Source: an uncultured delta proteobacterium (GTDB lineage Bacteria; Desulfobacterota; Binatia; UBA9968). From it: a stretch of DNA of 64,000 bases. This document shows positions 1 through 64,000 of this stretch, one piece after another. Each line of letters begins with the position of its first letter. Positions within the stretch are counted from its first letter, which is position 1. The position numbers and the translations under genes are program-made. A model generated the notes under the pieces. That model was not told where the DNA came from, did no database searches, and saw only the letters and a program-made list of their open reading frames with translations. Location: contig CAVUVW010000013.1 of NCBI GenBank assembly GCA_963745035.1, positions 96,001 to 160,000 of the forward strand, read 5' to 3'.

Positions 1-7
1 AGCCGCT

Positions 8-697
8 TCATAGGCTTTCGCCGCGCGGAACGCCGAGCGCAGCATGCTCGGCCAGGAGAGCGCGCGCCACCCGCACCGACTCGCCGGGCGTCGCTTCGTA
101 GGCGAGAAATCGTTCGAGATCTTTGGGCTCGTCGATATCGAGCGCGATGTGTTCGTTTTCGTAAAAGCGCATCGGCAAGCCCTGGGCGGTCACCTGGCTC
201 AGATGGAACGTAAAGCTGTCGTAGCCGAAGCGCAGCGGAATGACATCGGGCGGCGCCAATAAGAGCGCGTTGGTGCCCTTGCGGTCGTGGGACGGGACCA
301 GCAGCGCAAACGGCGGCGCCGCATCGTGCGGGACTTGCGCGAGGATCTGCTCGATATCGGCGGCTCCCACGAGCGGCATGTCGCCGGGCAGGATGAGCAC
401 CGCTTCGCAGCCGGCGCGCTGCAACTCCTGCCGGGCAAAGTCGACCGCCGCGGTCTCGCCGTTCTCGACGCGCTCGCGAATCACTTCCGCGCCGGCGAGC
501 GCGGCGATGCCCGCCACCTTGTCGTCTCCGGTCACCACGAAAGTCCCCGCCAATCCCCGCGCCGTTCTCACCTGCCGCAGCACATCGCGGAACATGGTCT
601 CGGCAAGCAGCTCGCGCGCCGCGCCGCTCAAGACCGGCGTGAGGCGCTGCTTGGCGTTGCGAAAGCCCTTCACGGGCATGAGGGCGGCGATATTCAT
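8..697 (-). CDS. cofC: 2-phospho-L-lactate/PEP guanylyltransferase (F420 biosynthesis)
   Basis: N-terminal PVK..AKQRL, PGDMPL, GTNAL, FG.DSF..H and LDIDEP.DL motifs; directly downstream of cofD. Confidence 0.92.
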   Translation of the reverse strand: MNIAALMPVKGFRNAKQRLTPVLSGAARELLAETMFRDVLRQVRTARGLAGTFVVTGDDKVAGIAALAGAEVIRERVENGETAAVDFARQELQRAGCEAVLILPGDMPLVGAADIEQILAQVPHDAAPPFALLVPSHDRKGTNALLLAPPDVIPLRFGYDSFTFHLSQVTAQGLPMRFYENEHIALDIDEPKDLERFLAYEATPGESVRVARALLAEHAALGVPRGESL

Positions 698-724
698 GCG
701 TGGTCCAGAAAGAATTTTTTTAGA

Positions 725-1651
725 CTATTTTCGCGCCCACGCCAAGACCTCGCCGGCGAGGCGCCGCTTGTCGGCAAGCGATGTCATGCGGATGTTTGTG
801 CCGCGGGTTTTGATGCCGAGACTTTCGATCTCCGCGGCGATGCTCTCGTCCTCCGCCGCGATCAGAAGCTTATCGAGAAAACCGCGATAGAAATCAGCGA
901 CGCCGAACGCCGATGCTCGCCAGCCGCTCGCGCGCATCAATTTATCGGCCGGACCTGAGATCGCCGCCGCGCCGATCATCGGGCTCACGCCCACCGCCGG
1001 CGCTTCGGTTTGTTCGAGCGCCGCGCGAACTCCGGGCACGGCGAGGATCGGGCCGATGCTGGTGATCGGATTGCTTGGACAAACAATGATCGCTTCGGCG
1101 CGGTGAATCGCGTCGAGCACGCCGGGCGCGGGCCGGCTCTGTTCCACGCCGGCGAAGCGGACGGCTAGAACGTCGGGCGCCCAGCGTTCCCTGACGAAGA
1201 ATTCTTGAAAAGAAAGCTCGCCCGTCGCAATCTTCACCCGGGTTTCGACACGCTCATCGGACATCGGCAAGATTCTCGCGGCGACGCGGAGCGCGCGGCG
1301 AATCTGCTCGGTGACCTCGGAAAGTTTTCGCCCTTCGTTCAAAAGCCGCGTGCGTGTGATGTGCGTCGCCAGATCCTGATCACCGAGGTTGAACCAAGCG
1401 TCGTTACCCAAACGGCGCAGTTGCTCCAGCACGGTGAAGGTATCGCCCTTGATGCCCCAACCTTTTTCGGTGTCGCTCAGACCGGCCAGCGTGTAGGTGA
1501 TCGTGTCGATGTCGGGCGAGATATGCAGGCCGTGAAAGACGCAGTCGTCGCCGGTATTGCAGATGATTGTCAGATCGGCGGGATCAACGATCGCGGCCAG
1601 GCCCTCGACGAGCTTGGCGCCGCCGGTGCCGCCGCTAAGAGCGACGATCAT
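725..1651 (-). CDS. cofD: 2-phospho-L-lactate transferase (F420 biosynthesis)
   Basis: MIVALSGGTGGAKL, NTGDD..HGLHISPDIDT, WFNLGDQDLATH, PSNPITSIGPIL; own ATG at 1651; C-terminal part of the 717-aa ORF. Confidence 0.92.
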   Translation of the reverse strand: MIVALSGGTGGAKLVEGLAAIVDPADLTIICNTGDDCVFHGLHISPDIDTITYTLAGLSDTEKGWGIKGDTFTVLEQLRRLGNDAWFNLGDQDLATHITRTRLLNEGRKLSEVTEQIRRALRVAARILPMSDERVETRVKIATGELSFQEFFVRERWAPDVLAVRFAGVEQSRPAPGVLDAIHRAEAIIVCPSNPITSIGPILAVPGVRAALEQTEAPAVGVSPMIGAAAISGPADKLMRASGWRASAFGVADFYRGFLDKLLIAAEDESIAAEIESLGIKTRGTNIRMTSLADKRRLAGEVLAWARK

Positions 1652-2878
1652 CAGGAAGGCCCTGAAAGCGACGGAGTGTTGGTGTAATGAGAGTATTGGC
1701 AATTCCCGGAGCGGTCCGTTTTCTTTTACCAAGCCGTCGGCGCCACAAAGGCGTTCCACGGAAGGAATGAGTGAATGGGGCAGATATTTTTCACCCTGGT
1801 GAATAAATTCCGGATAAATCGGCAAACGCGCTCTCAGTTCGAAACCCGCTTGCGCACTTTTCTCTTGCAGCAATTGCAGCGTCGGCCACGGCGCTTCGGG
1901 ATTGATATAATCCGGCGTCAGCGGCGAAACGCCGCCCCAGTCGTTGATTCCGGCTTCTAAATACAACTCGTAACCTTCCGGCGTCAGATTGGGCGGCGCC
2001 TGGATGTTCATCTCGCCGCCGAGGATCAAGCGCGCGAGCGCTACTGTCTTCGACATGTCGTCGCGCGTCGCGTCGGGATGAGCGCGCATGGGAATCGTCG
2101 GCTTGGCGCGAAAGTTCTGCACGATCACTTCTTGAATGTGGCCGTAGCGTTCGTGCAGCGCGCGAATCGCGAGCAAAGAATCGATCCGCTCCTCCCAATT
2201 CTCGCCGATGCCGATGAGAATACCCGTGGTAAACGGCAGGCGCAGCTCTCCCGCCAGCTCCAACGTGCGCAGCCGCACCGCCGGCTTTTTGTCCGGCGCG
2301 TTGTCATGAGCCGCGCCGGGAAGCAGCAACCGCTCGCTCACGCTTTCGAGCATGAGTCCCATGCTCGGGTTGACTTCCTTGAGACGCTGCAAATCACCCC
2401 GCCCCATCACCCCGGGATTCGAGTGCGGCAACAATCCGGTTTCGTCTAAAACCGCGCGGCAAGCCTCGAGCAAATAATCGAGCGTGCGCTGGTGGCCGCG
2501 CTCGGTTAGGAACGCTTTCATTTCCGGATAAATCGCTTCCGGCTTATCGCCGAGGCTAAAAAGCACTTCGGTGCAGCCGAGCAGCCTTCCCTGATTGACG
2601 ACGCGCAGAACTTCGTCGATGGTCATGGTCTTGGCGCCCGCCTCATCCGGCGCCTTACGAAACGTGCAATAGCCGCAAAAATCGCGGCAGAGATTAGTCA
2701 ACGGGACGAAAACCTTGGGAGAGAAAGTGACGATGCGCCCTTTATGTTGATTGCGAAGTCGTGCCGCAGCCGCAAGCAAAATCGCCAGCTCATCGCCTTC
2801 GATGCGGGCAAGTGCCAGTGCTTCAGCACGGCCGACCTGCTTGCCTCGCAGACAGTCGGTTAAAACATCCGCGATCAC
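1651..2878 (-). CDS. cofG: FO synthase subunit 1 (radical SAM); read in frame with cofD in this assembly
   Basis: VTFSPKVFVPLTNLCRDFCGYCTF (CxxxCxxC), PHSNPG, SMGLMLES, GHIQEVIVQNF, QAPPNL, GINDWGGVSP; probable true stop TGA at 1653-1651 overlapping the cofD ATG. Confidence 0.88.
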
Positions 2879-3077
2879 TCTTGCTTGAATATCGGATCAC
2901 CGCCCCGGTTTCAAATCACTGACGCGTGAACCGTAACAACCTTGCAGCAGCTAATACACGAGAGTACTCGCCTCCCTTGGTAGCAGAGCGGCGTTTCGGT
3001 TGCCCTTGCGAGTTTCGCTGTGGTACTTCTCAAGCGTTTGGTGCTGACAAAGCGCAACTCAAAGCGGAGGAAAAGTC

Positions 3078-4277
3078 ATGGACAATTTCGACAATGTGCT
3101 GGTCATCGATGCCGACGGCCATGTGTACGAAGGCAACGTCGATCTCGCCAGGAGAATGCCGGAAAAGTGGCGCTCGCAGGCGCCGGTTCGGTTGAAGGAC
3201 AACGAGGGCAACTCGCGCATTTTGCTCGAAGGCCGTCTGTGGTCGGCGTCGCAAGGGTTGGCTCCCGGCGTCTCAGGGCCGATGACCGAGAAGGCGCGCG
3301 GCTATCGCGATGGGATGGTCGATCCCCGCGCTCGGCTGAAAGACATGGACGAGGAAGGCATCGACGTCGCGATTCTCTTCGGCACGCAGATCGCGCTCAC
3401 GGTGAACGGTTTGATGAACAAGGAACTCGCCGCCGTGCTTTGCCGCGCGGTAAACGAGTGGCTGATCGAATATTGCTCCGCCGACCCGAAGCGTTTGCTC
3501 GCTGTCGGTTTGATTCCTTGCCAGGACCCACCGGCTGCGGTGGAAGAGCTGGAATATCTCAAAAAAGCCGGCGCGATCACCGCGATGCTGCCGACCAACG
3601 TCTACGGATTAAACAACATGGGCGATCGCATGTTCGATCCGATCTACGATTGCGCTCAATCGATCGGCATGCCGCTCAGCGTCCATCCGCAGACCGGCCA
3701 CGACGGCGTCCTCGGCGTCTCCGGCGTCATGGGCGCGGGCAGCGAGCGCTTTCGCAAATACGCCTACGTGCACATGACTGCTTTTCCGTTTGAGCTGATG
3801 ATCGCCATGATGCACATGATCGGCGAGGGCGTCTTCGACCGCTATCCGAAATTGCGTGTCGGATTCATGGAGGGCGGCGCCGGCTGGCTGCCGTTCTGGG
3901 CCGAGCGCTTCGACGAGCATATCGAAAAGCTCGCGCCGCAGATGCCCGACCTCAAGCGCCGGCCGAGCGACATCATCCGCGGCGAGCAAGTGACGCTTAC
4001 CTGCGAGTCCGAAGAGACCGGCCTCGACCGCGTCTTCGCCGCCAACGGCGAGAACACCGTCATGTACGCCTCGGACTACTGCCACTGGGATTGTCACTTT
4101 CCCTATTCGGTGAAGGATGTGGTCGACGGAGCGGATCTGTCGTTTGCGCAGAAGGAGCGGTTGCTGAGCAAGAACGCCGTCGAATTTTTCCAACTGAAAA
4201 ACCTGCCCCAGCCGAGCGCGCTCAAGAACGCGCGGCGGAGCTGGAGCGGAAGCTTGGCAAAAGCGGCAACGGCGTGA
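3078..4277 (+). CDS. Amidohydrolase family protein (amidohydro_2, ACMSD/LigW-like)
   Basis: IDADGH, DMDEEGID, GVFDRYPKLRVGFMEGGAGW, ASDYCHWD; GGAGG RBS upstream. Confidence 0.85.
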   Translation: MDNFDNVLVIDADGHVYEGNVDLARRMPEKWRSQAPVRLKDNEGNSRILLEGRLWSASQGLAPGVSGPMTEKARGYRDGMVDPRARLKDMDEEGIDVAILFGTQIALTVNGLMNKELAAVLCRAVNEWLIEYCSADPKRLLAVGLIPCQDPPAAVEELEYLKKAGAITAMLPTNVYGLNNMGDRMFDPIYDCAQSIGMPLSVHPQTGHDGVLGVSGVMGAGSERFRKYAYVHMTAFPFELMIAMMHMIGEGVFDRYPKLRVGFMEGGAGWLPFWAERFDEHIEKLAPQMPDLKRRPSDIIRGEQVTLTCESEETGLDRVFAANGENTVMYASDYCHWDCHFPYSVKDVVDGADLSFAQKERLLSKNAVEFFQLKNLPQPSALKNARRSWSGSLAKAATA

Positions 4278-4288
4278 GGAGATACGAC

Positions 4289-5239
4289 ATGCGAGCGGGA
4301 CGGTTGATTCTCATCGCTCTCTTGACGGCATTCGGTTTGGTTCCGCGCCTGGCGCAGGGAGCGGAGGCAACTTATAAAATTCGCATCGGCTTTCCCTCTC
4401 TCGCTTTTTCCTACATGCCCTATTACATCGCCCAGGAAAAAGGGATCTACAAAAAGCACGGCATCGAGTCCGAATACATTCAGATGGGCACCACGATCCA
4501 ACCCCAGGCGGTCGTCGCGGGTAACATCAACTATTTGACCTCCGTCTCGGCCGGTATTTCCGCGGCGGTCGCCGGTCTGCCTCTGGTCATCGTCATCAGC
4601 TTTTCCGACACTTCGCCGTGGGTGCTGGTGACGAGCAAAGATATCCACAAGCCTCAGGATCTCGCCGGCAAGACCGTCGCGCTCTCCGGAGTTCGCACCG
4701 CGCCCTACTACTACTTCAACGCATTTTTGAAGAAATACGAAATCAATCCGAAAGACGTGAGCACAATCAGCACCGGAGGAACCGCGGATAGCTTTCGCGC
4801 GCTGACGGCCAACCGCGTCGCCGCCACGGTACTGACGCCGCCATTCGATGACAAAGCGGTTTCTCTCGGCTACAAGAAATTCATGCAGCTGGGCGAGCTG
4901 GCGGATATTCCGTACGTCGGCCTGGTGACCTCGCAAAACGAGATCAAAACCAACCGCGAGTCGGTGCGCCGTACCGTGGCGGCGGTGATGGATTCGATTG
5001 CGTGGCTGCGCGCCAATCGCGACGAAAGCACGAAGATGATCATCGACAAATTCAAAGTAACTCCGCAGGAAGCCGAAAATACCTATGCGACCTTGGTGCG
5101 TATCCTCAACAAGGATGGCCGCCTCAATCTTAAGGTGGCGCGCGGCTACGTCGACCTCCTCCGTCAGGAACGTCCGGTCCCGGCGGACTTCGATTTGACA
5201 CGAGTGTTCGATTCCTCGTTCCTACCGGCCAATCGTTAA
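4289..5239 (+). CDS. ABC-type substrate-binding protein, NMT1/SsuA/TauA-like
   Basis: Signal peptide, YIAQEKGIYKKHGIE, DLAGKTVA; ATG 4289 after GAGGAG. Confidence 0.8.
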   Translation: MRAGRLILIALLTAFGLVPRLAQGAEATYKIRIGFPSLAFSYMPYYIAQEKGIYKKHGIESEYIQMGTTIQPQAVVAGNINYLTSVSAGISAAVAGLPLVIVISFSDTSPWVLVTSKDIHKPQDLAGKTVALSGVRTAPYYYFNAFLKKYEINPKDVSTISTGGTADSFRALTANRVAATVLTPPFDDKAVSLGYKKFMQLGELADIPYVGLVTSQNEIKTNRESVRRTVAAVMDSIAWLRANRDESTKMIIDKFKVTPQEAENTYATLVRILNKDGRLNLKVARGYVDLLRQERPVPADFDLTRVFDSSFLPANR

Positions 5240-5249
5240 AGCCCTCGCC

Positions 5250-5909
5250 GTGCGGCCTCTGAAATCATTGCTGTCCTTCAATCTTGTGATCCTCGCCGTC
5301 TTGACCGCCGGCTATGGCGCAGTTTCTGAGGCGCAATCCCGCCGCAACATCAAGGTCGTTTTGGAAACCCGCCAGACCGCCACGAGCAACCAGGAAGCAT
5401 TGCAAGGCTCGGGAAGCGTGATCGTTCGCCGCGGCACGGTTCACCCTTCCGGCCGCATCGCCGGCACCGACCGGCAGACCACCGTGCAGCGGTCGAGCGG
5501 TATTTTTACCCTGGTGCTCGACGGCGGCGAATCGATACTGACGGTCGTCACCCGCGTGCCCCAGGCAGAGATCGCCTATTACTACAATCATGCGCTCGGC
5601 AGCGGCGCCATCGAGCGGCGCATCGTCTTCACCGACGTCGGCACCTCGCTGCGCGTCCAGGCCACGACGTTGGCGGACGGCCAGATTCAACTCCGCTTAA
5701 TTCCGCGCATCAGCTATTTTTCCGTCGACCGTCCCGGCGCGATCGATTTTACCGACGCAGCGAGCGAGCTCATTGTCCCCAACGGCCAGCCCGTCTCACT
5801 GGGCGGCCCGATCGCCAACCTGCACGAGATCACGCGCCAGATTCTCGGCTATTACAATCGCGCGAGCAGCAGCGAAACCGGATTGACGGTCACCGCAACG
5901 GTCCAGTAA
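5250..5909 (+). CDS. Secreted beta-rich protein resembling a minimal secretin domain
   Basis: Signal peptide; LVLDG..S.L.V..RVP, DVGTSLRVQ..LADGQIQLRLIPRIS and LIVPNGQPVSLGG resemble the secretin barrel pattern by eye. Confidence 0.5.
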   Translation: MRPLKSLLSFNLVILAVLTAGYGAVSEAQSRRNIKVVLETRQTATSNQEALQGSGSVIVRRGTVHPSGRIAGTDRQTTVQRSSGIFTLVLDGGESILTVVTRVPQAEIAYYYNHALGSGAIERRIVFTDVGTSLRVQATTLADGQIQLRLIPRISYFSVDRPGAIDFTDAASELIVPNGQPVSLGGPIANLHEITRQILGYYNRASSSETGLTVTATVQ

Positions 5910-6044
5910 TCTTCGTTACAACGAGCGCCACCAACCGATGCTTGTCGATAGCCGCGCAAGCAAGGCTGCGCCCGGATAACCGTCTTGACAAAAGGCGCCC
6001 TTGTTGATGACTTAGAAATTAACGACCCGTCAGGAGGACCAGCC

Positions 6045-7139
6045 ATGGCGTTTAACGGCCACACGATTATCGACGGCGACGGCCACGTGATCGAAGAATG
6101 CAAGGAAATCATCAACTACATGCCCCAGCCCTATCGCGACAAGTACGACACCCACAGTTTCTTCAATCCCTTTCCGCCGTTGGATCACCTGCACTCGTCC
6201 AACTTGCACGATTTTCAACCGGGCGCATTTAACAAGGTCGGCCCCGACGGCTGGGTGGCCTTTTTGGAAGACGTCGGCATCGAAGCCACCGTGCTCTACA
6301 CGACCCTGGGTCTCGCCTACGGCAAGATCGTCAGCCGCGATTGGGCCATCGACGTGGGCCGAGCGTACAATGATTGGCTTTACGATACTTATTTGAAGCG
6401 CAGCCCGCGTTTTAAGGGCATGGGTTTAATTCCGCTGCAGGAGCCGCAGGCCGCGGTGGAAGAGCTCAGAAGAATCGTTAAAGATCTCGGCATGTGCGGC
6501 GCCATGCTGCCGTCGACGGGCATTCAGGCCAATCTCGGCGACTCGCGCTACTGGCCGATCTACGAAGAGGCCGACCGCCTCGGCTGCGCCCTCAGCGTCC
6601 ATGGCGGCGCTCACGAAAACCTCGGACTCGATGACCTGACGCCCTACGCGCCGGTGCACTCGCTGGGCCACCCCTTCGGCCAAATGATTTCCTTCGGCGG
6701 CATGATTTTCAACGGCGTGTTCGACAAATTTCCGAACGTGAAATTCGGCTTCATGGAAGGCGGCGTCGCCTGGTTCTTGCTCTGCCTGGAGCGTTTCGAC
6801 CGCTCCTGGGAAACCCATATTCAGCACGACCCGCGCAAGCGCTTTCTCGAGCTTCGGCCCAAGGAAAAAGTGAGCGAATACATCGCGCGCCACGTCGAAG
6901 CGGGACAGATCTTCATCGGCTGCGAAGGCGAAGAGCCCGATATCGCCCACGCGATCAAACGCATCGGCAACAAGCCCTGGGTGTTTTCCAGCGACTATCC
7001 GCACGAAGTCAACAACGAGTTCTGCAAACACGAGATCAACGAGTTTCTCGAAAATAGAGAGATCAGCGACGCCGACAAAGCGGCCTTCCTGCATGGCAAC
7101 GCGCGCAGGTTTTATAGCCTGGGAGCCGCAGGGCTATGA
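6045..7139 (+). CDS. Amidohydrolase family protein
   Basis: IDGDGH, RAYNDW, GVFDKFPNVKFGFMEGG, FSSDYPH; ATG 6045 after AGGAGG. Confidence 0.85.
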   Translation: MAFNGHTIIDGDGHVIEECKEIINYMPQPYRDKYDTHSFFNPFPPLDHLHSSNLHDFQPGAFNKVGPDGWVAFLEDVGIEATVLYTTLGLAYGKIVSRDWAIDVGRAYNDWLYDTYLKRSPRFKGMGLIPLQEPQAAVEELRRIVKDLGMCGAMLPSTGIQANLGDSRYWPIYEEADRLGCALSVHGGAHENLGLDDLTPYAPVHSLGHPFGQMISFGGMIFNGVFDKFPNVKFGFMEGGVAWFLLCLERFDRSWETHIQHDPRKRFLELRPKEKVSEYIARHVEAGQIFIGCEGEEPDIAHAIKRIGNKPWVFSSDYPHEVNNEFCKHEINEFLENREISDADKAAFLHGNARRFYSLGAAGL

Positions 7140-7838
7140 ACTCCGAGCCGCGCATCGGACTGATTATCCCGTCGGCCAACAGCCTGACCGAGCCGCAATT
7201 TCATCGCTATCTGCCGCCCGAAGTCAGCGCGCACATCGCCCGGCTGCGCATGGCCGGCAAGTTTCGCAAGCCGCTCGAGGAATTGAAATCGTCGCTCATC
7301 GAAGCCGCCGAGGCGCTTTCCGACGTGCGGCCGGCGATGATCGTTTTCCATTGCACCGCAAATTCCATGGAGAAGGGCTTGGCGCACGAGGCCGCCATCG
7401 TCGATATCATCGAAACAGGCGAGCGGCTGTCCGACCATCTCGACCGCGCAAGCGATCACGCGCGCTTTTGATAAGGTTGGCATCAAAAAACTCGTGTTGA
7501 TCAGCCCGTACGTCAAAGCGACCAACGAGCACGAGGTGAACTATCTGGCCGAGGCGGGTTACACAGTCGTCCACGAGCTGGGACTCGGCTTGGAAAGCCA
7601 CGCCTATGCGAAAGTCACGCCGGAAGAATGGAAAAAAGTCGTCAAGGAAAACACCCGCGCCGACGCCGACGGCTACTTTCTCAGCTGCACCAACACGCGG
7701 ATGATCGAAGCGATCGACGATCTGGAGCGCGATCTAGGCAAGCCGGTGGTGAACAGCAACCAAGCCGTCCTCTGGACTTGCCTCGACAAACTCGGCATCC
7801 GCCACGTCGGCGAAAAGCTCGGCCGCTTGTTCCACTAG
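7136..7838 (+). CDS. Maleate cis-trans isomerase / Asp-Glu racemase family (one frameshift near 7420-7440)
   Basis: IGLIIPSAN..EP, FHCTANS, ISPY, LSCTNT, PVVNSNQA across two frames; ATGA overlap with the upstream gene. Confidence 0.8.
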
Positions 7839-7840
7839 CA

Positions 7841-10091
7841 TCAAACCAGACGGCCGTGTTTTACCAGCTCGGCCAGCTTCTCTCCCAGGCCGGTATTTCT
7901 TTTCTCCACCCGCAGGTTTCGGATCGCCATCGCCAGCGCCCTTTTGCTGCCGACCAAAACCACGAGCTTTTTGCCGCGCGTGACCGCCGTGTAGAGAATG
8001 CTGCGGTGCAGCAGCAAATAATGCGAAGTATGGAGCGGAATCACCACCGCCGGATACTCGCTACCCTGGCTTTTGTGCACTGACGTGGCGTAGGCCAGGC
8101 CGATCTCGTCGAGCTCATCGGAGTCGTAGGCCACCAGCTTGTCGAAAAAGTCGACCTTCACCCCGCCGTCCTCCCGGTCGATGGAGGCGATCCGGCCGAG
8201 GTCGCCGTTGAAAACTCCCTTGTCATAATTATTGCGCAGCTGCATGACCTTGTCGCCGGCGCGCAGCGCAAAGCCGCCGCGTTCGAGGATCTGGCCCGTC
8301 GGATTGAGCAGGCCCTGCAGCTCGCGGTTGAGATTGATCGTGCCCAGAAAGCCCGCGGTGCATCGGCGTCAGCACTTGGATCGTCTGCGCCACTTCGTGC
8401 GCGTCCAAGCTGCAAGGAACGCGGGATGCTTTCGCGCACGAGCTCCTTGACCGTGGCGAGAATCTCTTCTTCCGATTCGCGCGCGATAAAAACAGAAATC
8501 GCGCCTGTCGCGCGCCGTCGCCCCAGACCAGCGACTGACCTTCGAGAATGCGGTGCGCGTTGACGACGATCAGGCTCTCGCGGTCCTGGCGAAAGATGCG
8601 CCGCAGCACGACTTTGGGAACCGCGCCGGAATCGATCAGATCGCGGAGCACGCTGCCCGGCCCCACCGACGGCAACTGATCGACGTCGCCGACGAGAATC
8701 AGATGGCTATGCGGATCGACCGCGCGCAGCAGATGATCCATCAGGGCGAGATCCACCATCGACGCTTCATCGACGATGACGAAGTCCGCTTCCAGAGGAT
8801 TATCCTCGGTGCGCTGAAAGCCGCCTTCGCGCGGATTGAATTCGAGCAGACGATGAATCGTCATCGCTTCTTCGCCGGCGCTTTCGGCCATGCGCTTGGC
8901 GGCGCGCCCGGTCGGCGCCGCCAGGACAAAGCTGACTTCGGCGCGGCGCAAGATCGTCAAAAGCGCGGTCAACAACGTGGTCTTGCCCGTTCCCGGGCCG
9001 CCGGTGATGACCAGTACTTTTTCACGCAGCGCTTGCTCGGTGGCGCGCGCTTGATCCGCGTCCAAGCGTCACCGCCGAAGGCGCGAACAATTCCGGGCTG
9101 ATCAAATCGATGGCGCCGCGCGCCGCGCCCGTCGAGCGATCCCAGGGGCTCGGGATTTTTTCGCGTTGGATCGTCGACGGCGTCGCCAACAAGGCGCCGA
9201 ATGCCGCCGCCACGCGCCGCTCGGCGTGATAGAGCTCTTCAAGATAAACCTGGGTGGCGCCGCCCTCGGCTTCATGAAGAACCAAGTCGCCCCTGGCGGC
9301 CAGTTTCGAATACCGCCGCTTCGACCGGATCTTCGTCGATGTTGAGCAGCGCGGCGGCATTGCGCTTGAGCGACGCGAGCTCGGCAAAACAGTGGCCGCG
9401 CTCGGCCATTTCGCGCAAATGTGCAGCACGCCGGCTTGCACGCGCAGCGGAAAATCACCGCGGATGCCGATCTGATCGGCGAGCCGGTCGGCCAGCAGAA
9501 AGCCGATGCCGTGCACCTGCCGCGCCAGCGCGTAGGGATTCTCGCGCACTTGATCGATCGGTCGCGGCGCCGAAGACCCGGTAGATTCTCAGCGCCAAGG
9601 AAGCGCCGACGCCGTGGCCCTGCAGAAACACCATGACGTCCTGCATGCCGCGCTGGGCTTGCCAGGCTTGCATGATGCGCCGCGCGCGGGCTTCGCCGAT
9701 GCCGTCGACGTCGAGAATCCGCAGAGGCTGTTCGGACAACACGCGGAGCGTGTCGAGACCGAAAGCCGCCACCAATCGTTTCGCGTAAGTCGGGCCGATG
9801 CCTTTGATCATGCCGGAGCCGAGATACTTTTCGATGCCTTCGAGGGTCGCCGGATCGATCTTCTCCCATTGATGCACCTGGAACTGCAGGCCGTAGCGCG
9901 CATGGCGTTTCCACACGCCGGAGACTTTGAATTTCTTCGCCTTCCGCCACCGGAAAAATCGTCCCGACAACGGTGACGCCCGGTCCGCCGTCTTCATCGA
10001 GACGCGCGACGGTATAATGCGTTTCCGGGTGCTGGTAGGTGATCCGGCTGATCGTGCCTTGGAGCGAGGCGTATCGTTCGTTTTCGGCCAT
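7841..10091 (-). CDS. recD2: ATP-dependent RecD2-type helicase (multiple frameshifts)
   Basis: YLGSGMIKGIGP, ENPY.L, ITGGPGTGKT, APTGRAAKR, VDEASM, GDVDQLPSVGPG, VHKSQGSEY, LYTAVTR spread over successive frames. Confidence 0.88.
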
Positions 10092-10307
10092 GCGGCAAAT
10101 CTCCGGCGGTCATCCTACTGCAAACCGCGCAAAGCGTAAACGAGGCAGCTTGCCTTTTGCCGGGCGGGCGATACAATTCGGGCAAATCGTCAAATTTCAC
10201 CGTTCGCTCTCGATTATTGGCCGTCCCCGCCCCTCATCTCTTGGTCCGCAGCACACCGCCCTGTTTTTGCCGGTCCTTTGACCTGTGAAATCCCAGGAGA
10301 CGAAATC

Positions 10308-11639
10308 ATGACTCTGGAAAATTTTTGGCTTGAGGCGTTTCTGATCATCGCGTTGATCTTCGCCAACGGCTTTTTCGCCGCGTCGGAAATCGCCGTGATC
10401 GCGATGCGCAAGAGCCGCATCGACGCGCTGGTGGAAAAGGGCGTCCAATCCGCCGCCGTGGTCGCGCGGCTCAAAAACGACCCCGATCGTTTTCTCGCCA
10501 CAGTGCAAATCGGTGTAACCCTGGTCGGTACCCTGGCTTCCGCCATCGGCGGCGCCGCGGCCATCGATCATCTCAAACCGCAGATTGCCGCGCTGCCCTT
10601 TCCTCTGGCCGCGCGCTGGGCCGAAGCAATCGCGCTGTTGATCGTGGTCGTGCCGATCGCCTATCTGTCGCTGGTGCTCGGCGAGCTCGTGCCCAAGTCC
10701 CTGGCGCTGAAATACTCCGAACAGATCGCCTGCCTGGTCGCCCGGCCCATCGACTTGCTGGCCCGCGCGACGGCCGTTTTCGTGAAGACGCTCACCGCTT
10801 CGAGCAACAGCGTGCTCCGGATTTTCGGCGGCAAAGACGTCGAAAGCGCAAGCTTTATTTCCGTGGAGGAAGTCAAGTCGTTGATCCGTGAGGGCGCCGC
10901 CAAGGGGATTTTCAACGAAACCGAACAAGAGCTGATCCACAGTGTTTTTGAGTTTGCCGACACGCCGGTCAAGGCGGTCATGGTCCCGCGCACCGAGATC
11001 CACGCCATCGAAGCCCACGTCTCCCTCAGCGAAGCGGCCAAAAGCTTCATCGAAAGCGGCTTCTCGCGCATCCCGGTTTACGAGGGCGAGCTCGATAAGA
11101 TCATCGGCATTCTTTACAACAAGGATGTTTTCAAGGCCTTGGTCGAAAACAGCGACTTTCGGATTCGCGACCATCTGCATCCGTCGTTCTTCGTGCCGAG
11201 CACCCTGCCGATCAGCGAGCTGCTGAAACAGTTGCAGCGCCGCCGATTGGCGATGGCTTTGGTGGTCAATGAATTTGGCGAAGTCGAGGGGCTCGCCACC
11301 CTGGAAGACTTGGTCGAGGAGATCGTCGGCGAGATCCGCGACGAGTACGACCGTGAAGAGCGCGGCCCGGTGGAGCGCCTTCCCGACGGTTCCATGGTGA
11401 TTCAAGGCTCGGCGTTGCTCAAAGACCTAAAGGCCGACTTCACGCTGCCGTTCGAGGAATCGCCGGATTTCCACACCCTGGCGGGCTTCATGCTCGCCAG
11501 GCTGAGACGCATCCCGCGCGCCGGCGAATGGGTCGAAGACAACGGCTACAAACTGACCATCGTCGATATGGAAGGAAGGCGCATCGTGAAAATCAAAGTC
11601 GAGCGGGTGAACTCGGTCAAACAGAGCGAAGCGCGCTAG
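10308..11639 (+). CDS. Hemolysin/CNNM family protein (DUF21-CBS-CorC), probable divalent cation transport
   Basis: NGFFAASEIA, FLATVQIGVT, GELVPKSLA, MVPRTEI, FSRIPVY, TLEDLVEEIVGEIRDEYD; ATG after AGGAG. Confidence 0.9.
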   Translation: MTLENFWLEAFLIIALIFANGFFAASEIAVIAMRKSRIDALVEKGVQSAAVVARLKNDPDRFLATVQIGVTLVGTLASAIGGAAAIDHLKPQIAALPFPLAARWAEAIALLIVVVPIAYLSLVLGELVPKSLALKYSEQIACLVARPIDLLARATAVFVKTLTASSNSVLRIFGGKDVESASFISVEEVKSLIREGAAKGIFNETEQELIHSVFEFADTPVKAVMVPRTEIHAIEAHVSLSEAAKSFIESGFSRIPVYEGELDKIIGILYNKDVFKALVENSDFRIRDHLHPSFFVPSTLPISELLKQLQRRRLAMALVVNEFGEVEGLATLEDLVEEIVGEIRDEYDREERGPVERLPDGSMVIQGSALLKDLKADFTLPFEESPDFHTLAGFMLARLRRIPRAGEWVEDNGYKLTIVDMEGRRIVKIKVERVNSVKQSEAR

Positions 11640-11646
11640 CGCGGAT

Positions 11647-11736
11647 GGAACGGAGTGATGGAATAGCGGGGTAGAAAATATTCGTTGTTGTTCTGCCCAA
11701 CACTCCAGTACTCCAATAATCCATCACTCCATTTCC
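11647..11736. repeat. Palindromic element built of 8-nt TGGAGTRN units between convergent genes
   Basis: Left GGAGTGATGGAATAG; right CCAACACTCCAGTACTCCAATAATCCATCACTCC; same family as 26304-26407. Confidence 0.75.
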
Positions 11737-12150
11737 TCAGTACGCTCGTATCTCGACTTCGTTGCCGTCGGGATCGAGAAAATACACCGAAGTCGCCCGG
11801 CCGCGCGCGCCCCAGCGCGAAATCGGTCCTTCCCGGATCGCGATTTGGCGGGCGGCAAGATAATCCGTGATGCCGGCGAAATCCGCCGCCCCGACGACCA
11901 TGCAGAAATGGTTGAGGTTGCCGCTGTTCTTTGCGCCGCCGTCTGGAACGCTTGCCTGCTTGGTCGGAAACAGATCGATAATCGTTCCCTCGCTGATGCG
12001 CACCGACGGAAAGCCGACTTTGCCGGCGCGAAATTCTTCGATCCGTTCGCCGCGCAGGCCGAGAACGCCGGTGTAAAACGCCAGCGAGCGCTCGATGTCG
12101 GCGACGTTGAGCACGATATGATCCAGCTCCGTGATTTTGATTCCCGTCAT
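11737..12150 (-). CDS. VOC (glyoxalase-like) family protein
   Basis: LDHIVLNVADIERSLAFY, NHFC, SVYFLDPDGNEVE; ATG at 12150. Confidence 0.85.
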   Translation of the reverse strand: MTGIKITELDHIVLNVADIERSLAFYTGVLGLRGERIEEFRAGKVGFPSVRISEGTIIDLFPTKQASVPDGGAKNSGNLNHFCMVVGAADFAGITDYLAARQIAIREGPISRWGARGRATSVYFLDPDGNEVEIRAY

Positions 12151-12176
12151 GGCTCGACTCCTTTTCCGTTGAGCGC

Positions 12177-13232
12177 TCAAGCTCCGAGCGCGGCCATTTG
12201 GTCTATCAAAGTCTGAATTTCCTTGGGCGCGCCGACCGTGACGCGCAGACAATCCCGCAACTCGGGCGTGTCGAAATAACGCACCAGGATGCGGCGCCGC
12301 TTGAGCTCCTCGTAAACCGGTTTGAGGCTCGCGCCGTTTTTCCGCGCCAGGACAAAATTGGCGTGCGACGGGTACACCTCGTAGCCCATCCGCCGGAGCG
12401 CCGCAGAAAGCTTTTTCCGGCTCTTTTGAATCCGCCGCGCGTTGCGCGCCATCCACGGCAGGTCCTGTAACGCCGCGGTCGCCGCCGTCAGGCTCAAGCG
12501 ATTGAGATTGTAGGAATCCTTCACCTTCATCATGCCGGCGATGATCTCCGCCGGCGCGAACGCCAACCCGATGCGCAAGCCGGCCAGGGAAAACGACTTG
12601 GAAAAAGTTCTGAGCACGATCAGATTGTCGAGCCGGCGAATCAACGGGATCGCCGACGCTCCTTCGCTCTCGGCGAAATCGACGTAGGCTTCATCGACGA
12701 CGAGAATGCCGGACACCGAACGCGCCAGCCTTTCGACCTCGGCCAGCGACACGAGGGTGCCCGACGGCGCATTGGGATTGCAGAGAAACGTGAGCGCCGC
12801 ATTTTGCGCCGCCAAGCCGGCGGGCAAGGAAAAATCCGCCGGATAGTTTACTGCGGCGCGAACGCCGTTCTGGATTTCGATCAACGTGTCGTAAAGCGAG
12901 TAGGTCGGATGCGGCAAGGCAACCCGATCGCCCGCCTCGACAAAGCAGCGCAGCACGATCGAGAGCAGCTCATCGGAGCCGTTTCCCGCGATGATATTCG
13001 ACGGTTCGACGCCGTACACCACTGCGGCCGCCGCTCGGAGCGTGTCGCTTAGCGGCTCGGGGTAGAGCCTGAGCGAGGCATCGATCGCTTTTCTCAGCGC
13101 CGCGCCGACTCGGGGCGACGGCGGGTAGGGATTTTCATTGGTGTTAAGTTTGATAAATCCCGTTTCCTGGGGTTGTTCACCGGGAACATAGCCCGCCATC
13201 GCCGCGATATTGGCTCGGAACGGACCCGACAT
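12177..13232 (-). CDS. hisC: Histidinol-phosphate aminotransferase
   Basis: YVPGEQP, KLNTNENPYPPS, GNGSDE, NPNAPSG, VDEAYVDF, RTFSKSFSLAGLRIG. Confidence 0.92.
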   Translation of the reverse strand: MSGPFRANIAAMAGYVPGEQPQETGFIKLNTNENPYPPSPRVGAALRKAIDASLRLYPEPLSDTLRAAAAVVYGVEPSNIIAGNGSDELLSIVLRCFVEAGDRVALPHPTYSLYDTLIEIQNGVRAAVNYPADFSLPAGLAAQNAALTFLCNPNAPSGTLVSLAEVERLARSVSGILVVDEAYVDFAESEGASAIPLIRRLDNLIVLRTFSKSFSLAGLRIGLAFAPAEIIAGMMKVKDSYNLNRLSLTAATAALQDLPWMARNARRIQKSRKKLSAALRRMGYEVYPSHANFVLARKNGASLKPVYEELKRRRILVRYFDTPELRDCLRVTVGAPKEIQTLIDQMAALGA

Positions 13233-13489
13233 AGAGCGAAATAGTATCGGCAGCCGGAGATCATTTCAAACCCGCGCGGCGCGCTGGACGAGGCATGCGC
13301 GCGCTCGGGTTTTCAACCAAAACTTAGACAATGAAGCTTACTCAAGGAGCGCCGATCAGCGTCTTCAAGACAAAATTGTCCAGGAATCGCCCGGATTGTC
13401 CCGACTTCTTCAGCTCTCGGGGGCGGCTGATGAAAAGGCTTTTGTACGTTTCTAAATACTTGAATTAACGACACTCGCTGGTTGAATGA

Positions 13490-13505
13490 TGGCATGTTTT
13501 TGGCT
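13490..13505 (+). promoter_or_regulatory. Putative sigma54 (-24/-12) promoter
   Basis: TGGCATGTTTTTGGCT = GG-N10-GC; IHF-like AT tract at 13453-13465 and palindrome GACAAAATTGTC at 13369-13380 upstream. Confidence 0.55.
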
Positions 13506-13559
13506 AAAGCCTGGAGCTTGGTCGCCGCGGAATAGCCCGCGCCCTTTCTTGAAAGTTTG

Positions 13560-15146
13560 ATGGACTTGCCGACATTCCCGAGAAGCGATCCGCTCATCGT
13601 GCTGCTGAACGAGATCGAGAGCTTGCTGGCGCAAACGCGCTCCATGGAGCTTCACGTTCAACGAGCCCAGGCGCTGACCGGCGATAAGATCGCGCGGCTG
13701 CAGGAGGAATATCAACGAGACGTGGCGGGTTTGCGCGCGGCCCTAGCCGCGAGCGAGGAAGCTCTCGCCGCGCAAAAAAAAGCGCTCGCCGGTGAGCACG
13801 ATTTGCGCCAACGGATAGAATCGCTCGAAGAGCAGTTGCGCGCGGAGCGCGGCGCCGCCGAAAATACGCAAAAGGAACTGGAAGAAAGACGTGTCCTGGT
13901 TTCGTCCGGCGACGAACGGCTGCGCGCCGCACTGGATCGGGCGACGGCATTCGAGCAGCGGATGGCGGAGCTGGAAGCCGCCAATAACGAGCTTGCCGCC
14001 GAGGTCCGGCGGCGCGACGACGCGCGGCATTGGCACGAAGACGAGATCGAAGCGCTCCGGCATCAAGTCGCGGCTCAAGAGCGGACTTTGATCGGACGCC
14101 GGGAAGCCGTCACCGCCGTCGAGTTGGCGCTCCACGCCAAACTCCAAACGATCCATCAGGAGCTGGCGAACAGCCGGCGCGAAATCGAGGAGCGCGACCG
14201 CGCCATCGAGAGCATCGAGGACGCGCGTGAGGCGCTGCGGTGCGATTACGAAAAAGAAAGCGACGCGCGGCTGTCGGCTAAAGACCAAGATGAGGAACGG
14301 CTCGAGACGAAGATTGCCGAGCTGCAAATGCAATTGGCGGAAAAACAGCTGCTGGCCGAGTGCCGCGGCGCCGAGATTGCCGACTTGAAAGCCGCCGCCG
14401 ACCGGTTATCGGAGGAGAGCGCGCGACAACAGGCGAGCGCGGGCGAGGCGAACGCCGAGCAGATCGAAAATCTCGAAGAAAGCGGCGCGGCGCAACAGCG
14501 CGACGCCCGGACCGCATTCCATGGAATCCCACGCGAGGAGCACACTGCGATGAAAACTGAGGATCACGAAGCGCCAAAGAGCGCCGGCGAAGTCGCGGAG
14601 CAGGCCGCCCAAAGCGGTTCCGCGCCAGTGTTAAGCGACGAGATCGCTCGGCTGCGCCAGGAAGCCCAGGAGAGAAATCAGATTCTCCAGGACCGCAACG
14701 ACGAACTGGTCCGCGTCAAAGCCCAGCTCGATCAACTGCACGAGCGACTCGCGCAGCTCGAAGCTCCGCCGCCGTCTCGCGAGGAAAACTCCGTCGAGGC
14801 CGAAGCCGAGCGCATGCGCACCGAGTTTCAAGCTCAGCTTGCCCTGCTGCAGGCGGAGCTCAGTCAGAAGGAATGGGCGACGGAGGAACTCCAAGCCAAG
14901 GCGCGTGGGCTTGAGCAGAGCTTGCGCCAGGAAATCGACGCCTTGCGCCGCGCGCTGGGATCGAAGGAAACCAGCGAGCCGCGCGCGGCGCGCGAATTCG
15001 TTTTCGATGCGCCCCGGTCAAACCATCGTGAAGACGATGTCTTTGCGTTCGACGGCGGCGAAGGCGCGGTGCCTCCGCCGGGCTCGTTTGCGAGCCAGCG
15101 CCGGTGGCACACCGGCTTTGGCTGGAAGCGGCGGTGGCGATCCTAA
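13560..15146 (+). CDS. Long coiled-coil protein of unknown function
   Basis: About 528 aa, E/Q/R/A/L heptad-rich, no ATPase motifs, Trp/Arg-rich C-terminal tail. Confidence 0.75.
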   Translation: MDLPTFPRSDPLIVLLNEIESLLAQTRSMELHVQRAQALTGDKIARLQEEYQRDVAGLRAALAASEEALAAQKKALAGEHDLRQRIESLEEQLRAERGAAENTQKELEERRVLVSSGDERLRAALDRATAFEQRMAELEAANNELAAEVRRRDDARHWHEDEIEALRHQVAAQERTLIGRREAVTAVELALHAKLQTIHQELANSRREIEERDRAIESIEDAREALRCDYEKESDARLSAKDQDEERLETKIAELQMQLAEKQLLAECRGAEIADLKAAADRLSEESARQQASAGEANAEQIENLEESGAAQQRDARTAFHGIPREEHTAMKTEDHEAPKSAGEVAEQAAQSGSAPVLSDEIARLRQEAQERNQILQDRNDELVRVKAQLDQLHERLAQLEAPPPSREENSVEAEAERMRTEFQAQLALLQAELSQKEWATEELQAKARGLEQSLRQEIDALRRALGSKETSEPRAAREFVFDAPRSNHREDDVFAFDGGEGAVPPPGSFASQRRWHTGFGWKRRWRS

Positions 15147-15248
15147 AGAATTTTTGAGCGGACAAGGCACCGGTTCGGGCGAAAGCTTCGAAGCGCACGG
15201 CCGTTGATTCAGCAAACTGGAGAGCGCGCCGGAGTGGCGCGCGGAAGG

Positions 15249-15975
15249 ATGATCATGTTGCAAACCGAACGGGTGCCGACGGGAATCGTGGGGCTTGACC
15301 GGTTCATCGAAGGCGGGCTGCCGAAAGGTCGTTCGATTCTGGTCACTGGAGAACCGGGAACCGGCAAGACGATATTTGCCTTGCAGTTTCTCGTCGAGGG
15401 GCTCAAGCACGGCGAAAAAGGCATCTACGTGAGCGCCGACGAAAGCCCCATGGACGTGCTCGAGCAAGCCGCCTCTCTGGGCTGGGATCTTGAGCCGCGC
15501 GTCGAGAACAAGGAAATGGCGATCTTGAACGCTGGAACGTATTTGAGCTCCGGTAAAGAGCGGCAGATCGACGTGCAAAAAGCCGTCGGCGATCTCGCTT
15601 CATTCGTCAACCAGATCGGCGCCAAGCGTATGGTGCTCGATCCGGCGGGCCCGTTCGTGCTCCTGCGCGATACCAATGCCCGCATTCAGGATCAGACCCG
15701 CTTATTGATCAAACTATTGCGCTCCTCAACACAGACCACCAACATTTTGACTTCCTACGCGGTGCCGCGCACCGGCGAACGCAGCATGCACGGCATCGAG
15801 GAGTATCTTGTCGCCGGCGCCATCGTCTTGGAGATGATCTGGAAGGATGGAGGCCTTGCGCGCAGTTTGATCGTCGAAAAAATGCGTTGTACCGCCGTCA
15901 AGCCGATGCAACTCGAATTCGATATCGCCAAGAGACAAGGAATCGTCATCCAGCCGCCGGCCGGAGTCGCTTTAA
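15249..15975 (+). CDS. KaiC-like (RecA-superfamily) ATPase domain 1; 3' end uncertain
   Basis: RVPTGIVGLD..IEGGLP, Walker A GEPGTGKT, LQFL..G, SLGWDL, VEKMR. Confidence 0.8.
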
Positions 15976-15981
15976 ATCGCA

Positions 15982-16776
15982 ATGGACCTCGCGCGCATTT
16001 CCACCGGCATTGCCGGGCTCGACAGTTTGCTCGGCGGCGGTTTTATAAAGGGCCGCAGTTATCTCTTGACCGGCGATACCGGTACCGGCAAGACCATCGC
16101 TTGCTTGCAGTTTTTGGTAAGCGGCCTCGCCAAAGGCGAAAAAGCGGTGTACGTCACGGTCGACGAGCGCCCGTGCCGAGATTCTCGGAGTCGGCGGCGT
16201 CTTTTTCTTGGGACCTTCAGCCGCATATTCAAGGCAAGAGTTTGGTGATTCTGGACGCCGCGAGCAGCAGCGCGGCCGAGAAAGGCATCGATCCGCAGAA
16301 GATGGTCGCCGACCTGGGCAATTACGCGAAAAGCTTGGGCGCCACCATCCTGATCGTCGATCCGATTACGCCGCTCCTCCTACCCGACCAACCCAGCAAC
16401 CCCGGTTCAAGTCCACGCCCGCGCGCTCATTCAGTTCATTCAGACCCAACTCAACATGACCACGCTGTTCACCAGCCACGCCACGTCGAGCCAGGGACCG
16501 ACGCAGTTCATATCGAGCAATTTCTCGCATCCGGCGTGTTGGTTTTAAAGACCAGCGAATCGGACGGCCATTGCGAGCGGACAGTCCATATCAAGAAGAT
16601 GCGCTACACTCCGGCTGACTCCCGGCGAGTACCCGTTCGCGATGGTCAACAATCAAGGCATCGTGCTGCTGGAAAGTTCTTCGAATGGCGCTTCCGGCGC
16701 TTCACCGGTTGAGCCGCCGCGCCCGGCGGAATCGCAGTTCTTTCAGTCCTTCAAACTCGAAGACAAAGAGTCCTGA
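15982..16776 (+). CDS. KaiC-like ATPase domain 2 (several frameshifts); separate gene or C-terminal half of a double-domain protein
   Basis: RISTGIAGLDSLLGGGF, Walker A GDTGTGKT, SFSWDL, IKKMR, then EYPFAMVNNQGIVL in a shifted frame ending at TGA 16776. Confidence 0.78.
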
Positions 16777-16872
16777 CCGAAACCGCCGTTTCTCCCTAAC
16801 CTCGATTGAGCAGCGGCTCTTGCGCCGCTCGCGCCGGCTAATTTCCCGGCGATTTCGTGCCTTTTCATTTTC

Positions 16873-16901
16873 TTGACAGCTCGAGAAACGATGCTTAGCT
16901 T
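16873..16901 (+). promoter_or_regulatory. Putative sigma70-type promoter of clpB
   Basis: TTGACA-N17-TAGCTT. Confidence 0.5.
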
Positions 16902-16927
16902 TCTGGCAGCACGGTGAAAACAGTAAA

Positions 16928-19570
16928 ATGCGGTCTAGATAAACTGACGACAAAATCACAAGAAGCACTGCAGCAAGCTCAAGGGCTCGCCGAAAAGCGC
17001 AACCACCAGGCCATCGACGTAGAGCATTTGCTGTTCGCGTTGCTGGGACAGAAAGAGGGAGTGGTCTTCGCGCTGCTGCAAAAACTCGGCGTGCCGCTCG
17101 AGCACGGTAACCGAGCGATTGCAAAAAGCTCTGGATCGCTTGCCGCAAGTCACCGGCGCGGCCGGCCAAACTTACATCAGCGCCGCGCTTGAAAAAAGTT
17201 ATCGAAAGCGCCGAGTCCGAGGCCGAAGCGCTCAAGGACGAATACGTCTCCACCGAGCATCTGCTGCTCGCGATGGTGCAAGACAGCGGCGAAGCGGGCA
17301 AAGTCCTCAAAGAGCTCGGCGCCTCCCGCGAGAAGATTCTGCAACGCGCTTGGTCGAGCATTCGCGGCGCGCAGAGGATTACCGATCCCGAATCCGGAAG
17401 AAAAATATCAGGCTCTGGAAAAATATGGCCGCGACTTGACCGATCTGGCGCGCAAAGGAAAACTCGATCCGGTGATCGGCCGCGACGATGAGATTCGCCG
17501 GGTGATCCAGGTGCTGTCGCGCCGGACCAAGAATAATCCGGTGCTGATCGGCGAGCCCGGCGTCGGGAAAACCGCGATCGTCGAAGGACTGGCGCTGCGC
17601 ATCGTCAACGGCGACGTGCCTGAGGGGCTGAAAGAAAAGCGCCTGATCGCCCTCGATCTCGGCGCGCTGGTCGCCGGCGCAAAGTTTCGCGGCGAATTCG
17701 AGGACCGGCTCAAAGCCGTGCTCAAAGAAGTCACTGAGGCGAGCGGCCAGATCGTCCTTTTCATCGACGAGCTCCACACTCTGGTCGGCGCCGGCGCCGC
17801 CGAAGGCGCCATGGACGCCTCGAACATGCTCAAGCCCGCGCTCGCCCGCGGCGAGCTGCGCTGCGTCGGCGCGACGACCTTGGACGAATACCGTAAGCGC
17901 GTCGAGAAAGATCCGGCGCTGGAACGGCGCTTCCAGCAAGTCTATGTCGGCGAGCCTTCGGTCGAGGATACCATCGCGATCCTGCGCGGCTTGAAGGAAC
18001 GCTACGAAGTGCATCACGGCGTGCGCATCACCGACGGCGCGATCATCGGCGCCGCGACTTTGTCCCAGCGCTATATCAGCGACCGGTTCCTGCCGGACAA
18101 GGCCATCGATCTGATCGATGAGGCGGCGTCGCGCCTGCGCATCGAGATCGACAGCATGCCGATCGAGATCGACGAAGTGGAGCGAAAAATTCTCCAGCTC
18201 GAGATCGAAAAGCAGGCGCTCAAGCGCGAGGAGGACAAAGCCTCCCGGCAGCGGCTGGCCCAGCTCGAGCGCGAGATCGAGAATCTGAAAGAGACCTCCA
18301 GCGCTCTCAAAGCCCACTGGCAAAACGAAAAGGAGTCGATCCAGCGGATTCGCTCGCTCAAGGAAAAAATCGAGGCGACCAAGGTCGACGAGCAAAAGGC
18401 GCAGCGCGAGGGTGATCTTGAATCGCGCCGCGGAGCTGCGCTACGGCACTCTCACCCAGCTTCAGAAGGATCTTGAAGAGGCGAACCAGAAGCTCGCCGA
18501 GCTGCAGAAGAACCAAAAGATGCTCAAGGAAGAAGTCGACGCCGAGGACGTCGCCGAAGTCGTCGCCAAATGGACCGGCATTCCGGTTTCGAAGATGCTC
18601 GAGGGCGAGATTCAAAAACTGCTCAAGATGGAAGAGCGGCTGAAGCTCCGGGTGATCGGCCAGGAGAGCGCGATTCACGCGGTAGCCAACGCCGTGCGCC
18701 GCGCCCGCGCCGGCTTGCAGGACGAGAACCGGCCCATCGGCTCGTTCATCTTTCTCGGTCCGACCGGCGTCGGAAAAACCGAGCTGTGCCGGGCGCTGGC
18801 GGAATTTCTCTTCGACGATGAGCAGGCGATGGTGCGCCTCGACATGTCGGAGTTCATGGAGAAGCACTCGGTCTCGCGGCTGATCGGCGCGCCTCCCGGC
18901 TACGTCGGCTATGAAGAAGGCGGCTATTTGACCGAAGCCGTGCGCCGACGGCCGTATTCGGTTGTGCTGTTCGACGAGATCGAAAAGGCGCACCCGGACG
19001 TTTTCAATGCGCTTTTGCAGATTCTCGAAGACGGCCGCATGACCGACGGACAGGGCCGCACGGTGGATTTCAAGAACACGGTCATCATCATGACATCGAA
19101 CCTCGGCAGCCAGCACATTCAAGAGCTCGCTGCCAAGGATCGTAAGAGAAATGGAGCGGCTGGTCACCGCAGCCTTGCGCGAGTCGTTCAAGCCCGAGTT
19201 TTTGAACCGCGTCGACGAGACGATCATTTTCAACAATCTTGGCCGGGGCGAGATCGCCGCGATCGTCGAAATCCAGCTCAAGCGCCTGCGCAAGAATCTT
19301 GCGAGCCGGAAGATCTCGCTCGAGCTCACGGACGGCGCTAAGGAGCTGATCGCGGAGAAGGGCTACGATCCGGTCTACGGCGCCCGTCCGCTCAAGCGCG
19401 CGATCCAGACGATTGATTCAGGATCCGCTGGCGGTTAAGATTCTCGGCGGCGAATTCAAAGATGGCGATCGGGTCGAAGTCGAGGCGGAAACCGACGAGT
19501 TAAGCTTCCACCGCGGAGCGCCGCCGTCTTCCATGACGCGTACGAGCACGAGCAGAGGACGATTCATTGA
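16928..19570 (+). CDS. clpB: ATP-dependent disaggregase ClpB (multiple frameshifts)
   Basis: [34 protein letters not shown], coiled-coil M domain with [28 protein letters not shown]. Confidence 0.93.
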
Positions 19571-19728
19571 CACCGTCGGCAAAGAAGATTCCGGCGGGGC
19601 TGGCCAGAGTGCGCAAGGAGCTTCCTCGTCCGGGAAAGATCATCACGAGCAAGAAGACGCTCCGGCGCCAGCGCGCTAAGGAACGGTTGCGCCGGGAGCT
19701 CCAAGAGACCTTGCCCGAATCTTCTTAG
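19567..19728 (+). CDS. Small basic protein, 53 aa ([53 protein letters not shown])
   Basis: TTG start overlapping the clpB TGA, GAGGA upstream, fills the clpB-MFS gap; absent from the ORF track, whose shortest entries are 60 aa. Confidence 0.55.
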   Translation: MTPSAKKIPAGLARVRKELPRPGKIITSKKTLRRQRAKERLRRELQETLPESS

Positions 19729-19798
19729 AGAACTCCGCGAACTTTGATCGGAGGGAGCCGCGCCGCCAAGCCGAGCGCGCTCCCTCTTTTTTTGTATC

Positions 19799-21235
19799 AT
19801 GGCCGACCCTCCGTCCAGCGATCCGAAAGCCCATGCGCGCCTGGTGCTCTACCAGGTGTCTCTCGGATTGGTTCTGGTCGCCATCAATCACCGCGCGATC
19901 CAGGTGGCCCTGCCGACCCTTACCCATGTCTTTCACGCCGATCTGTCGTTCATCCAGTGGGTATTGTTGGTGTATGACCTGGCGGTCATCGGGCTGGTCC
20001 TGACTTTGGGGCGGCTTGGCGATCTCTTCGGCCGAAAATGGATCTACATTGTCGGCTTTCTGATCTTCGTGCTCAGCTCGGCCTTCTGCGGCCTGGCGCA
20101 AACCTCGGCGCAACTGATCGCCGCGCGCGTGCTTCAAGGGATCGGCGGAGCCGTCATCCTGGCCAACGGACGCGCGCTCGTTTCGATCAACTCACTGCCG
20201 TCAGAACGGGGCAAGGCGCTGGGAATCACCTCGACGGCGTATCACGTCGGCTATTTCGCCGGGCCGACGCTGGGCGGGTTGATTATCGACACCATCGGTT
20301 GGCGCTGGATTTTTTTTGCAACTATGCCCATCGGCCTGGGCTGCGCTTACTTTGCCGCGCGGGTGCTGAAAGAACGGGAGAAAAGCGCGGCCGCCGTCAA
20401 AGTCGATTGGCTCGGCGCCATGTATTTGCTGCTCGCCAACATCGGCTTCGTCTATGCGCTCAATCAATTGCCTCATCTCGGCCTCGGCCATGCCGTGGTA
20501 TTTTCCTTTTTCCTCGTCTCGCTGGCGAGCCTCGCGCTTTTCGTGCATACCGAAAGACGCGCGCCAACGCCGATCTTGAGCCTGGCGCTTTTTCGCAACC
20601 GGCTCTTTACCTTTTCCAACTTGAGCCTGTTCTTCATCACTTCGACCCAGTCCGGGATCACCGTGCTGCTGCCTTTTTATCTGCAAAACCTGATGGATTT
20701 TACGCCGACGCAGATGGGCTGGCTGCTCATCGGCAGCTCGGCGGTGATCATCTTGTTTGCCCCGCTGGCCGGTTGGTTGTCGGACCGCTTCGGTTCCCGC
20801 CTGCTTTGCAGCGTCGGCGCGGCCATCGTCGTTCTCGGACAATATTTGATCGGCTCGTCTCACGCTCTCTTCCTCGATCTTTGACTTGGTCCTGCCTCAG
20901 GTTCTCATCGGTCTCGGCTGGGCGTTGTTCAATTCGCCCAATCAAAGCGCGATCATGAGCGCGGTGACGCGCGACCAAGTCGGCGCCGCCTCCGGCATGA
21001 CTGTCACCACCGCGCGGGTCGGCGGCGCCATCGGCATCGCGCTTGTCGGGCGCGATCATGACCTATGCGCTTGAGCGCCAGCGGACTCACGCCCGAACAG
21101 ATCGAGTCGCCGGAGAGCTGGAGCGCCCAGCCTCAGCAATTTCTCAACGCCTTCAGCTTCACCGCGCATTTCTTAAATGTCTTTGCGCTGCTGGCGATCT
21201 TGTGTTCCGCGCTACGCGGCGGCCGCAAGGACTGA
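19799..21235 (+). CDS. MFS transporter, DHA2/EmrB-like (frameshifts in the 3' part)
   Basis: GRLGDLFGRK motif A, GPTLGG..GWRWIFF, LSDRFGSR; C-terminus matches the downstream paralog. Confidence 0.85.
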
Positions 21236-21365
21236 TTTCGAGTTTCACCTGATTCAGGTTGTGGTGTCGATCTGCTTGAGCCTGCATTTCACCATGGCAT
21301 AGTGGGAATCTCATCGAGCAAACCGTGTTGTTACTTTGCAGCAGGAGAATCGACAACTCGAGTTC

Positions 21366-22799
21366 ATGGAATCGGTAAATGACCCTGCAACGAAGCGCGC
21401 TTCACGCTTGATCCTGCTGAGCGTATGCATAGGACAGATCATCGTCGGTCTCGATCTGCGCGCCATCACCGTCGCACTTCCGACCTTGACCACGAGCTTT
21501 CGCAGCGAGTTCACGACGATTCAATGGACCATTCTCGTCTACGATCTTGTCCTGATCGGCCTCATCATCACAATGGGCCGCCTCGGCGATCTTTTCGGCC
21601 GACGTAGGTTTTACAGCCTGGGCTTTCTCATTTTCGTTTCAGCCTCGGCGCTGTGCGGCCTTGCACAAACCACCGGGCAATTGATTTTCTTTCGCGCCGT
21701 GCAGGCCATCGGCGGGTCGATCATCGCGGCCAATGGCCGGGCGATCGTGTCGGTCAATTTGCCGCAGGCCGACCGCGGGCGGGCGCTCGGTTTGACCTCT
21801 ACCGCCTTTCACATCGGCTTTTTGACCGGACCGTCGCTGGGAGGATTTCTCATCGATTCCATCGGCTGGCGCTGGATCTTTTATATCAATATGCCCTTCA
21901 GCATTTGGGGCGCCTACCTCGCCTGGAAGGTCGTGCCGGAAAGCAAAGCTCGAGAAAAGATCGCCGTCGATATCTCCGGCGCAATACTTTTGCTTTTAAC
22001 CAACGGATTATTCATCTACGCCATTGACCAACTTCCGCGGGTGGGATGGCGCCACCCGGCCTTTCTGATAAGTTTGGCGCTTTCTATGGTTGGATTGTTT
22101 TTTTTTCTGCGCACTGAAGCCAAAGCCAAGACGCCGATTCTAGCGTTACAAATGTTCCGTGATCGCCTGTTCAGCGCGGGAATTTTGAGTTTGTTCTTAA
22201 TCGCCGGCACCTTGTCGGCGATTAACTTTCTTTTGCCGTTCTACCTCCAGTATCTCTTGGGCTACTCGCCATCCCAGATCGGTTGGATCATCGTCGTCGA
22301 CTCTGTGGTTATCATGGTCATGGCGCCCATCGCAGGCGCGCTCTCCGATCGCTTGGGGTCTCGCCTGCTCTGCACCATTGGTTGTGCCATCGTTGCGATC
22401 GCACAGTTCTTCCTGGCCTCGCTGGATATTCAAGCGTCGCTGCTGAGAATTATGGTTCCATTGTTGATCTGGGGCGTCGGTTGGGCGCTCTTCAACGCGC
22501 CCAACCAGAGTTCGATCCTCGGCGCCGTCACCCCCGAGAGAATCGGTGCCGCGGCGGGGATAATCGCGACCACTGCCCGCGCCGGCGGCGCCATGGGTGT
22601 GGCGCTCTCGGCCACTCTCTTTGGCCACCTCGTCGCGGGCGCCGGCTTTAGCAGCGCTCAAATCGGCAATCCCGAGAACTGGCGCGCCGCGCCCGAGGTG
22701 TTTATGGATGCGTTCAGCACGACGATTTATGTGCTTAACTTTTTCACGGCGCTGGCGATCATTTTTTCGGCCGTAAGAGGTCAAAGACGTATCGATTGA
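21366..22799 (+). CDS. MFS transporter, DHA2/EmrB-like
   Basis: GRLGDLFGRRR, GPSLGG..GWRWIFYINMP, LSDRLGSR. Confidence 0.88.
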   Translation: MESVNDPATKRASRLILLSVCIGQIIVGLDLRAITVALPTLTTSFRSEFTTIQWTILVYDLVLIGLIITMGRLGDLFGRRRFYSLGFLIFVSASALCGLAQTTGQLIFFRAVQAIGGSIIAANGRAIVSVNLPQADRGRALGLTSTAFHIGFLTGPSLGGFLIDSIGWRWIFYINMPFSIWGAYLAWKVVPESKAREKIAVDISGAILLLLTNGLFIYAIDQLPRVGWRHPAFLISLALSMVGLFFFLRTEAKAKTPILALQMFRDRLFSAGILSLFLIAGTLSAINFLLPFYLQYLLGYSPSQIGWIIVVDSVVIMVMAPIAGALSDRLGSRLLCTIGCAIVAIAQFFLASLDIQASLLRIMVPLLIWGVGWALFNAPNQSSILGAVTPERIGAAAGIIATTARAGGAMGVALSATLFGHLVAGAGFSSAQIGNPENWRAAPEVFMDAFSTTIYVLNFFTALAIIFSAVRGQRRID

Positions 22800-22883
22800 T
22801 CCGATGGATTGAATTTTCCGAAGTGAGTATGGATGTCCCCGGCCCTTTGATGCTAATCGCCGATTACGATTCCATTCCCCGTC

Positions 22884-22916
22884 CGTCATTCCCGCATGCT
22901 TTTAGCGGGAATCCAG
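22884..22916. repeat. Single REP-like hairpin (GTCATTCCCGC..GCGGGAATCCAG type)
   Basis: CGTCATTCCCGCATGCTTTTAGCGGGAATCCAG with ATTCCCGC/GCGGGAAT stem. Confidence 0.6.
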
Positions 22917-22944
22917 GCGAGATCGTATCAACGGATCTTTGCGC

Positions 22945-22974
22945 TTGACATAAAGCAACACAGCTCACTAATCT
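22945..22974 (+). promoter_or_regulatory. Putative sigma70-type promoter
   Basis: TTGACA-N18-TAATCT upstream of the binding-protein gene. Confidence 0.45.
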
Positions 22975-22995
22975 CGTCATCGACCCGAGGTAGCT

Positions 22996-23997
22996 ATGAA
23001 GTTCGCAGCAAGAATTGTCCAACTCCTTATTACTGCCGCTCTGACAATCGCGAGCACATCCCATCCGGTGGCTGAGCTTTCAGCGGCAGAAGCGCCGAAC
23101 CTACGCATCGTCTACAACGCCCTCGGCGGCTCCATGGCGCCGATTTGGGTATCGCAAGAACTCGGTTTGTTCGCCAAGCACGGCTTGCAGCACAATCTCA
23201 ATTACCTCGCGGCGACCACCGCCGTCCAAGCTATGGCCGCCGGCAGCGAAGAAATCGGTCTCGTCGGCAATCAAGCTATCGATATGGCGCTGGAAGGCGC
23301 CGACACGATCTACGTCGCCAGCACCGTGCCACGCTTCATCTTCAGGCTCTACGGGGATGCGTCGATCCAGTCGATCAACGACCTCAAAGGAAAAATCGTC
23401 GCGGCCACCCAACCCGCGGCCTCGACCGATTACGCTACCCGCATGGTTTTGCGACGCTTCAATCTGACGCCGGACAAAGACGTCAAAATCCTCTACGCCG
23501 GCAGCATGCCAGCGCTGGTGACGATGCTCAAATCCGGCAATGCTCAAGCCGGCCTGATATCAGCGCCGACGACGTTTCAAGCGCAAGAATTGGGCTTGAA
23601 GCAGATCCTCAACGTCACCGACCTTAACATTCCGTTCATTTTTGTCGGCGTCGCCACGACGCGCAAGGTCATTCAGCAGAAACCGGACTCGATCACTCGG
23701 TTCCTACGCGCCTATACGGAATCCATCGCCATCATCAAGCGCGACAAAGAGACGGCGTTCAAGGCGATGGGCAAGTTTCTCAAGACCGACAACCGACAAA
23801 CGCTCGAGGGAATCTACGAGGAATACGCGAGCGCTTTTCAGCGCGTCCCGCTGATGACCAGAGAAGAGGTCAAAGCCGTCCTGGACGTGGCAAAAAGCCC
23901 GAAGGCCCAGCAAGTCAAACCGGAAGATTTTTACGACAATTCGTTCGTGCAAAAACTCGAAGCCTCGGGCTTCATCAACTCGCTCTACGCGCGCTGA
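22996..23997 (+). CDS. ABC-type substrate-binding protein, NMT1/SsuA-like
   Basis: Signal peptide, PIWVSQELGLFAKHGL, DLKGKIVA, FYDNSFVQKLEASGFI. Confidence 0.82.
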   Translation: MKFAARIVQLLITAALTIASTSHPVAELSAAEAPNLRIVYNALGGSMAPIWVSQELGLFAKHGLQHNLNYLAATTAVQAMAAGSEEIGLVGNQAIDMALEGADTIYVASTVPRFIFRLYGDASIQSINDLKGKIVAATQPAASTDYATRMVLRRFNLTPDKDVKILYAGSMPALVTMLKSGNAQAGLISAPTTFQAQELGLKQILNVTDLNIPFIFVGVATTRKVIQQKPDSITRFLRAYTESIAIIKRDKETAFKAMGKFLKTDNRQTLEGIYEEYASAFQRVPLMTREEVKAVLDVAKSPKAQQVKPEDFYDNSFVQKLEASGFINSLYAR

Positions 23998-24019
23998 TCG
24001 TGGCAAGCGCAATGCAGGT

Positions 24020-24079
24020 CGAAGATAGAGCATCGATGATCGAGGATGGCGATCCTCTATCTTCGATCCTCCATTCTCG
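24020..24079. repeat. Palindromic element of 7-nt (C/A/G)GAGGAT-like units
   Basis: CGAAGAT AGAGCAT CGATGAT CGAGGAT followed by ATCCTCT ATCTTCG ATCCTCC ATTCTCG. Confidence 0.7.
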
Positions 24080-24094
24080 GTTCAGGCAGCCATC

Positions 24095-25214
24095 ATGAGC
24101 TGGTATCTGCACATCGACATGGACGCGTTCTACGCATCCGTCGAGCAGGCGCTCGATCCCACGTTGCAAGGCAAAGCGGTCATCGTCGGCGGCCGCAGCG
24201 GCCGGGGCGTGGTCACCTCGGCCTCCTACGAGGCGCGCAAATTCGGCGTGCGCTCGGCGATGCCGGGTTTTCAAGCCAGGAAGCTTTGCCCTCACGGCGT
24301 CTTTCTGCCCAACCGCCGCCGCCTCTACGTTGAATTCTCGGGCAAGGTGTTTGCGATCCTCGAGCAGTACTCGCCCGAGGTTCATGCGCTCTCGATCGAC
24401 GAAGGTCTCATCGACCTGAGCGGCACCGACCGGCTTTTCGGCCCGCCGCTCAAGACCGCCGACGCGATCATTCGCCGCGTCGCAAGCGAGCTCGGCTTAC
24501 CGTCCTCCGGCGGCCTTTCGACGAGCAAAGTGGTCGCGAAAATCGCGGCGACCCTCGCCAAGCCGCACGGGCTCGTCTACGTGCCCGCCGGCTCGGAAAA
24601 GGATTTTCTTGCGCCGTTGTCCGTCGAGATGATTCCCGGAGTCGGTCCGAAAACCCACACGGCGCTCAATCAAAAAGGAATCAAGACCATCGGCGACCTC
24701 TTGCGCCGTGACGAGCTGGCGGGGCGCTACTTGGATCTCGAAGCTCTCAGAACGCGGCCATCGCCACGATCATTCCATCGGCAATGAGACGACTCTGGAA
24801 CAGCCGGCCAGAACCGTCGCGCAGATGGAAAAAGTCCTCTGGGAGCTGGTCGAAGAAGTCGGCGCCCGCCTGCGCCGCGAAAAACTTTTCGCCCGCTGCT
24901 TGACCGTCAAAATCCGCTACCCCAATTTTCATACCGTGACGCGCTCGCGCACCCTGGCGTCGCCGACCTGCTTCGACAAGGAAATTTTCTCGGTCGCAAG
25001 CGAGTTGCTGCGGCAAAATCTCCAGCGCGGCGGCGCCGTGCGGCTATTGGGCGTGAGCGCCAGCGCGCTCCAAAGCCGCGGCTGGCAGGAGCCGCTGTTT
25101 GACCGCGCGCGGCGCGATTCGTTCGAGAAGCTCTACAAAGGCATCGACGAGCTGCGCCGCAAATTCGGCGAAGACGCCGTCGGCGCAGCCACGCCGCGCC
25201 ACCGCTCCGGTTGA
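24095..25214 (+). CDS. dinB: DNA polymerase IV (frameshift near 24745)
   Basis: HIDMDAFYASVEQ, SYEARKFGVRSAMP, SIDE, KPHG, IPGVG; little-finger SIGNETT..VRLLGV in the second frame. Confidence 0.9.
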
Positions 25215-25262
25215 TTTCCCGCGCAAAGCTTCCTACTGTTCTGGCGTTCGCTCCGAGACTTC

Positions 25263-26298
25263 ATGACCGCGACCCAGCATCCTTTTCTCGCCGCCTGTCG
25301 CCGCGAGCCGACTTCGTATACGCCGATCTGGCTGATGCGCCAGGCCGGGCGCTACATGGAAGATTACCGCACGCCTGCGCGCGCAGTACGACTTTCTCGA
25401 GCTGTGCAAACGGCCGGATCTGGCGGCGGAGATTACCGTCGCGCCGGTGGAGCGGCTGGGCGTCGATGCGGCGATCCTGTTCGCGGATATTTTGCTGATC
25501 CTCGAGCCGCTGGGAGTGGGTTTGGAATATTCCAAGGGCGACGGGCCGGTGATTCACCGCCCGGTGCGCGGCGCCCAAGATATCGACGCGTTGAAAAGCT
25601 TCGACCCGGCTCAGGAGCTTTCCTTCGTCTACGACGCGGTGAAGAAAACCCGCGCGGCGCTCAACGACAAAGTGCCGCTGATCGGTTTCGCCGGCGCGCC
25701 GTTTACCCTGGCGTCTTATTTAATCGAGGGCGGCGGCTCGCGCAATTACGCGCACACCAAGAAACTGTTTTATGCCGCGCCGGATGCTTGGCAGCGCTTG
25801 ATGGAACAACTTGCGCGGCTGGTCAGCGAATATTTGAATTGCCAGATCGCCGCCGGCGCACAAGCGGTTCAGCTCTTCGATAGCTGGGCCGGCTGCCTCA
25901 CGCCCGCCGACTATGAGCGCTTCGCCATGCCGTACACCAAAGCCGTGATCGACGCGGTCACCCCGGGAGTACCGGTGATCAACTTCAGTACCGGCACGGC
26001 CGGAGCGTTGAAGCAGCTCCGCGCCGCCGGCGGCGACGTGATCGGCTTGGACTGGCGGGTGAACCTCGACGACGGCTGGGCGGCAGTCGGCCACGACGTT
26101 GCCGTTCAGGGCAATCTCGATCCGGTGGCGCTGTTCGCCGCGCCCAAGGAAATCAAGACGCGCGCCGCGGAAATCTTGCGACGCGCCGCCGGGCGGCCCG
26201 GCCATGTTTTCAATCTCGGCCACGGCGTATTGCCGGAAACGCCGGTCGATCACGTCATCGCCCTCGTCGACGCGGTGCACGAGCTCAGCGCGAGGTGA
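25263..26298 (+). CDS. hemE: Uroporphyrinogen decarboxylase (frameshift near 25370)
   Basis: [48 protein letters not shown]. Confidence 0.93.
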
Positions 26299-26303
26299 AG
26301 GGT

Positions 26304-26407
26304 TGGAGTAATGGAGTACTGGAGTAATGGAGTATTGCGAAAGCCAACTTCGATGACAGCTAAGTTGCGTATGCCATTACTCCACCACTCCATTACTCCA
26401 TCACTCC
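26304..26407. repeat. Palindromic element of 8-nt TGGAGTAN units
   Basis: TGGAGTAA TGGAGTAC TGGAGTAA TGGAGTAT ... CCATTACT CCACCACT CCATTACT CCATCACT CC. Confidence 0.85.
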
Positions 26408-26419
26408 GGCATTAGTCCT

Positions 26420-27362
26420 GTGGCTCAGTCCTACGACGCCGTACTGCTCATCGCTTTCGGCGGCCCGACCGCGCCCGAGGAGATCCGACCGTTTCTCGAC
26501 CGCGTGACCAGAGGGATTCCGATCCCGCCCGAGCGCCTCGACGAGGTCGCCCATCATTATGAAGCCGTCGGCGGCAAGTCGCCGCTCAACGAGATTACTT
26601 TTCGCCAAGCCAAGGCGCTGCAAAAATTGCTGAACGACGAAGGCACGCCGCTCCCGGTTTACGTCGGCATGCGCAACTCCGCGCCCTTCTTCGCCGAAAC
26701 CCTCGAGCAAATGAGAAATGCCGGCGTAAAAAGAGCGTTGGGGTTCATTCTCTCGTCGCACCGTACCGAAGCGAGCTGGGAGCGCTATCAGAAAAATATC
26801 GCCGACGCGCGCGCCGAGATCGGCGCCGGCGCGCCGGCGATCGATTACTGCGGCGGCTGGCACGATCATCCGCTGTTCATTCAAACCTGGGTGGAGTTGC
26901 TACAAATCGCCTTCGCCAAAGTCGCAGTCGAACGAAGCGACTCCACGCCGCTGATCTTCACGGCGCACAGCTTGCCGGCCGCCATGGCGGCGCGCTCGCC
27001 CTACGTCGAGCAATTGAATACCAGCGCGCGCATGATCGCGGATAAACTCAGCCGCCGGAATTGGTCGCTCGCTTATCAGAGCCGCAGCGGCAAACCGGAC
27101 GATCCGTGGCTGGAGCCGGATGTCAATGAAACCCTCCGCAAACTCGCCGCCGAGGGCGCGCGGGACGTCGTCATTGCGCCGATCGGGTTTGTCTGCGACC
27201 ACGTCGAGGTGCTCTACGATCTCGACATCGAGGCGACGCAAGATCGCCGAGGATTTGCGTATGAATTTGGTGCGCGCGAGCTGCCCCAACGATCATCCGA
27301 CGTTTGTGCGCATGATCGCCAGCGTGATTGAAGCGAGGGTACGAGCCGAGGACGGAGGATAG
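26420..27362 (+). CDS. hemH: Ferrochelatase (frameshift near 27235)
   Basis: FGGP, HY..GGKSPLN, FTAHSLP, YQSRSG..WLEPD, PIGFVCDHVEVLYDLD. Confidence 0.92.
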
Positions 27363-27409
27363 AGGATGGAGGATGGAAACGCTCCTCGATCATCGATTCT
27401 CTGTCCTCG
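27347..27409. repeat. Palindromic element of 7-nt GAGGAT-like units overlapping the hemH stop
   Basis: CGAGGAC GGAGGAT AGAGGAT GGAGGAT ... CTCCTCG ATCATCG ATTCTCT GTCCTCG; same family as 24020-24079. Confidence 0.7.
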
Positions 27410-27421
27410 AGCTGTCTCGTC

Positions 27422-28837
27422 ATGACCCGAATCATCGTCATCGGCGGCGGCATCGCCGGGCTCGCAGCCGCTCATCGCGTCGCTGAGCTCAATCGCGAGC
27501 GATCCTAGTCGAAGTTCTGCTCCTCGAAGCCTCATCCCGCCTCGGCGGCTCCATCGCCACCGAGCGGGTCGGCGATTTTCTCGTCGAAGGCGGGCCGGAT
27601 TCGTTCATCACGGAAAAGCCCTCAGCGCTCCGCCTCTGCGAGCGTCTTGGTTTGACGCCGCGGCTGGTCTCGACGCAATCCGCTCATCAGAAAATTTATG
27701 TCGTCCATCGCGGCGCGCTCGAAGCGCTGCCCGAAGGTTTTTTTTTGCTGGCGCCCACTCGCCTCTGGCCCTTGCTGCAAACCCCGTTGTTTTCGTGGAG
27801 CGGCAAGCTGCGCATGGCCAGCGGAGCTCTTGTTGCCGCGCGGCAAACCGGAGGGCGACGAAAGCCTCGGCGCCTTTGTCCGGCGGCGCTTCGGCCGGGA
27901 AGCGCTGGAGCGCGTCGCCCAGCCGCTCGTCGGCGGCATCTATGCTTCGGACCCGGACCGGCTCAGTCTTGGCCGCGACCATGCCCCGGTTCAAAGAAAT
28001 GGAACGCCGACACCGAAGCGTCATCTGGGCGATGTGGTCCGAGCAGCGCCGCCCGCGCGGAAGCCGGCAGCGGCGCGCGTTGGAGCTTGTTCGTCACTTT
28101 GGCCGGAGGAATGCAGGAACTCGTCGACGCCATCGCCAAGCGCCTGCCCGAAGGCAGCCTGCGCTTCAACGCGCCGGTCTCTGCGCTTGGAGCGCAGTGA
28201 AGCAAAAAGGCAATGGCAAATCATCCTCGGAGAGCGCACCGCGCTCGGCGCCGACGCAGTGATTCTCGCCACACCGGCGTTCCAGACAGCAACGATTCTG
28301 AACGCCATCGCGCGCGATGCCGCGGCGGATCTCGAGCAAATATCCTATGCTTCCACGGCGACAGTCAGTCTCGCGTACCGGCGCGAGGATTTTCCACGCA
28401 GCCGGACGGCTTTGGTTTCGTCGTGCCGGCAATCGAGAAACGCAAAATCATGGCGTGCACGTTCAGCAGCTTCAAATATCCCGGTCGCGCGCCGCAAGAT
28501 CATATTCTGCTCCGCGCTTTCGTCGGCGGCGCGCTGCAGCCGGAACTGTTCGCTGCCGACGATGCGACGATGGAGAAAAATGTCCGCGCCGAACTCGCCA
28601 GCCTGCTCGGCGTCACGGCGCGAGCCGCTGTTCTCGCGCATCTGGCGCCATCCGAATTCGATGCCGCAATACCACGTCGGCCACCAGGCGCGCATCGAAC
28701 GGATCGAGAGCTGCCTGAGCAAATTTCCTACCCTCGCCCTCGCCGGCAGCGCCTACCACGGCGTCGGCATCGCCGATTGCGTCCGCACCGGCGAAGCGGC
28801 CGCGGAGAAAGTTTTCGGCAATCTATCGAATTCGTAG
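27422..28837 (+). CDS. hemY: HemY-type proto/coproporphyrinogen oxidase (multiple frameshifts)
   Basis: IVIGGGIAGLAAA FAD motif, EGGPDSF, RRRFGRE..PLVGGIYA, GFGFVVP, MPQYHVGH, GVGIADCV. Confidence 0.88.
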
Positions 28838-28907
28838 GGTGCGCTTGCGCACCATTCTGTGCATTCGCCGTCAACGACTCGGTACGGTGCGCAAGCGCAC
28901 CCTACGA
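28832..28907. repeat. GTAG-type REP doublet (REPIN-like)
   Basis: Perfect 22-bp inverted repeat TCGTAGGGTGCGCTTGCGCACC / GGTGCGCAAGCGCACCCTACGA; each arm is itself a hairpin. Confidence 0.85.
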
Positions 28908-28961
28908 TTCTCGTTTGTAGTTATGGCGGAAATTTCGACCGCCGGGGAGAAATATTTTCCC

Positions 28962-28990
28962 TTGACGCCACAGGAAAGCGCGCCTATGAA
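28962..28990 (+). promoter_or_regulatory. Putative sigma70-type promoter (possibly leaderless)
   Basis: TTGACG-N17-TATGAA, ending 6 nt before ATG 28997. Confidence 0.4.
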
Positions 28991-28996
28991 TCGTGC

Positions 28997-29831
28997 ATGA
29001 TCATCATCGATTCACAAGTTCACATCTGGGCCCCCGAGACACCGGAGAAACCCTACGCGACAAAGAACGCTTCCAAGCCGCACCGCCCGGTTCCGCTCGG
29101 CGCACGACGAGCTTTTGCGCGAGATGGACGGGGCCGGCGTGGCGCGCTGCGTGCTCGTGCCGCCGACTTGGGAGGATGACCGCAACGATACTTCGCTCGA
29201 AGCCGCGCGGCTGCATCCCGAGCGCTTTGCCGTCATGGGCAGGTTGTCGCTGACCAAGCCGGAGAGCCGCGAGCTGATCGCGACCTGGAAAGAGCAGCCG
29301 CACATGCTCGGCATGCGCATGGTTTTCAACCGTGGCCAATCCGGCGAGTGGATCAACGACGGCACCGCCGACTGGTTCTGGAAAGCCGCCGAGCGCCATG
29401 ATGTTCCGGTCATGGCCTTGGCGCCCAACGACGTGCCGAAGCTCGGCGAGATCGCCGAGCGCCATCCGGGCTTGCGCCTGGTGATCGACCACATGGGCCT
29501 CAACTCGGTATTGCGCGGCAAACCGCTCGAGCCGGCGGTGGACAATGTGATCCGGCTTGCGCGGCTGAAAAACGTCGCGGTCAAAGTCTCCGCGCTGCCT
29601 TGCTACGTCGATGAGCCTTATCCGTTTCCGTCGCTTCATCCGCTGGTTCGGCGCGTGGTCGATGCTTTTGGCCCGCGGCGCTGTTTTTGGGGAACCGATC
29701 TCTCGCATCTTCCCTGCCCGTACCGGCAAGTCGTGACCCTTTTTACCGAAGAGATGAAGTTTCTTTCCGGCGCCGATCTCGAATGGATCATGGGGCGAGG
29801 CATCGCGGAGTGGTTGAATTGGCGGCTGTGA
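28997..29831 (+). CDS. Amidohydrolase family protein (lactonase-like; frameshift near 29105)
   Basis: IIDSQVHIW, MDGAGV, LVIDHMG, VAVKVSAL, FWGTD. Confidence 0.82.
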
Positions 29832-29961
29832 GATCCGCCGTTGCGAATTTTCGCTATACCTACTTTTTTCCTCCGGGCAATTTCATAGAATATGTTTGTG
29901 CCGCGCCGCTGCTGGCGTCGAGGCTGACGACCGAATGAGAAGCTCACGGAATTTTTCAGCG

Positions 29962-31245
29962 ATGTTCACAAAAAACTTTTTTCGTGGTCTCGCGCTTCTG
30001 TGCGGTTTGAGCGGCGCGCCGGCGCATGCGCAGATCGAACTGCGCTTTGTCACTTGGAAATCGGAGGCCCCCGAAGTTTGGCAACAGGCGATCGCGGATT
30101 TCGAGCGGCAAAATCCCGGCGTCAAAGTGGTCTCGCGAGATCGGGCCGCAATCTTCGACGCAACTGCACGATCTGCTCACGCAGAAACTGCGCAATCGCG
30201 ATACGCGTCTGGACGTCTTCGTGATGGACGTCATTTGGCCTGCCGAGTTCGCATCGGCCGGCTGGGCGCTGCCGCTGGACCGTTATCTTGGCGCCGCCGA
30301 ACGGCAAAAGTTTCTGGCCGCCCCGCTGTCGGCCAACGAATATCGCGGCCAGCTCTTCGGCTTGCCGCTGTTCATCGACGCCGGCCTGCTCTATTACCGC
30401 AAGGACCTTTTGGAAAAATATCGTTTGCAGCCGCCGCGCACTTGGCCGCAATTGGTCGAGCACGCAAAGACCATTCTCGCCCACGAAAAAGATCCGCGCC
30501 TGGTCGGATTCTCCGCCCAGTTCAAGCAATACGAGGGTCTCGTCTGCAACATGATGGAATACATTCGTCGGCAACGGCGGCGCGCTGTGGGACGAAGCGA
30601 GCATGACGAGCGCCCTCCACCAACCGGCCGCGCTGGCAGCGGTGCGCTTCGTGCGCGATCGAATTGTCGGAGAGATCGCCCATCGCGGCGTGCTCGCCTA
30701 CGAAGAGCCCGAGTCGCTCGCGCTCTTCACGCAGGGACAGGCGATTTTTCACCGCAACTGGCCTTACGCCTGGGCGGCCGCCAACGATCGTCGAGAAATC
30801 GAAAATCGCCGGCCGGGTCGGCATGATGCCTCTGCCCGGTTTCTCTCCCGGCACTGGCGCCGCTGCCTTGGGCGGCTGGCAGATCGGCGTCAGCCGCTTT
30901 TCTACCAAACCCGATCTGGCTTGGCGCCTGGCGGCCTTTCTGACCGGCAGCGAAGTGCAGCAGCGCATCGCCCTTGCCACTGGCCGCGCGCCCACGCGCA
31001 GCGCGCTTTACGATAACCCGGAGATCCAAAAAAAGATTCCCCAGTTGAAGCCGCTCCTGGAGACATTCGACCAGGCGGTGCCGCGGCCCACGACGCCGGT
31101 TTATGTGCCGCTCTCGAATATCATGCAGCGCTATTTCAGCACGGCGCTGGCGTTGCCGAGCACGTCGATCGACCGCCGTGCCGGATTGGCGGCGCGCGAC
31201 ATGAACCGCGTCCTCGAACTGGTGCGCGACCAGCCGCAATCATGA
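29962..31245 (+). CDS. Sugar ABC substrate-binding protein, trehalose/maltose type (several frameshifts)
   Basis: DVIWPAEFASAGW, LLYYRKDLL, QYEGLVCN, FHRNWPYAW, LGGWQIGVS. Confidence 0.82.
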
Positions 31246-32126
31246 AACACTCCTCGCGCACAGCGCTGTTGTTCTTGCTGCCGAGTTTCTTCTTTGTCGG
31301 TCTGTTTTCGCTTTTTCCGATCTTCGAGTCGTTTCGCTGGAGTTTCTATCGCCTGATTCTGACTCTGCCCTGGCTCGGTCAGAAAATGGTCGGGCTCGAG
31401 AATTACACGGATCTCGTCACCGACTTGGTCGCGCGCGACGCGTTCCGGACGACTTTGCTGTTCATCGCGGTGACGATTCCCATCGAGCTGGTCTTGGGAC
31501 TTGGGATCGCGCTGGTATTGAACCAAACCTTTCGCGGCCGCGGGCTGCTGCGCGCGGTTGTGCTGATCCCTTGGGCGATTCCCACCGTGGTCGCGTCGCA
31601 GATGTGGCGTTTCATCTTCAACGACCGCTACGGGCTGGTGAACTTCGCTCTTTTCGGCGGCGACGTTTCCCGTTATCTCGCCCCGTTGGCCGATCCGGAG
31701 CTCGCTCTGGTTGCGATCATGATCGCAGAAATTTGGAAGACCACACCGTTTGCCGCGTTGATCCTGCTCGCCGGTCTCCAGGGCATCTCCGACGATCTCT
31801 ACGAGGCGGCGCAGGTGGACGGCGCCTCGGCTTGGCAGCAGTTTCGCCACGTGACCCTGCCGCTGCTCACTCCCGCGCTGCTTCTCGCTCTGCTGTTTCG
31901 CACCATCGACTCCTTGCGCGTGTTCGATCTGGTCTTCGTCATGACCCAAGGCGGACCGGCGGACGCAACCAATGTGCTGCAGTTTTACGGCTACAAAAAG
32001 ACTTTCGCCGAAGGCATGGTCGGCTACGGCTCGGCGATCGCCGTGACCGTATTTTTGTTGTCGCTGGCGCTGGCACTGGTTTATTTGCGCGCGCTCTCGT
32101 CGAGCCGGTTGCGTGAGGCAAATTAA
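31242..32126 (+). CDS. Sugar ABC permease (MalF-like)
   Basis: VGLENY, LIPWAIP, WKTTPF..LLAGLQ..LYEAAQVDGA EAA loop. Confidence 0.9.
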   Translation: MKHSSRTALLFLLPSFFFVGLFSLFPIFESFRWSFYRLILTLPWLGQKMVGLENYTDLVTDLVARDAFRTTLLFIAVTIPIELVLGLGIALVLNQTFRGRGLLRAVVLIPWAIPTVVASQMWRFIFNDRYGLVNFALFGGDVSRYLAPLADPELALVAIMIAEIWKTTPFAALILLAGLQGISDDLYEAAQVDGASAWQQFRHVTLPLLTPALLLALLFRTIDSLRVFDLVFVMTQGGPADATNVLQFYGYKKTFAEGMVGYGSAIAVTVFLLSLALALVYLRALSSSRLREAN

Positions 32127-32942
32127 TGAAGCGCACTACCGCGATTGTGCTGTTCGCCGCGCTCATCACGCTGTATTGCCTGCTGCCGTTTCTTTGGTTT
32201 GTTTTGACTTCGCTCAAGACCAGCGCCGAACTGGCGGCGATTCCCCCGGTGTGGATTCCATCGTTTCATTTGAGCTTCTACGAGTCCGCCCTGCGCGAGT
32301 ACGGTTTGCTTCACTATCTGGTCAACAGCGTTCTGGTTGCCGGTTCGGCGACCCTGGTAACGATCATGCGTCGCTTCGCTCGCGGCCTACGCCATCGCCC
32401 GCTTTGACTTGCCGTGGACCCGTTTCTACCTGCTTCTGTTGCTGGCCATTTCCATGTTCCCGCAGATCGCCATTGCCGGGCCGGTGTGGAAGATCCTCGA
32501 TCGCCTGGCGTGGCTCAACACCTACCACGGCCTGGTCGCCGCCTATATCGCGCTGTCTCTGCCGCTGGCGATCTGGATTCTCACGACATTCTTTCGCGAA
32601 GTGCCCAACGAGATCGAGGAGGCGGCGTTGATCGACGGCTGCAGCCGTCTTCAGGTGCTCTACAAAGTCGTTTTGCCGCTTGCCGCGCCGGGCATCTTCA
32701 CCGCTGCGCTGCTGGTTTTTATCCACGCCTGGAACGAATTCTTTTTCGCGCTGATCATCATGACCGATCCGACCGTGCAGACTTTGCCGGTCGGCATCGC
32801 GCTTTTTCCCGGAGAATACACCATGCCGTGGGGCGAAATTTCCGCCGCTTCGACAATCGCGACCATTCCGCTGATCCTGCTGACGTTAATTTTTCAGCGC
32901 GGCATCGTGCGCGGTCTGTCGGCCGGCGCCGTAAAAGGTTAG
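32126..32942 (+). CDS. Sugar ABC permease (MalG-like; frameshift near 32370)
   Basis: TSLKT, IEEAALIDGC, AWNEFFFAL, GLSAGAVKG. Confidence 0.88.
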
Positions 32943-32989
32943 CATGGCACGTCAATGACAAAAACTTATTCTCGTTTTCGGGAGGTTCT

Positions 32990-34078
32990 ATCGCAGCGCT
33001 GGTCGTAAACAGACTCGCCAAACGGTTCGGTGCCAACGAAGTCCTGAAAGATATTTCCTTCGAGGTGGCCGATGGCGAGTTTTGCATCCTGCTCGGCCCC
33101 TCGGGCTGCGGCAAATCGACCGTGCTGCGGCTGATTGCCGGACTCGAACAGCCCAGCAGCGGCGAAATTTCGATCGACGGTGCACGGATCGACTACCAGC
33201 CGCCGCAAAAGCGCGACATCGCTTTCGTGTTTCAAAGCTACGCGCTTTATCCGCACATGACGGTGTTCGACAATCTCGCCTTCTCCTTGCGCTTGCGCGG
33301 CGTTCCGGCAACGGAGATCGCCGCAAAAGTGCGGGAGGCCGCCCAGCTCCTGGAAATCGAAAGTCTGTTAGAGCGCCGGCCGCAGGCGCTGAGCGGTGGC
33401 CAGCGCCAGCGCGTCGCGCTCGGCCGGGCGATCGTACGCCGGCCGAAAATTTTTCTCTTCGACGAGCCGCTGTCGAATCTCGACGCCGCGCTGCGCGCGA
33501 CCATGCGTGTCGAGTTGGCGCGGCTGCACCGCCGCCTCGGTGCGACAATCGTTTTCGTCACCCACGATCAGGCCGAAGCGCTCACCTTGGGCGAGAAGAT
33601 CGTGGTTCTCGACCGCGGCATAATTCAGCAGATCGGCGCGCCGTCGGAGATCTATCACCGGCCGGCTAATGTCATGGTGGCGCGCTTCGTCGGCAGCCCA
33701 CAGATGAATTTTTTCGAGGGGCAACTGGACGCCGCGGGCGTGATCTTTCATGTCGGCGGTCTGGATTTAAAATTGACCGATCGCATGAAAAGCGTCTTGG
33801 CACAATTCGCCGGCAAGCCTGTGACGATCGGCGTACGCCCTGAGGATTTCACCCCGGCTGACGCGGAGAAAGGCTGGCTCGGCGGGGAGATCGAGCTGAT
33901 CGAGGATCTCGGATCGGACCGCTTTCTGCACGTTAAATGCCGCGGCATCGACGTAGTGGCGCGCGCCGGCCGGGAAGGACAGTTCCGCGCTGGCGAGCGC
34001 ATCGGTCTGGATGTCGAGATCGAGCACATGCATTTCTTTTACGATAGCAAACGGCTGGAATTAGCCGGTGGCGTTTGA
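32990..34078 (+). CDS. Sugar ABC ATP-binding protein (MalK/UgpC-like); start codon uncertain
   Basis: GPSGCGKST, VFQSYALYPHM, LSGGQRQRVALGRA, FDEPLSNLD, VTHDQ. Confidence 0.9.
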   Translation: MAALVVNRLAKRFGANEVLKDISFEVADGEFCILLGPSGCGKSTVLRLIAGLEQPSSGEISIDGARIDYQPPQKRDIAFVFQSYALYPHMTVFDNLAFSLRLRGVPATEIAAKVREAAQLLEIESLLERRPQALSGGQRQRVALGRAIVRRPKIFLFDEPLSNLDAALRATMRVELARLHRRLGATIVFVTHDQAEALTLGEKIVVLDRGIIQQIGAPSEIYHRPANVMVARFVGSPQMNFFEGQLDAAGVIFHVGGLDLKLTDRMKSVLAQFAGKPVTIGVRPEDFTPADAEKGWLGGEIELIEDLGSDRFLHVKCRGIDVVARAGREGQFRAGERIGLDVEIEHMHFFYDSKRLELAGGV

Positions 34079-34133
34079 GTTTTCACGCCGATCGTTATAA
34101 CCGGAACTCAAACACCTCGCTGGAGGCGGAATC

Positions 34134-34847
34134 ATGAAAATTATCAATCGCGACTTGACTGCCGACAAAGACGGCGTGCCCGGCTACCTGGCTCATGCGG
34201 ACCGCAAAGAACCGGGACCTGGCGTGATGATCGTGCATCATCATTACGGCGTCACCGGCAACATGAAGGTCAACGTCTGCAACTTCGCCAAGCTCGGCTA
34301 TACGACGTTGGTCCCCGACCTTTACAAAATGCTCGGCGAATCCGACGGCGTCCATGAAGCGCAAAAGAAAACCACCGACAGCCAGTTTTGCGAGATCCTG
34401 AACACCTCGTGGCGCTACCTGACGAGCCGTCCGGAAGTCGATGCCAAACGCTGCGCCGTGGTCGGTTACTGCATGGGCGGGCGCATCGGCATTCACTTTG
34501 TCGCCGCGACCCCGAGCGTGCGCGCCTTCGTCGGCTACTATCCGTCGGTGCGCGACGAGGGGCCGAGCCAACTAAGACCGCGCCATCCCAACGAAGCGGT
34601 GAAGGATTTCAAATGCCCGTCGCAGATTTTTTTCGGCGCCCATGACCACGTCGCCAGCATAGAGGTGCAGCAAAAATTGATGGCGAGCTTGCAAGCCAAC
34701 GGCCAGCCGCTCGACTGGCACTTCTTTCATCGCGTCGGTCACGGCTTCGCCATGGCCGACGGCGACTGCTACGATCCCAAGCTGGCCGAGGCCGCTTGGA
34801 CGCTCACAGCGGATTTTCTGGCAAGGGAGCTGGAAACCGAATCGTGA
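34134..34847 (+). CDS. Dienelactone hydrolase family protein
   Basis: GYCMGG nucleophile, YYP, GHGF; GGAGG RBS. Confidence 0.85.
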   Translation: MKIINRDLTADKDGVPGYLAHADRKEPGPGVMIVHHHYGVTGNMKVNVCNFAKLGYTTLVPDLYKMLGESDGVHEAQKKTTDSQFCEILNTSWRYLTSRPEVDAKRCAVVGYCMGGRIGIHFVAATPSVRAFVGYYPSVRDEGPSQLRPRHPNEAVKDFKCPSQIFFGAHDHVASIEVQQKLMASLQANGQPLDWHFFHRVGHGFAMADGDCYDPKLAEAAWTLTADFLARELETES

Positions 34848-34934
34848 GTGAGGCCCGCTCGATTTTCTAGAAGAGGTTGCCTTGATTCATCATCCTCAAC
34901 GATGACTGAGTCCAATGTTACCAAATCACCCGGA

Positions 34935-35007
34935 TGTCATGCCGAGCAAAAGCGCAGCATCTCACAGCTTACTAAAGCAGATTCTTCGCCTACGGCTCAG
35001 AATGACA
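34935..35007. repeat. Degenerate REP-like doublet (TGTCAT...AGATTCTTCG..CTCAGAATGACA type)
   Basis: TGTCATGCCGAGC... and AGATTCTTCGCCTACGGCTCAGAATGACA inverted arms between convergent genes. Confidence 0.65.
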
Positions 35008-35061
35008 TTCTACGAGATGAACGATCCGCTCAATTGGTCCGATGCTGGCGAGAGCTCCGCA

Positions 35062-35529
35062 TCAAGACAGCGGATAAATAAAATTGACCGCCTCGCTGCG
35101 CTCGCGCCAGCCGGCTTTGCTGTAGAACTGCCGCTGATACGACTCCCGATTACGCAGGTTGGTCAACGAGAGACGTTGGCAGCCTCGCACTCGCGCTTCT
35201 TTTTCAACTGCGCCGAGCAGTTCCCGCCCGATGCCTCGCCCGCGCGCCGCCGCACTGACGAACAATTCCGAAACATATCCTTCCGGCCCAGGCATGAAGA
35301 GATACGGCAGCCAGTGTACCGAGCCGTAGGCCACGATCTTTCCATCGGTATCCTCAGCGACCAAAACCAGATGGCTGTCATCCACCAGGCATTGCTCCAA
35401 GCGCGCCCTCACCTGCTCGGTCAACGCGTTCAGCTCGCCGCCGTTGAAGGCATCGAACCAGCCGATTCCCCGTAGGAGAAGCGCGAGCTCGCGCGCGTCC
35501 CCGACAGTGGCTTTTCTGATTACCGTCAT
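35062..35529 (-). CDS. GNAT family N-acetyltransferase
   Basis: IRKAT..D, LFVSAAARGRGIG acetyl-CoA motif, FY..AGW. Confidence 0.85.
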   Translation of the reverse strand: MTVIRKATVGDARELALLLRGIGWFDAFNGGELNALTEQVRARLEQCLVDDSHLVLVAEDTDGKIVAYGSVHWLPYLFMPGPEGYVSELFVSAAARGRGIGRELLGAVEKEARVRGCQRLSLTNLRNRESYQRQFYSKAGWRERSEAVNFIYPLS

Positions 35530-35652
35530 CCGAGACTCCTATTTACAAGAATGAATCGCGCACCAAAATGACTATCTCCCTGCAGTCCGCAAATTTCGTT
35601 CGAAGTCAGAGTCTCCGAGAACTTGCTACCGGCAGAAAGAGCAAATGACGAG

Positions 35653-36829
35653 CTAAATAATCCCCTGCTCCTTGAGTTCCGCGAGTTTCTGATCGCTGTA
35701 ACCGAGCGGCTTGAGATATTCGCCGTTGTGCTCTCCGAGCTCGGGGGGCGGGAGCGGATGGGGATTTTTCGTGTCGCTGTATTCGTTGGGAAAAGCCACG
35801 GTTCGGATCGTCGGTTTCTCCTTGCGCTCGATCGTGATTTCCAAACCCATATGTTTAATCTGCGGATCCTGGAACACTTCCTGCAAATTATAAACCGGCG
35901 TGTGCGGCACGTCGTTGGCTTCGAGCTGCTCCATCCAATACGCGCGCGGCTTCTCTCTAAAAAATTCCGCGAAGACTCCGGCGAGCTCGTTGTAGTTCTT
36001 CCGCCGGTTCGGCCGCGTATTGAAGCGCGGGTCGTCGATCAGCTCGGGATGGCCCGCGGCATTGCACAAACCTTCCCAGAATTTTTGCGGGGAGGAGAGA
36101 TGAATGGCGAACGGCAAGCCGTCCGAACCGCTGAACGCGTAGGTCTGCGACTGCATCGGCCGTGTGTACGGTCCAGGTATCCTTCCGGTAGCGAGCGCAT
36201 CGGTGGCCGGTGCGATCAAGAATGCGAGAGTCGAACCGGCCATGGTCGTGTCGACCTGCTGTCCTTTACCGGTTTTCGCTCGAGCGGCGATTGCGCCAAG
36301 CACACCGATGCAGGCAAACATGCCGCTCAAGCTGTCGGCGTAGTTCGGCCCGATCGGACGTGGATCTTTCGCGTCCATCAACAAACTCAGCATGCCGCCG
36401 AGCCCTTGGCCGACGGTGTCGTAAGCCGGCCGCTTCACATACGGCCCGGTCGGGCCCGGTGCCGGTGATCGAGAGATAAATGACGCCCGGATTGGTTTTG
36501 CTGACGGTATCGTAATCGATGCCAAGTTTCTTCATGACGCCGGGCCGGTAGTTGTCGAGAACCACATCGGCTTTGTTGGCCAACGCCAAAAAGATTTCTT
36601 TTCCTTCGGGAGTCTGCAAATTCAAAGTGATGCTCTTCTTGCCTCGATTGTACGCCCAGAAATTCGGCTGATCGCCGCCCAAATCCCAACCACGAAACGG
36701 ATCGCCGCCCTTGGGATTCTCGATTTTGATCACTTCCGCGCCCATGTCGGCGAGCAGCATCGCGCCGTAGGGCCCCGAGATAAAATTTCCCAGCTCCAAG
36801 ACTTTGATGCCTTCCAGACAACCGTTCAT
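35653..36829 (-). CDS. Family III CoA-transferase (CaiB/BaiF; frameshift near 36465)
   Basis: LEGIKVLELG..GPY..LADMGAEVIKIE, NRGKKSI, DNYRPG, YAD, PPPELGEH. Confidence 0.9.
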
Positions 36830-36899
36830 CCTTGCTCCTCGATAGTGGTTTTCGTCACCAACCGTCGGGCGATTCCCCCCTTACGCAAATGTGCACGAA

Positions 36900-38076
36900 T
36901 CAGATCACACCTTTGTCCTTGAACTCCGCGATCTTGTTTTCGTCATAGCCCAAAGATTTAAGGAACTCGTCGTTGTCCTCGCCGAGCTCGGGCGGCGGCG
37001 TGGGATGCGCCGACGGAGTCTCGCTGTAGCTCAGAGGAAATTTCACCGTGCGGATGGTCGGCTTGTCGCTGCGCTCGATTGCGATCTCCATGCCCATGTG
37101 CCGCACCTGCGGATCGTCGAAGACTTCCTTCAAATTATAAACCGGCGTGTGCGGCACGTCGTTAGCTTCCAGCCGCTCGATCCAGTGCGCGCGAGGCTTT
37201 TCCTTGAAAAACACCGCAAACGTCTTGTTGAGTTCATCGTAATTGGCGCGCCGGTCCGGCCGGGTCTTGAAACGCGGGTCTTCGATCATCTCGGGATGAT
37301 CGACCGACTTGCACAAACCTTCCCAGAATTTTTGCGGCGACGATAAGTGAATCGCCAGCATGGCGCCGTCGGCGCACGCAAAGGCGTAGGTCTGCGACTG
37401 GCGCGGCCGGGTGTACGGCCCGGGCACACGGCCGTGCGCGAGCGTCTCCGTCGCCGGCGCGTTCAGGAACGCTAGGATCGAGCCGACCATGGTGGCATCC
37501 ACCTGTTGTCCTTTGCCGGTCCGGTTGCGCGCCATCAACGCACCGAGAACGCCTAACGCGGAAAACATGCCGCTCAGACAGTCGGCGTACGCGGGGCCCA
37601 CCGGTTTGGGATTTTGCGGGTCCATCAACACGCTCATCATGCCGCCCATGCCCTGGCCGACCGTGTCATAGGCCGGTCGCTTCACGTAAGGCCCGGACGG
37701 ACCGGTGCCGGTAATCGAGCAGCAAACGATTTTCGGGTTGATTTTTTTCAAGCTGTCGAAGTCGATGCCGAGTTTCTGGGTGACGCCGGGGCGGTAGTTG
37801 TCCATCACCACGTCGGCGTCTTTGACCAGGCCGTAGAAAATTTCCTTTCCCTCCGGCGTTTGCAGATTGAGGGTGACGCTTTTCTTGCCGCGATTGTATG
37901 CCCAGAAATTCGGTTGATCGCCGCCGAAATCCCAACCGCGAAACGGGTCCCCGCCCTTGGGATTTTCGACCTTGATCACCTCCGCGCCGAGATCCGCGAG
38001 CAACATCGCGCCGTACGGTCCGGAAATAAAATTCCCCAAGCTCCAAAACTCTGATGCCTTCCAAACATCCTGTCAT
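36900..38076 (-). CDS. Family III CoA-transferase (tandem paralog; frameshift near 38036)
   Basis: Same motifs as the neighbour; N-terminus MTGCLEGIRVLELG is in a shifted frame. Confidence 0.9.
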
Positions 38077-38214
38077 TCTTCTTCTCCTACTTTCTCTTTC
38101 TTGTCTTCTTGCCTTTCCTCACGCCTTCGCCTCAAGCCTCGCGCTTTGCTGTTGCCTGTTGCCTTTTGGATCGGATAAGAAGCTTTCTTATATCCCAATT
38201 CGCAGGAGCACAAG

Positions 38215-39582
38215 ATGGCGACGCCCCCGGCAGTCACCGATAAATTGGCTGAGTTCGTTACGGACACAGAGTTTGCCGCGATTTCCCCAACGACGCGCGC
38301 CAACGCCAAGCTGCATATTCTCGACACCTTCGGCGTGGCGCTCGCCGGCGTCGACCAACCGGCCGCGAAGATCGCGCTCGATTACTGCGCCAAACTCGGC
38401 GCCTCGCAGGAAGCATCGGTGTGGGGCGCGCCGCAAAAGGCATCGGTCTCGACGGCGGCCTTCGCCAACGGCCTGCTCGCTCATGCGCTCGATTTCGACG
38501 ATTGGGACGCGTTCATTCACGTCGGCCATCCGACCAGCATGTTGCTCGGCGCGGCGCTAAGTCTCGGCGAACACATCGACGCGTCCGGAGAAGAGTTGCT
38601 CAAAGCCTACGTGCTCGGCATCGAGGTCATCTGTAAACTTGCAGCGAATTGCCCTAACGTGCAAGACCGCGGATTTCACAGCACGCCGGTATGGGGCAGC
38701 CTCGGTGCCGCCGTCGCCTGCGCGAGTTTATTGAAACTGGATGCGGAAAAATTGAAAGTTGCCCTCGGCATCGCCGCTTCTGCCGCCGGCGGCATCCATC
38801 GCCAGCAAGGCTCGATGGTCAAACCGTTTCACGCTGGCAACGCCGCGCGCAACGGCGCCGAAGCCGCGCTGCTCGCCGCCGCGGGCTTCACCGCCGATAC
38901 GGCAATCCTCGAAGCGCCGCGCGGCTTTTGCGATACATTCTTCGGTCCCGGCGAGTGCGATTACGAAAAGATGATAGAAAATATCGGCAAGCCCTATTTT
39001 CTCGAATCGCCCGGCCTGGGCCTCAAATGGCACCCCTGCAGCGCGCCGCAGTTTCTCGCCGCCGACGCCGCGCTGCATTTGAAGCACGAGCACGGCATCC
39101 GCTACGAAGACGTGGCGCGCATGGAAGTCAATATTCCGCCGCTCCGCTACGCGCGCCACTACGCGCCCGAAGTCAAAACCGGCTTGCGCGGCAAATTCGC
39201 CATCAACTATGTCGTCGCCATGTGCATCCTGGATGGCAAGCTCGAGCTGGTAACGTTCACCGACGAGAAGGTCAACCAGCCCAAGGTTCAGGAAGCGCTC
39301 GGCAAAGTCACCGTTATTTGCGATGAAAGCATTCCCGAGCCTGGCCCCTATTGCCCAGTAACCGTCGAGCTCAAAAACGGCGTGCGCCACAGCTTCACCG
39401 CCAAACTCGCCAAAGGCCATCCTGAAAATCCCATGACGGAGAACGAAGTAATCGAAAAATTTCGTGGCAACGCGAACCTCCTGCTCTCAGATAGATCGAC
39501 CGATGAATTGATCAACCTGATGCAGCGAATGGAAACTCTCGACAACGTGAAGAGGCTTGCTCGTGCACTCACTCCTTCGTAG
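38215..39582 (+). CDS. MmgE/PrpD family protein
   Basis: AAFANGLLAHALDFDD, HP, RGFHST, KPFHAG.AARNG, KWHPC, KGHPENP. Confidence 0.9.
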   Translation: MATPPAVTDKLAEFVTDTEFAAISPTTRANAKLHILDTFGVALAGVDQPAAKIALDYCAKLGASQEASVWGAPQKASVSTAAFANGLLAHALDFDDWDAFIHVGHPTSMLLGAALSLGEHIDASGEELLKAYVLGIEVICKLAANCPNVQDRGFHSTPVWGSLGAAVACASLLKLDAEKLKVALGIAASAAGGIHRQQGSMVKPFHAGNAARNGAEAALLAAAGFTADTAILEAPRGFCDTFFGPGECDYEKMIENIGKPYFLESPGLGLKWHPCSAPQFLAADAALHLKHEHGIRYEDVARMEVNIPPLRYARHYAPEVKTGLRGKFAINYVVAMCILDGKLELVTFTDEKVNQPKVQEALGKVTVICDESIPEPGPYCPVTVELKNGVRHSFTAKLAKGHPENPMTENEVIEKFRGNANLLLSDRSTDELINLMQRMETLDNVKRLARALTPS

Positions 39583-39733
39583 CGGATTGACGATTTGGGA
39601 AAATCGCGCGTCATGTAGTGCCAAGCGATTGTGGAGCAATTAGAGCACGTAAACAGGGCGAGTGTTTCCGAGATCCGCTACATAAACCGAACTTGCGTTT
39701 TTGAAGGCGATGCATCGCGCTCCATTTTTCATC

Positions 39734-40894
39734 CTAAGCAGTTTCTCTCAGCTTCCACGTAAGCGGCAGGGCAAGCGCGCACAAGCCGGCCATGATCCAG
39801 AATCCTTGGGCGCCCAGGCGCGCGTAAAGCATGCCCGAGGCAAATGTAACCAAGGCCACGGCTGCGCCAATGCCGACGGTGCCGTAGATCGCCTGGGCTG
39901 TTCCTTCGAGGCCTCGCGGTACGATGCGAGCGATAAGACGCATGCAGGCGAGATGCAGCAGCGCGAAAGTAATGCCGTGCAGCGGCTGCACCAGCGCAAG
40001 GGCGATCGCATCGGTGGTCTGCGCCGCCACCGTCCAGCGCAGCATGCCGGCCAGCGCCGCGACCGCGAGCGCGCCGGCCGGGGTGAGGCGCGTCACCAAC
40101 GTCGGACCAATGACGAAGAACACGAGAACTTCCGCGGCGACCGACTCCGACCAAAGCAAGCTCGCGGTAATTGGACTGATGCCCGCGGCGGTCCAGCGGA
40201 TCACCGCGAAGGCATCATGCATTGCGTGGCTGCCGAGGATGAGCGCCGCCACAAGGACAAGGCTGCGAAATCGCGGCAGCCGAAGCAGAAGAAGAACACC
40301 GCCGGCAGGCGAGCGCGCGGCGGCGGCTGGGTGATCGTGAGTTAACTCGGGTACCCACAATGCGGCAAACGCTGCCGCGCTCAGCAGCGATGCCTGCAAG
40401 ACGATGATCACTTCGAGACCAAATGCGTCCACCGCCTGTCCGGACAGCAAAGTGCCGGCGATGAAGACAGCCGAGCCGGTGCCGCGCACCCAGCCGTATT
40501 CGAATCCGTTGCGACCGCTGCGCGGCGGCGGAACAGCGGCTCCCAGCGCCAATGCGTCGGCCAGGATGGTGATCGGCGCCAGCGCGGCGGCATGCAGCAG
40601 GCTCATGACGAGCAAAGCCCAAAATCCATGCGCGCCGAGATAACCACCAGTCACTCCGGCGGCAAGCGCAATGCAGACGACGAGCACGACCCGAAGTCCC
40701 TGGATCAAGTCGCCGATGCGGCCCGCAAGCGGCGAAGTGACGAGCCGCACGGCCGTGCCCGCGCCGAGCACGAGTCCAAGCTGCTCGGGAGCCAGCCCAC
40801 GCGCGGTCAAAAAGGCCGGCAGAAACGGCGAAGCGACGCCGAACGCCGCGTACATCGCGGCATAGAGCAGAATAAATTTCGCCAGCGCCGGCAT
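39734..40894 (-). CDS. MFS transporter, HcaT/PPP-like
   Basis: PFLPAFL..RGL, YGWVRGTGS, SHAM..F..IRW, LW...V.AEV, Q.LHGITF; start uncertain. Confidence 0.8.
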   Translation of the reverse strand: MPALAKFILLYAAMYAAFGVASPFLPAFLTARGLAPEQLGLVLGAGTAVRLVTSPLAGRIGDLIQGLRVVLVVCIALAAGVTGGYLGAHGFWALLVMSLLHAAALAPITILADALALGAAVPPPRSGRNGFEYGWVRGTGSAVFIAGTLLSGQAVDAFGLEVIIVLQASLLSAAAFAALWVPELTHDHPAAAARSPAGGVLLLLRLPRFRSLVLVAALILGSHAMHDAFAVIRWTAAGISPITASLLWSESVAAEVLVFFVIGPTLVTRLTPAGALAVAALAGMLRWTVAAQTTDAIALALVQPLHGITFALLHLACMRLIARIVPRGLEGTAQAIYGTVGIGAAVALVTFASGMLYARLGAQGFWIMAGLCALALPLTWKLRETA

Positions 40895-41080
40895 CAGACG
40901 AATCGATGGGACATCGAAGACAATCACTACCCACAATCAATGAATCATCCCGTTACACACTCTTGCAACAACCTCAGGCGCCCTTACAATTGGATTCCAA
41001 AGCCTGCTGGCGCCAAGGAACGTGCGCTTCCGAGGCACGGCATGTTGGATCAAGCCGAGCCTGATTCTGGAGGAAAACTC

Positions 41081-41488
41081 ATGTCGGAAACGATCGAAAT
41101 CGGCGCCGAACCGGCACCGTCTCTCGTTACCGTGGCGCACGTCGTCTATGCGCTGCACGCGCTCAGTCTTTTTATCGGCATCACGACCGCGGCGACGATC
41201 GTCGGCGCCTTTGTTTTCGGTCTGCCGTCCATCGGCGCCGTGGTCATCAACTACCTGAAGAGAGCGGAGGCGCGAGGGACGTTCCTCGAGTCGCACTTTC
41301 GCTGGCAGATTCGCACCTTCTGGTTCGCGCTGCTTTGGTTTCTCGTCGCCGCCATGCTCTTCGCTAGCTTCATCGGCATTCCGCTCGCGATTGCGGCTTT
41401 CATAGGCGTCGGTCTTTGGCTCATCTACCGGATCGCCCGCGGCTGGCTCGCGCTGCGCGACCGAAAACCGATGTACGCAAACCCATGA
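41081..41488 (+). CDS. Small membrane protein, DUF4870-like
   Basis: VYALH, INYLKR, ESHFRWQIRTFW, YRIARGW; GGAGG RBS. Confidence 0.75.
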   Translation: MSETIEIGAEPAPSLVTVAHVVYALHALSLFIGITTAATIVGAFVFGLPSIGAVVINYLKRAEARGTFLESHFRWQIRTFWFALLWFLVAAMLFASFIGIPLAIAAFIGVGLWLIYRIARGWLALRDRKPMYANP

Positions 41489-41569
41489 TCGCCCGACTCC
41501 CCCGAATCCCGAATCTGATCTGCGCCCGTCGTCGATTGTGAATTCGATACAGATTCGGCAACTCAGCTC

Positions 41570-42376
41570 ATGACAGCACGCTCGCTCACTTCGCTCGCGC
41601 TCGCTTCGCTCTCGGCGTTTCTCGCTTTCCAGCTGTGGACGATCACGCCGGCCTTTTCCTGGTTCGACAAAGGTCATCGGATCGTCGGGTTGATCGCCCA
41701 GGCGCACCTCACCGCCGAGGCGCGCGCGGAGATGGAAAAGATTTTTCCCGCAAACATGACCTTGGCGGACGCGGCAATCTGGCCGGATCATGAAGGGCGC
41801 AGCATACGCGACTTCGATCCCCTCCACTACGTCAGCATTCCTGAGACGGCCGCCGGCTACGACCAAGCGCGCGATTGCCCGGAGCGAAACTGCATGGTCG
41901 AAGCGCTCCGCTGGTTTTCAGAGATCGTAGCCGACAAGAATGCGCCGACAATGGCAAGGAGACTCTCGCTTTACTACATCGCCCATCTGGTGGGCGATAT
42001 GCACCAACCGCTGCACGCCGGCAGGATCATAGACCGGGGCGGTACGGAGTTCCCTGTGTCTTACCAGGGCCGGTCGACCAATCTGCACTTCTTTTGGGAC
42101 CGAGACTTGGTCGACCTGGAAATTGGCACCGAAGAGGAAATCGCCATGCGCCTAACGGCGGACCTCCGTGACGAGGAACGGCGAAAATGGCAGTCCGGCG
42201 ACCCCGTACAGTGGACCAACGAATCGTTGGTGCTCGTCCGCTCCCACGGCTACAACATCGGACCATCCAGCGAAATCTCCGACGACTACGTCGAAAAGGC
42301 CCGCCCAATCGTCCGCACAAGAATGACGCAAGCGGGGCTCAGGTTAGCTTGGCTGTTGAATATTGCATTGAAGTAA
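41570..42376 (+). CDS. S1/P1 family nuclease, secreted
   Basis: Signal peptide then W...GH, WPD, LHY, HLVGDMHQPLH, NLH..WD, AGLRLA.LLN. Confidence 0.9.
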   Translation: MTARSLTSLALASLSAFLAFQLWTITPAFSWFDKGHRIVGLIAQAHLTAEARAEMEKIFPANMTLADAAIWPDHEGRSIRDFDPLHYVSIPETAAGYDQARDCPERNCMVEALRWFSEIVADKNAPTMARRLSLYYIAHLVGDMHQPLHAGRIIDRGGTEFPVSYQGRSTNLHFFWDRDLVDLEIGTEEEIAMRLTADLRDEERRKWQSGDPVQWTNESLVLVRSHGYNIGPSSEISDDYVEKARPIVRTRMTQAGLRLAWLLNIALK

Positions 42377-42472
42377 AGATCGCCTGGTTCGCTGTTCACA
42401 AACGCGGCGCCCGAACGTCAAACCTCTCTGGTGGCGCCGTCCGTCAAGCCGATGCGCCAAGGAGGACGTCGT

Positions 42473-43246
42473 ATGATCGGAGAATCCACTGCGGCGACGC
42501 GGCTTTGCCCGCATTGTGCCAACAGTATCGCGGAAGACGCCGCGAAATGCTTTTATTGCAAGGCCGATTTCTCGTCCGAGCCGGCTCCTCCGTGGCTGAA
42601 GCGCGACGAGCCGTCGTCCCCGCCGAGACGCGCCGCAGCTCATCGTAGAATGCCGGCGGTTCCGGCGAAGTTTCTCTGGACCGGCGCCATGCTCGTCGTC
42701 GCCGTGCTCGCTTTCGTGGCCGGCGGCTACTTGCAGCGCAGCGATCCGTTGCGCGCTGAGGCCAACGTAAAGCAACTTCAAGCGAAGGATCTCATGATCC
42801 AGAGCCAGGAAGGACAGCTCGCGCAAGCGCGGCAGAAGCTCGAAGAGACTTCCAGCCAGCTCGCCGAAACGAAAAGCAAGCTCGAGAAAACCGAAAAGGA
42901 GCTCACGCTCGCTCAGCAGGGCCTCGGCGCCACCCGTCAAGCGGCCATCGCCGCGAATCGGTCTCCCGTTTCCGGTAGAGTTGCATCGCGCGCACCCGCT
43001 GCGTCGCTACCACAGCCGACGTCAGCTCGACAGACGCCAACCACGGGAGTTTACGAGACCACCCGGCCGACGTCAGTCTACGAAGATCCGTCCTCATCTG
43101 CGCGCGTAATCTCGCAAATTGAGCGAGGGACGAGAATCAACGTCGTCGGCTCCAAAGACGGCTGGCTCGAAGTGCGGTCCCGGAGCGGCAATCCTCCAGG
43201 ATATGTGCGCTCCGACGACGCTCGGCTGATCGGCGGAGCGAGCTGA
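42473..43246 (+). CDS. Zinc ribbon - TM - coiled coil - SH3b domain membrane protein
   Basis: CPHC..CFYC, one hydrophobic span, heptad stretch, C-terminal G....V......WLEV......GYV; AGGAGG RBS. Confidence 0.7.
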   Translation: MIGESTAATRLCPHCANSIAEDAAKCFYCKADFSSEPAPPWLKRDEPSSPPRRAAAHRRMPAVPAKFLWTGAMLVVAVLAFVAGGYLQRSDPLRAEANVKQLQAKDLMIQSQEGQLAQARQKLEETSSQLAETKSKLEKTEKELTLAQQGLGATRQAAIAANRSPVSGRVASRAPAASLPQPTSARQTPTTGVYETTRPTSVYEDPSSSARVISQIERGTRINVVGSKDGWLEVRSRSGNPPGYVRSDDARLIGGAS

Positions 43247-43623
43247 GAAATGCCCGAAGAGCCCGGGTCTGCAATTCGGGTTTTGATGCGCCAACATGAA
43301 TTTTTGCGAGACATCGCTTCAACCCCGGTGTTCGTGGCGCTTCCGGGAAATGCCGAGACGAAATGCCGAGCCACGCAAATTTTTTCGTAAGTTGTTGCCG
43401 ATGACGCTTCCTCTGAGCGACGAATCAGCAAATACGCGGGGGATCGAGCGCATGGCAGCGATGCGGGAAAACGGACGCGGGTGAATCCCAATCAGCCGCT
43501 GCATCAAGTCTATTCTCCATAAATTCTCAAATCCCCTCGACTTAGAAAATCGGCTTTTATAATGTGGGCCGTGGATTGCTTTCGGTGCCTGCTCAATAGC
43601 CTATTTCCAGGAGGGGACGAACG

Positions 43624-44604
43624 ATGAAAAAAATCATTCCGCCGATGATTTCGTCGCTGTTGATCGGCTTGTTGCTGCTTCCCGGAAAATCGGTCTTCGC
43701 TCTCGATCGAGTCAACGTCACCCTGCCGTCCAAGTCGTTTCAGTTCATCATCTTTCCCCTCGCCAAAGAGCGCGGCTACATGAGGGAGGAAGGAATCGAT
43801 CTCAATATCGTCGTCATGGCATCTACGCCGGGCCTGCAAGCCGTACTCGCCGGCGAAATGGATTTCACCGGTTCCGGCAGCAGCGCCCTGGTCGCCGTCA
43901 CTCAGGGCAATGCGCCGCTCAAAACGGTGCTCGCCGTCAACGATCAGGTGCTGCAGTGGCTGATGGTCCGGCCGCAGTACGGATCATTTAAAGAACTTAA
44001 GGGTAAGAAGGTCGCCGTCACCGGGATCGCCGCAGTGGCGACTTTCATGTTGAAAAAAGTTGCGCCGAAGTACGGCATCGACGCGAACAAGGACCTGACT
44101 TTCCTCGCGCTGCCGCCGGGCCAGCGCCTTGCGGCGCTGCAGTCGGGAGTCGTCGATGCGGGGCTATTGAGCTCCGAGGAGCGCTTCGCCGCCTTCGATC
44201 AAGGCATGAAAGAGATCTTGTACCTGGGCAAAGAGGTGAAAAACTCCTGGGGCACGGTGGCCACCAACGACCAATTCATCAAAGCGAAACCCAAGGTGAT
44301 GCATGGATTCATGCGCGCTCTGCTCAAATCGCTGCGTCTGGTCAAACAGAACCGCGAGGTCGCCATGGACACGATGATGAAATTTTCGGAGCTAGACAGG
44401 CAATTGGCCGCGCGCACTTACGACGGCATGATCGGAACTTTCACCACCAACGGCGTGGTCGACGAAGAAACCCAGAAAAACGATCTCGACATCGTGCGCG
44501 AAGTCCTCAAAGTCAGCAAGGAAGTTCCCATCGAGCGCGCCTACGATTTCAGCTTCGCAAAAAAAGCGGACAGCGAGCTAAGCCAAGCAGGCTGGAAACC
44601 GTAG
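43624..44604 (+). CDS. ABC-type substrate-binding protein, NMT1/SsuA-like
   Basis: Signal peptide, AKERGYMREEGIDL, ELKGKKVAV, YDFSF. Confidence 0.82.
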   Translation: MKKIIPPMISSLLIGLLLLPGKSVFALDRVNVTLPSKSFQFIIFPLAKERGYMREEGIDLNIVVMASTPGLQAVLAGEMDFTGSGSSALVAVTQGNAPLKTVLAVNDQVLQWLMVRPQYGSFKELKGKKVAVTGIAAVATFMLKKVAPKYGIDANKDLTFLALPPGQRLAALQSGVVDAGLLSSEERFAAFDQGMKEILYLGKEVKNSWGTVATNDQFIKAKPKVMHGFMRALLKSLRLVKQNREVAMDTMMKFSELDRQLAARTYDGMIGTFTTNGVVDEETQKNDLDIVREVLKVSKEVPIERAYDFSFAKKADSELSQAGWKP

Positions 44605-44652
44605 GAATTCTACAGGTGGAGTCTTGGCGCGCCCGCCACAGGGTCTCGGCAT

Positions 44653-45037
44653 TTACCGTATACTTTTAGGCCTGGGCATCGCAGCCCTGAATGCAATCTG
44701 GTCTTTCTTTTCTTTGGGTTGGGCCACCGCGTTATACATGGATTTTCCGTCAAAGCGCGCCATACTCGTTAGGTCCGCAAGCTCGTAGAAGCCGGTGTAG
44801 AAATCCCATTGGCTGAACACAAGAAAGTCATAATCCTTTGGGAATACGTCCCGGAGGTGCGCTGCGCTCGAAAACAGCCCCGGCTGCTTTGGGTTGATCG
44901 TCAGCTCGAAAACAACCACGGGGCGGTCGCGCCGCAAGGTTTCGGCGAGACTAAGCAGCGCTGATTTCTCAAATCCATCGATGTCCATCTTGACCAAGTC
45001 GATACGATCTACCCTGTTTTTTTCAGCGCCGCATCAC
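44653..45037 (-). pseudogene. 5'-truncated FkbM-family methyltransferase remnant
   Basis: VDRIDLVKMDIDGFE..L....L...RPVVVFE; N-terminal SAM-binding half is absent and there is no room for it before the divergent gene. Confidence 0.55.
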
Positions 45038-45158
45038 ACAAAAGACGGCTATTATGCGCGATACGGATTCGTAGTATGTAAGACTCGATACCAAGTCCCC
45101 GCGATCTTTGAATATCGAAGAAAGGGCCGCTTTGAAAAGGCGGTGAACACATGAATCT

Positions 45159-46325
45159 ATGAAGCGCAGCGCGGAAAGAATTCTCACCACTCATGTCGGC
45201 AGCCTCACCCGACCGGTGGAGATTATCGATGCCATGCGGGCCAGGGTCAATAACGAAACTTACGATCAGGGAAGCTTTGCCGAGAGCTTGCGCAAGGGCG
45301 TATCGGAGATCGTACGCAGGCAGTCCGAAGTCGGCATCGACGTCGTCAGCGACGGGGAGTTCGGCAAGTCGGGGTTCGCGATTTACATCAACGAACGGCT
45401 GGGCGGGTTTGAACGCCGCCCGGGCAATCCCGGGGAGTCCGGCGTCTCGCGCGGCAAGGACCGCCGGGACTTCGCCGACTTCTATCGCGAGTACGATCGC
45501 CTTACGCAGCCTCACCGTCCCACGAGTGTGAAATGGGTGTGTACCGGCCCGATCACCTATGATCCGACTCTGCTCCGGATCGATATCGCCAACTTCAAGA
45601 CGGCGCTCGCGGGCGTAAGCGTGACAGAAGCATTCATGCCGGTCGCCGCGCCGATTACCGTCGAGACCGACCGCCGAAACGAATACTACCCGAGCCAGGA
45701 AGCTTACCTTTATGCCATCGCCGACGCGCTCAAGCAGGAGTACAAGGCGATCGTCGACGCCGGATTTCTCGTTCAGTTGGACGATCCATGGATCACCGCG
45801 CGCTGGGACCAACTGTTACCCGACATCGATCTGAGGGAATTTCAAAAATTTTGCGAAGCGCGCATCGAAGCGACTAACTATGCGCTCGCGGACATTCCGC
45901 GCGAGCGCGTCCGCTACCATATCTGCTGGGGCAGCTGGCATGGACCCCACACCACAGACATTCCGATCAAGCACATCCAGCCGCTCTTCCTGAAGGTCAA
46001 AGCCGGCGCCTATCTGTTCGAAGCAGCAAACGTGCGCCATGAGCATGAATGGATAGTGTGGCAGGACGTCAAGCCACCCGAAGGGGCAGTGCTCATCCCA
46101 GGCGTGGTCACCCATGCGACCAATTTGATCGAGCATCCCGAGCTGGTGGCGCAGCGCATCGTGCGGCTTGCCAAGCTCGTCGGGCGGGAAAACGTGCTTG
46201 CCGGCACCGATTGCGGCTTTTCCCAAGGCCCCTTCAGCGCCAAAGTCCATTCATCGATCCAATGGGCAAAGCTCAAGGCTCTGGTCGAGGGAGCGGAACT
46301 GGCAAGCAAAGAGCTATGGCCGTAG
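45159..46325 (+). CDS. Cobalamin-independent methionine synthase II family (single-barrel MetE-like / epoxyalkane:CoM transferase-like)
   Basis: ILTTHVGSL.RP, VSDGEFGK, QLDDP, zinc ligands HICWG and GTDCGF. Confidence 0.88.
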   Translation: MKRSAERILTTHVGSLTRPVEIIDAMRARVNNETYDQGSFAESLRKGVSEIVRRQSEVGIDVVSDGEFGKSGFAIYINERLGGFERRPGNPGESGVSRGKDRRDFADFYREYDRLTQPHRPTSVKWVCTGPITYDPTLLRIDIANFKTALAGVSVTEAFMPVAAPITVETDRRNEYYPSQEAYLYAIADALKQEYKAIVDAGFLVQLDDPWITARWDQLLPDIDLREFQKFCEARIEATNYALADIPRERVRYHICWGSWHGPHTTDIPIKHIQPLFLKVKAGAYLFEAANVRHEHEWIVWQDVKPPEGAVLIPGVVTHATNLIEHPELVAQRIVRLAKLVGRENVLAGTDCGFSQGPFSAKVHSSIQWAKLKALVEGAELASKELWP

Positions 46326-46414
46326 AAAGTTTCGCGTCTCGAGTTAACCGGAACCCGAAATTCGGAACCGCGTAAGCGCATTCGGCAGTCAGCCATAATT
46401 TAAGAGGAGAATTC

Positions 46415-47296
46415 ATGAAGCAAAAATATTTCGATTGCCATTTTCATATCATCGACAAGAACTTTCCGGTCGTGCCCAACCAAGGATTCATGCCCGACGC
46501 GTTTACCAGCGAGGATTATTTGGCGCGCGTAAAAGCGGTCGATCTCTGCGGCGGCGCGGTGGTGTCCGGGTCTTTCCAGGCTTTCGATCAATCGTACCTG
46601 TTCCACGCGTTGAAGGTCCTCGGCCCAACCTTTGTCGGTGTCACCCAGGTGCCGCAAACCGTTTCGGATCAGGAATTACAGGAGCTCAATAGCGCGGGCG
46701 TTCGCGCCGTCCGTTTCAACGTCAAGCGTGGCGGTTCGGAAGATATTCGCCACCTGGAAAATTTTGCGCGCCGCGTTCATAAGCTGGTCGGCTGGCATAC
46801 AGAGTTGTACGTCGACTCCAGCGAGCTTGCCGATCTTTTCGATACGCTGGCTTCGTTGCCGGCCGTCAGCATCGATCATCTCGGTCTCTCCAAGGCGGGT
46901 TTCCCCACCCTCCTCAAGCTCGCGGAGAAGGGCGTGCGAGTCAAAGCCACCGGTTTCGGTCGAGTGGATTTTGACGTGCGCGGCGCGCTGACGGACCTTT
47001 ACGCCGCCAGTCCGCGGGCGCTCATGTTCGGCACCGACCTGCCGTCCACGCGCGCGCCGAGGCCGTATCAAGACGATGACTACACCTTGGTTCTGGAAAC
47101 ATTGGGAGAGGAAAAGGCGGCGAATGTTTTCTACAAAAATGCCATCGAGTTTCTATCGGCCAAAGAAGGCTGGTTAACGAATGTGTGGACGCCGAGAGCG
47201 GTCACCCACTTGACTAACTGGGAATCGCCGCATGCTTCAATCGCAAATGTTTTGAATTTCATCGCGGCTTGGTACACTACTAAGCATCAGGATTAA
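46415..47296 (+). CDS. Amidohydrolase family (2-pyrone-4,6-dicarboxylate hydrolase-like); true end may be 47177
   Basis: FDCHFHII, VVSGSFQ, SIDHLG, KATGFGR, MFGTDLPSTRA; removing one base near 47154 gives ..FYRPKKAG-stop. Confidence 0.82.
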   Translation: MKQKYFDCHFHIIDKNFPVVPNQGFMPDAFTSEDYLARVKAVDLCGGAVVSGSFQAFDQSYLFHALKVLGPTFVGVTQVPQTVSDQELQELNSAGVRAVRFNVKRGGSEDIRHLENFARRVHKLVGWHTELYVDSSELADLFDTLASLPAVSIDHLGLSKAGFPTLLKLAEKGVRVKATGFGRVDFDVRGALTDLYAASPRALMFGTDLPSTRAPRPYQDDDYTLVLETLGEEKAANVFYKNAIEFLSAKEGWLTNVWTPRAVTHLTNWESPHASIANVLNFIAAWYTTKHQD

Positions 47297-47320
47297 CAAT
47301 CCCTATCAAGAAATCACGCC

Positions 47321-48818
47321 ATGATCCCCGTTTCTGAAAACCATCCCGCCGCCCGATTCGCCTTTGACAATACCTACGCGCGCGAGCTTGAGGATTTCTA
47401 CGTAAGCTGGAAGGCAACGCAAGTCGCGCGGCCCCGGCTCGTCAAGCTCAACCGTGAGTTGGCCGAAGAACTCGCGCTGGACGCCGGCGCTCTCGATTCC
47501 GAGGAAGGCGCGCGGATCTTTGCGGGCAATGAAACCCCCGAAGGCGCGGCGCCGCTGGCTCAAGCGTACGCCGGCCATCAGTTCGGCGGGTTCGTGCCCC
47601 AACTCGGCGACGGCCGGGCGCTGCTCCTCGGCGAGGTGATCGACCGTCACGGACGCCGCCGTGACATTCAGCTCAAAGGCTCGGGCCCCACCCCCTTTTC
47701 GCGCGCCGGCGACGGCCGAGCAGCGCTCGGGCCGGTGCTCCGTGAATATTTGCTCGGCGAAGCGATGCACGCGCTCGGCATTCCGACGACGCGGGCGCTC
47801 GCCGCCGTCATCACGGGCGAGCCAGTCTTTCGCGAGACTGCGCTGCCGGGTGCGGTTTTGACGCGCGTTGCCGCGAGCCACATCCGTGTCGGCACTTTCC
47901 AATTTTTCGCCGCGCGCGGCGAGCAGGACAAGGTGCGCCGCCTGGCCGACTACGTGATCGATCGCCACTACCCCGAACTAAGGGAACACGCCAATCCCTA
48001 TGTGGCATTGCTCGAGCGCGTGCGCGACAGTCAGGCCGCCCTGGTCGCGAGCTGGATGCATGTGGGGTTCATCCACGGTGTGATGAACACCGACAACATG
48101 GCGATCTCCGGAGAGACCATCGACTACGGCCCCTGCGCCTTCATGGATCACTACGATCCGGCCACAGTGTTCAGCTCCATCGACACTCGCGGCCGCTATG
48201 CCTACGCCAGTCAGCCGAAGATCGCGCAATGGAATATTGCGCGCTTTGCCGAGACCCTCCTGCCTCTCATCGATACCGATGGCAAGCGGGCGGTCGCGCG
48301 GGCCACTGAAGCGGTCAATGCCTTTTCGGAACAATACGAACGTCACTGGCTAAAGGGCATGCGTGCCAAGCTCGGGCTGATCTGGTGAAGAGGAGGCCGA
48401 TCTAAACCTCGCCACGGGATTTCTGACCGCGATGGATGGCAGAAACGTCGACCACACGTTGGCTTTCCGTTACCTCGCCGATGCGGCCTTGGGTCGGGAG
48501 GAACCGATCCGCGCGCTGTTTGCCGATCCCTCCGCTTACGATCTCTGGAGCGAACACTGGCGCGCGCGGCTTGCGCGCGACGCGATGGCGCCTTCGGAGC
48601 GAGCGCAGGCGATGCGCCGCGTCAATCCAGCGTTCATTCCGCGCAACCATCGCGTCGAGGAAGCCTTGAGCGCCGCAGTGGAGCGCGGCGATTACGCGCC
48701 TTTCGAGACCCTGCTGCATATCCTATCGCGTCCCTTCGACGATCAGCCCGAGTTCGTCGCCTTTGCCGAACCTCCGCCGGAAGGGCAAGGTCATTACCGA
48801 ACCTTCTGAGGTACCTGA
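47321..48818 (+). CDS. selO: Protein adenylyltransferase SelO/YdiU (one frameshift near 48383; in-frame TGA 48807-48809, candidate Sec)
   Basis: [55 protein letters not shown]-terminus YRTF-TGA-GT-TGA. Confidence 0.9.
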
Positions 48819-48823
48819 GTCGA

Positions 48824-48841
48824 CGCGTCCGGGCCGACGCG
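48824..48841 (+). promoter_or_regulatory. Candidate bacterial SECIS hairpin
   Basis: CGCGTC-CGGGCC-GACGCG; loop begins 21 nt after the in-frame TGA and has G at its second position. Confidence 0.45.
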
Positions 48842-48886
48842 AAATTATCACAAGCTTCGTCAGCAAGAACCAAGGATCGGAGATTG

Positions 48887-48969
48887 CACCGCAGAGCCGC
48901 TGAGGGCGCCGAGTAAAAGTTTTTGATAGACATTGCTCCGAACTCAGCGAACTCTGTGCCTCTGCGGTG
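48887..48969. repeat. Palindromic element of 9-nt (C)GCAGAG-like units
   Basis: CACCGCAGAGCCGCTGAGGGCGCCGAG ... CTCAGCGAACTCTGTGCCTCTGCGGTG. Confidence 0.7.
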
Positions 48970-49021
48970 AAAAATTTCTTCAGACGAAACTCGCAAGAAC
49001 CGGAGGCGCATCGAACTCGGC

Positions 49022-49780
49022 ATGGCGCAAAAATTTTACGTGGTTTGGTCGGGACGGCAGACCGGCGTATTCACCGACTGGGCAACGACCCAGCGCGCCG
49101 TGGATAAGTTTGTCGGCGCGCGCTTCAAGTCCTTCCCGACCCGTGCGGAAGCGGAGGAAGCGTTTGCGCGCGGCGGCGCCGCAAACGTTCCGAACAGAAC
49201 GTCAAGCGATCAAAAAGCCGGTGCACGCGCAAATAACCGCGCTGCCCCGCATAACGCTCACCAATTCGATGTCACCATCTATTGCGACGGCGCCTGCGAG
49301 CCCAATCCCGGCAACGCCGGCTCCGGCATCGTAGTGTATCGAGCCGGCAAACTCGCGGAGTTATGGTACGGCCTGTACAACCCGATGGGCACCAACAACA
49401 CCGCCGAGCTGAATGCTCTCTATCACGCGCTGCGCATGGCCGAAGCAGAGATCGACGCCGGCAAAACCGTCGAGGTGTGCAGCGACTCGGCGTACTCCAT
49501 CAATTGCGTTCGCACCTGGGCGTCAAGCTGGGAGAAGAAAGGCTGGAAAAAATCCGGCGGCGAGATCAAGAACCTGGAAATCATCCAGGCCTGTTACACG
49601 ATCTACGGCCGTATCAAAGACAAGCTCACACTTACCCACGTCGCCGGCCACGCCGGCAACGAAGGAAACGAGCTCGCCGACCGCATGGCCATGCTCGCCG
49701 TGCAGAGCAAACAAAAAGACCTGCGTCTCTATCAGGAAACCATGGATATCCCGACGCTGCTCAAGATGCGCGCGGGGTGA
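49022..49780 (+). CDS. rnhA: Ribonuclease HI with N-terminal hybrid-binding (viroplasmin) domain
   Basis: KFYVVWSGRQTGVFTDW..FKSF.T..EA; YCDGAC.PNPG, TNNTAEL, SDSAY, HV.GHAG.EGNELAD. Confidence 0.9.
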   Translation: MAQKFYVVWSGRQTGVFTDWATTQRAVDKFVGARFKSFPTRAEAEEAFARGGAANVPNRTSSDQKAGARANNRAAPHNAHQFDVTIYCDGACEPNPGNAGSGIVVYRAGKLAELWYGLYNPMGTNNTAELNALYHALRMAEAEIDAGKTVEVCSDSAYSINCVRTWASSWEKKGWKKSGGEIKNLEIIQACYTIYGRIKDKLTLTHVAGHAGNEGNELADRMAMLAVQSKQKDLRLYQETMDIPTLLKMRAG

Positions 49781-50090
49781 CTGGTCCAAACCGCCGCAGG
49801 AACCGTTCTGCACCCGATTCTTGGCGGCGTCCGCGGCGAACTCCAGATCGAGGGTCATTCTTCAATCCCTCCCAACGACTATGGGCAACCCTATCCCTCT
49901 ATTTACTTATTTAGCGCGCGGCATTTCGATCGTTTTTATGTGACGCCTTCTGAGTGAATCGATCACTGCTCGTTCATCCCCGGATGCGTGCGCTGCCTAA
50001 TTGACTTGGCAACAATCGAGTAGTTAGATTTTAGTCACCTACGGTAATGTATGTCTCCACGCGACGATCTGTTTGATCATGGAGGACAAA

Positions 50091-50528
50091 ATGTCGCTGA
50101 TCATGACGCAACAAGAGCGCGAGGCGTTTCTCGCCGATGTTCACGTCGGCGTCATCAGTATTTCCGACGAAGGCAGAGGACCGCTCACGGTGCCGATCTG
50201 GTATGCCTATGACCCGGGAGGAGATTTGCGAATAATGACCGGCAGGGAATCGCAGAAGGGACGGCTGCTTGCGCGAGCGGGGCGATTCAGCCTCTGCGCC
50301 CAAACGGAGAACCCACCGTACAAATACGTGAGTGTGGAGGGCGCCATCGTTTCCACTGAAGCGGCGGATATCGAGCGCGATCTGCGCCCGCTCGCCCGCC
50401 GCTACCTGGGACAAAAAATGGGCGATCGCTATGTCGAGGAAACGCGAAATTTACCGACGCATAGCGACAACGTACTTATCCGCATGCGTCCTGAGCGGTG
50501 GCTGACCACCGATTATGCAAAAGAATAG
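50091..50528 (+). CDS. Pyridoxamine 5'-phosphate oxidase-like (FDOR/split-barrel) protein
   Basis: EREAFLA..HVGVIS, P.WY.Y, YKYVSVEG, RPERW; ATG after GGAGG. Confidence 0.82.
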   Translation: MSLIMTQQEREAFLADVHVGVISISDEGRGPLTVPIWYAYDPGGDLRIMTGRESQKGRLLARAGRFSLCAQTENPPYKYVSVEGAIVSTEAADIERDLRPLARRYLGQKMGDRYVEETRNLPTHSDNVLIRMRPERWLTTDYAKE

Positions 50529-50639
50529 GGCGCTGTGTGATGAGCAGCAGCATCTGACTCCGGCCGTTCGGAACTAGCCGAATCCCGATCAGGGTTGACC
50601 GCGCGGTTTAATCCTATCGATCCATCGCCGCGCGGCACG

Positions 50640-51062
50640 CTAGGCGCCGGATCGGAGGCTGCCGTAGATGCGCTCGGGTGTGACAAGAACTATGTTGCGC
50701 TCTTCCTTACGCATCTGCTCGGCGAATTCCTCGTCTGTGCCCTTGGGCGCCCGGCCCATAGACGTGTAGAGATCTTTTAGCCGCTTGAGGTGCGCCGGCG
50801 TGTTTTGCCAGGGCTCGATGGACGCCGGACCTTCGACGGTGACGTAGCGCCGCGTGTCGAGCTTGACGACTGTGACTGTCGCCCGCCCTGTCCGCTGAAT
50901 GTTCTTGACCTTCACCGTCCATCCCCGCGAGGCGAATCCGACCTTGCCGTCGAGCACCGCCGTCGAGACGATGGTCGACTGCGCACGGCCTTTCGGCGTC
51001 ACGCTGATCGCGACGCCGGTGTGATTTTCTTGGAGCAGGGGGAGTGCTTCATTCCATTCCAT
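50640..51062 (-). CDS. PPOX-class split-barrel protein, possibly F420-dependent
   Basis: G.AQ.T.V, KVKNIQR, YVTVEG.A, EF...M..E.R......PER.YG; GGAGG RBS. Confidence 0.75.
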   Translation of the reverse strand: MEWNEALPLLQENHTGVAISVTPKGRAQSTIVSTAVLDGKVGFASRGWTVKVKNIQRTGRATVTVVKLDTRRYVTVEGPASIEPWQNTPAHLKRLKDLYTSMGRAPKGTDEEFAEQMRKEERNIVLVTPERIYGSLRSGA

Positions 51063-51293
51063 CTAATTGTTCCTCCAAAAATTAAAGTGTTGTCTGCTTA
51101 CCACGATAAACTCGGCACGTATAACTCCGCCCGCCGCGATGAGTCAAGCTGGATGGTAGCAGATTGATGCTGCGAGGAGTAACCGCACCCGGATTAGCCG
51201 CCTTTCTGCGACGCGCGCTTTCCGTCATGCGTGAAGAGCCAACCCGAGTGTGTTAAGTTATTTTCCTTTCCATCGGCAATGCTCGAGTGTGTT

Positions 51294-54200
51294 ATGTCCG
51301 CGATGCCGGAAGCAAGCTCTGCAAATCTCACCGCTGTTCAATCAGCATCGGCGGCAACTCGCCTGAGCGAGGCACGGCGGTTTCTTGCCCAGTTCGAACC
51401 CGGCACCGAGGTGCTTCTCGTTGGGGCCTCGCGCGGCTCGGTCGATGATCTCGCGCGCGCAGTTTCGCTCGAAGCAGGCGCGACATTCGGACTTCATCGA
51501 CTCTCTTACACGCAGCTCGCGGCCCGACTCGCCATCTTGGAATTGGCTTCCCGCGAACATGCTCCCACGACACCGCTGGGGCACGAAGCGGTTGCGACCC
51601 GGGCGGTCTTCGAGGTCCGGAACGATGATGCGCTCCGGTATTTTTCACCGGTCGCCGACACGCCGGGATTTCCTAAGGCGCTGGCGCGCACTTTGCTGGA
51701 TTTGCGGCTTGCCGCTCTATCGATTGGCGATTTAGGCAAGCTGCCGCGGAGCGGAACTGATCTTGCCGCTTTGCTCGATCATGTCGATCTCCTGCTGAAC
51801 GAGGCCGGCGCCAGCGACCGCGCTGCGTTATTCGAAGCAGCGACCCGGGCACTGCGCTCGGCTCTCACCGGCTGGCCGCCGATGCCGTTGCTGCTGCTCG
51901 ATGTTCCCTTCGAGTCTGAAGTTGAAGCGCAATTTCTCTGGGCCTTGGTCCAGCAATCGCCGCAGGGGATGATTACGGTCCCGGCGGGCGATCTCTCCAC
52001 CGTTGGCCGGCTGGAGCGCCGCGGCGTACGAATGCGCGCGATCGATCCGGCCGTGCAGAACGATCTCACCCAACTGGCGCAGTATCTCTTCTCGAAAGAT
52101 CCTCCGCCCGAGCGCAGGCGCAGCGGTGAGCTTGTATGGTTTTCTGCGCCCGGAGAGGACCGGGAATGCGTCGAGATCGCGCGGCGGATTCTTAAAGAAG
52201 CCAAAGGCGGCGTTCGCTTCGACGAGATAGCAATCGTCATCCGCTCGCCCCAGCAATATCTTGGCGTGCTCGAACACGCGCTTGCACGCGCCGGTATCCC
52301 CGCGTACTTCGAGCGCGGCACCCGCCGGCCCGAACCTACCGGCCGCGCTTTTCTCGCCATGGTCAGTTGCGCCGCCGAGAATTTTTCTGCCAAACGCTTT
52401 GCAGAATATCTTTCACTCGGCCAGGTACCAGCGCTCGACGATACCGGCAGGGGTTCCATGCCTGGCGATTCGGCGTGGGTCGCATCACGCGACGACGTTT
52501 TCGGCGTCCTGTCAGAACGGCTACCCGACGAATCGAGCAACGGCGACGGCGAAGACGAGAAAGAGCAGGGATCGGCCGGCGATGTCGAAGGCGCACAGTC
52601 CGTGGTGGCCGGAACCCTGCGCGCGCCATGGAAATGGGAAAGCCTGCTGGTGGAGTCCGCCGTGATCGGCGGCAGCGCGCGCTGGGCGCGGCGGCTGGAC
52701 GGACTCGCGGCAGAGTACGAGGTGAGAATTCGCGAGCTGGCAGCCGAGCAGCCGGACGCGCCGCGCATCGCGCATCTGGAGCGCGAGCGGCAAAATCTTG
52801 CCCATCTGCGTGGATTCGCGCTGCCGCTCATCGAGGAAATGTCCGCCTGGCCGAAGGATGCTGTATGGGGCGATTGGATACGGCTCCTTGAAGAGTTTAC
52901 GCCGCGCGTGCTCCGGCGCGCGGAGTTGGTGCTGCGCGTGCTGGCCGATCTTCGCCCGATGGCCGTCGTTGGGCCGGTGACCTTGGCCGAAGTACGCGAC
53001 GTGCTTGCCGATCGCTTGGGAGCGCTGGAAATCGAGCCGCCCGCGCAGCGCTATGGCCGGGTGTTCATTTGCAATCCCGACCAGCTCCGCGGCCGCGCGT
53101 TCCGCGTCGCCTTCGTGCCGGGCTTGGCGGAGCGGCTCTTTCCGCAAAAGCTCCGCGAGGATCCGCTTCTCCTGGACGATCTTCGGCGCGCGCTCGGCGA
53201 CCAGCTCGCCGTGCAAGACGATCGCGCCGCCAACGAGCGGCTCTTGCTCCGCCTCGCGGCCGGCGCTGCTACCGAGCGGTTGTATGTCTCGTTTCCGCGC
53301 ATCGAGACGGCCGAGGCGCGCGCGCGGGTGCCTTCGTTCTATGCGCTGGAAGTCATGCGCGCCGTGACCGGCCGCATACCCGACCATCAGAACCTCGAGC
53401 TCGAAGCCTCGGAAGAAGCGAATGCCAGCCTCGCGTGGCCGGCGCCGGCGCGACCCGAAGATGCCATCGACGATTGCGAGCACGATCTGTCGGTGCTGCG
53501 GACGTTGATGCGCAGCGAGGACGACGTAAAAGGCCGCGCGCATTACATGCTCCTGCTGAACGATTGCGCGCGGCGCTCGGCAAGCGAGCGCTGGGCGCGC
53601 GCACGTAAGGCCTGGTCGGCCTACGACGGTCTGGTGCGGGTGACCGAGGCGACGAAACCGTTTCTGCAGACGCAGCGGCTCAGCGCGCGGCCTTATTCGG
53701 TCTCCGCATTGCAGAATTACGCGTACTGTCCCTACCGTTTCCTGCTGTCGGCGCTCTACCGCTTCCACGCGATGGAACAGCCCGAGCCGCTCCAGCGCAT
53801 GGATCCGCTGACAAAGGGACGCTTGTTTCATGAGGTTCTCGCGGAGTTCTTTCGCGCCTTGCAGGAACGGAAGCTGCTGGTCGCGACGAAGTCGATGGAC
53901 GCAGTGCTCGAGGTGCTCGATGCCACCCTCGCGCGTGTCGCGGCGGATTACTTCGAGCGGCTCGCGCCCGCCGTCGAGCGCGTCTGGCAGGACGAAATTG
54001 CGAGCATTCGCACCGATCTCCACATCTGGGCGCGCGAGCTTGCCGCCGGCACCGGTTGGGAGCCGTGGTTGTTCGAGTTTGGCTTCGGTCTGCCTGAGTC
54101 GCCTGAGCGCGACCCCAACAGCCGGCGCGAGCCGGTCACCGTTGCAGAACGCTTCATTCTGCGCGGCTCGGTCGATCTCGTCGAGCGCAGGCCGGGCACG

Positions 54201-54602
54201 AATATTCTGAGAATCACCGACCACAAGACTTCCAAGAACCGCTCGGAGCCGGGATCGATCATCGGCCACGGGCAGCAACTCCAGCCGGTGATCTATAGCT
54301 TGGCGGTTGAGGCGGCCACCGGCTGCACCGTGGAAAGCGCGCGGTTTTCCTATTGCACCACCGCGGGCGGATTCACCGAGCATAATGTTCCGATCAACGA
54401 GCGTACCCGGAGCATGGGCATCGAAGCGCTGGAAATTATCGATCGCGCCGTGGATCTCGGCATGCTGCCGCCAGCGCCGGCGGAGAAGGCGTGCAGCTTT
54501 TGCGACTTTTTCCTCGTCTGCGGTCCGAATCAGGAGCGCCGCGCGCGCCGCAAATCACGCGAGCAGATCGCCGATTTGATCGAGCTGAGGTCACGCCGAT
54601 GA
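51294..54602 (+). CDS. addB: AddB-like subunit: inactive helicase domain plus PD-(D/E)XK nuclease with Fe-S cysteines; start uncertain
   Basis: FSAPGE..EC.EIAR, PGLAE..FP...REDP.L.D, SVSALQ.Y..CPY, LRGSVD, DHKT, QP..Y, CSFCDF..VC; ATGA overlap with addA. Confidence 0.8.
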   Translation: MSAMPEASSANLTAVQSASAATRLSEARRFLAQFEPGTEVLLVGASRGSVDDLARAVSLEAGATFGLHRLSYTQLAARLAILELASREHAPTTPLGHEAVATRAVFEVRNDDALRYFSPVADTPGFPKALARTLLDLRLAALSIGDLGKLPRSGTDLAALLDHVDLLLNEAGASDRAALFEAATRALRSALTGWPPMPLLLLDVPFESEVEAQFLWALVQQSPQGMITVPAGDLSTVGRLERRGVRMRAIDPAVQNDLTQLAQYLFSKDPPPERRRSGELVWFSAPGEDRECVEIARRILKEAKGGVRFDEIAIVIRSPQQYLGVLEHALARAGIPAYFERGTRRPEPTGRAFLAMVSCAAENFSAKRFAEYLSLGQVPALDDTGRGSMPGDSAWVASRDDVFGVLSERLPDESSNGDGEDEKEQGSAGDVEGAQSVVAGTLRAPWKWESLLVESAVIGGSARWARRLDGLAAEYEVRIRELAAEQPDAPRIAHLERERQNLAHLRGFALPLIEEMSAWPKDAVWGDWIRLLEEFTPRVLRRAELVLRVLADLRPMAVVGPVTLAEVRDVLADRLGALEIEPPAQRYGRVFICNPDQLRGRAFRVAFVPGLAERLFPQKLREDPLLLDDLRRALGDQLAVQDDRAANERLLLRLAAGAATERLYVSFPRIETAEARARVPSFYALEVMRAVTGRIPDHQNLELEASEEANASLAWPAPARPEDAIDDCEHDLSVLRTLMRSEDDVKGRAHYMLLLNDCARRSASERWARARKAWSAYDGLVRVTEATKPFLQTQRLSARPYSVSALQNYAYCPYRFLLSALYRFHAMEQPEPLQRMDPLTKGRLFHEVLAEFFRALQERKLLVATKSMDAVLEVLDATLARVAADYFERLAPAVERVWQDEIASIRTDLHIWARELAAGTGWEPWLFEFGFGLPESPERDPNSRREPVTVAERFILRGSVDLVERRPGTNILRITDHKTSKNRSEPGSIIGHGQQLQPVIYSLAVEAATGCTVESARFSYCTTAGGFTEHNVPINERTRSMGIEALEIIDRAVDLGMLPPAPAEKACSFCDFFLVCGPNQERRARRKSREQIADLIELRSRR

Positions 54603-57600
54603 CGGCTCTTGCCGATCACGCCGATCGCGAGCAAATTGCCACGGCCCTCGACGACACGATCATCGTCGAAGCCGCCGCCGGCACCGGGAAGACGACTGAG
54701 CTGGTGCGCCGTATGGTGCGCGTCATTCAAACCGGCCGCGCCGAAGTGACCGAGATCGTCGCCGTGACTTTCACGGAAAAAGCCGCCGGCGAGCTGAAGC
54801 TGCGGCTCCGCGAAGCGCTCGAAGAAGCCCGAGAAGCGTCTGCCAGCGGGTCCGCCGAACGCGAGCGGCTCGATCGCGCCCTCGGCAGGCTCGAGGAGGC
54901 GCAGGTCAGCACCATCCACGGGTTTTGCGCCGATCTCCTGCGCGAGCGCCCGGTGGAAGCGCGCATCGATCCTCTATTCAAAGTACTCACCGAGCCGCAA
55001 GCCGCGCGCATGTATGATGACGGCTTCCATCAGTGGCTCGAACGTCAGCTTGCCGATCCATCCGAAGGTGTGAAGCGCTCCCTGGTGCGGCCGGTGTTTG
55101 GCGGGTTCGGCGCTTACGGCGAGAGCGACAACGGACCGTTGGACCGCTTGCGGCGAGCGGGTTGGGAGCTGACCCAGTGGCGTGACTTCGAGGGGGAGTG
55201 GCAGCGCCCACCATTCGAGCGCGGGCCGCGCATCGATGAGCTGGTGGAACTTTTAAATAGCTTCACTGCAATGCTCGAATCGCCCGGTGCCACCAATGAC
55301 ACTCTGTACATGGATAGCTGGGCCGCCAGGAAGCTCGCGGAGGAGATCCGCCGATGTGAATTGGTCGCGGCCCGCGACTACGATCGTTTGGAGGCGGGCC
55401 TCATCGAGCTCGGCCGCAATCGAGATTTCAGGGAGGCGCGCAAGGGGAGCGGCAAGAATTACCGCACCGGCGTCCTGCGCTCGGATGTGTTGCAGGCGCG
55501 CGAGGAATTGGCAAGTGCTCTGGCAGCATTCGATCAGGACGCCAACGCCGATCTAGCCGCGGCGCTGCGCCAGGAGCTGAGCGGCGCGGTGAGCGCGTAC
55601 GAAACGGCGAAAGCCAAAGCCGGCGCCCTCGATTTTCTCGATCTCCTGCTCAAGACGAGAGATCTCATCCGCGATAATCCGGAGGTGCGCTCGAGCTTCC
55701 AGCAGCGATTCAAGCGAATCTTCGTCGACGAGTTCCAGGACACCGATCCGCTGCAAGCGGAGATCCTGTTGCTTCTCGCGGCCGGCGATCCCGGTGCTAC
55801 GAACTGGCGCCGCACTCGTCCGGTTCCGGGGAAGCTCTTTTTGGTCGGCGACCCCAAACAATCGATCTATCGTTTCCGCCGCGCCGACGTCGATATTTAT
55901 CGCGGCGTTTACGACATGCTGCAGGGGGCTGGCGCCAAACGAGTAACGTTGCGCACCAGTTTTCGCGCGCGGCCAAATATCCAGCGCGTCATTAACGCCG
56001 CCTTCGCGCCGGTGATGACCGGCGATGGCGACGGCTTGCAGGCGGCTTATGTGCCGCTCGAGCCATTTCGCCCCGAGTCCAAAGAACAGCCCTCCGTCGT
56101 CACGCTGCCCGTGCCCGAGCCGTACGGTTACCGCAGGCTCTCCAATGTCGCGATCGAGAAATCGCTCCCGGACGCCGTCGGCGCATTCATCGATTGGCTT
56201 ATCAGCGAGAGCGGCTGGAAGGTCGCCGAGCGGCCGGCAGCGGTGAAGATCATCGCTGGCGCCGACTGCGGCTCTCGCCTTCAGACCCGGCGAGACGGAG
56301 CATCTCGTCCCGATCCAGGCGCGCCACATCTGCCTGCTGTTCCGCCGCTTCATCAGCTTCCAAGAGGACATGACGCGGCCTTACGTCGAGGCCCTCGAAG
56401 CGCGCGGCATTGCCCATCTGCTGGTCGGCGGGAGATCTTTTCACAATCGCGCGGAAGTCGAGACTTTACGCGCGGCCCTGGCCGCAATCGAATGGCCGGA
56501 AGACGAGCTGTCGGTATTTGCCGTCTTGCGCGGATCGCTGTTCGCGATCGGCGACGAAGAGCTGCTGGAGTATCGCCATCGGGTCGGCCATTTTCATCCG
56601 TTCAGAATTCCCAAGGAGTTTCCCGAAAACCTCGTTCCGATCGTCGAGGCTCTCAAGCTGCTGCAAGCGCTCCATCGCGCGCGCAATCGGGTGCCGGTCG
56701 CGACCACGATCGCAACACTGCTCGGTGCCACCCGCGCGCACGTCGGCTTTGCGCTGGAGCATGGTGGCGAGCAGGTGCTCGCCAACGTTGGTCACGTTGC
56801 CGAGCTGGCGCGCCGCTATGAGGCGGAAGGTGGGATTTCGTTTCGGGGATTCATCGACGAGCTGCGACAGCAGGCCGAGAGCGGTGAGGCCGGAGAAGCG
56901 CCGATCCTAGAGGAAGGCAGTGACGGCGTGCGGCTGATGACCGTTCACAAAGCGAAGGGGCTGGAGTTTCCGATCGTGATCCTGGCCGATATGACGGCTC
57001 GAATCCGGGCTTCCGTCGCAAGCCGCACGATCGATTCCGAGCGCCGCGTATGCGCGATCCGCCTTGGCCGGCTGCACTCCTGCCGATCTGCTGCAGCACG
57101 AAGACGAGGAGCTCCAGCGCGACGAAGCGGAGGGTGTGCGGGTCGCGTACGTCGCCGCGACGAGAGCGCGCGACCTGCTCATAGTTCCGGCAGTCGGTGA
57201 TGAGGAGAGAGCAGGCTGGATCCAGTCCCTGAACACGGCGATCTATCCGCCGATGAAAACGCGGCGACAGCAGATTCAGGCGTCCGGCTGCGTCGAGTTC
57301 AAATCCAAGGACTCGGTGTTGATTCGCCCGGCCGGCAGTGCTGGAACGAGCACGGTTTCTCCTGGCCTTCACGTGCGCAATACAGATGATTCCAAGGCCG
57401 GCGAATTTTCGGTCGTCTGGTGGGATCCACGCGCTCTCAAACTTGGCCCCGAGGTGCCGCTTGGTATTCGACGGCCCGAGCTGATCGTGAAGGACGTCGC
57501 GCCGGACATCGTCGAATCCGGTCTTGCGGCTTACAAGTCTTGGCGCGAAGCGCGTCAGGAAACCCTGACAACCGGAAGTCAGAGCGCGCTCGCAGTGCGC

Positions 57601-58137
57601 ACGGTAACGCAGCAGGCAAAAACAGGCGGCGCGCAGGCGGCGGACCCAAAGATTCCGGCTGTTGAAATTGTCGAGATCGTGCGCGCGGACAACCGGCCTT
57701 CAGGCAAACGTTTCGGCGCGCTGATACATGCGGTGCTTGCGAGCGTGCCGCTCGATGGCGATGACGACACGATCCGACGCATTACGGCCATCCATGGCCG
57801 TATCCTCGGCGCTGCCGAAGAAGAAATCGATGCCGCGGCGAATGCTGCCCTCGCGGCTCTGGCGCAGCCGCTTTTCGACCAAGCGCGCAGCGCCGCGCAG
57901 AGAGGCTGCTGTCGTCGTGAAGTGCCGGTCGTCTGGCGCGGTCCTGACGGAATACTCATCGAAGGTGTCGTCGACCTCGCCTTCGAGCACAGCGATGGCT
58001 GGACGGTGATAGATTTCAAATCCGACGAAGAGCTTCGTGGTAACGAGCCGGCTTACCGGCGGCAGGTCGAACTGTACGCATCGGCCATCCAGTCAGCTAC
58101 TGGGACGCAAGTTGCGCCAGTATTGATGCGTGTGTAA
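54599..58137 (+). CDS. addA: AddA-like UvrD helicase-nuclease (frameshifts near 56290 and 57065)
   Basis: EAAAGTGKT, VTFTEKAA.EL, TIHGFC, VDEFQDT, VGDPKQSIYRFR.AD, TVHKAKGLEF, YVAATRA, GVVDL..IDFK..Q..LY. Confidence 0.85.
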
Positions 58138-58234
58138 GCGGCCGCAACAGTTGGTACTTCGCCATCACGCAAAGTCACCGCACGGAACGGGATAACCGCG
58201 GGGTATCGGCCTTCTGCCCGGTCGGACAAGGGGT

Positions 58235-58723
58235 TCAGAAATAGCCGACCAGACGTCCTAACGTCATCGCCGTTAGCCATGCAGTAAGCGATACTCCTGC
58301 GGCAAGGCGCAGCCGCAGCGGCGGCATCGCGTGCGCCGATGCAATTTCCGAAGCGTCAGACGGTGGCGGCGGCATACGCAATGCCATAACGTTGCCCGTT
58401 CCGATGATGACAACGGCCATCTTGGCGAGAAAGAGATTGGAAGCGATGTACTCGGTGGCGCGGGTGATGAACAGCAGCATGCCAAAGATGATCGCGAGGA
58501 GAAAACCGGCGCCGGCGGTGCGGGTGAGGATGTTCCACAAAGGCGCGAGCGGCGCGGAGCGCCACGCGCCAAGAAGACGCAGATCAAGCGGCACGATCGA
58601 GCCGACTAGCAGCGCAACGCCGAGGATGTGAGCGGCGTTGACAAGGGGATAGCTCCAGACCGAGTTGCGGAGCCCCGTTGCGAGCGCCGTTGCTTCCAGC
58701 GCCGCGGCCCAATCTTCGATCAT
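58235..58723 (-). CDS. Four-TM membrane protein, DUF6644/DUF2214-like
   Basis: YP.V...HILG.ALLVG.I...DLRLLG, F..K, SL..W.....GR...Y. Confidence 0.72.
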   Translation of the reverse strand: MIEDWAAALEATALATGLRNSVWSYPLVNAAHILGVALLVGSIVPLDLRLLGAWRSAPLAPLWNILTRTAGAGFLLAIIFGMLLFITRATEYIASNLFLAKMAVVIIGTGNVMALRMPPPPSDASEIASAHAMPPLRLRLAAGVSLTAWLTAMTLGRLVGYF

Positions 58724-58744
58724 CTGCGCGCCGGCGCGACTGCT

Positions 58745-59128
58745 TCAGGACTGGCGGTCGGGGTAGAGATTGTAGCTCTTGCCGTTGATCACCACGCGCT
58801 CGGCCTTCATCAAGCGCTCGCCTTTCTTGGCCGAGCGATGGCCGTGTGCTGTGATGACTTGTCCTTTGCTCAGCATCTTCGGCGTGAGTCCCGCATTGTC
58901 GTTGCGCCAAGGCTGGCCCACTTCGACGATCCACTTCTCGCCCTTGACGTTCAGTGTCAGCTCGCCGTGAGGATTGCCCAGCCGCACGGCCGCAATCTCG
59001 CCGGTGAGTTGGAATTCTTCGGCGGTCGCCCAACCCCAGCCATGATGCGCCCAGGCCGCCTGCGCCAGAAAAACTCCCGTCCCCAGCGCGAGCAGCGTCA
59101 GCCGTATCCGTTTAAATAGTGAGTCCAT
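58745..59128 (-). CDS. Exported DUF6152-like protein
   Basis: Signal peptide then AHHGW, L.GEI....LGNPHG.L, W.VE.G, G..IT..G. Confidence 0.75.
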   Translation of the reverse strand: MDSLFKRIRLTLLALGTGVFLAQAAWAHHGWGWATAEEFQLTGEIAAVRLGNPHGELTLNVKGEKWIVEVGQPWRNDNAGLTPKMLSKGQVITAHGHRSAKKGERLMKAERVVINGKSYNLYPDRQS

Positions 59129-59237
59129 CGCCGATTCCCCCCGATCGAGTTTACTTTGATACTAAAGGTTCGGATCGCCAAACGCCATGCCGGCGAATCG
59201 ATGAGCGAGAATGGACCGCGCTGCATGCGATCCGCGG

Positions 59238-59960
59238 TTATTGCTCTTCTAATTCGGGATAGTGGCGGAAGATGCCTTGCTCGTTGAACGGCAGCCGGCG
59301 CGGCGATGCAAGATATGCGGCGATGCGCGGACGTACCCGAACGCGATCGTGCAACGTCACCAGTTTGGGATGGCCCGGTTCGAGCCGCGCCATCGTCTTG
59401 CGAAATGCGTAGCGCAATCCCTCGATCATCTGGAAAAGTGAGAGATCGACGTAAGAAGTCTTCTTGCCGAACACGAAGTCGCCGCCTTTGCGGTTCATCT
59501 TGAGCACTCTTTCGAAATAGCCCAAGAACTTGGGGATGCGGTTGGCGGTGAAGTTCACCGCGCGCTTTTTCGCCTCGTCCTTCTGCTCCTCGTAGTACAG
59601 CATGTTGGCGACCGGGTGGTGCGTCTGGCCGGATTCGTACAGCCAATCGGCTACAGTGAGCTGCAACTGGTGCGCCCAGAGACGGCTTGTCTCGCTTTTC
59701 GGCACGAGGTCCAGACGCGGCGCGAGAAACTGGAGAATATTGGCAGTTTGGGAGATGAGGATCTTCCCGGCTTTGAGAAACGGCGGCGCAAACGGCGGAT
59801 GCTCCAGCGACGGGTCTTCGAGAAATTTCATGATCCCGGGCCGGCCAAAGTTCGGGTCGCGCGCGACGTCGATATAATCCGCGCCGGCGTCTTCGAGCGC
59901 GAGCCGAACGAACTCGCCCCGGCCTTGGATGGACGGTTGATAGTACAGTTCGTAGCGCAT
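59238..59960 (-). CDS. Glutathione S-transferase
   Basis: YELYY.P.IQGRGEFVRLALE, FAPPFL, SQTANIL, YVDLSLFQ; ATG 59960 after AGGAGG. Confidence 0.88.
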   Translation of the reverse strand: MRYELYYQPSIQGRGEFVRLALEDAGADYIDVARDPNFGRPGIMKFLEDPSLEHPPFAPPFLKAGKILISQTANILQFLAPRLDLVPKSETSRLWAHQLQLTVADWLYESGQTHHPVANMLYYEEQKDEAKKRAVNFTANRIPKFLGYFERVLKMNRKGGDFVFGKKTSYVDLSLFQMIEGLRYAFRKTMARLEPGHPKLVTLHDRVRVRPRIAAYLASPRRLPFNEQGIFRHYPELEEQ

Positions 59961-60202
59961 TGGAGTCCTCCTGAAACGATGATTCGCTCGTCGAGAGACT
60001 TGCATATACGCGGTGAGTCCTCAATCGAAATCGCGGCGGGAGAATTCGACTTGCAGATCGTCGCCTATTGGTACCGTCCGCACTTGCTCAAGAAACAAGG
60101 CGCGCCGTGGAGTTGGCGGAAAAACTCGCGGACTACACGCGACGATATGAAGCGCTGTTCGTCAAGTGAGCGAAACGGTCGATGATGGTTCTTGGAGTGA
60201 GG

Positions 60203-60655
60203 TCAGCTGATCTTGACCGGCGGGCCGCTCGTCGAGTGACGCTCTGTCAACTCGAGAGTGTAGCCATCGGGATCCTGAATGAACGCGACATGATCCTTGC
60301 TGCCCGGCCGATTCGGTTCAGGACCCAATGTAAACTTCACGCCTTCGGCTTTCAGTTTTTCACTTAGCTTGTAGAGATCAGACACGTAAAGGGCGACATG
60401 TCCGTACCACTTTGGCATTTCCCTGTTCTGCTTCGGCCCGCCCGTTTCGATGAGCTCCAATCCGGGATATTCGTCTTCCGAGCCATATCCTAGATATCCG
60501 ACACGCTCGTTCTTGTCAGGAACCAAGCGTATGCGCTGGACGTCCATGCCCAACAACCGAGTGTAGAAATCCATGCTGCGATCAAGATTGCTCACGAGCA
60601 TCATGGTATGCCGAATCCGGAACGTAATGCTGTCGACGGTTTTCTCGCCTGCCAT
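60203..60655 (-). CDS. gloA: Lactoylglutathione lyase-like VOC protein
   Basis: HTM..V.NLDRS.DFY...LGM, LGYG.E....LEL, YGHVAL, AFIQDPDGY.LEL. Confidence 0.7.
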   Translation of the reverse strand: MAGEKTVDSITFRIRHTMMLVSNLDRSMDFYTRLLGMDVQRIRLVPDKNERVGYLGYGSEDEYPGLELIETGGPKQNREMPKWYGHVALYVSDLYKLSEKLKAEGVKFTLGPEPNRPGSKDHVAFIQDPDGYTLELTERHSTSGPPVKIS

Positions 60656-60806
60656 GGTTCCCTCGCCCCTGTGCGAACGCAATCGGATGTTTTCTTTGGG
60701 ACAGTAACGTACGCGGAGCTACGCCGTCAACGAGATTGCAAGTGGCGCAGCAAACCGCACCGAGGTTCGAGAGATCTTTTGGGCGAGGTGAAAAATGACG
60801 ATGGCG

Positions 60807-60962
60807 CTATAACTGGTGACGATCGATGCGGTTTTGTTTGCTCGCCCAATAGATGAGTAGTACGAGTGCAATCGACGTGATCGCCCAGTTCCTGATCGCC
60901 CACTCGAGAGCGGGTCTAAGCTCCAGAAATAACCTTGCGGCGAATTCCCCGATTTTGTCCAT
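60807..60962 (-). CDS. Small single-TM hypothetical protein (51 aa)
   Basis: GGAGGTG RBS before ATG 60962; hydrophobic WAITSIALVLLIYWA followed by a basic tail. Confidence 0.5.
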   Translation of the reverse strand: MDKIGEFAARLFLELRPALEWAIRNWAITSIALVLLIYWASKQNRIDRHQL

Positions 60963-61252
60963 GTGACCACCTCCGGGAAAAAGCGATTCGGTATAAGCGA
61001 GGAGTGTAACGACGATATCTGTGATCGCAGAGCGGGCCAAGTTTGATTGCTTGAATGAGATCGATCCTGGAATGGAAAAAAGATGCAGCAAATTACACAA
61101 CGCGACCTGTTTTGAAGTTTACGCCAGAGAAAATTCGGCTCGGTATGCGCGATACCGCGCAGTGGCACGCGGATGTTAAGTCTAGCCGGCGAGGATCAGT
61201 GAAAAATGAGTGATGTCTATCGCGCGCGCTTACGTTACAGGGACTGAAAATC

Positions 61253-62107
61253 TTAGGACATCGCTTTGATGACCGCTCTGCGCAAGAATACGCCGATCAA
61301 GTGACGCTTGTAATCGGCGCCGCCCTCGAGATCGTCAACCGGGTCAGCCGCCTGAGCGAGCGTTTCACCTGCATCGGCCAGTTGTTTCTCGACTTGCTTT
61401 CTCGAACCGCAGAGCAGTTGATTGGCTTGGTCCGATTGGGTCGGCACCACGCTCACGCTGCCGACGACGGCGGTTGCTTTTTTAATGGTGTCGCCTTCGA
61501 TATCGAGCACCAGTGCCAGGCCGAGGGTCGGTCGCTCCTTGAGCTGGAATTTCAGATAGGCAGCGCGTTGCGACTTGCTTAACACTGGAATCTCAACAGC
61601 GGCGAGCAGCTCATCGGCCTTCAACGACGTTTCGTAGGCGCCGGTGATAAGTTCGTCAACGCCCAAACTGCGATTTCCGGATTTGCCGTGCACGTGCGCT
61701 TTGGCGCCGAGAGCCGTGAGCAAGGTTGCGGGGTCGGAGTGCGGCTCGGCGAAACAGAGATTGCCACCAAGTGTGCCGCTGGCTCGAACGCGTACATTGG
61801 CGACATGGGTTTCCATATCGGCGAACACCGGCAAACTTTGCCGCACTAGCGCCGATCGCTCGATGGCTCTGTGGCTTGCGGTGCTGCCGATCACGAGCGC
61901 CCCGTTTTTGCTTTCGATTTTGTCCAGATCCGGAATGGTTTTCACGTCGATCAGGTGCTCGTAACGCAAAAGATCGTGTTTCATGGCCAGCAAAAGCTCG
62001 GTGCCGCCGGCATAAAGGCGAGCTTTCTCGCCGAATTCGGCGAGCATCTGCGAAGCTTCGGTAACCGTCTTGGGTTGATGGATGCTAAAGCGTCTTAAGG
62101 GCATCAT
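61253..62107 (-). CDS. Xanthine dehydrogenase family FAD-binding subunit (CoxM/CutM-like)
   Basis: AGGTELL..MK, VR..GTLGGNLC.A.P.SD, DD..G.ADYKRHL. Confidence 0.88.
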   Translation of the reverse strand: MMPLRRFSIHQPKTVTEASQMLAEFGEKARLYAGGTELLLAMKHDLLRYEHLIDVKTIPDLDKIESKNGALVIGSTASHRAIERSALVRQSLPVFADMETHVANVRVRASGTLGGNLCFAEPHSDPATLLTALGAKAHVHGKSGNRSLGVDELITGAYETSLKADELLAAVEIPVLSKSQRAAYLKFQLKERPTLGLALVLDIEGDTIKKATAVVGSVSVVPTQSDQANQLLCGSRKQVEKQLADAGETLAQAADPVDDLEGGADYKRHLIGVFLRRAVIKAMS

Positions 62108-62117
62108 AAGTAATTCT

Positions 62118-62203
62118 CGTTCAACGGTTCAAACGTTCAATGGTTCAAGGTCCTGCAGTTTCCGGATTCAGTCGTTGAACTTTTAAACTTTTGAACCTTG
62201 AAC
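62118..62203. repeat. Palindromic element of GTTCAA-based units overlapping the 3' end of the molybdopterin subunit gene
   Basis: CGTTCAACGGTTCAAACGTTCAATGGTTCAAGG ... TTGAACTTTTAAACTTTTGAACCTTGAAC. Confidence 0.7.
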
Positions 62204-64000
62204 TTTTTTCTCTTTAAGCGCGCGCCACACGCGCTCCGGTGTAAGCGGCGCCTGGCGGATGCGCACGCCGACGGCGCGGTCGACGGCGTTGGCGATGTTG
62301 GCGGCCATGGAGTTCAATGACGCTTCGCCGCCGCCTTTGGCACCGTAGGGACCGACACCGTCCTGGTTTTGCACGAGATGAAGCTCTACTTGCTTGGGCA
62401 AGTCGGAAAACCGCGGCAGGCGGTAATCAAGAATCGAACCATTCATTAACTGCGAGCCATCGTACACGAGCTCTTCAAAAAGACCGATGCCCATGCCCAT
62501 CGTTGCGGCGCCGATATCCTGGCCTTCGGCCAGCGCCGGGTTAATCGCGAGGCCTACGTCACCGACAGTGGAAAGCTTTTCCATGGTGATTTTTCCGGTT
62601 TCTTCATCCACGGAAATTTCGCAGCCCGTGGCTGCAGCTTCCCAAAAAACCGGCAGCGCGGCGAACTTGCCGGATTTTCTTATATAGGACCGGCCGATCA
62701 CCTCGCCGTCGGGCAGCGCATAAAATTTACTAATCACCTGAGACCAATTGAGCTGGACCTCGCCGCAGCGCACACCGCCGCGCACGGTTTGAATGTCTTC
62801 GACCTTGACTTTCAGCACGTCGGCCGCCATGACGACCATTTGCTGGATGGCCTCCTGGCTCGCTTCCAACACCGCGCTGCCCATTAGTGTCGTCGTGCGG
62901 CTGGCGCCGGTAGAGCGATCGTAAGGGGTAATCGCGGTGTCGGAAGAAACCACGTTGACACTCTCGTACGGAACTCCCAGCGCTTCCGCCGCGATCTGCG
63001 GCAATACCGTGTGGCTTCCCTGTCCCAATTCCGTGCTGCCGGTCATGATCGTGACGGAGCCGTCGGCGTGAACGCGCACTGCGGTCGAGGTAAGCGGATA
63101 GGCGCCGGCATCGCTGCCGGACACGGCAACGGTGCGGCCATGCCCCTTGGGCAAAGGCGTTCCCCACCCGACAGCTTTCGCGGCGGTATCCAAGTCTTGT
63201 TTGAGCGTGCCGTCAAAAGGCCGCATGCCGGGGAAAAATTCCTCTCCAGGCTTGGCCGCATTGGCCAAACGAAATTCATAAGGATCTTTGCCGATCTTTG
63301 CCGCCAGCTCATCGATCTGCGATTCACCCGGCAAGGTGACCTGGGCGCAGCCGAAACCGCGGTAGGAACTGGCGGGCACGGTATTGGTGTAGAGAGACGA
63401 ATTTTCGATCAGGACGTTGGGTATCGCGTAGGGTCCGACACAACGGTTGGTAGATTTCTCTACCACTAGCGGGCTGTTCTCAGCGTAGGCGCCCGTGTTC
63501 ATGACGATCTTCGCCTGGCGGGCGATGATCTTGCCGTCCTTGTCCGCAGCCGTGCGCATCCAGGTGTAGGCATCGTCGCTGCGCGTCGTGAGCATCGCTT
63601 CTTCGACGGTGAGCTGCAGCTTCACCGGCCGTTTGGCTTTCCAGGAGCAGGCCGCGGTCAACGGCTCGACTTTCGTGTACGACTTGCTGCCGTAACCACC
63701 GCCGACAAAGGGGACGATCAGACGCACTTTGCTCACCGGTAGATTGAAAATGGATTTCAAATCGTGGCGCACCATAAAAGGATGCTGCGCCGATGAATAA
63801 ATCGTCACGCCTTGGTCACTGACATCGGCGACCGATACATAAGGCTCCATCGCGTAGGCGTAGGTCATGGGAAAATAATAATTGCCCTCGACGACCGAAG
63901 CAGCTTCCTTGAACGCTTTCTCGACATCACCCCACTGTATTTTGTGAGTTTGGCATATATTCGTTCCCTTGCCCGCGGTCACTTCTCCCTCGAAGCCGCG
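62183..64000 (-). CDS. Xanthine dehydrogenase family molybdopterin-binding subunit (5' end outside the window)
   Basis: VGGGYGSK, SYRGFG, ELGQGSHT...QIAAEALG, GASRTT, GPYGAKG.GE, PLTPERV. Confidence 0.9.
   Translation of the reverse strand, partial: RGFEGEVTAGKGTNICQTHKIQWGDVEKAFKEAASVVEGNYYFPMTYAYAMEPYVSVADVSDQGVTIYSSAQHPFMVRHDLKSIFNLPVSKVRLIVPFVGGGYGSKSYTKVEPLTAACSWKAKRPVKLQLTVEEAMLTTRSDDAYTWMRTAADKDGKIIARQAKIVMNTGAYAENSPLVVEKSTNRCVGPYAIPNVLIENSSLYTNTVPASSYRGFGCAQVTLPGESQIDELAAKIGKDPYEFRLANAAKPGEEFFPGMRPFDGTLKQDLDTAAKAVGWGTPLPKGHGRTVAVSGSDAGAYPLTSTAVRVHADGSVTIMTGSTELGQGSHTVLPQIAAEALGVPYESVNVVSSDTAITPYDRSTGASRTTTLMGSAVLEASQEAIQQMVVMAADVLKVKVEDIQTVRGGVRCGEVQLNWSQVISKFYALPDGEVIGRSYIRKSGKFAALPVFWEAAATGCEISVDEETGKITMEKLSTVGDVGLAINPALAEGQDIGAATMGMGIGLFEELVYDGSQLMNGSILDYRLPRFSDLPKQVELHLVQNQDGVGPYGAKGGGEASLNSMAANIANAVDRAVGVRIRQAPLTPERVWRALKEKKVQGSKV

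Follow-up and report, generated by a model that had tools for sequence, protein, structure and literature searches.

The SelO (YdiU) proteins of E. coli and P. syringae, for which structures have been solved (6EAC, 6K20, 6III, 9JYM), carry Cys and not Sec near the C-terminus. According to the accessible parts of the reviews, this C-terminal Cys of characterised bacterial SelO forms a regulatory disulfide with a Cys of the activation loop, and the accessible text of one review states that all prokaryotic SelO proteins have Cys (PMC7278666). In the mitochondrial SELENOO of eukaryotes, a member of the same family, Sec is placed near the C-terminus where characterised bacterial SelO has Cys (PMC7278666, PMC12409994, accessible sections); it is described there within a CXXU motif and is served by a eukaryotic SECIS in the 3′-UTR (PMC7278666, PMC10778597, accessible sections). 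In 2025, a 'selenoprotein O-like' selenoprotein (COG0397/PF02696) was predicted with deep-Sep in Desulfosediminicola ganghwensis IMCC35004 (PMC12013277, available part), and it is also tabulated in the available part of a 2026 review (PMC13188914).

The window, that is, the whole 64-kb stretch of DNA analysed here, contains a SelO/YdiU gene (47321–48818, + strand) which in all likelihood encodes a SelO/YdiU protein adenylyltransferase with Sec as the antepenultimate residue. An earlier note on this DNA had put forward a Sec-containing SelO in a bacterium; that reading held, but as a new idea it did not, having been predicted in 2025 (PMC12013277). Since the bacterial Sec-SelO had already been predicted, the gain lies in breadth and comparative evidence and is not a new principle. 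Like the Desulfosediminicola protein, as far as the available text describes it, the gene belongs to the bacterial SelO family, has one in-frame TGA and Cys homologues, and is followed by a predicted bacterial SECIS. In terms of the deep-Sep family criterion, it encodes a PF02696 protein with one Sec codon in a genome with Sec machinery. The lineages are different, being Candidatus Binatia or 'delta proteobacterium' records and Reyranella in the present study; this comparison covers the family, the TGA, the Cys homologues, and the SECIS. No Desulfosediminicola occurred among the 48 matches to the DNA pattern Y-[RQH]-T-[FY]-U-G-T-stop, which may simply reflect a different local sequence. Unlike SELENOO, the proteins found here end in Y-R/Q-T-F/Y-U-G-T without Cys at position −3, and the gene is followed by a bacterial-type hairpin of 5–7 bp located 13–14 nt after the UGA. 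With the E. coli and P. syringae proteins, the product shares the YdiU family, the active-site motifs, and the aligned C-terminal site.

The SelO gene and its in-frame TGA

The N-terminal 355 codons (47321–48385, +) comprise the kinase-like AMPylase core including DYGPC, and matched the Pfam SelO profile PF02696 with an E-value of 2.3e-106 (profile positions 5–340 of 466; 356.8 bits, cut-off 22.8). This part also aligned with the structures solved for SelO of E. coli and P. syringae at E-values of 1e-79 to 1e-84. The kinase-like active-site motifs, including the Lys, whose residues we take to be catalytic, were identical or conservatively replaced relative to those structures. The C-terminal 142 codons (48381–48806, +) correspond to profile positions 398–464 and to residues 348–487 of 6EAC, and scored 22.1 bits by themselves, slightly below the 22.8 cut-off. 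An intact relative (L023) passed the NCBIfam model NF000658 with 588.4 bits (cut-off 431) and remained under two equivalog cut-offs (850 and 900 bits), and was thus assigned as a family member and not as an equivalog.

The gene end reads TAC CGA ACC TTC TGA GGT ACC TGA, with TAC at 48795–48797, TTC at 48804–48806, the first TGA at 48807–48809, GGT ACC at 48810–48815, and the final TGA at 48816–48818. The letters of the gene end and of the hairpin behind it, as they had been noted earlier, were correct throughout 48795–48841. In P. syringae SelO (chain 6EAC, 488 residues), the residue opposite the first TGA is Cys486. The C-terminus of SelO could be recovered from 24 of 60 relatives, and the aligned codon was TGA in 14 and TGC (Cys) in 10. 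The same TGA was also found in 26 species-level genome records and 84 metagenome contigs. Read through, the segment GGT ACC TGA (48810–48818, +) would encode Gly, Thr, and the true stop. With all four bases equally frequent, we calculate that about 2 in 10,000 random stop codons would be followed in frame by Gly-Thr-stop. Its retention, which the earlier note had claimed, was seen in all 15 TGA-form genomes of the protein search (14 relatives and the own genome), with synonymous changes in both codons (GGT/GGC/GGG and ACC/ACT/ACA). Both DNA pattern scans demanded GGN ACN TRA, so that Gly-Thr-stop is present in their matches by construction. The Sec reading of the TGA, also proposed in the earlier note, is supported by the Sec machinery of the genome, by the TGA/Cys alignment in relatives, and by the conserved hairpin, and the search for homologs having a TGA opposite Cys together with that hairpin returned many relatives sharing both.

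Three Reyranella-type genomes carry the same TGA, and both of those checked (G061 and G062) have selB over the cut-off. In the SelO tree, the Reyranella Sec forms group with Cys forms of their own family. From these comparisons, Sec forms of SelO are very probably now known in new lineages, namely Binatia-type bacteria and Reyranella. A contig from an RNA library (X15, record 16; 48547–48896, 17 differences) spans the gene end and the hairpin, which is no proof of transcription.

The hairpin behind the stop codon

A SECIS-like hairpin is located in the 3′-UTR at 48824–48841 (+), with the arms CGCGTC (48824–48829) and GACGCG (48836–48841) enclosing the loop CGGGCC (48830–48835). The stem starts 14 nt after the UGA, compared with 13 nt in most relatives, and 5 nt behind the true stop; the distance of 21 nt between the first TGA and the start of the loop, given in the earlier note, is confirmed by the coordinates. 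The hairpin core GCGTCCGGG-N-GACGC was unchanged in 15/15 TGA forms of the protein-search genomes. The neighbouring third codon positions vary while the core stays the same, and conservation ends directly after the hairpin. All 93 distinct 3′ contexts of TGA forms from genomes and metagenomes had the hairpin, with the loop starting 18–22 nt after the UGA. The 6-nt loop with its extra C and the extra G before the stem, as found in the own copy, form a variant present in one of these 93 contexts.

Bacterial SECIS elements have a G among the first two loop bases. A UGA-to-loop distance of 16–37 nt is given for them in the accessible part of PMC10778597. A loose bacterial SECIS rule combining this distance with the early loop G was passed by 29/29 distinct Sec forms compared to 5/35 Cys forms. 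The own hairpin passes with its loop CGGGCC at +21. Among the Binatia-type Cys forms, 0/12 had such a hairpin; Cys forms within this clade keep decayed copies of it, e.g., GACGAGTCAGGCAGACGC.

Several stem variants still pair, including U-A to U·G, C-G to U-A at pair 6, and a 9-bp AGCGAGCCG/CGGUUUGCU stem. Pair 6 of the Binatia-type stem was C-G in 7, U-A in 3, and mismatched in 16 of the 26 forms. In Reyranella, the stem is CUGCUC/GAGCGG, with pairs 3 and 4 flipped relative to GCGUC/GACGC at an equal distance from the UGA. The stem is near-invariant within the Binatia-type genes, and candidate compensatory changes come from few lineages, in which related genomes are not independent. The hairpins were tabulated by script; the MAFFT alignment had misaligned the Reyranella rows. 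Folding of the 76-nt region alone gave no better result than shuffled sequences (z = 0.14), so the support for the hairpin comes from the comparison with relatives. An Rfam search of the region at E-values up to 10 gave no relevant match. The 16-nt core of the hairpin is no dispersed repeat, as it has a single occurrence in the 7.4-Mb genome.

SelB-GTP carrying Sec-tRNA(Sec) would bind the apical loop (CGGGN) of this short hairpin, by which the UGA at 48807–48809 would be recoded; after Sec insertion, the ribosome would add Gly-Thr and then stop. A comparable arrangement was built in E. coli TrxR1 constructs, where an fdh SECIS appended behind the ORF yielded C-terminal Sec proteins; as described in the accessible part of that source, the Sec codon also lies a few codons before the stop and the bacterial SECIS is untranslated (PMC10778597). 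Unlike in those constructs, the layout found here is natural. The SECIS of E. coli fdhF is much longer than the present hairpin.

Sec machinery, frame break, and rival explanations

The earlier note had suggested a search of the genome for selA, selB, selD, and tRNA-Sec, and all were found. Contig C17 carries selA (592 bits), selB (347 bits), and selD (385 bits) as direct neighbours, and tRNA-SeC(tca) is located 52 kb beyond them. The selD gene carries an in-frame TGA of its own (AAG-TGA-AAKLGP) and is of the Sec type; its SECIS is unlike the SelO hairpin, and no organism-wide loop consensus was drawn from it. In the order sample, selB was present in 54/61 genomes. Among the TGA-form genomes, none of selA, selB, selD, and tRNA-Sec could be found in G027 (92% complete), only tRNA-Sec and none of selA, selB, and selD in G064 (2.2 Mb), and, in G009, nothing beyond a selD fragment at the edge of a contig.

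While the Sec reading of the gene stood, the copy as assembled is frame-broken upstream, which the earlier note had missed. At 48381–48388 (+), the sequence has one extra base compared to all relatives: frame A ends in TGG TGA (48383–48388; TGA at 48386–48388), and from 48381 on the rest of the gene is read in frame +1. Further extra bases are present in the own copy at 48822 and 48834–48835. The selB gene of the same genome is also broken, being split between two frames at about C17:318052–318074. If both breaks were real, this strain would make no Sec-SelO. It is accordingly conceivable, though unlikely, that the lineage has a real Sec-SelO of which this copy is a pseudogene, with a genuine insertion at 48381–48382 and perhaps a genuine selB break. 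The break is present in the assembly without a long homopolymer adjoining it, which together with the broken selB agrees with such a pseudogene. In one contig each from two further studies (X2 record 21 and X6 record 29), however, one base is absent at 48381/48382, which restores a single frame; stretches of the gene that lack contigs in run X1 were given no weight. This comparison used Logan contigs and not raw reads of the source sample, and the frame-restoring contigs differ from the window at 5–8 other positions per ~365 nt, which marks them as close strains and not the same DNA; to that extent, this speaks for the pseudogene. Against it, at least five genes in the 64-kb window are split (SelO, ClpB, a RecD2-like helicase, an ABC permease, and an Amdase-like gene), and comparable breaks occur in relatives whose assemblies likewise consist of few contigs (G018, G019, and G027). 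The 142 codons past the break contain no stop and have a dN/dS of 0.13–0.20 against four relatives, and selD retains its Sec codon. Considering the split genes and the contigs without the extra base, we read the break at 48381–48382 as an assembly indel error, which is the simpler reading of the sequences. The earlier claim that substitutions are not the dominant assembly error fits the split genes of the window and the split selB.

The TGA itself could be an ordinary stop, with the SelO lacking its last three residues and the hairpin serving transcript stabilisation or termination. Gene callers would annotate it in this manner, hairpins behind stops are common, as in four Reyranellaceae Cys forms that carry a strong GGCCGAGCGAAGCTCGGCC hairpin after the stop, and the missing Sec machinery of G027 would agree. 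This explanation is nevertheless very improbable, as the TGA lands precisely on the conserved Cys, the in-frame Gly-Thr-stop is kept in every protein-search genome of the TGA form, the hairpin holds its fixed distance throughout the 93 contexts and has disappeared or decayed where the codon is TGC, and selB is widespread in the order sample. In addition, the stem is not followed by a U-tract, and a scan for terminators detected nothing resembling one. A TGC or TGT turned into TGA by faulty base calling or assembly would be in line with an error-prone assembly, yet the probability of this is close to negligible: the errors observed in this assembly are indels, the same TGA recurs in the 14 relatives, the species-level genome records, and the metagenome contigs, and 48807–48809 was unaltered in contigs from other public runs among the differences listed (40 of 91).

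The candidate Cys partner and the proposed role of Sec

The TGC at 48134–48136 (+) is the sole Cys codon of the own SelO and encodes the Cys directly after DYGP (own residue 272), the candidate partner of the Sec. This Cys was found in 43 of 44 SelO rows, in Sec and Cys forms alike; in the remaining row (L037), the motif pattern was unmatched and the residue at this site was hence unread. In 8 of 25 full-length Sec rows, it is the only Cys. It is aligned with Phe260 of E. coli SelO, which thus differs from the proteins found here in lacking the invariant Cys right after DYGP, while the E. coli partner Cys272 aligns with Phe284 of the own protein. We suggest that the partner of the C-terminal Sec is the invariant Cys of DYGPC. 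The Sec would replace the C-terminal Cys and may form a selenenylsulfide with the activation-loop Cys. With Sec in place of the Cys of the regulatory disulfide, the product would be a selenium-dependent, redox-switched AMPylase, if the putative activity applies.

A more tentative and rather doubtful extension is that the UGA acts as a selenium gauge giving two forms of SelO. In the presence of selenium, the C-terminal Sec would lock onto the Cys of DYGP-C, 12 residues from the site of E. coli Cys272, forming a selenenylsulfide switch of another geometry than that of E. coli SelO. Without selenium, the UGA would terminate translation and leave an enzyme three residues shorter which could not lock. 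The repeated replacement of Sec by Cys in soil Binatia, in which the SECIS decays, would in that case follow the selenium supply, as would an independent gain in Reyranella.

The finding concerns one of the most conserved enzymes with a kinase fold. A compact natural hairpin of the bacterial SECIS type is found wholly behind the stop codon with a near-invariant core of 15 nt. Since Sec-SelO genes are called three residues short, this core is useful for annotation, and the hairpin may help to engineer C-terminal Sec proteins. Within one clade of common soil bacteria, SelO occurs in both Sec and Cys forms, and some of the Sec forms have a single other Cys, providing a natural experiment on what Sec contributes to the redox switch of the AMPylase in bacterial proteins that are far simpler than the human mitochondrial SelO.

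The SelO gene and its reading frame

The SelO/YdiU protein adenylyltransferase gene was found on the forward strand as an open reading frame at 47,321–48,388 (355 codons; Pfam PF02696, E 2e-106), followed from 48,381 in the +1 frame by 142 codons of the family's C-terminal part. The gene ended in TAC CGA ACC TTC TGA GGT ACC TGA, with the first TGA at 48,807–48,809 and the last at 48,816–48,818. Both this end and the hairpin at 48,824–48,841 could be confirmed as the earlier note had described them, including the 21 nt from the first TGA to the start of the loop. The next gene 3' of SelO (49,022–49,780, forward strand) encodes a 252-residue protein whose N-terminus resembled, by eye, an RNase H1-type hybrid-binding domain.

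A search with the C-terminal 145 residues against 60 relatives revealed the SelO C-terminus in 24, with the aligned codon being TGA in 14 and TGC in 10. Most TGA forms closed an intact open frame of approximately 500 codons, and Gly-Thr-stop followed the TGA in all 15 TGA-form genomes, our own included, with synonymous changes among GGT, GGC and GGG and among ACC, ACT and ACA. Two relatives had a second, partial copy of the SelO C-terminus (L047, G004:C9:295137–295385; L049, G003:C29:435912–436154), in each case a 97-codon open frame of the Cys form lying some 3.5 kb away from the complete gene.

At 48,381–48,382 our assembly carried one base more than genomes G027, G029 and G024. Logan contigs from two other studies, which represent close strains and not the same DNA, had one base fewer at this site, placing both SelO parts in one frame. 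The dN/dS of the codons past the break was 0.13–0.20. The selB gene of the same genome (G000 C17:316680–318567, L001/L007) was split between two frames at about C17:318052–318074, while it occupied a single frame in 50 relatives. At least four further genes in the window were split between adjacent frames with Pfam domains running across the breaks: a ClpB-type AAA+ chaperone (17,193–19,341, forward), a RecD2-like helicase (7,841–9,068, reverse), the second ABC permease (32,117–32,942, forward) and an Amdase-like (arylmalonate-decarboxylase-like) gene (7,118–7,838, forward). The split genes of the window suggest either an indel roughly every 13 kb of the assembly or many pseudogenes; based on the Logan contigs, the other split genes and the dN/dS past the break, the breaks in SelO and elsewhere are likely assembly indel errors.

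The SECIS-like hairpin

The hairpin CGCGTC-CGGGCC-GACGCG (arms 48,824–48,829 and 48,836–48,841, forward strand) begins five bases after the true stop, and its 16-nt core occurred only once across the 7.4-Mb genome. Folding of the region alone was no better than that of shuffles, and neither a terminator call by the terminator scan nor an Rfam family match was obtained. Comparison of the 15 TGA-form genomes revealed an invariant core, GCGTCCGGG-[C/T]-GACGC, behind the stop in all of them, with variable third codon positions nearby and immediate divergence past the hairpin. When all sets were pooled, a hairpin of at least five pairs was present in all 93 distinct TGA-form contexts that had 40 nt or more of 3' sequence (two more were too short), its loop starting 18–22 nt after the UGA and having G as its first or second base. 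The loop was CGGGC in 68 of these, and CGGGN or GGG in most of the rest; our 6-nt loop CGGGCC was unique. Within 48,819–48,835, two bases (G 48,822 and C 48,834–48,835) were present beyond every relative and metagenome contig, and these are probably assembly indels.

A loose bacterial SECIS rule (loop start 16–37 nt from the UGA, the distance being taken from PMC10778597, and a G as first or second base of the loop) was passed by all 29 distinct Sec forms from genomes, by none of 12 Binatia-type Cys forms and by 5 of 23 Reyranellaceae Cys forms, four of which carried an unrelated strong GC hairpin. Cys forms within the TGA-form clade had unrelated sequence behind the stop or visibly decayed hairpin copies such as GACGAGTCAGGCAGACGC. 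Several Reyranellaceae Cys-form loci (L104, L105, L108, L110, L111, L115 and L121) shared a strong, conserved hairpin, GGCCGAGC-GAA/AAA-GCTCGGCC, directly 3' of the SelO stop; it is probably a terminator or repeat element, unrelated to the SECIS-like hairpin.

Evidence for pairing in the SECIS-like stem, as opposed to bare sequence conservation, is limited yet consistent. In the stem CUGCUC/GAGCGG of the Reyranella type, pairs 3 and 4 were flipped compared with GCGUC/GACGC while the distance was unchanged, and the closing pair was flipped in one Reyranella-like contig (CUGCUCG-GUU-CGAGCGG). Furthermore, a U-A pair became U.G in three contexts, pair 6 was C-G, U-A or a mismatch, and one Binatia-type contig had a different 9-bp stem.

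Selenocysteine machinery and a possible cysteine partner

The genes selA, selB and selD (592, 347 and 385 bits, respectively) adjoined one another on contig C17 of the same genome, selD having a TGA of its own in frame at the canonical position (AAG-TGA-AAKLGP); C17 also contained a tRNA-SeC with anticodon tca (C17:371273–371363). Of 61 genomes in an order-level sample, 54 had a selB scoring above the cut-off (a tally including two flagged unpublished, G005 and G035), indicating that the whole group uses Sec; in G019, selA was accompanied by part of selB and by a selD of the Sec type. Three results count against the Sec reading: none of selA, selB, selD and tRNA-Sec was found in the TGA-form genome G027 (92% complete), only tRNA-Sec was found in G064 (2.2 Mb), and G009 yielded nothing beyond part of selD, cut off by the edge of a contig. 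All four Sec genes of our genome lie within 56 kb on the same contig, so an assembly that lost one such contig would lose all four, which is an explanation for their absence and not a demonstration. The earlier note's reading of the TGA as selenocysteine is supported by the sel genes of the genome, the alignment of TGA with TGC in relatives (14 with TGA) and the hairpin behind every testable TGA form; the gene is very probably a natural bacterial Sec-SelO with its SECIS wholly in the 3' UTR.

When aligned with 6EAC, a P. syringae SelO chain of 488 residues, the TGA codon fell on Cys486. According to a review (PMC7278666), the C-terminal Cys of SelO forms a regulatory disulfide with the activation-loop Cys272 and is replaced by Sec in higher eukaryotes; our SelO, however, has Phe at the position of Cys272. 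A Cys directly after DYGP was present in 43 of 44 SelO sequences, and the remaining one (L037) gave no motif match, leaving its residue unread. This Cys (TGC 48,134–48,136) is the sole Cys of our SelO, as in 8 of 25 full-length Sec sequences, and may serve as the selenenylsulfide partner of Sec. A second Cys five residues ahead of the C-terminal Cys (GCYRTFCGT) was observed in 9 of 12 Binatia-type Cys forms; at the equivalent of codon 48,792–48,794 (L023–L049), only 1 of 26 Sec forms (L042) had Cys, the others having R or H. Among related genomes, which are not independent, this is only a hint that Cys forms may use a different resolving Cys.

Distribution and history of the probable Sec-SelO genes

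A table entry of a 2026 review reads 'Selenoprotein O-like protein, PF02696, 1 Sec, WP_136798779.1' (PMC13188914), and the BSepDB main text (PMC13326102) makes no mention of a selenoprotein O-like protein. Literature searches on Binatota and selenocysteine returned one unrelated paper, and those on selenoprotein O and prokaryotic selenoproteins nothing further. This kind of protein was first predicted in 2025, in Desulfosediminicola ganghwensis IMCC35004 (PMC12013277); at the level of the family, our gene adds a member.

The DNA pattern Y-[RQH]-T-[FY]-TGA-G-T-stop, run on one genome per prokaryote species, matched 48 loci, 26 of them SelO genes with TGA; the remaining 22 were chance matches (approximately 35 expected by our own arithmetic). 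Most of the 26 records were titled Candidatus Binatia, 'delta proteobacterium' or Deltaproteobacteria, with two Reyranella and one each labelled Acidiferrales, Pseudomonadota and Chloroflexota. Metagenome contigs gave at least 118 loci, and 84 of those listed were SelO with TGA. The pattern demands GGN ACN TRA, so Gly-Thr-stop is present in these matches by construction and only the N positions are informative (Gly codons GGC 46, GGT 37, GGG 8, GGA 2). In a Reyranellaceae sample, SelO was found in 51 of 61 genomes, with TGA in two; selB was present in both Reyranella genomes tested.

A quick maximum likelihood tree of 44 SelO sequences (26 Sec, 18 Cys; our own by its N-terminal part only; open frames below 380 codons excluded) required seven Sec/Cys changes, at least three of which were forced by well-supported branches. 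Three Reyranella-type Sec genes formed a supported clade among the Cys forms of their own family, which is read as a separate gain. On this tree, whose root is not established and whose direction of change we infer, an old Sec state of the Binatia-type clade would have given way several times to Cys, with subsequent SECIS decay. Sec-SelO is common among soil Binatia-type bacteria.
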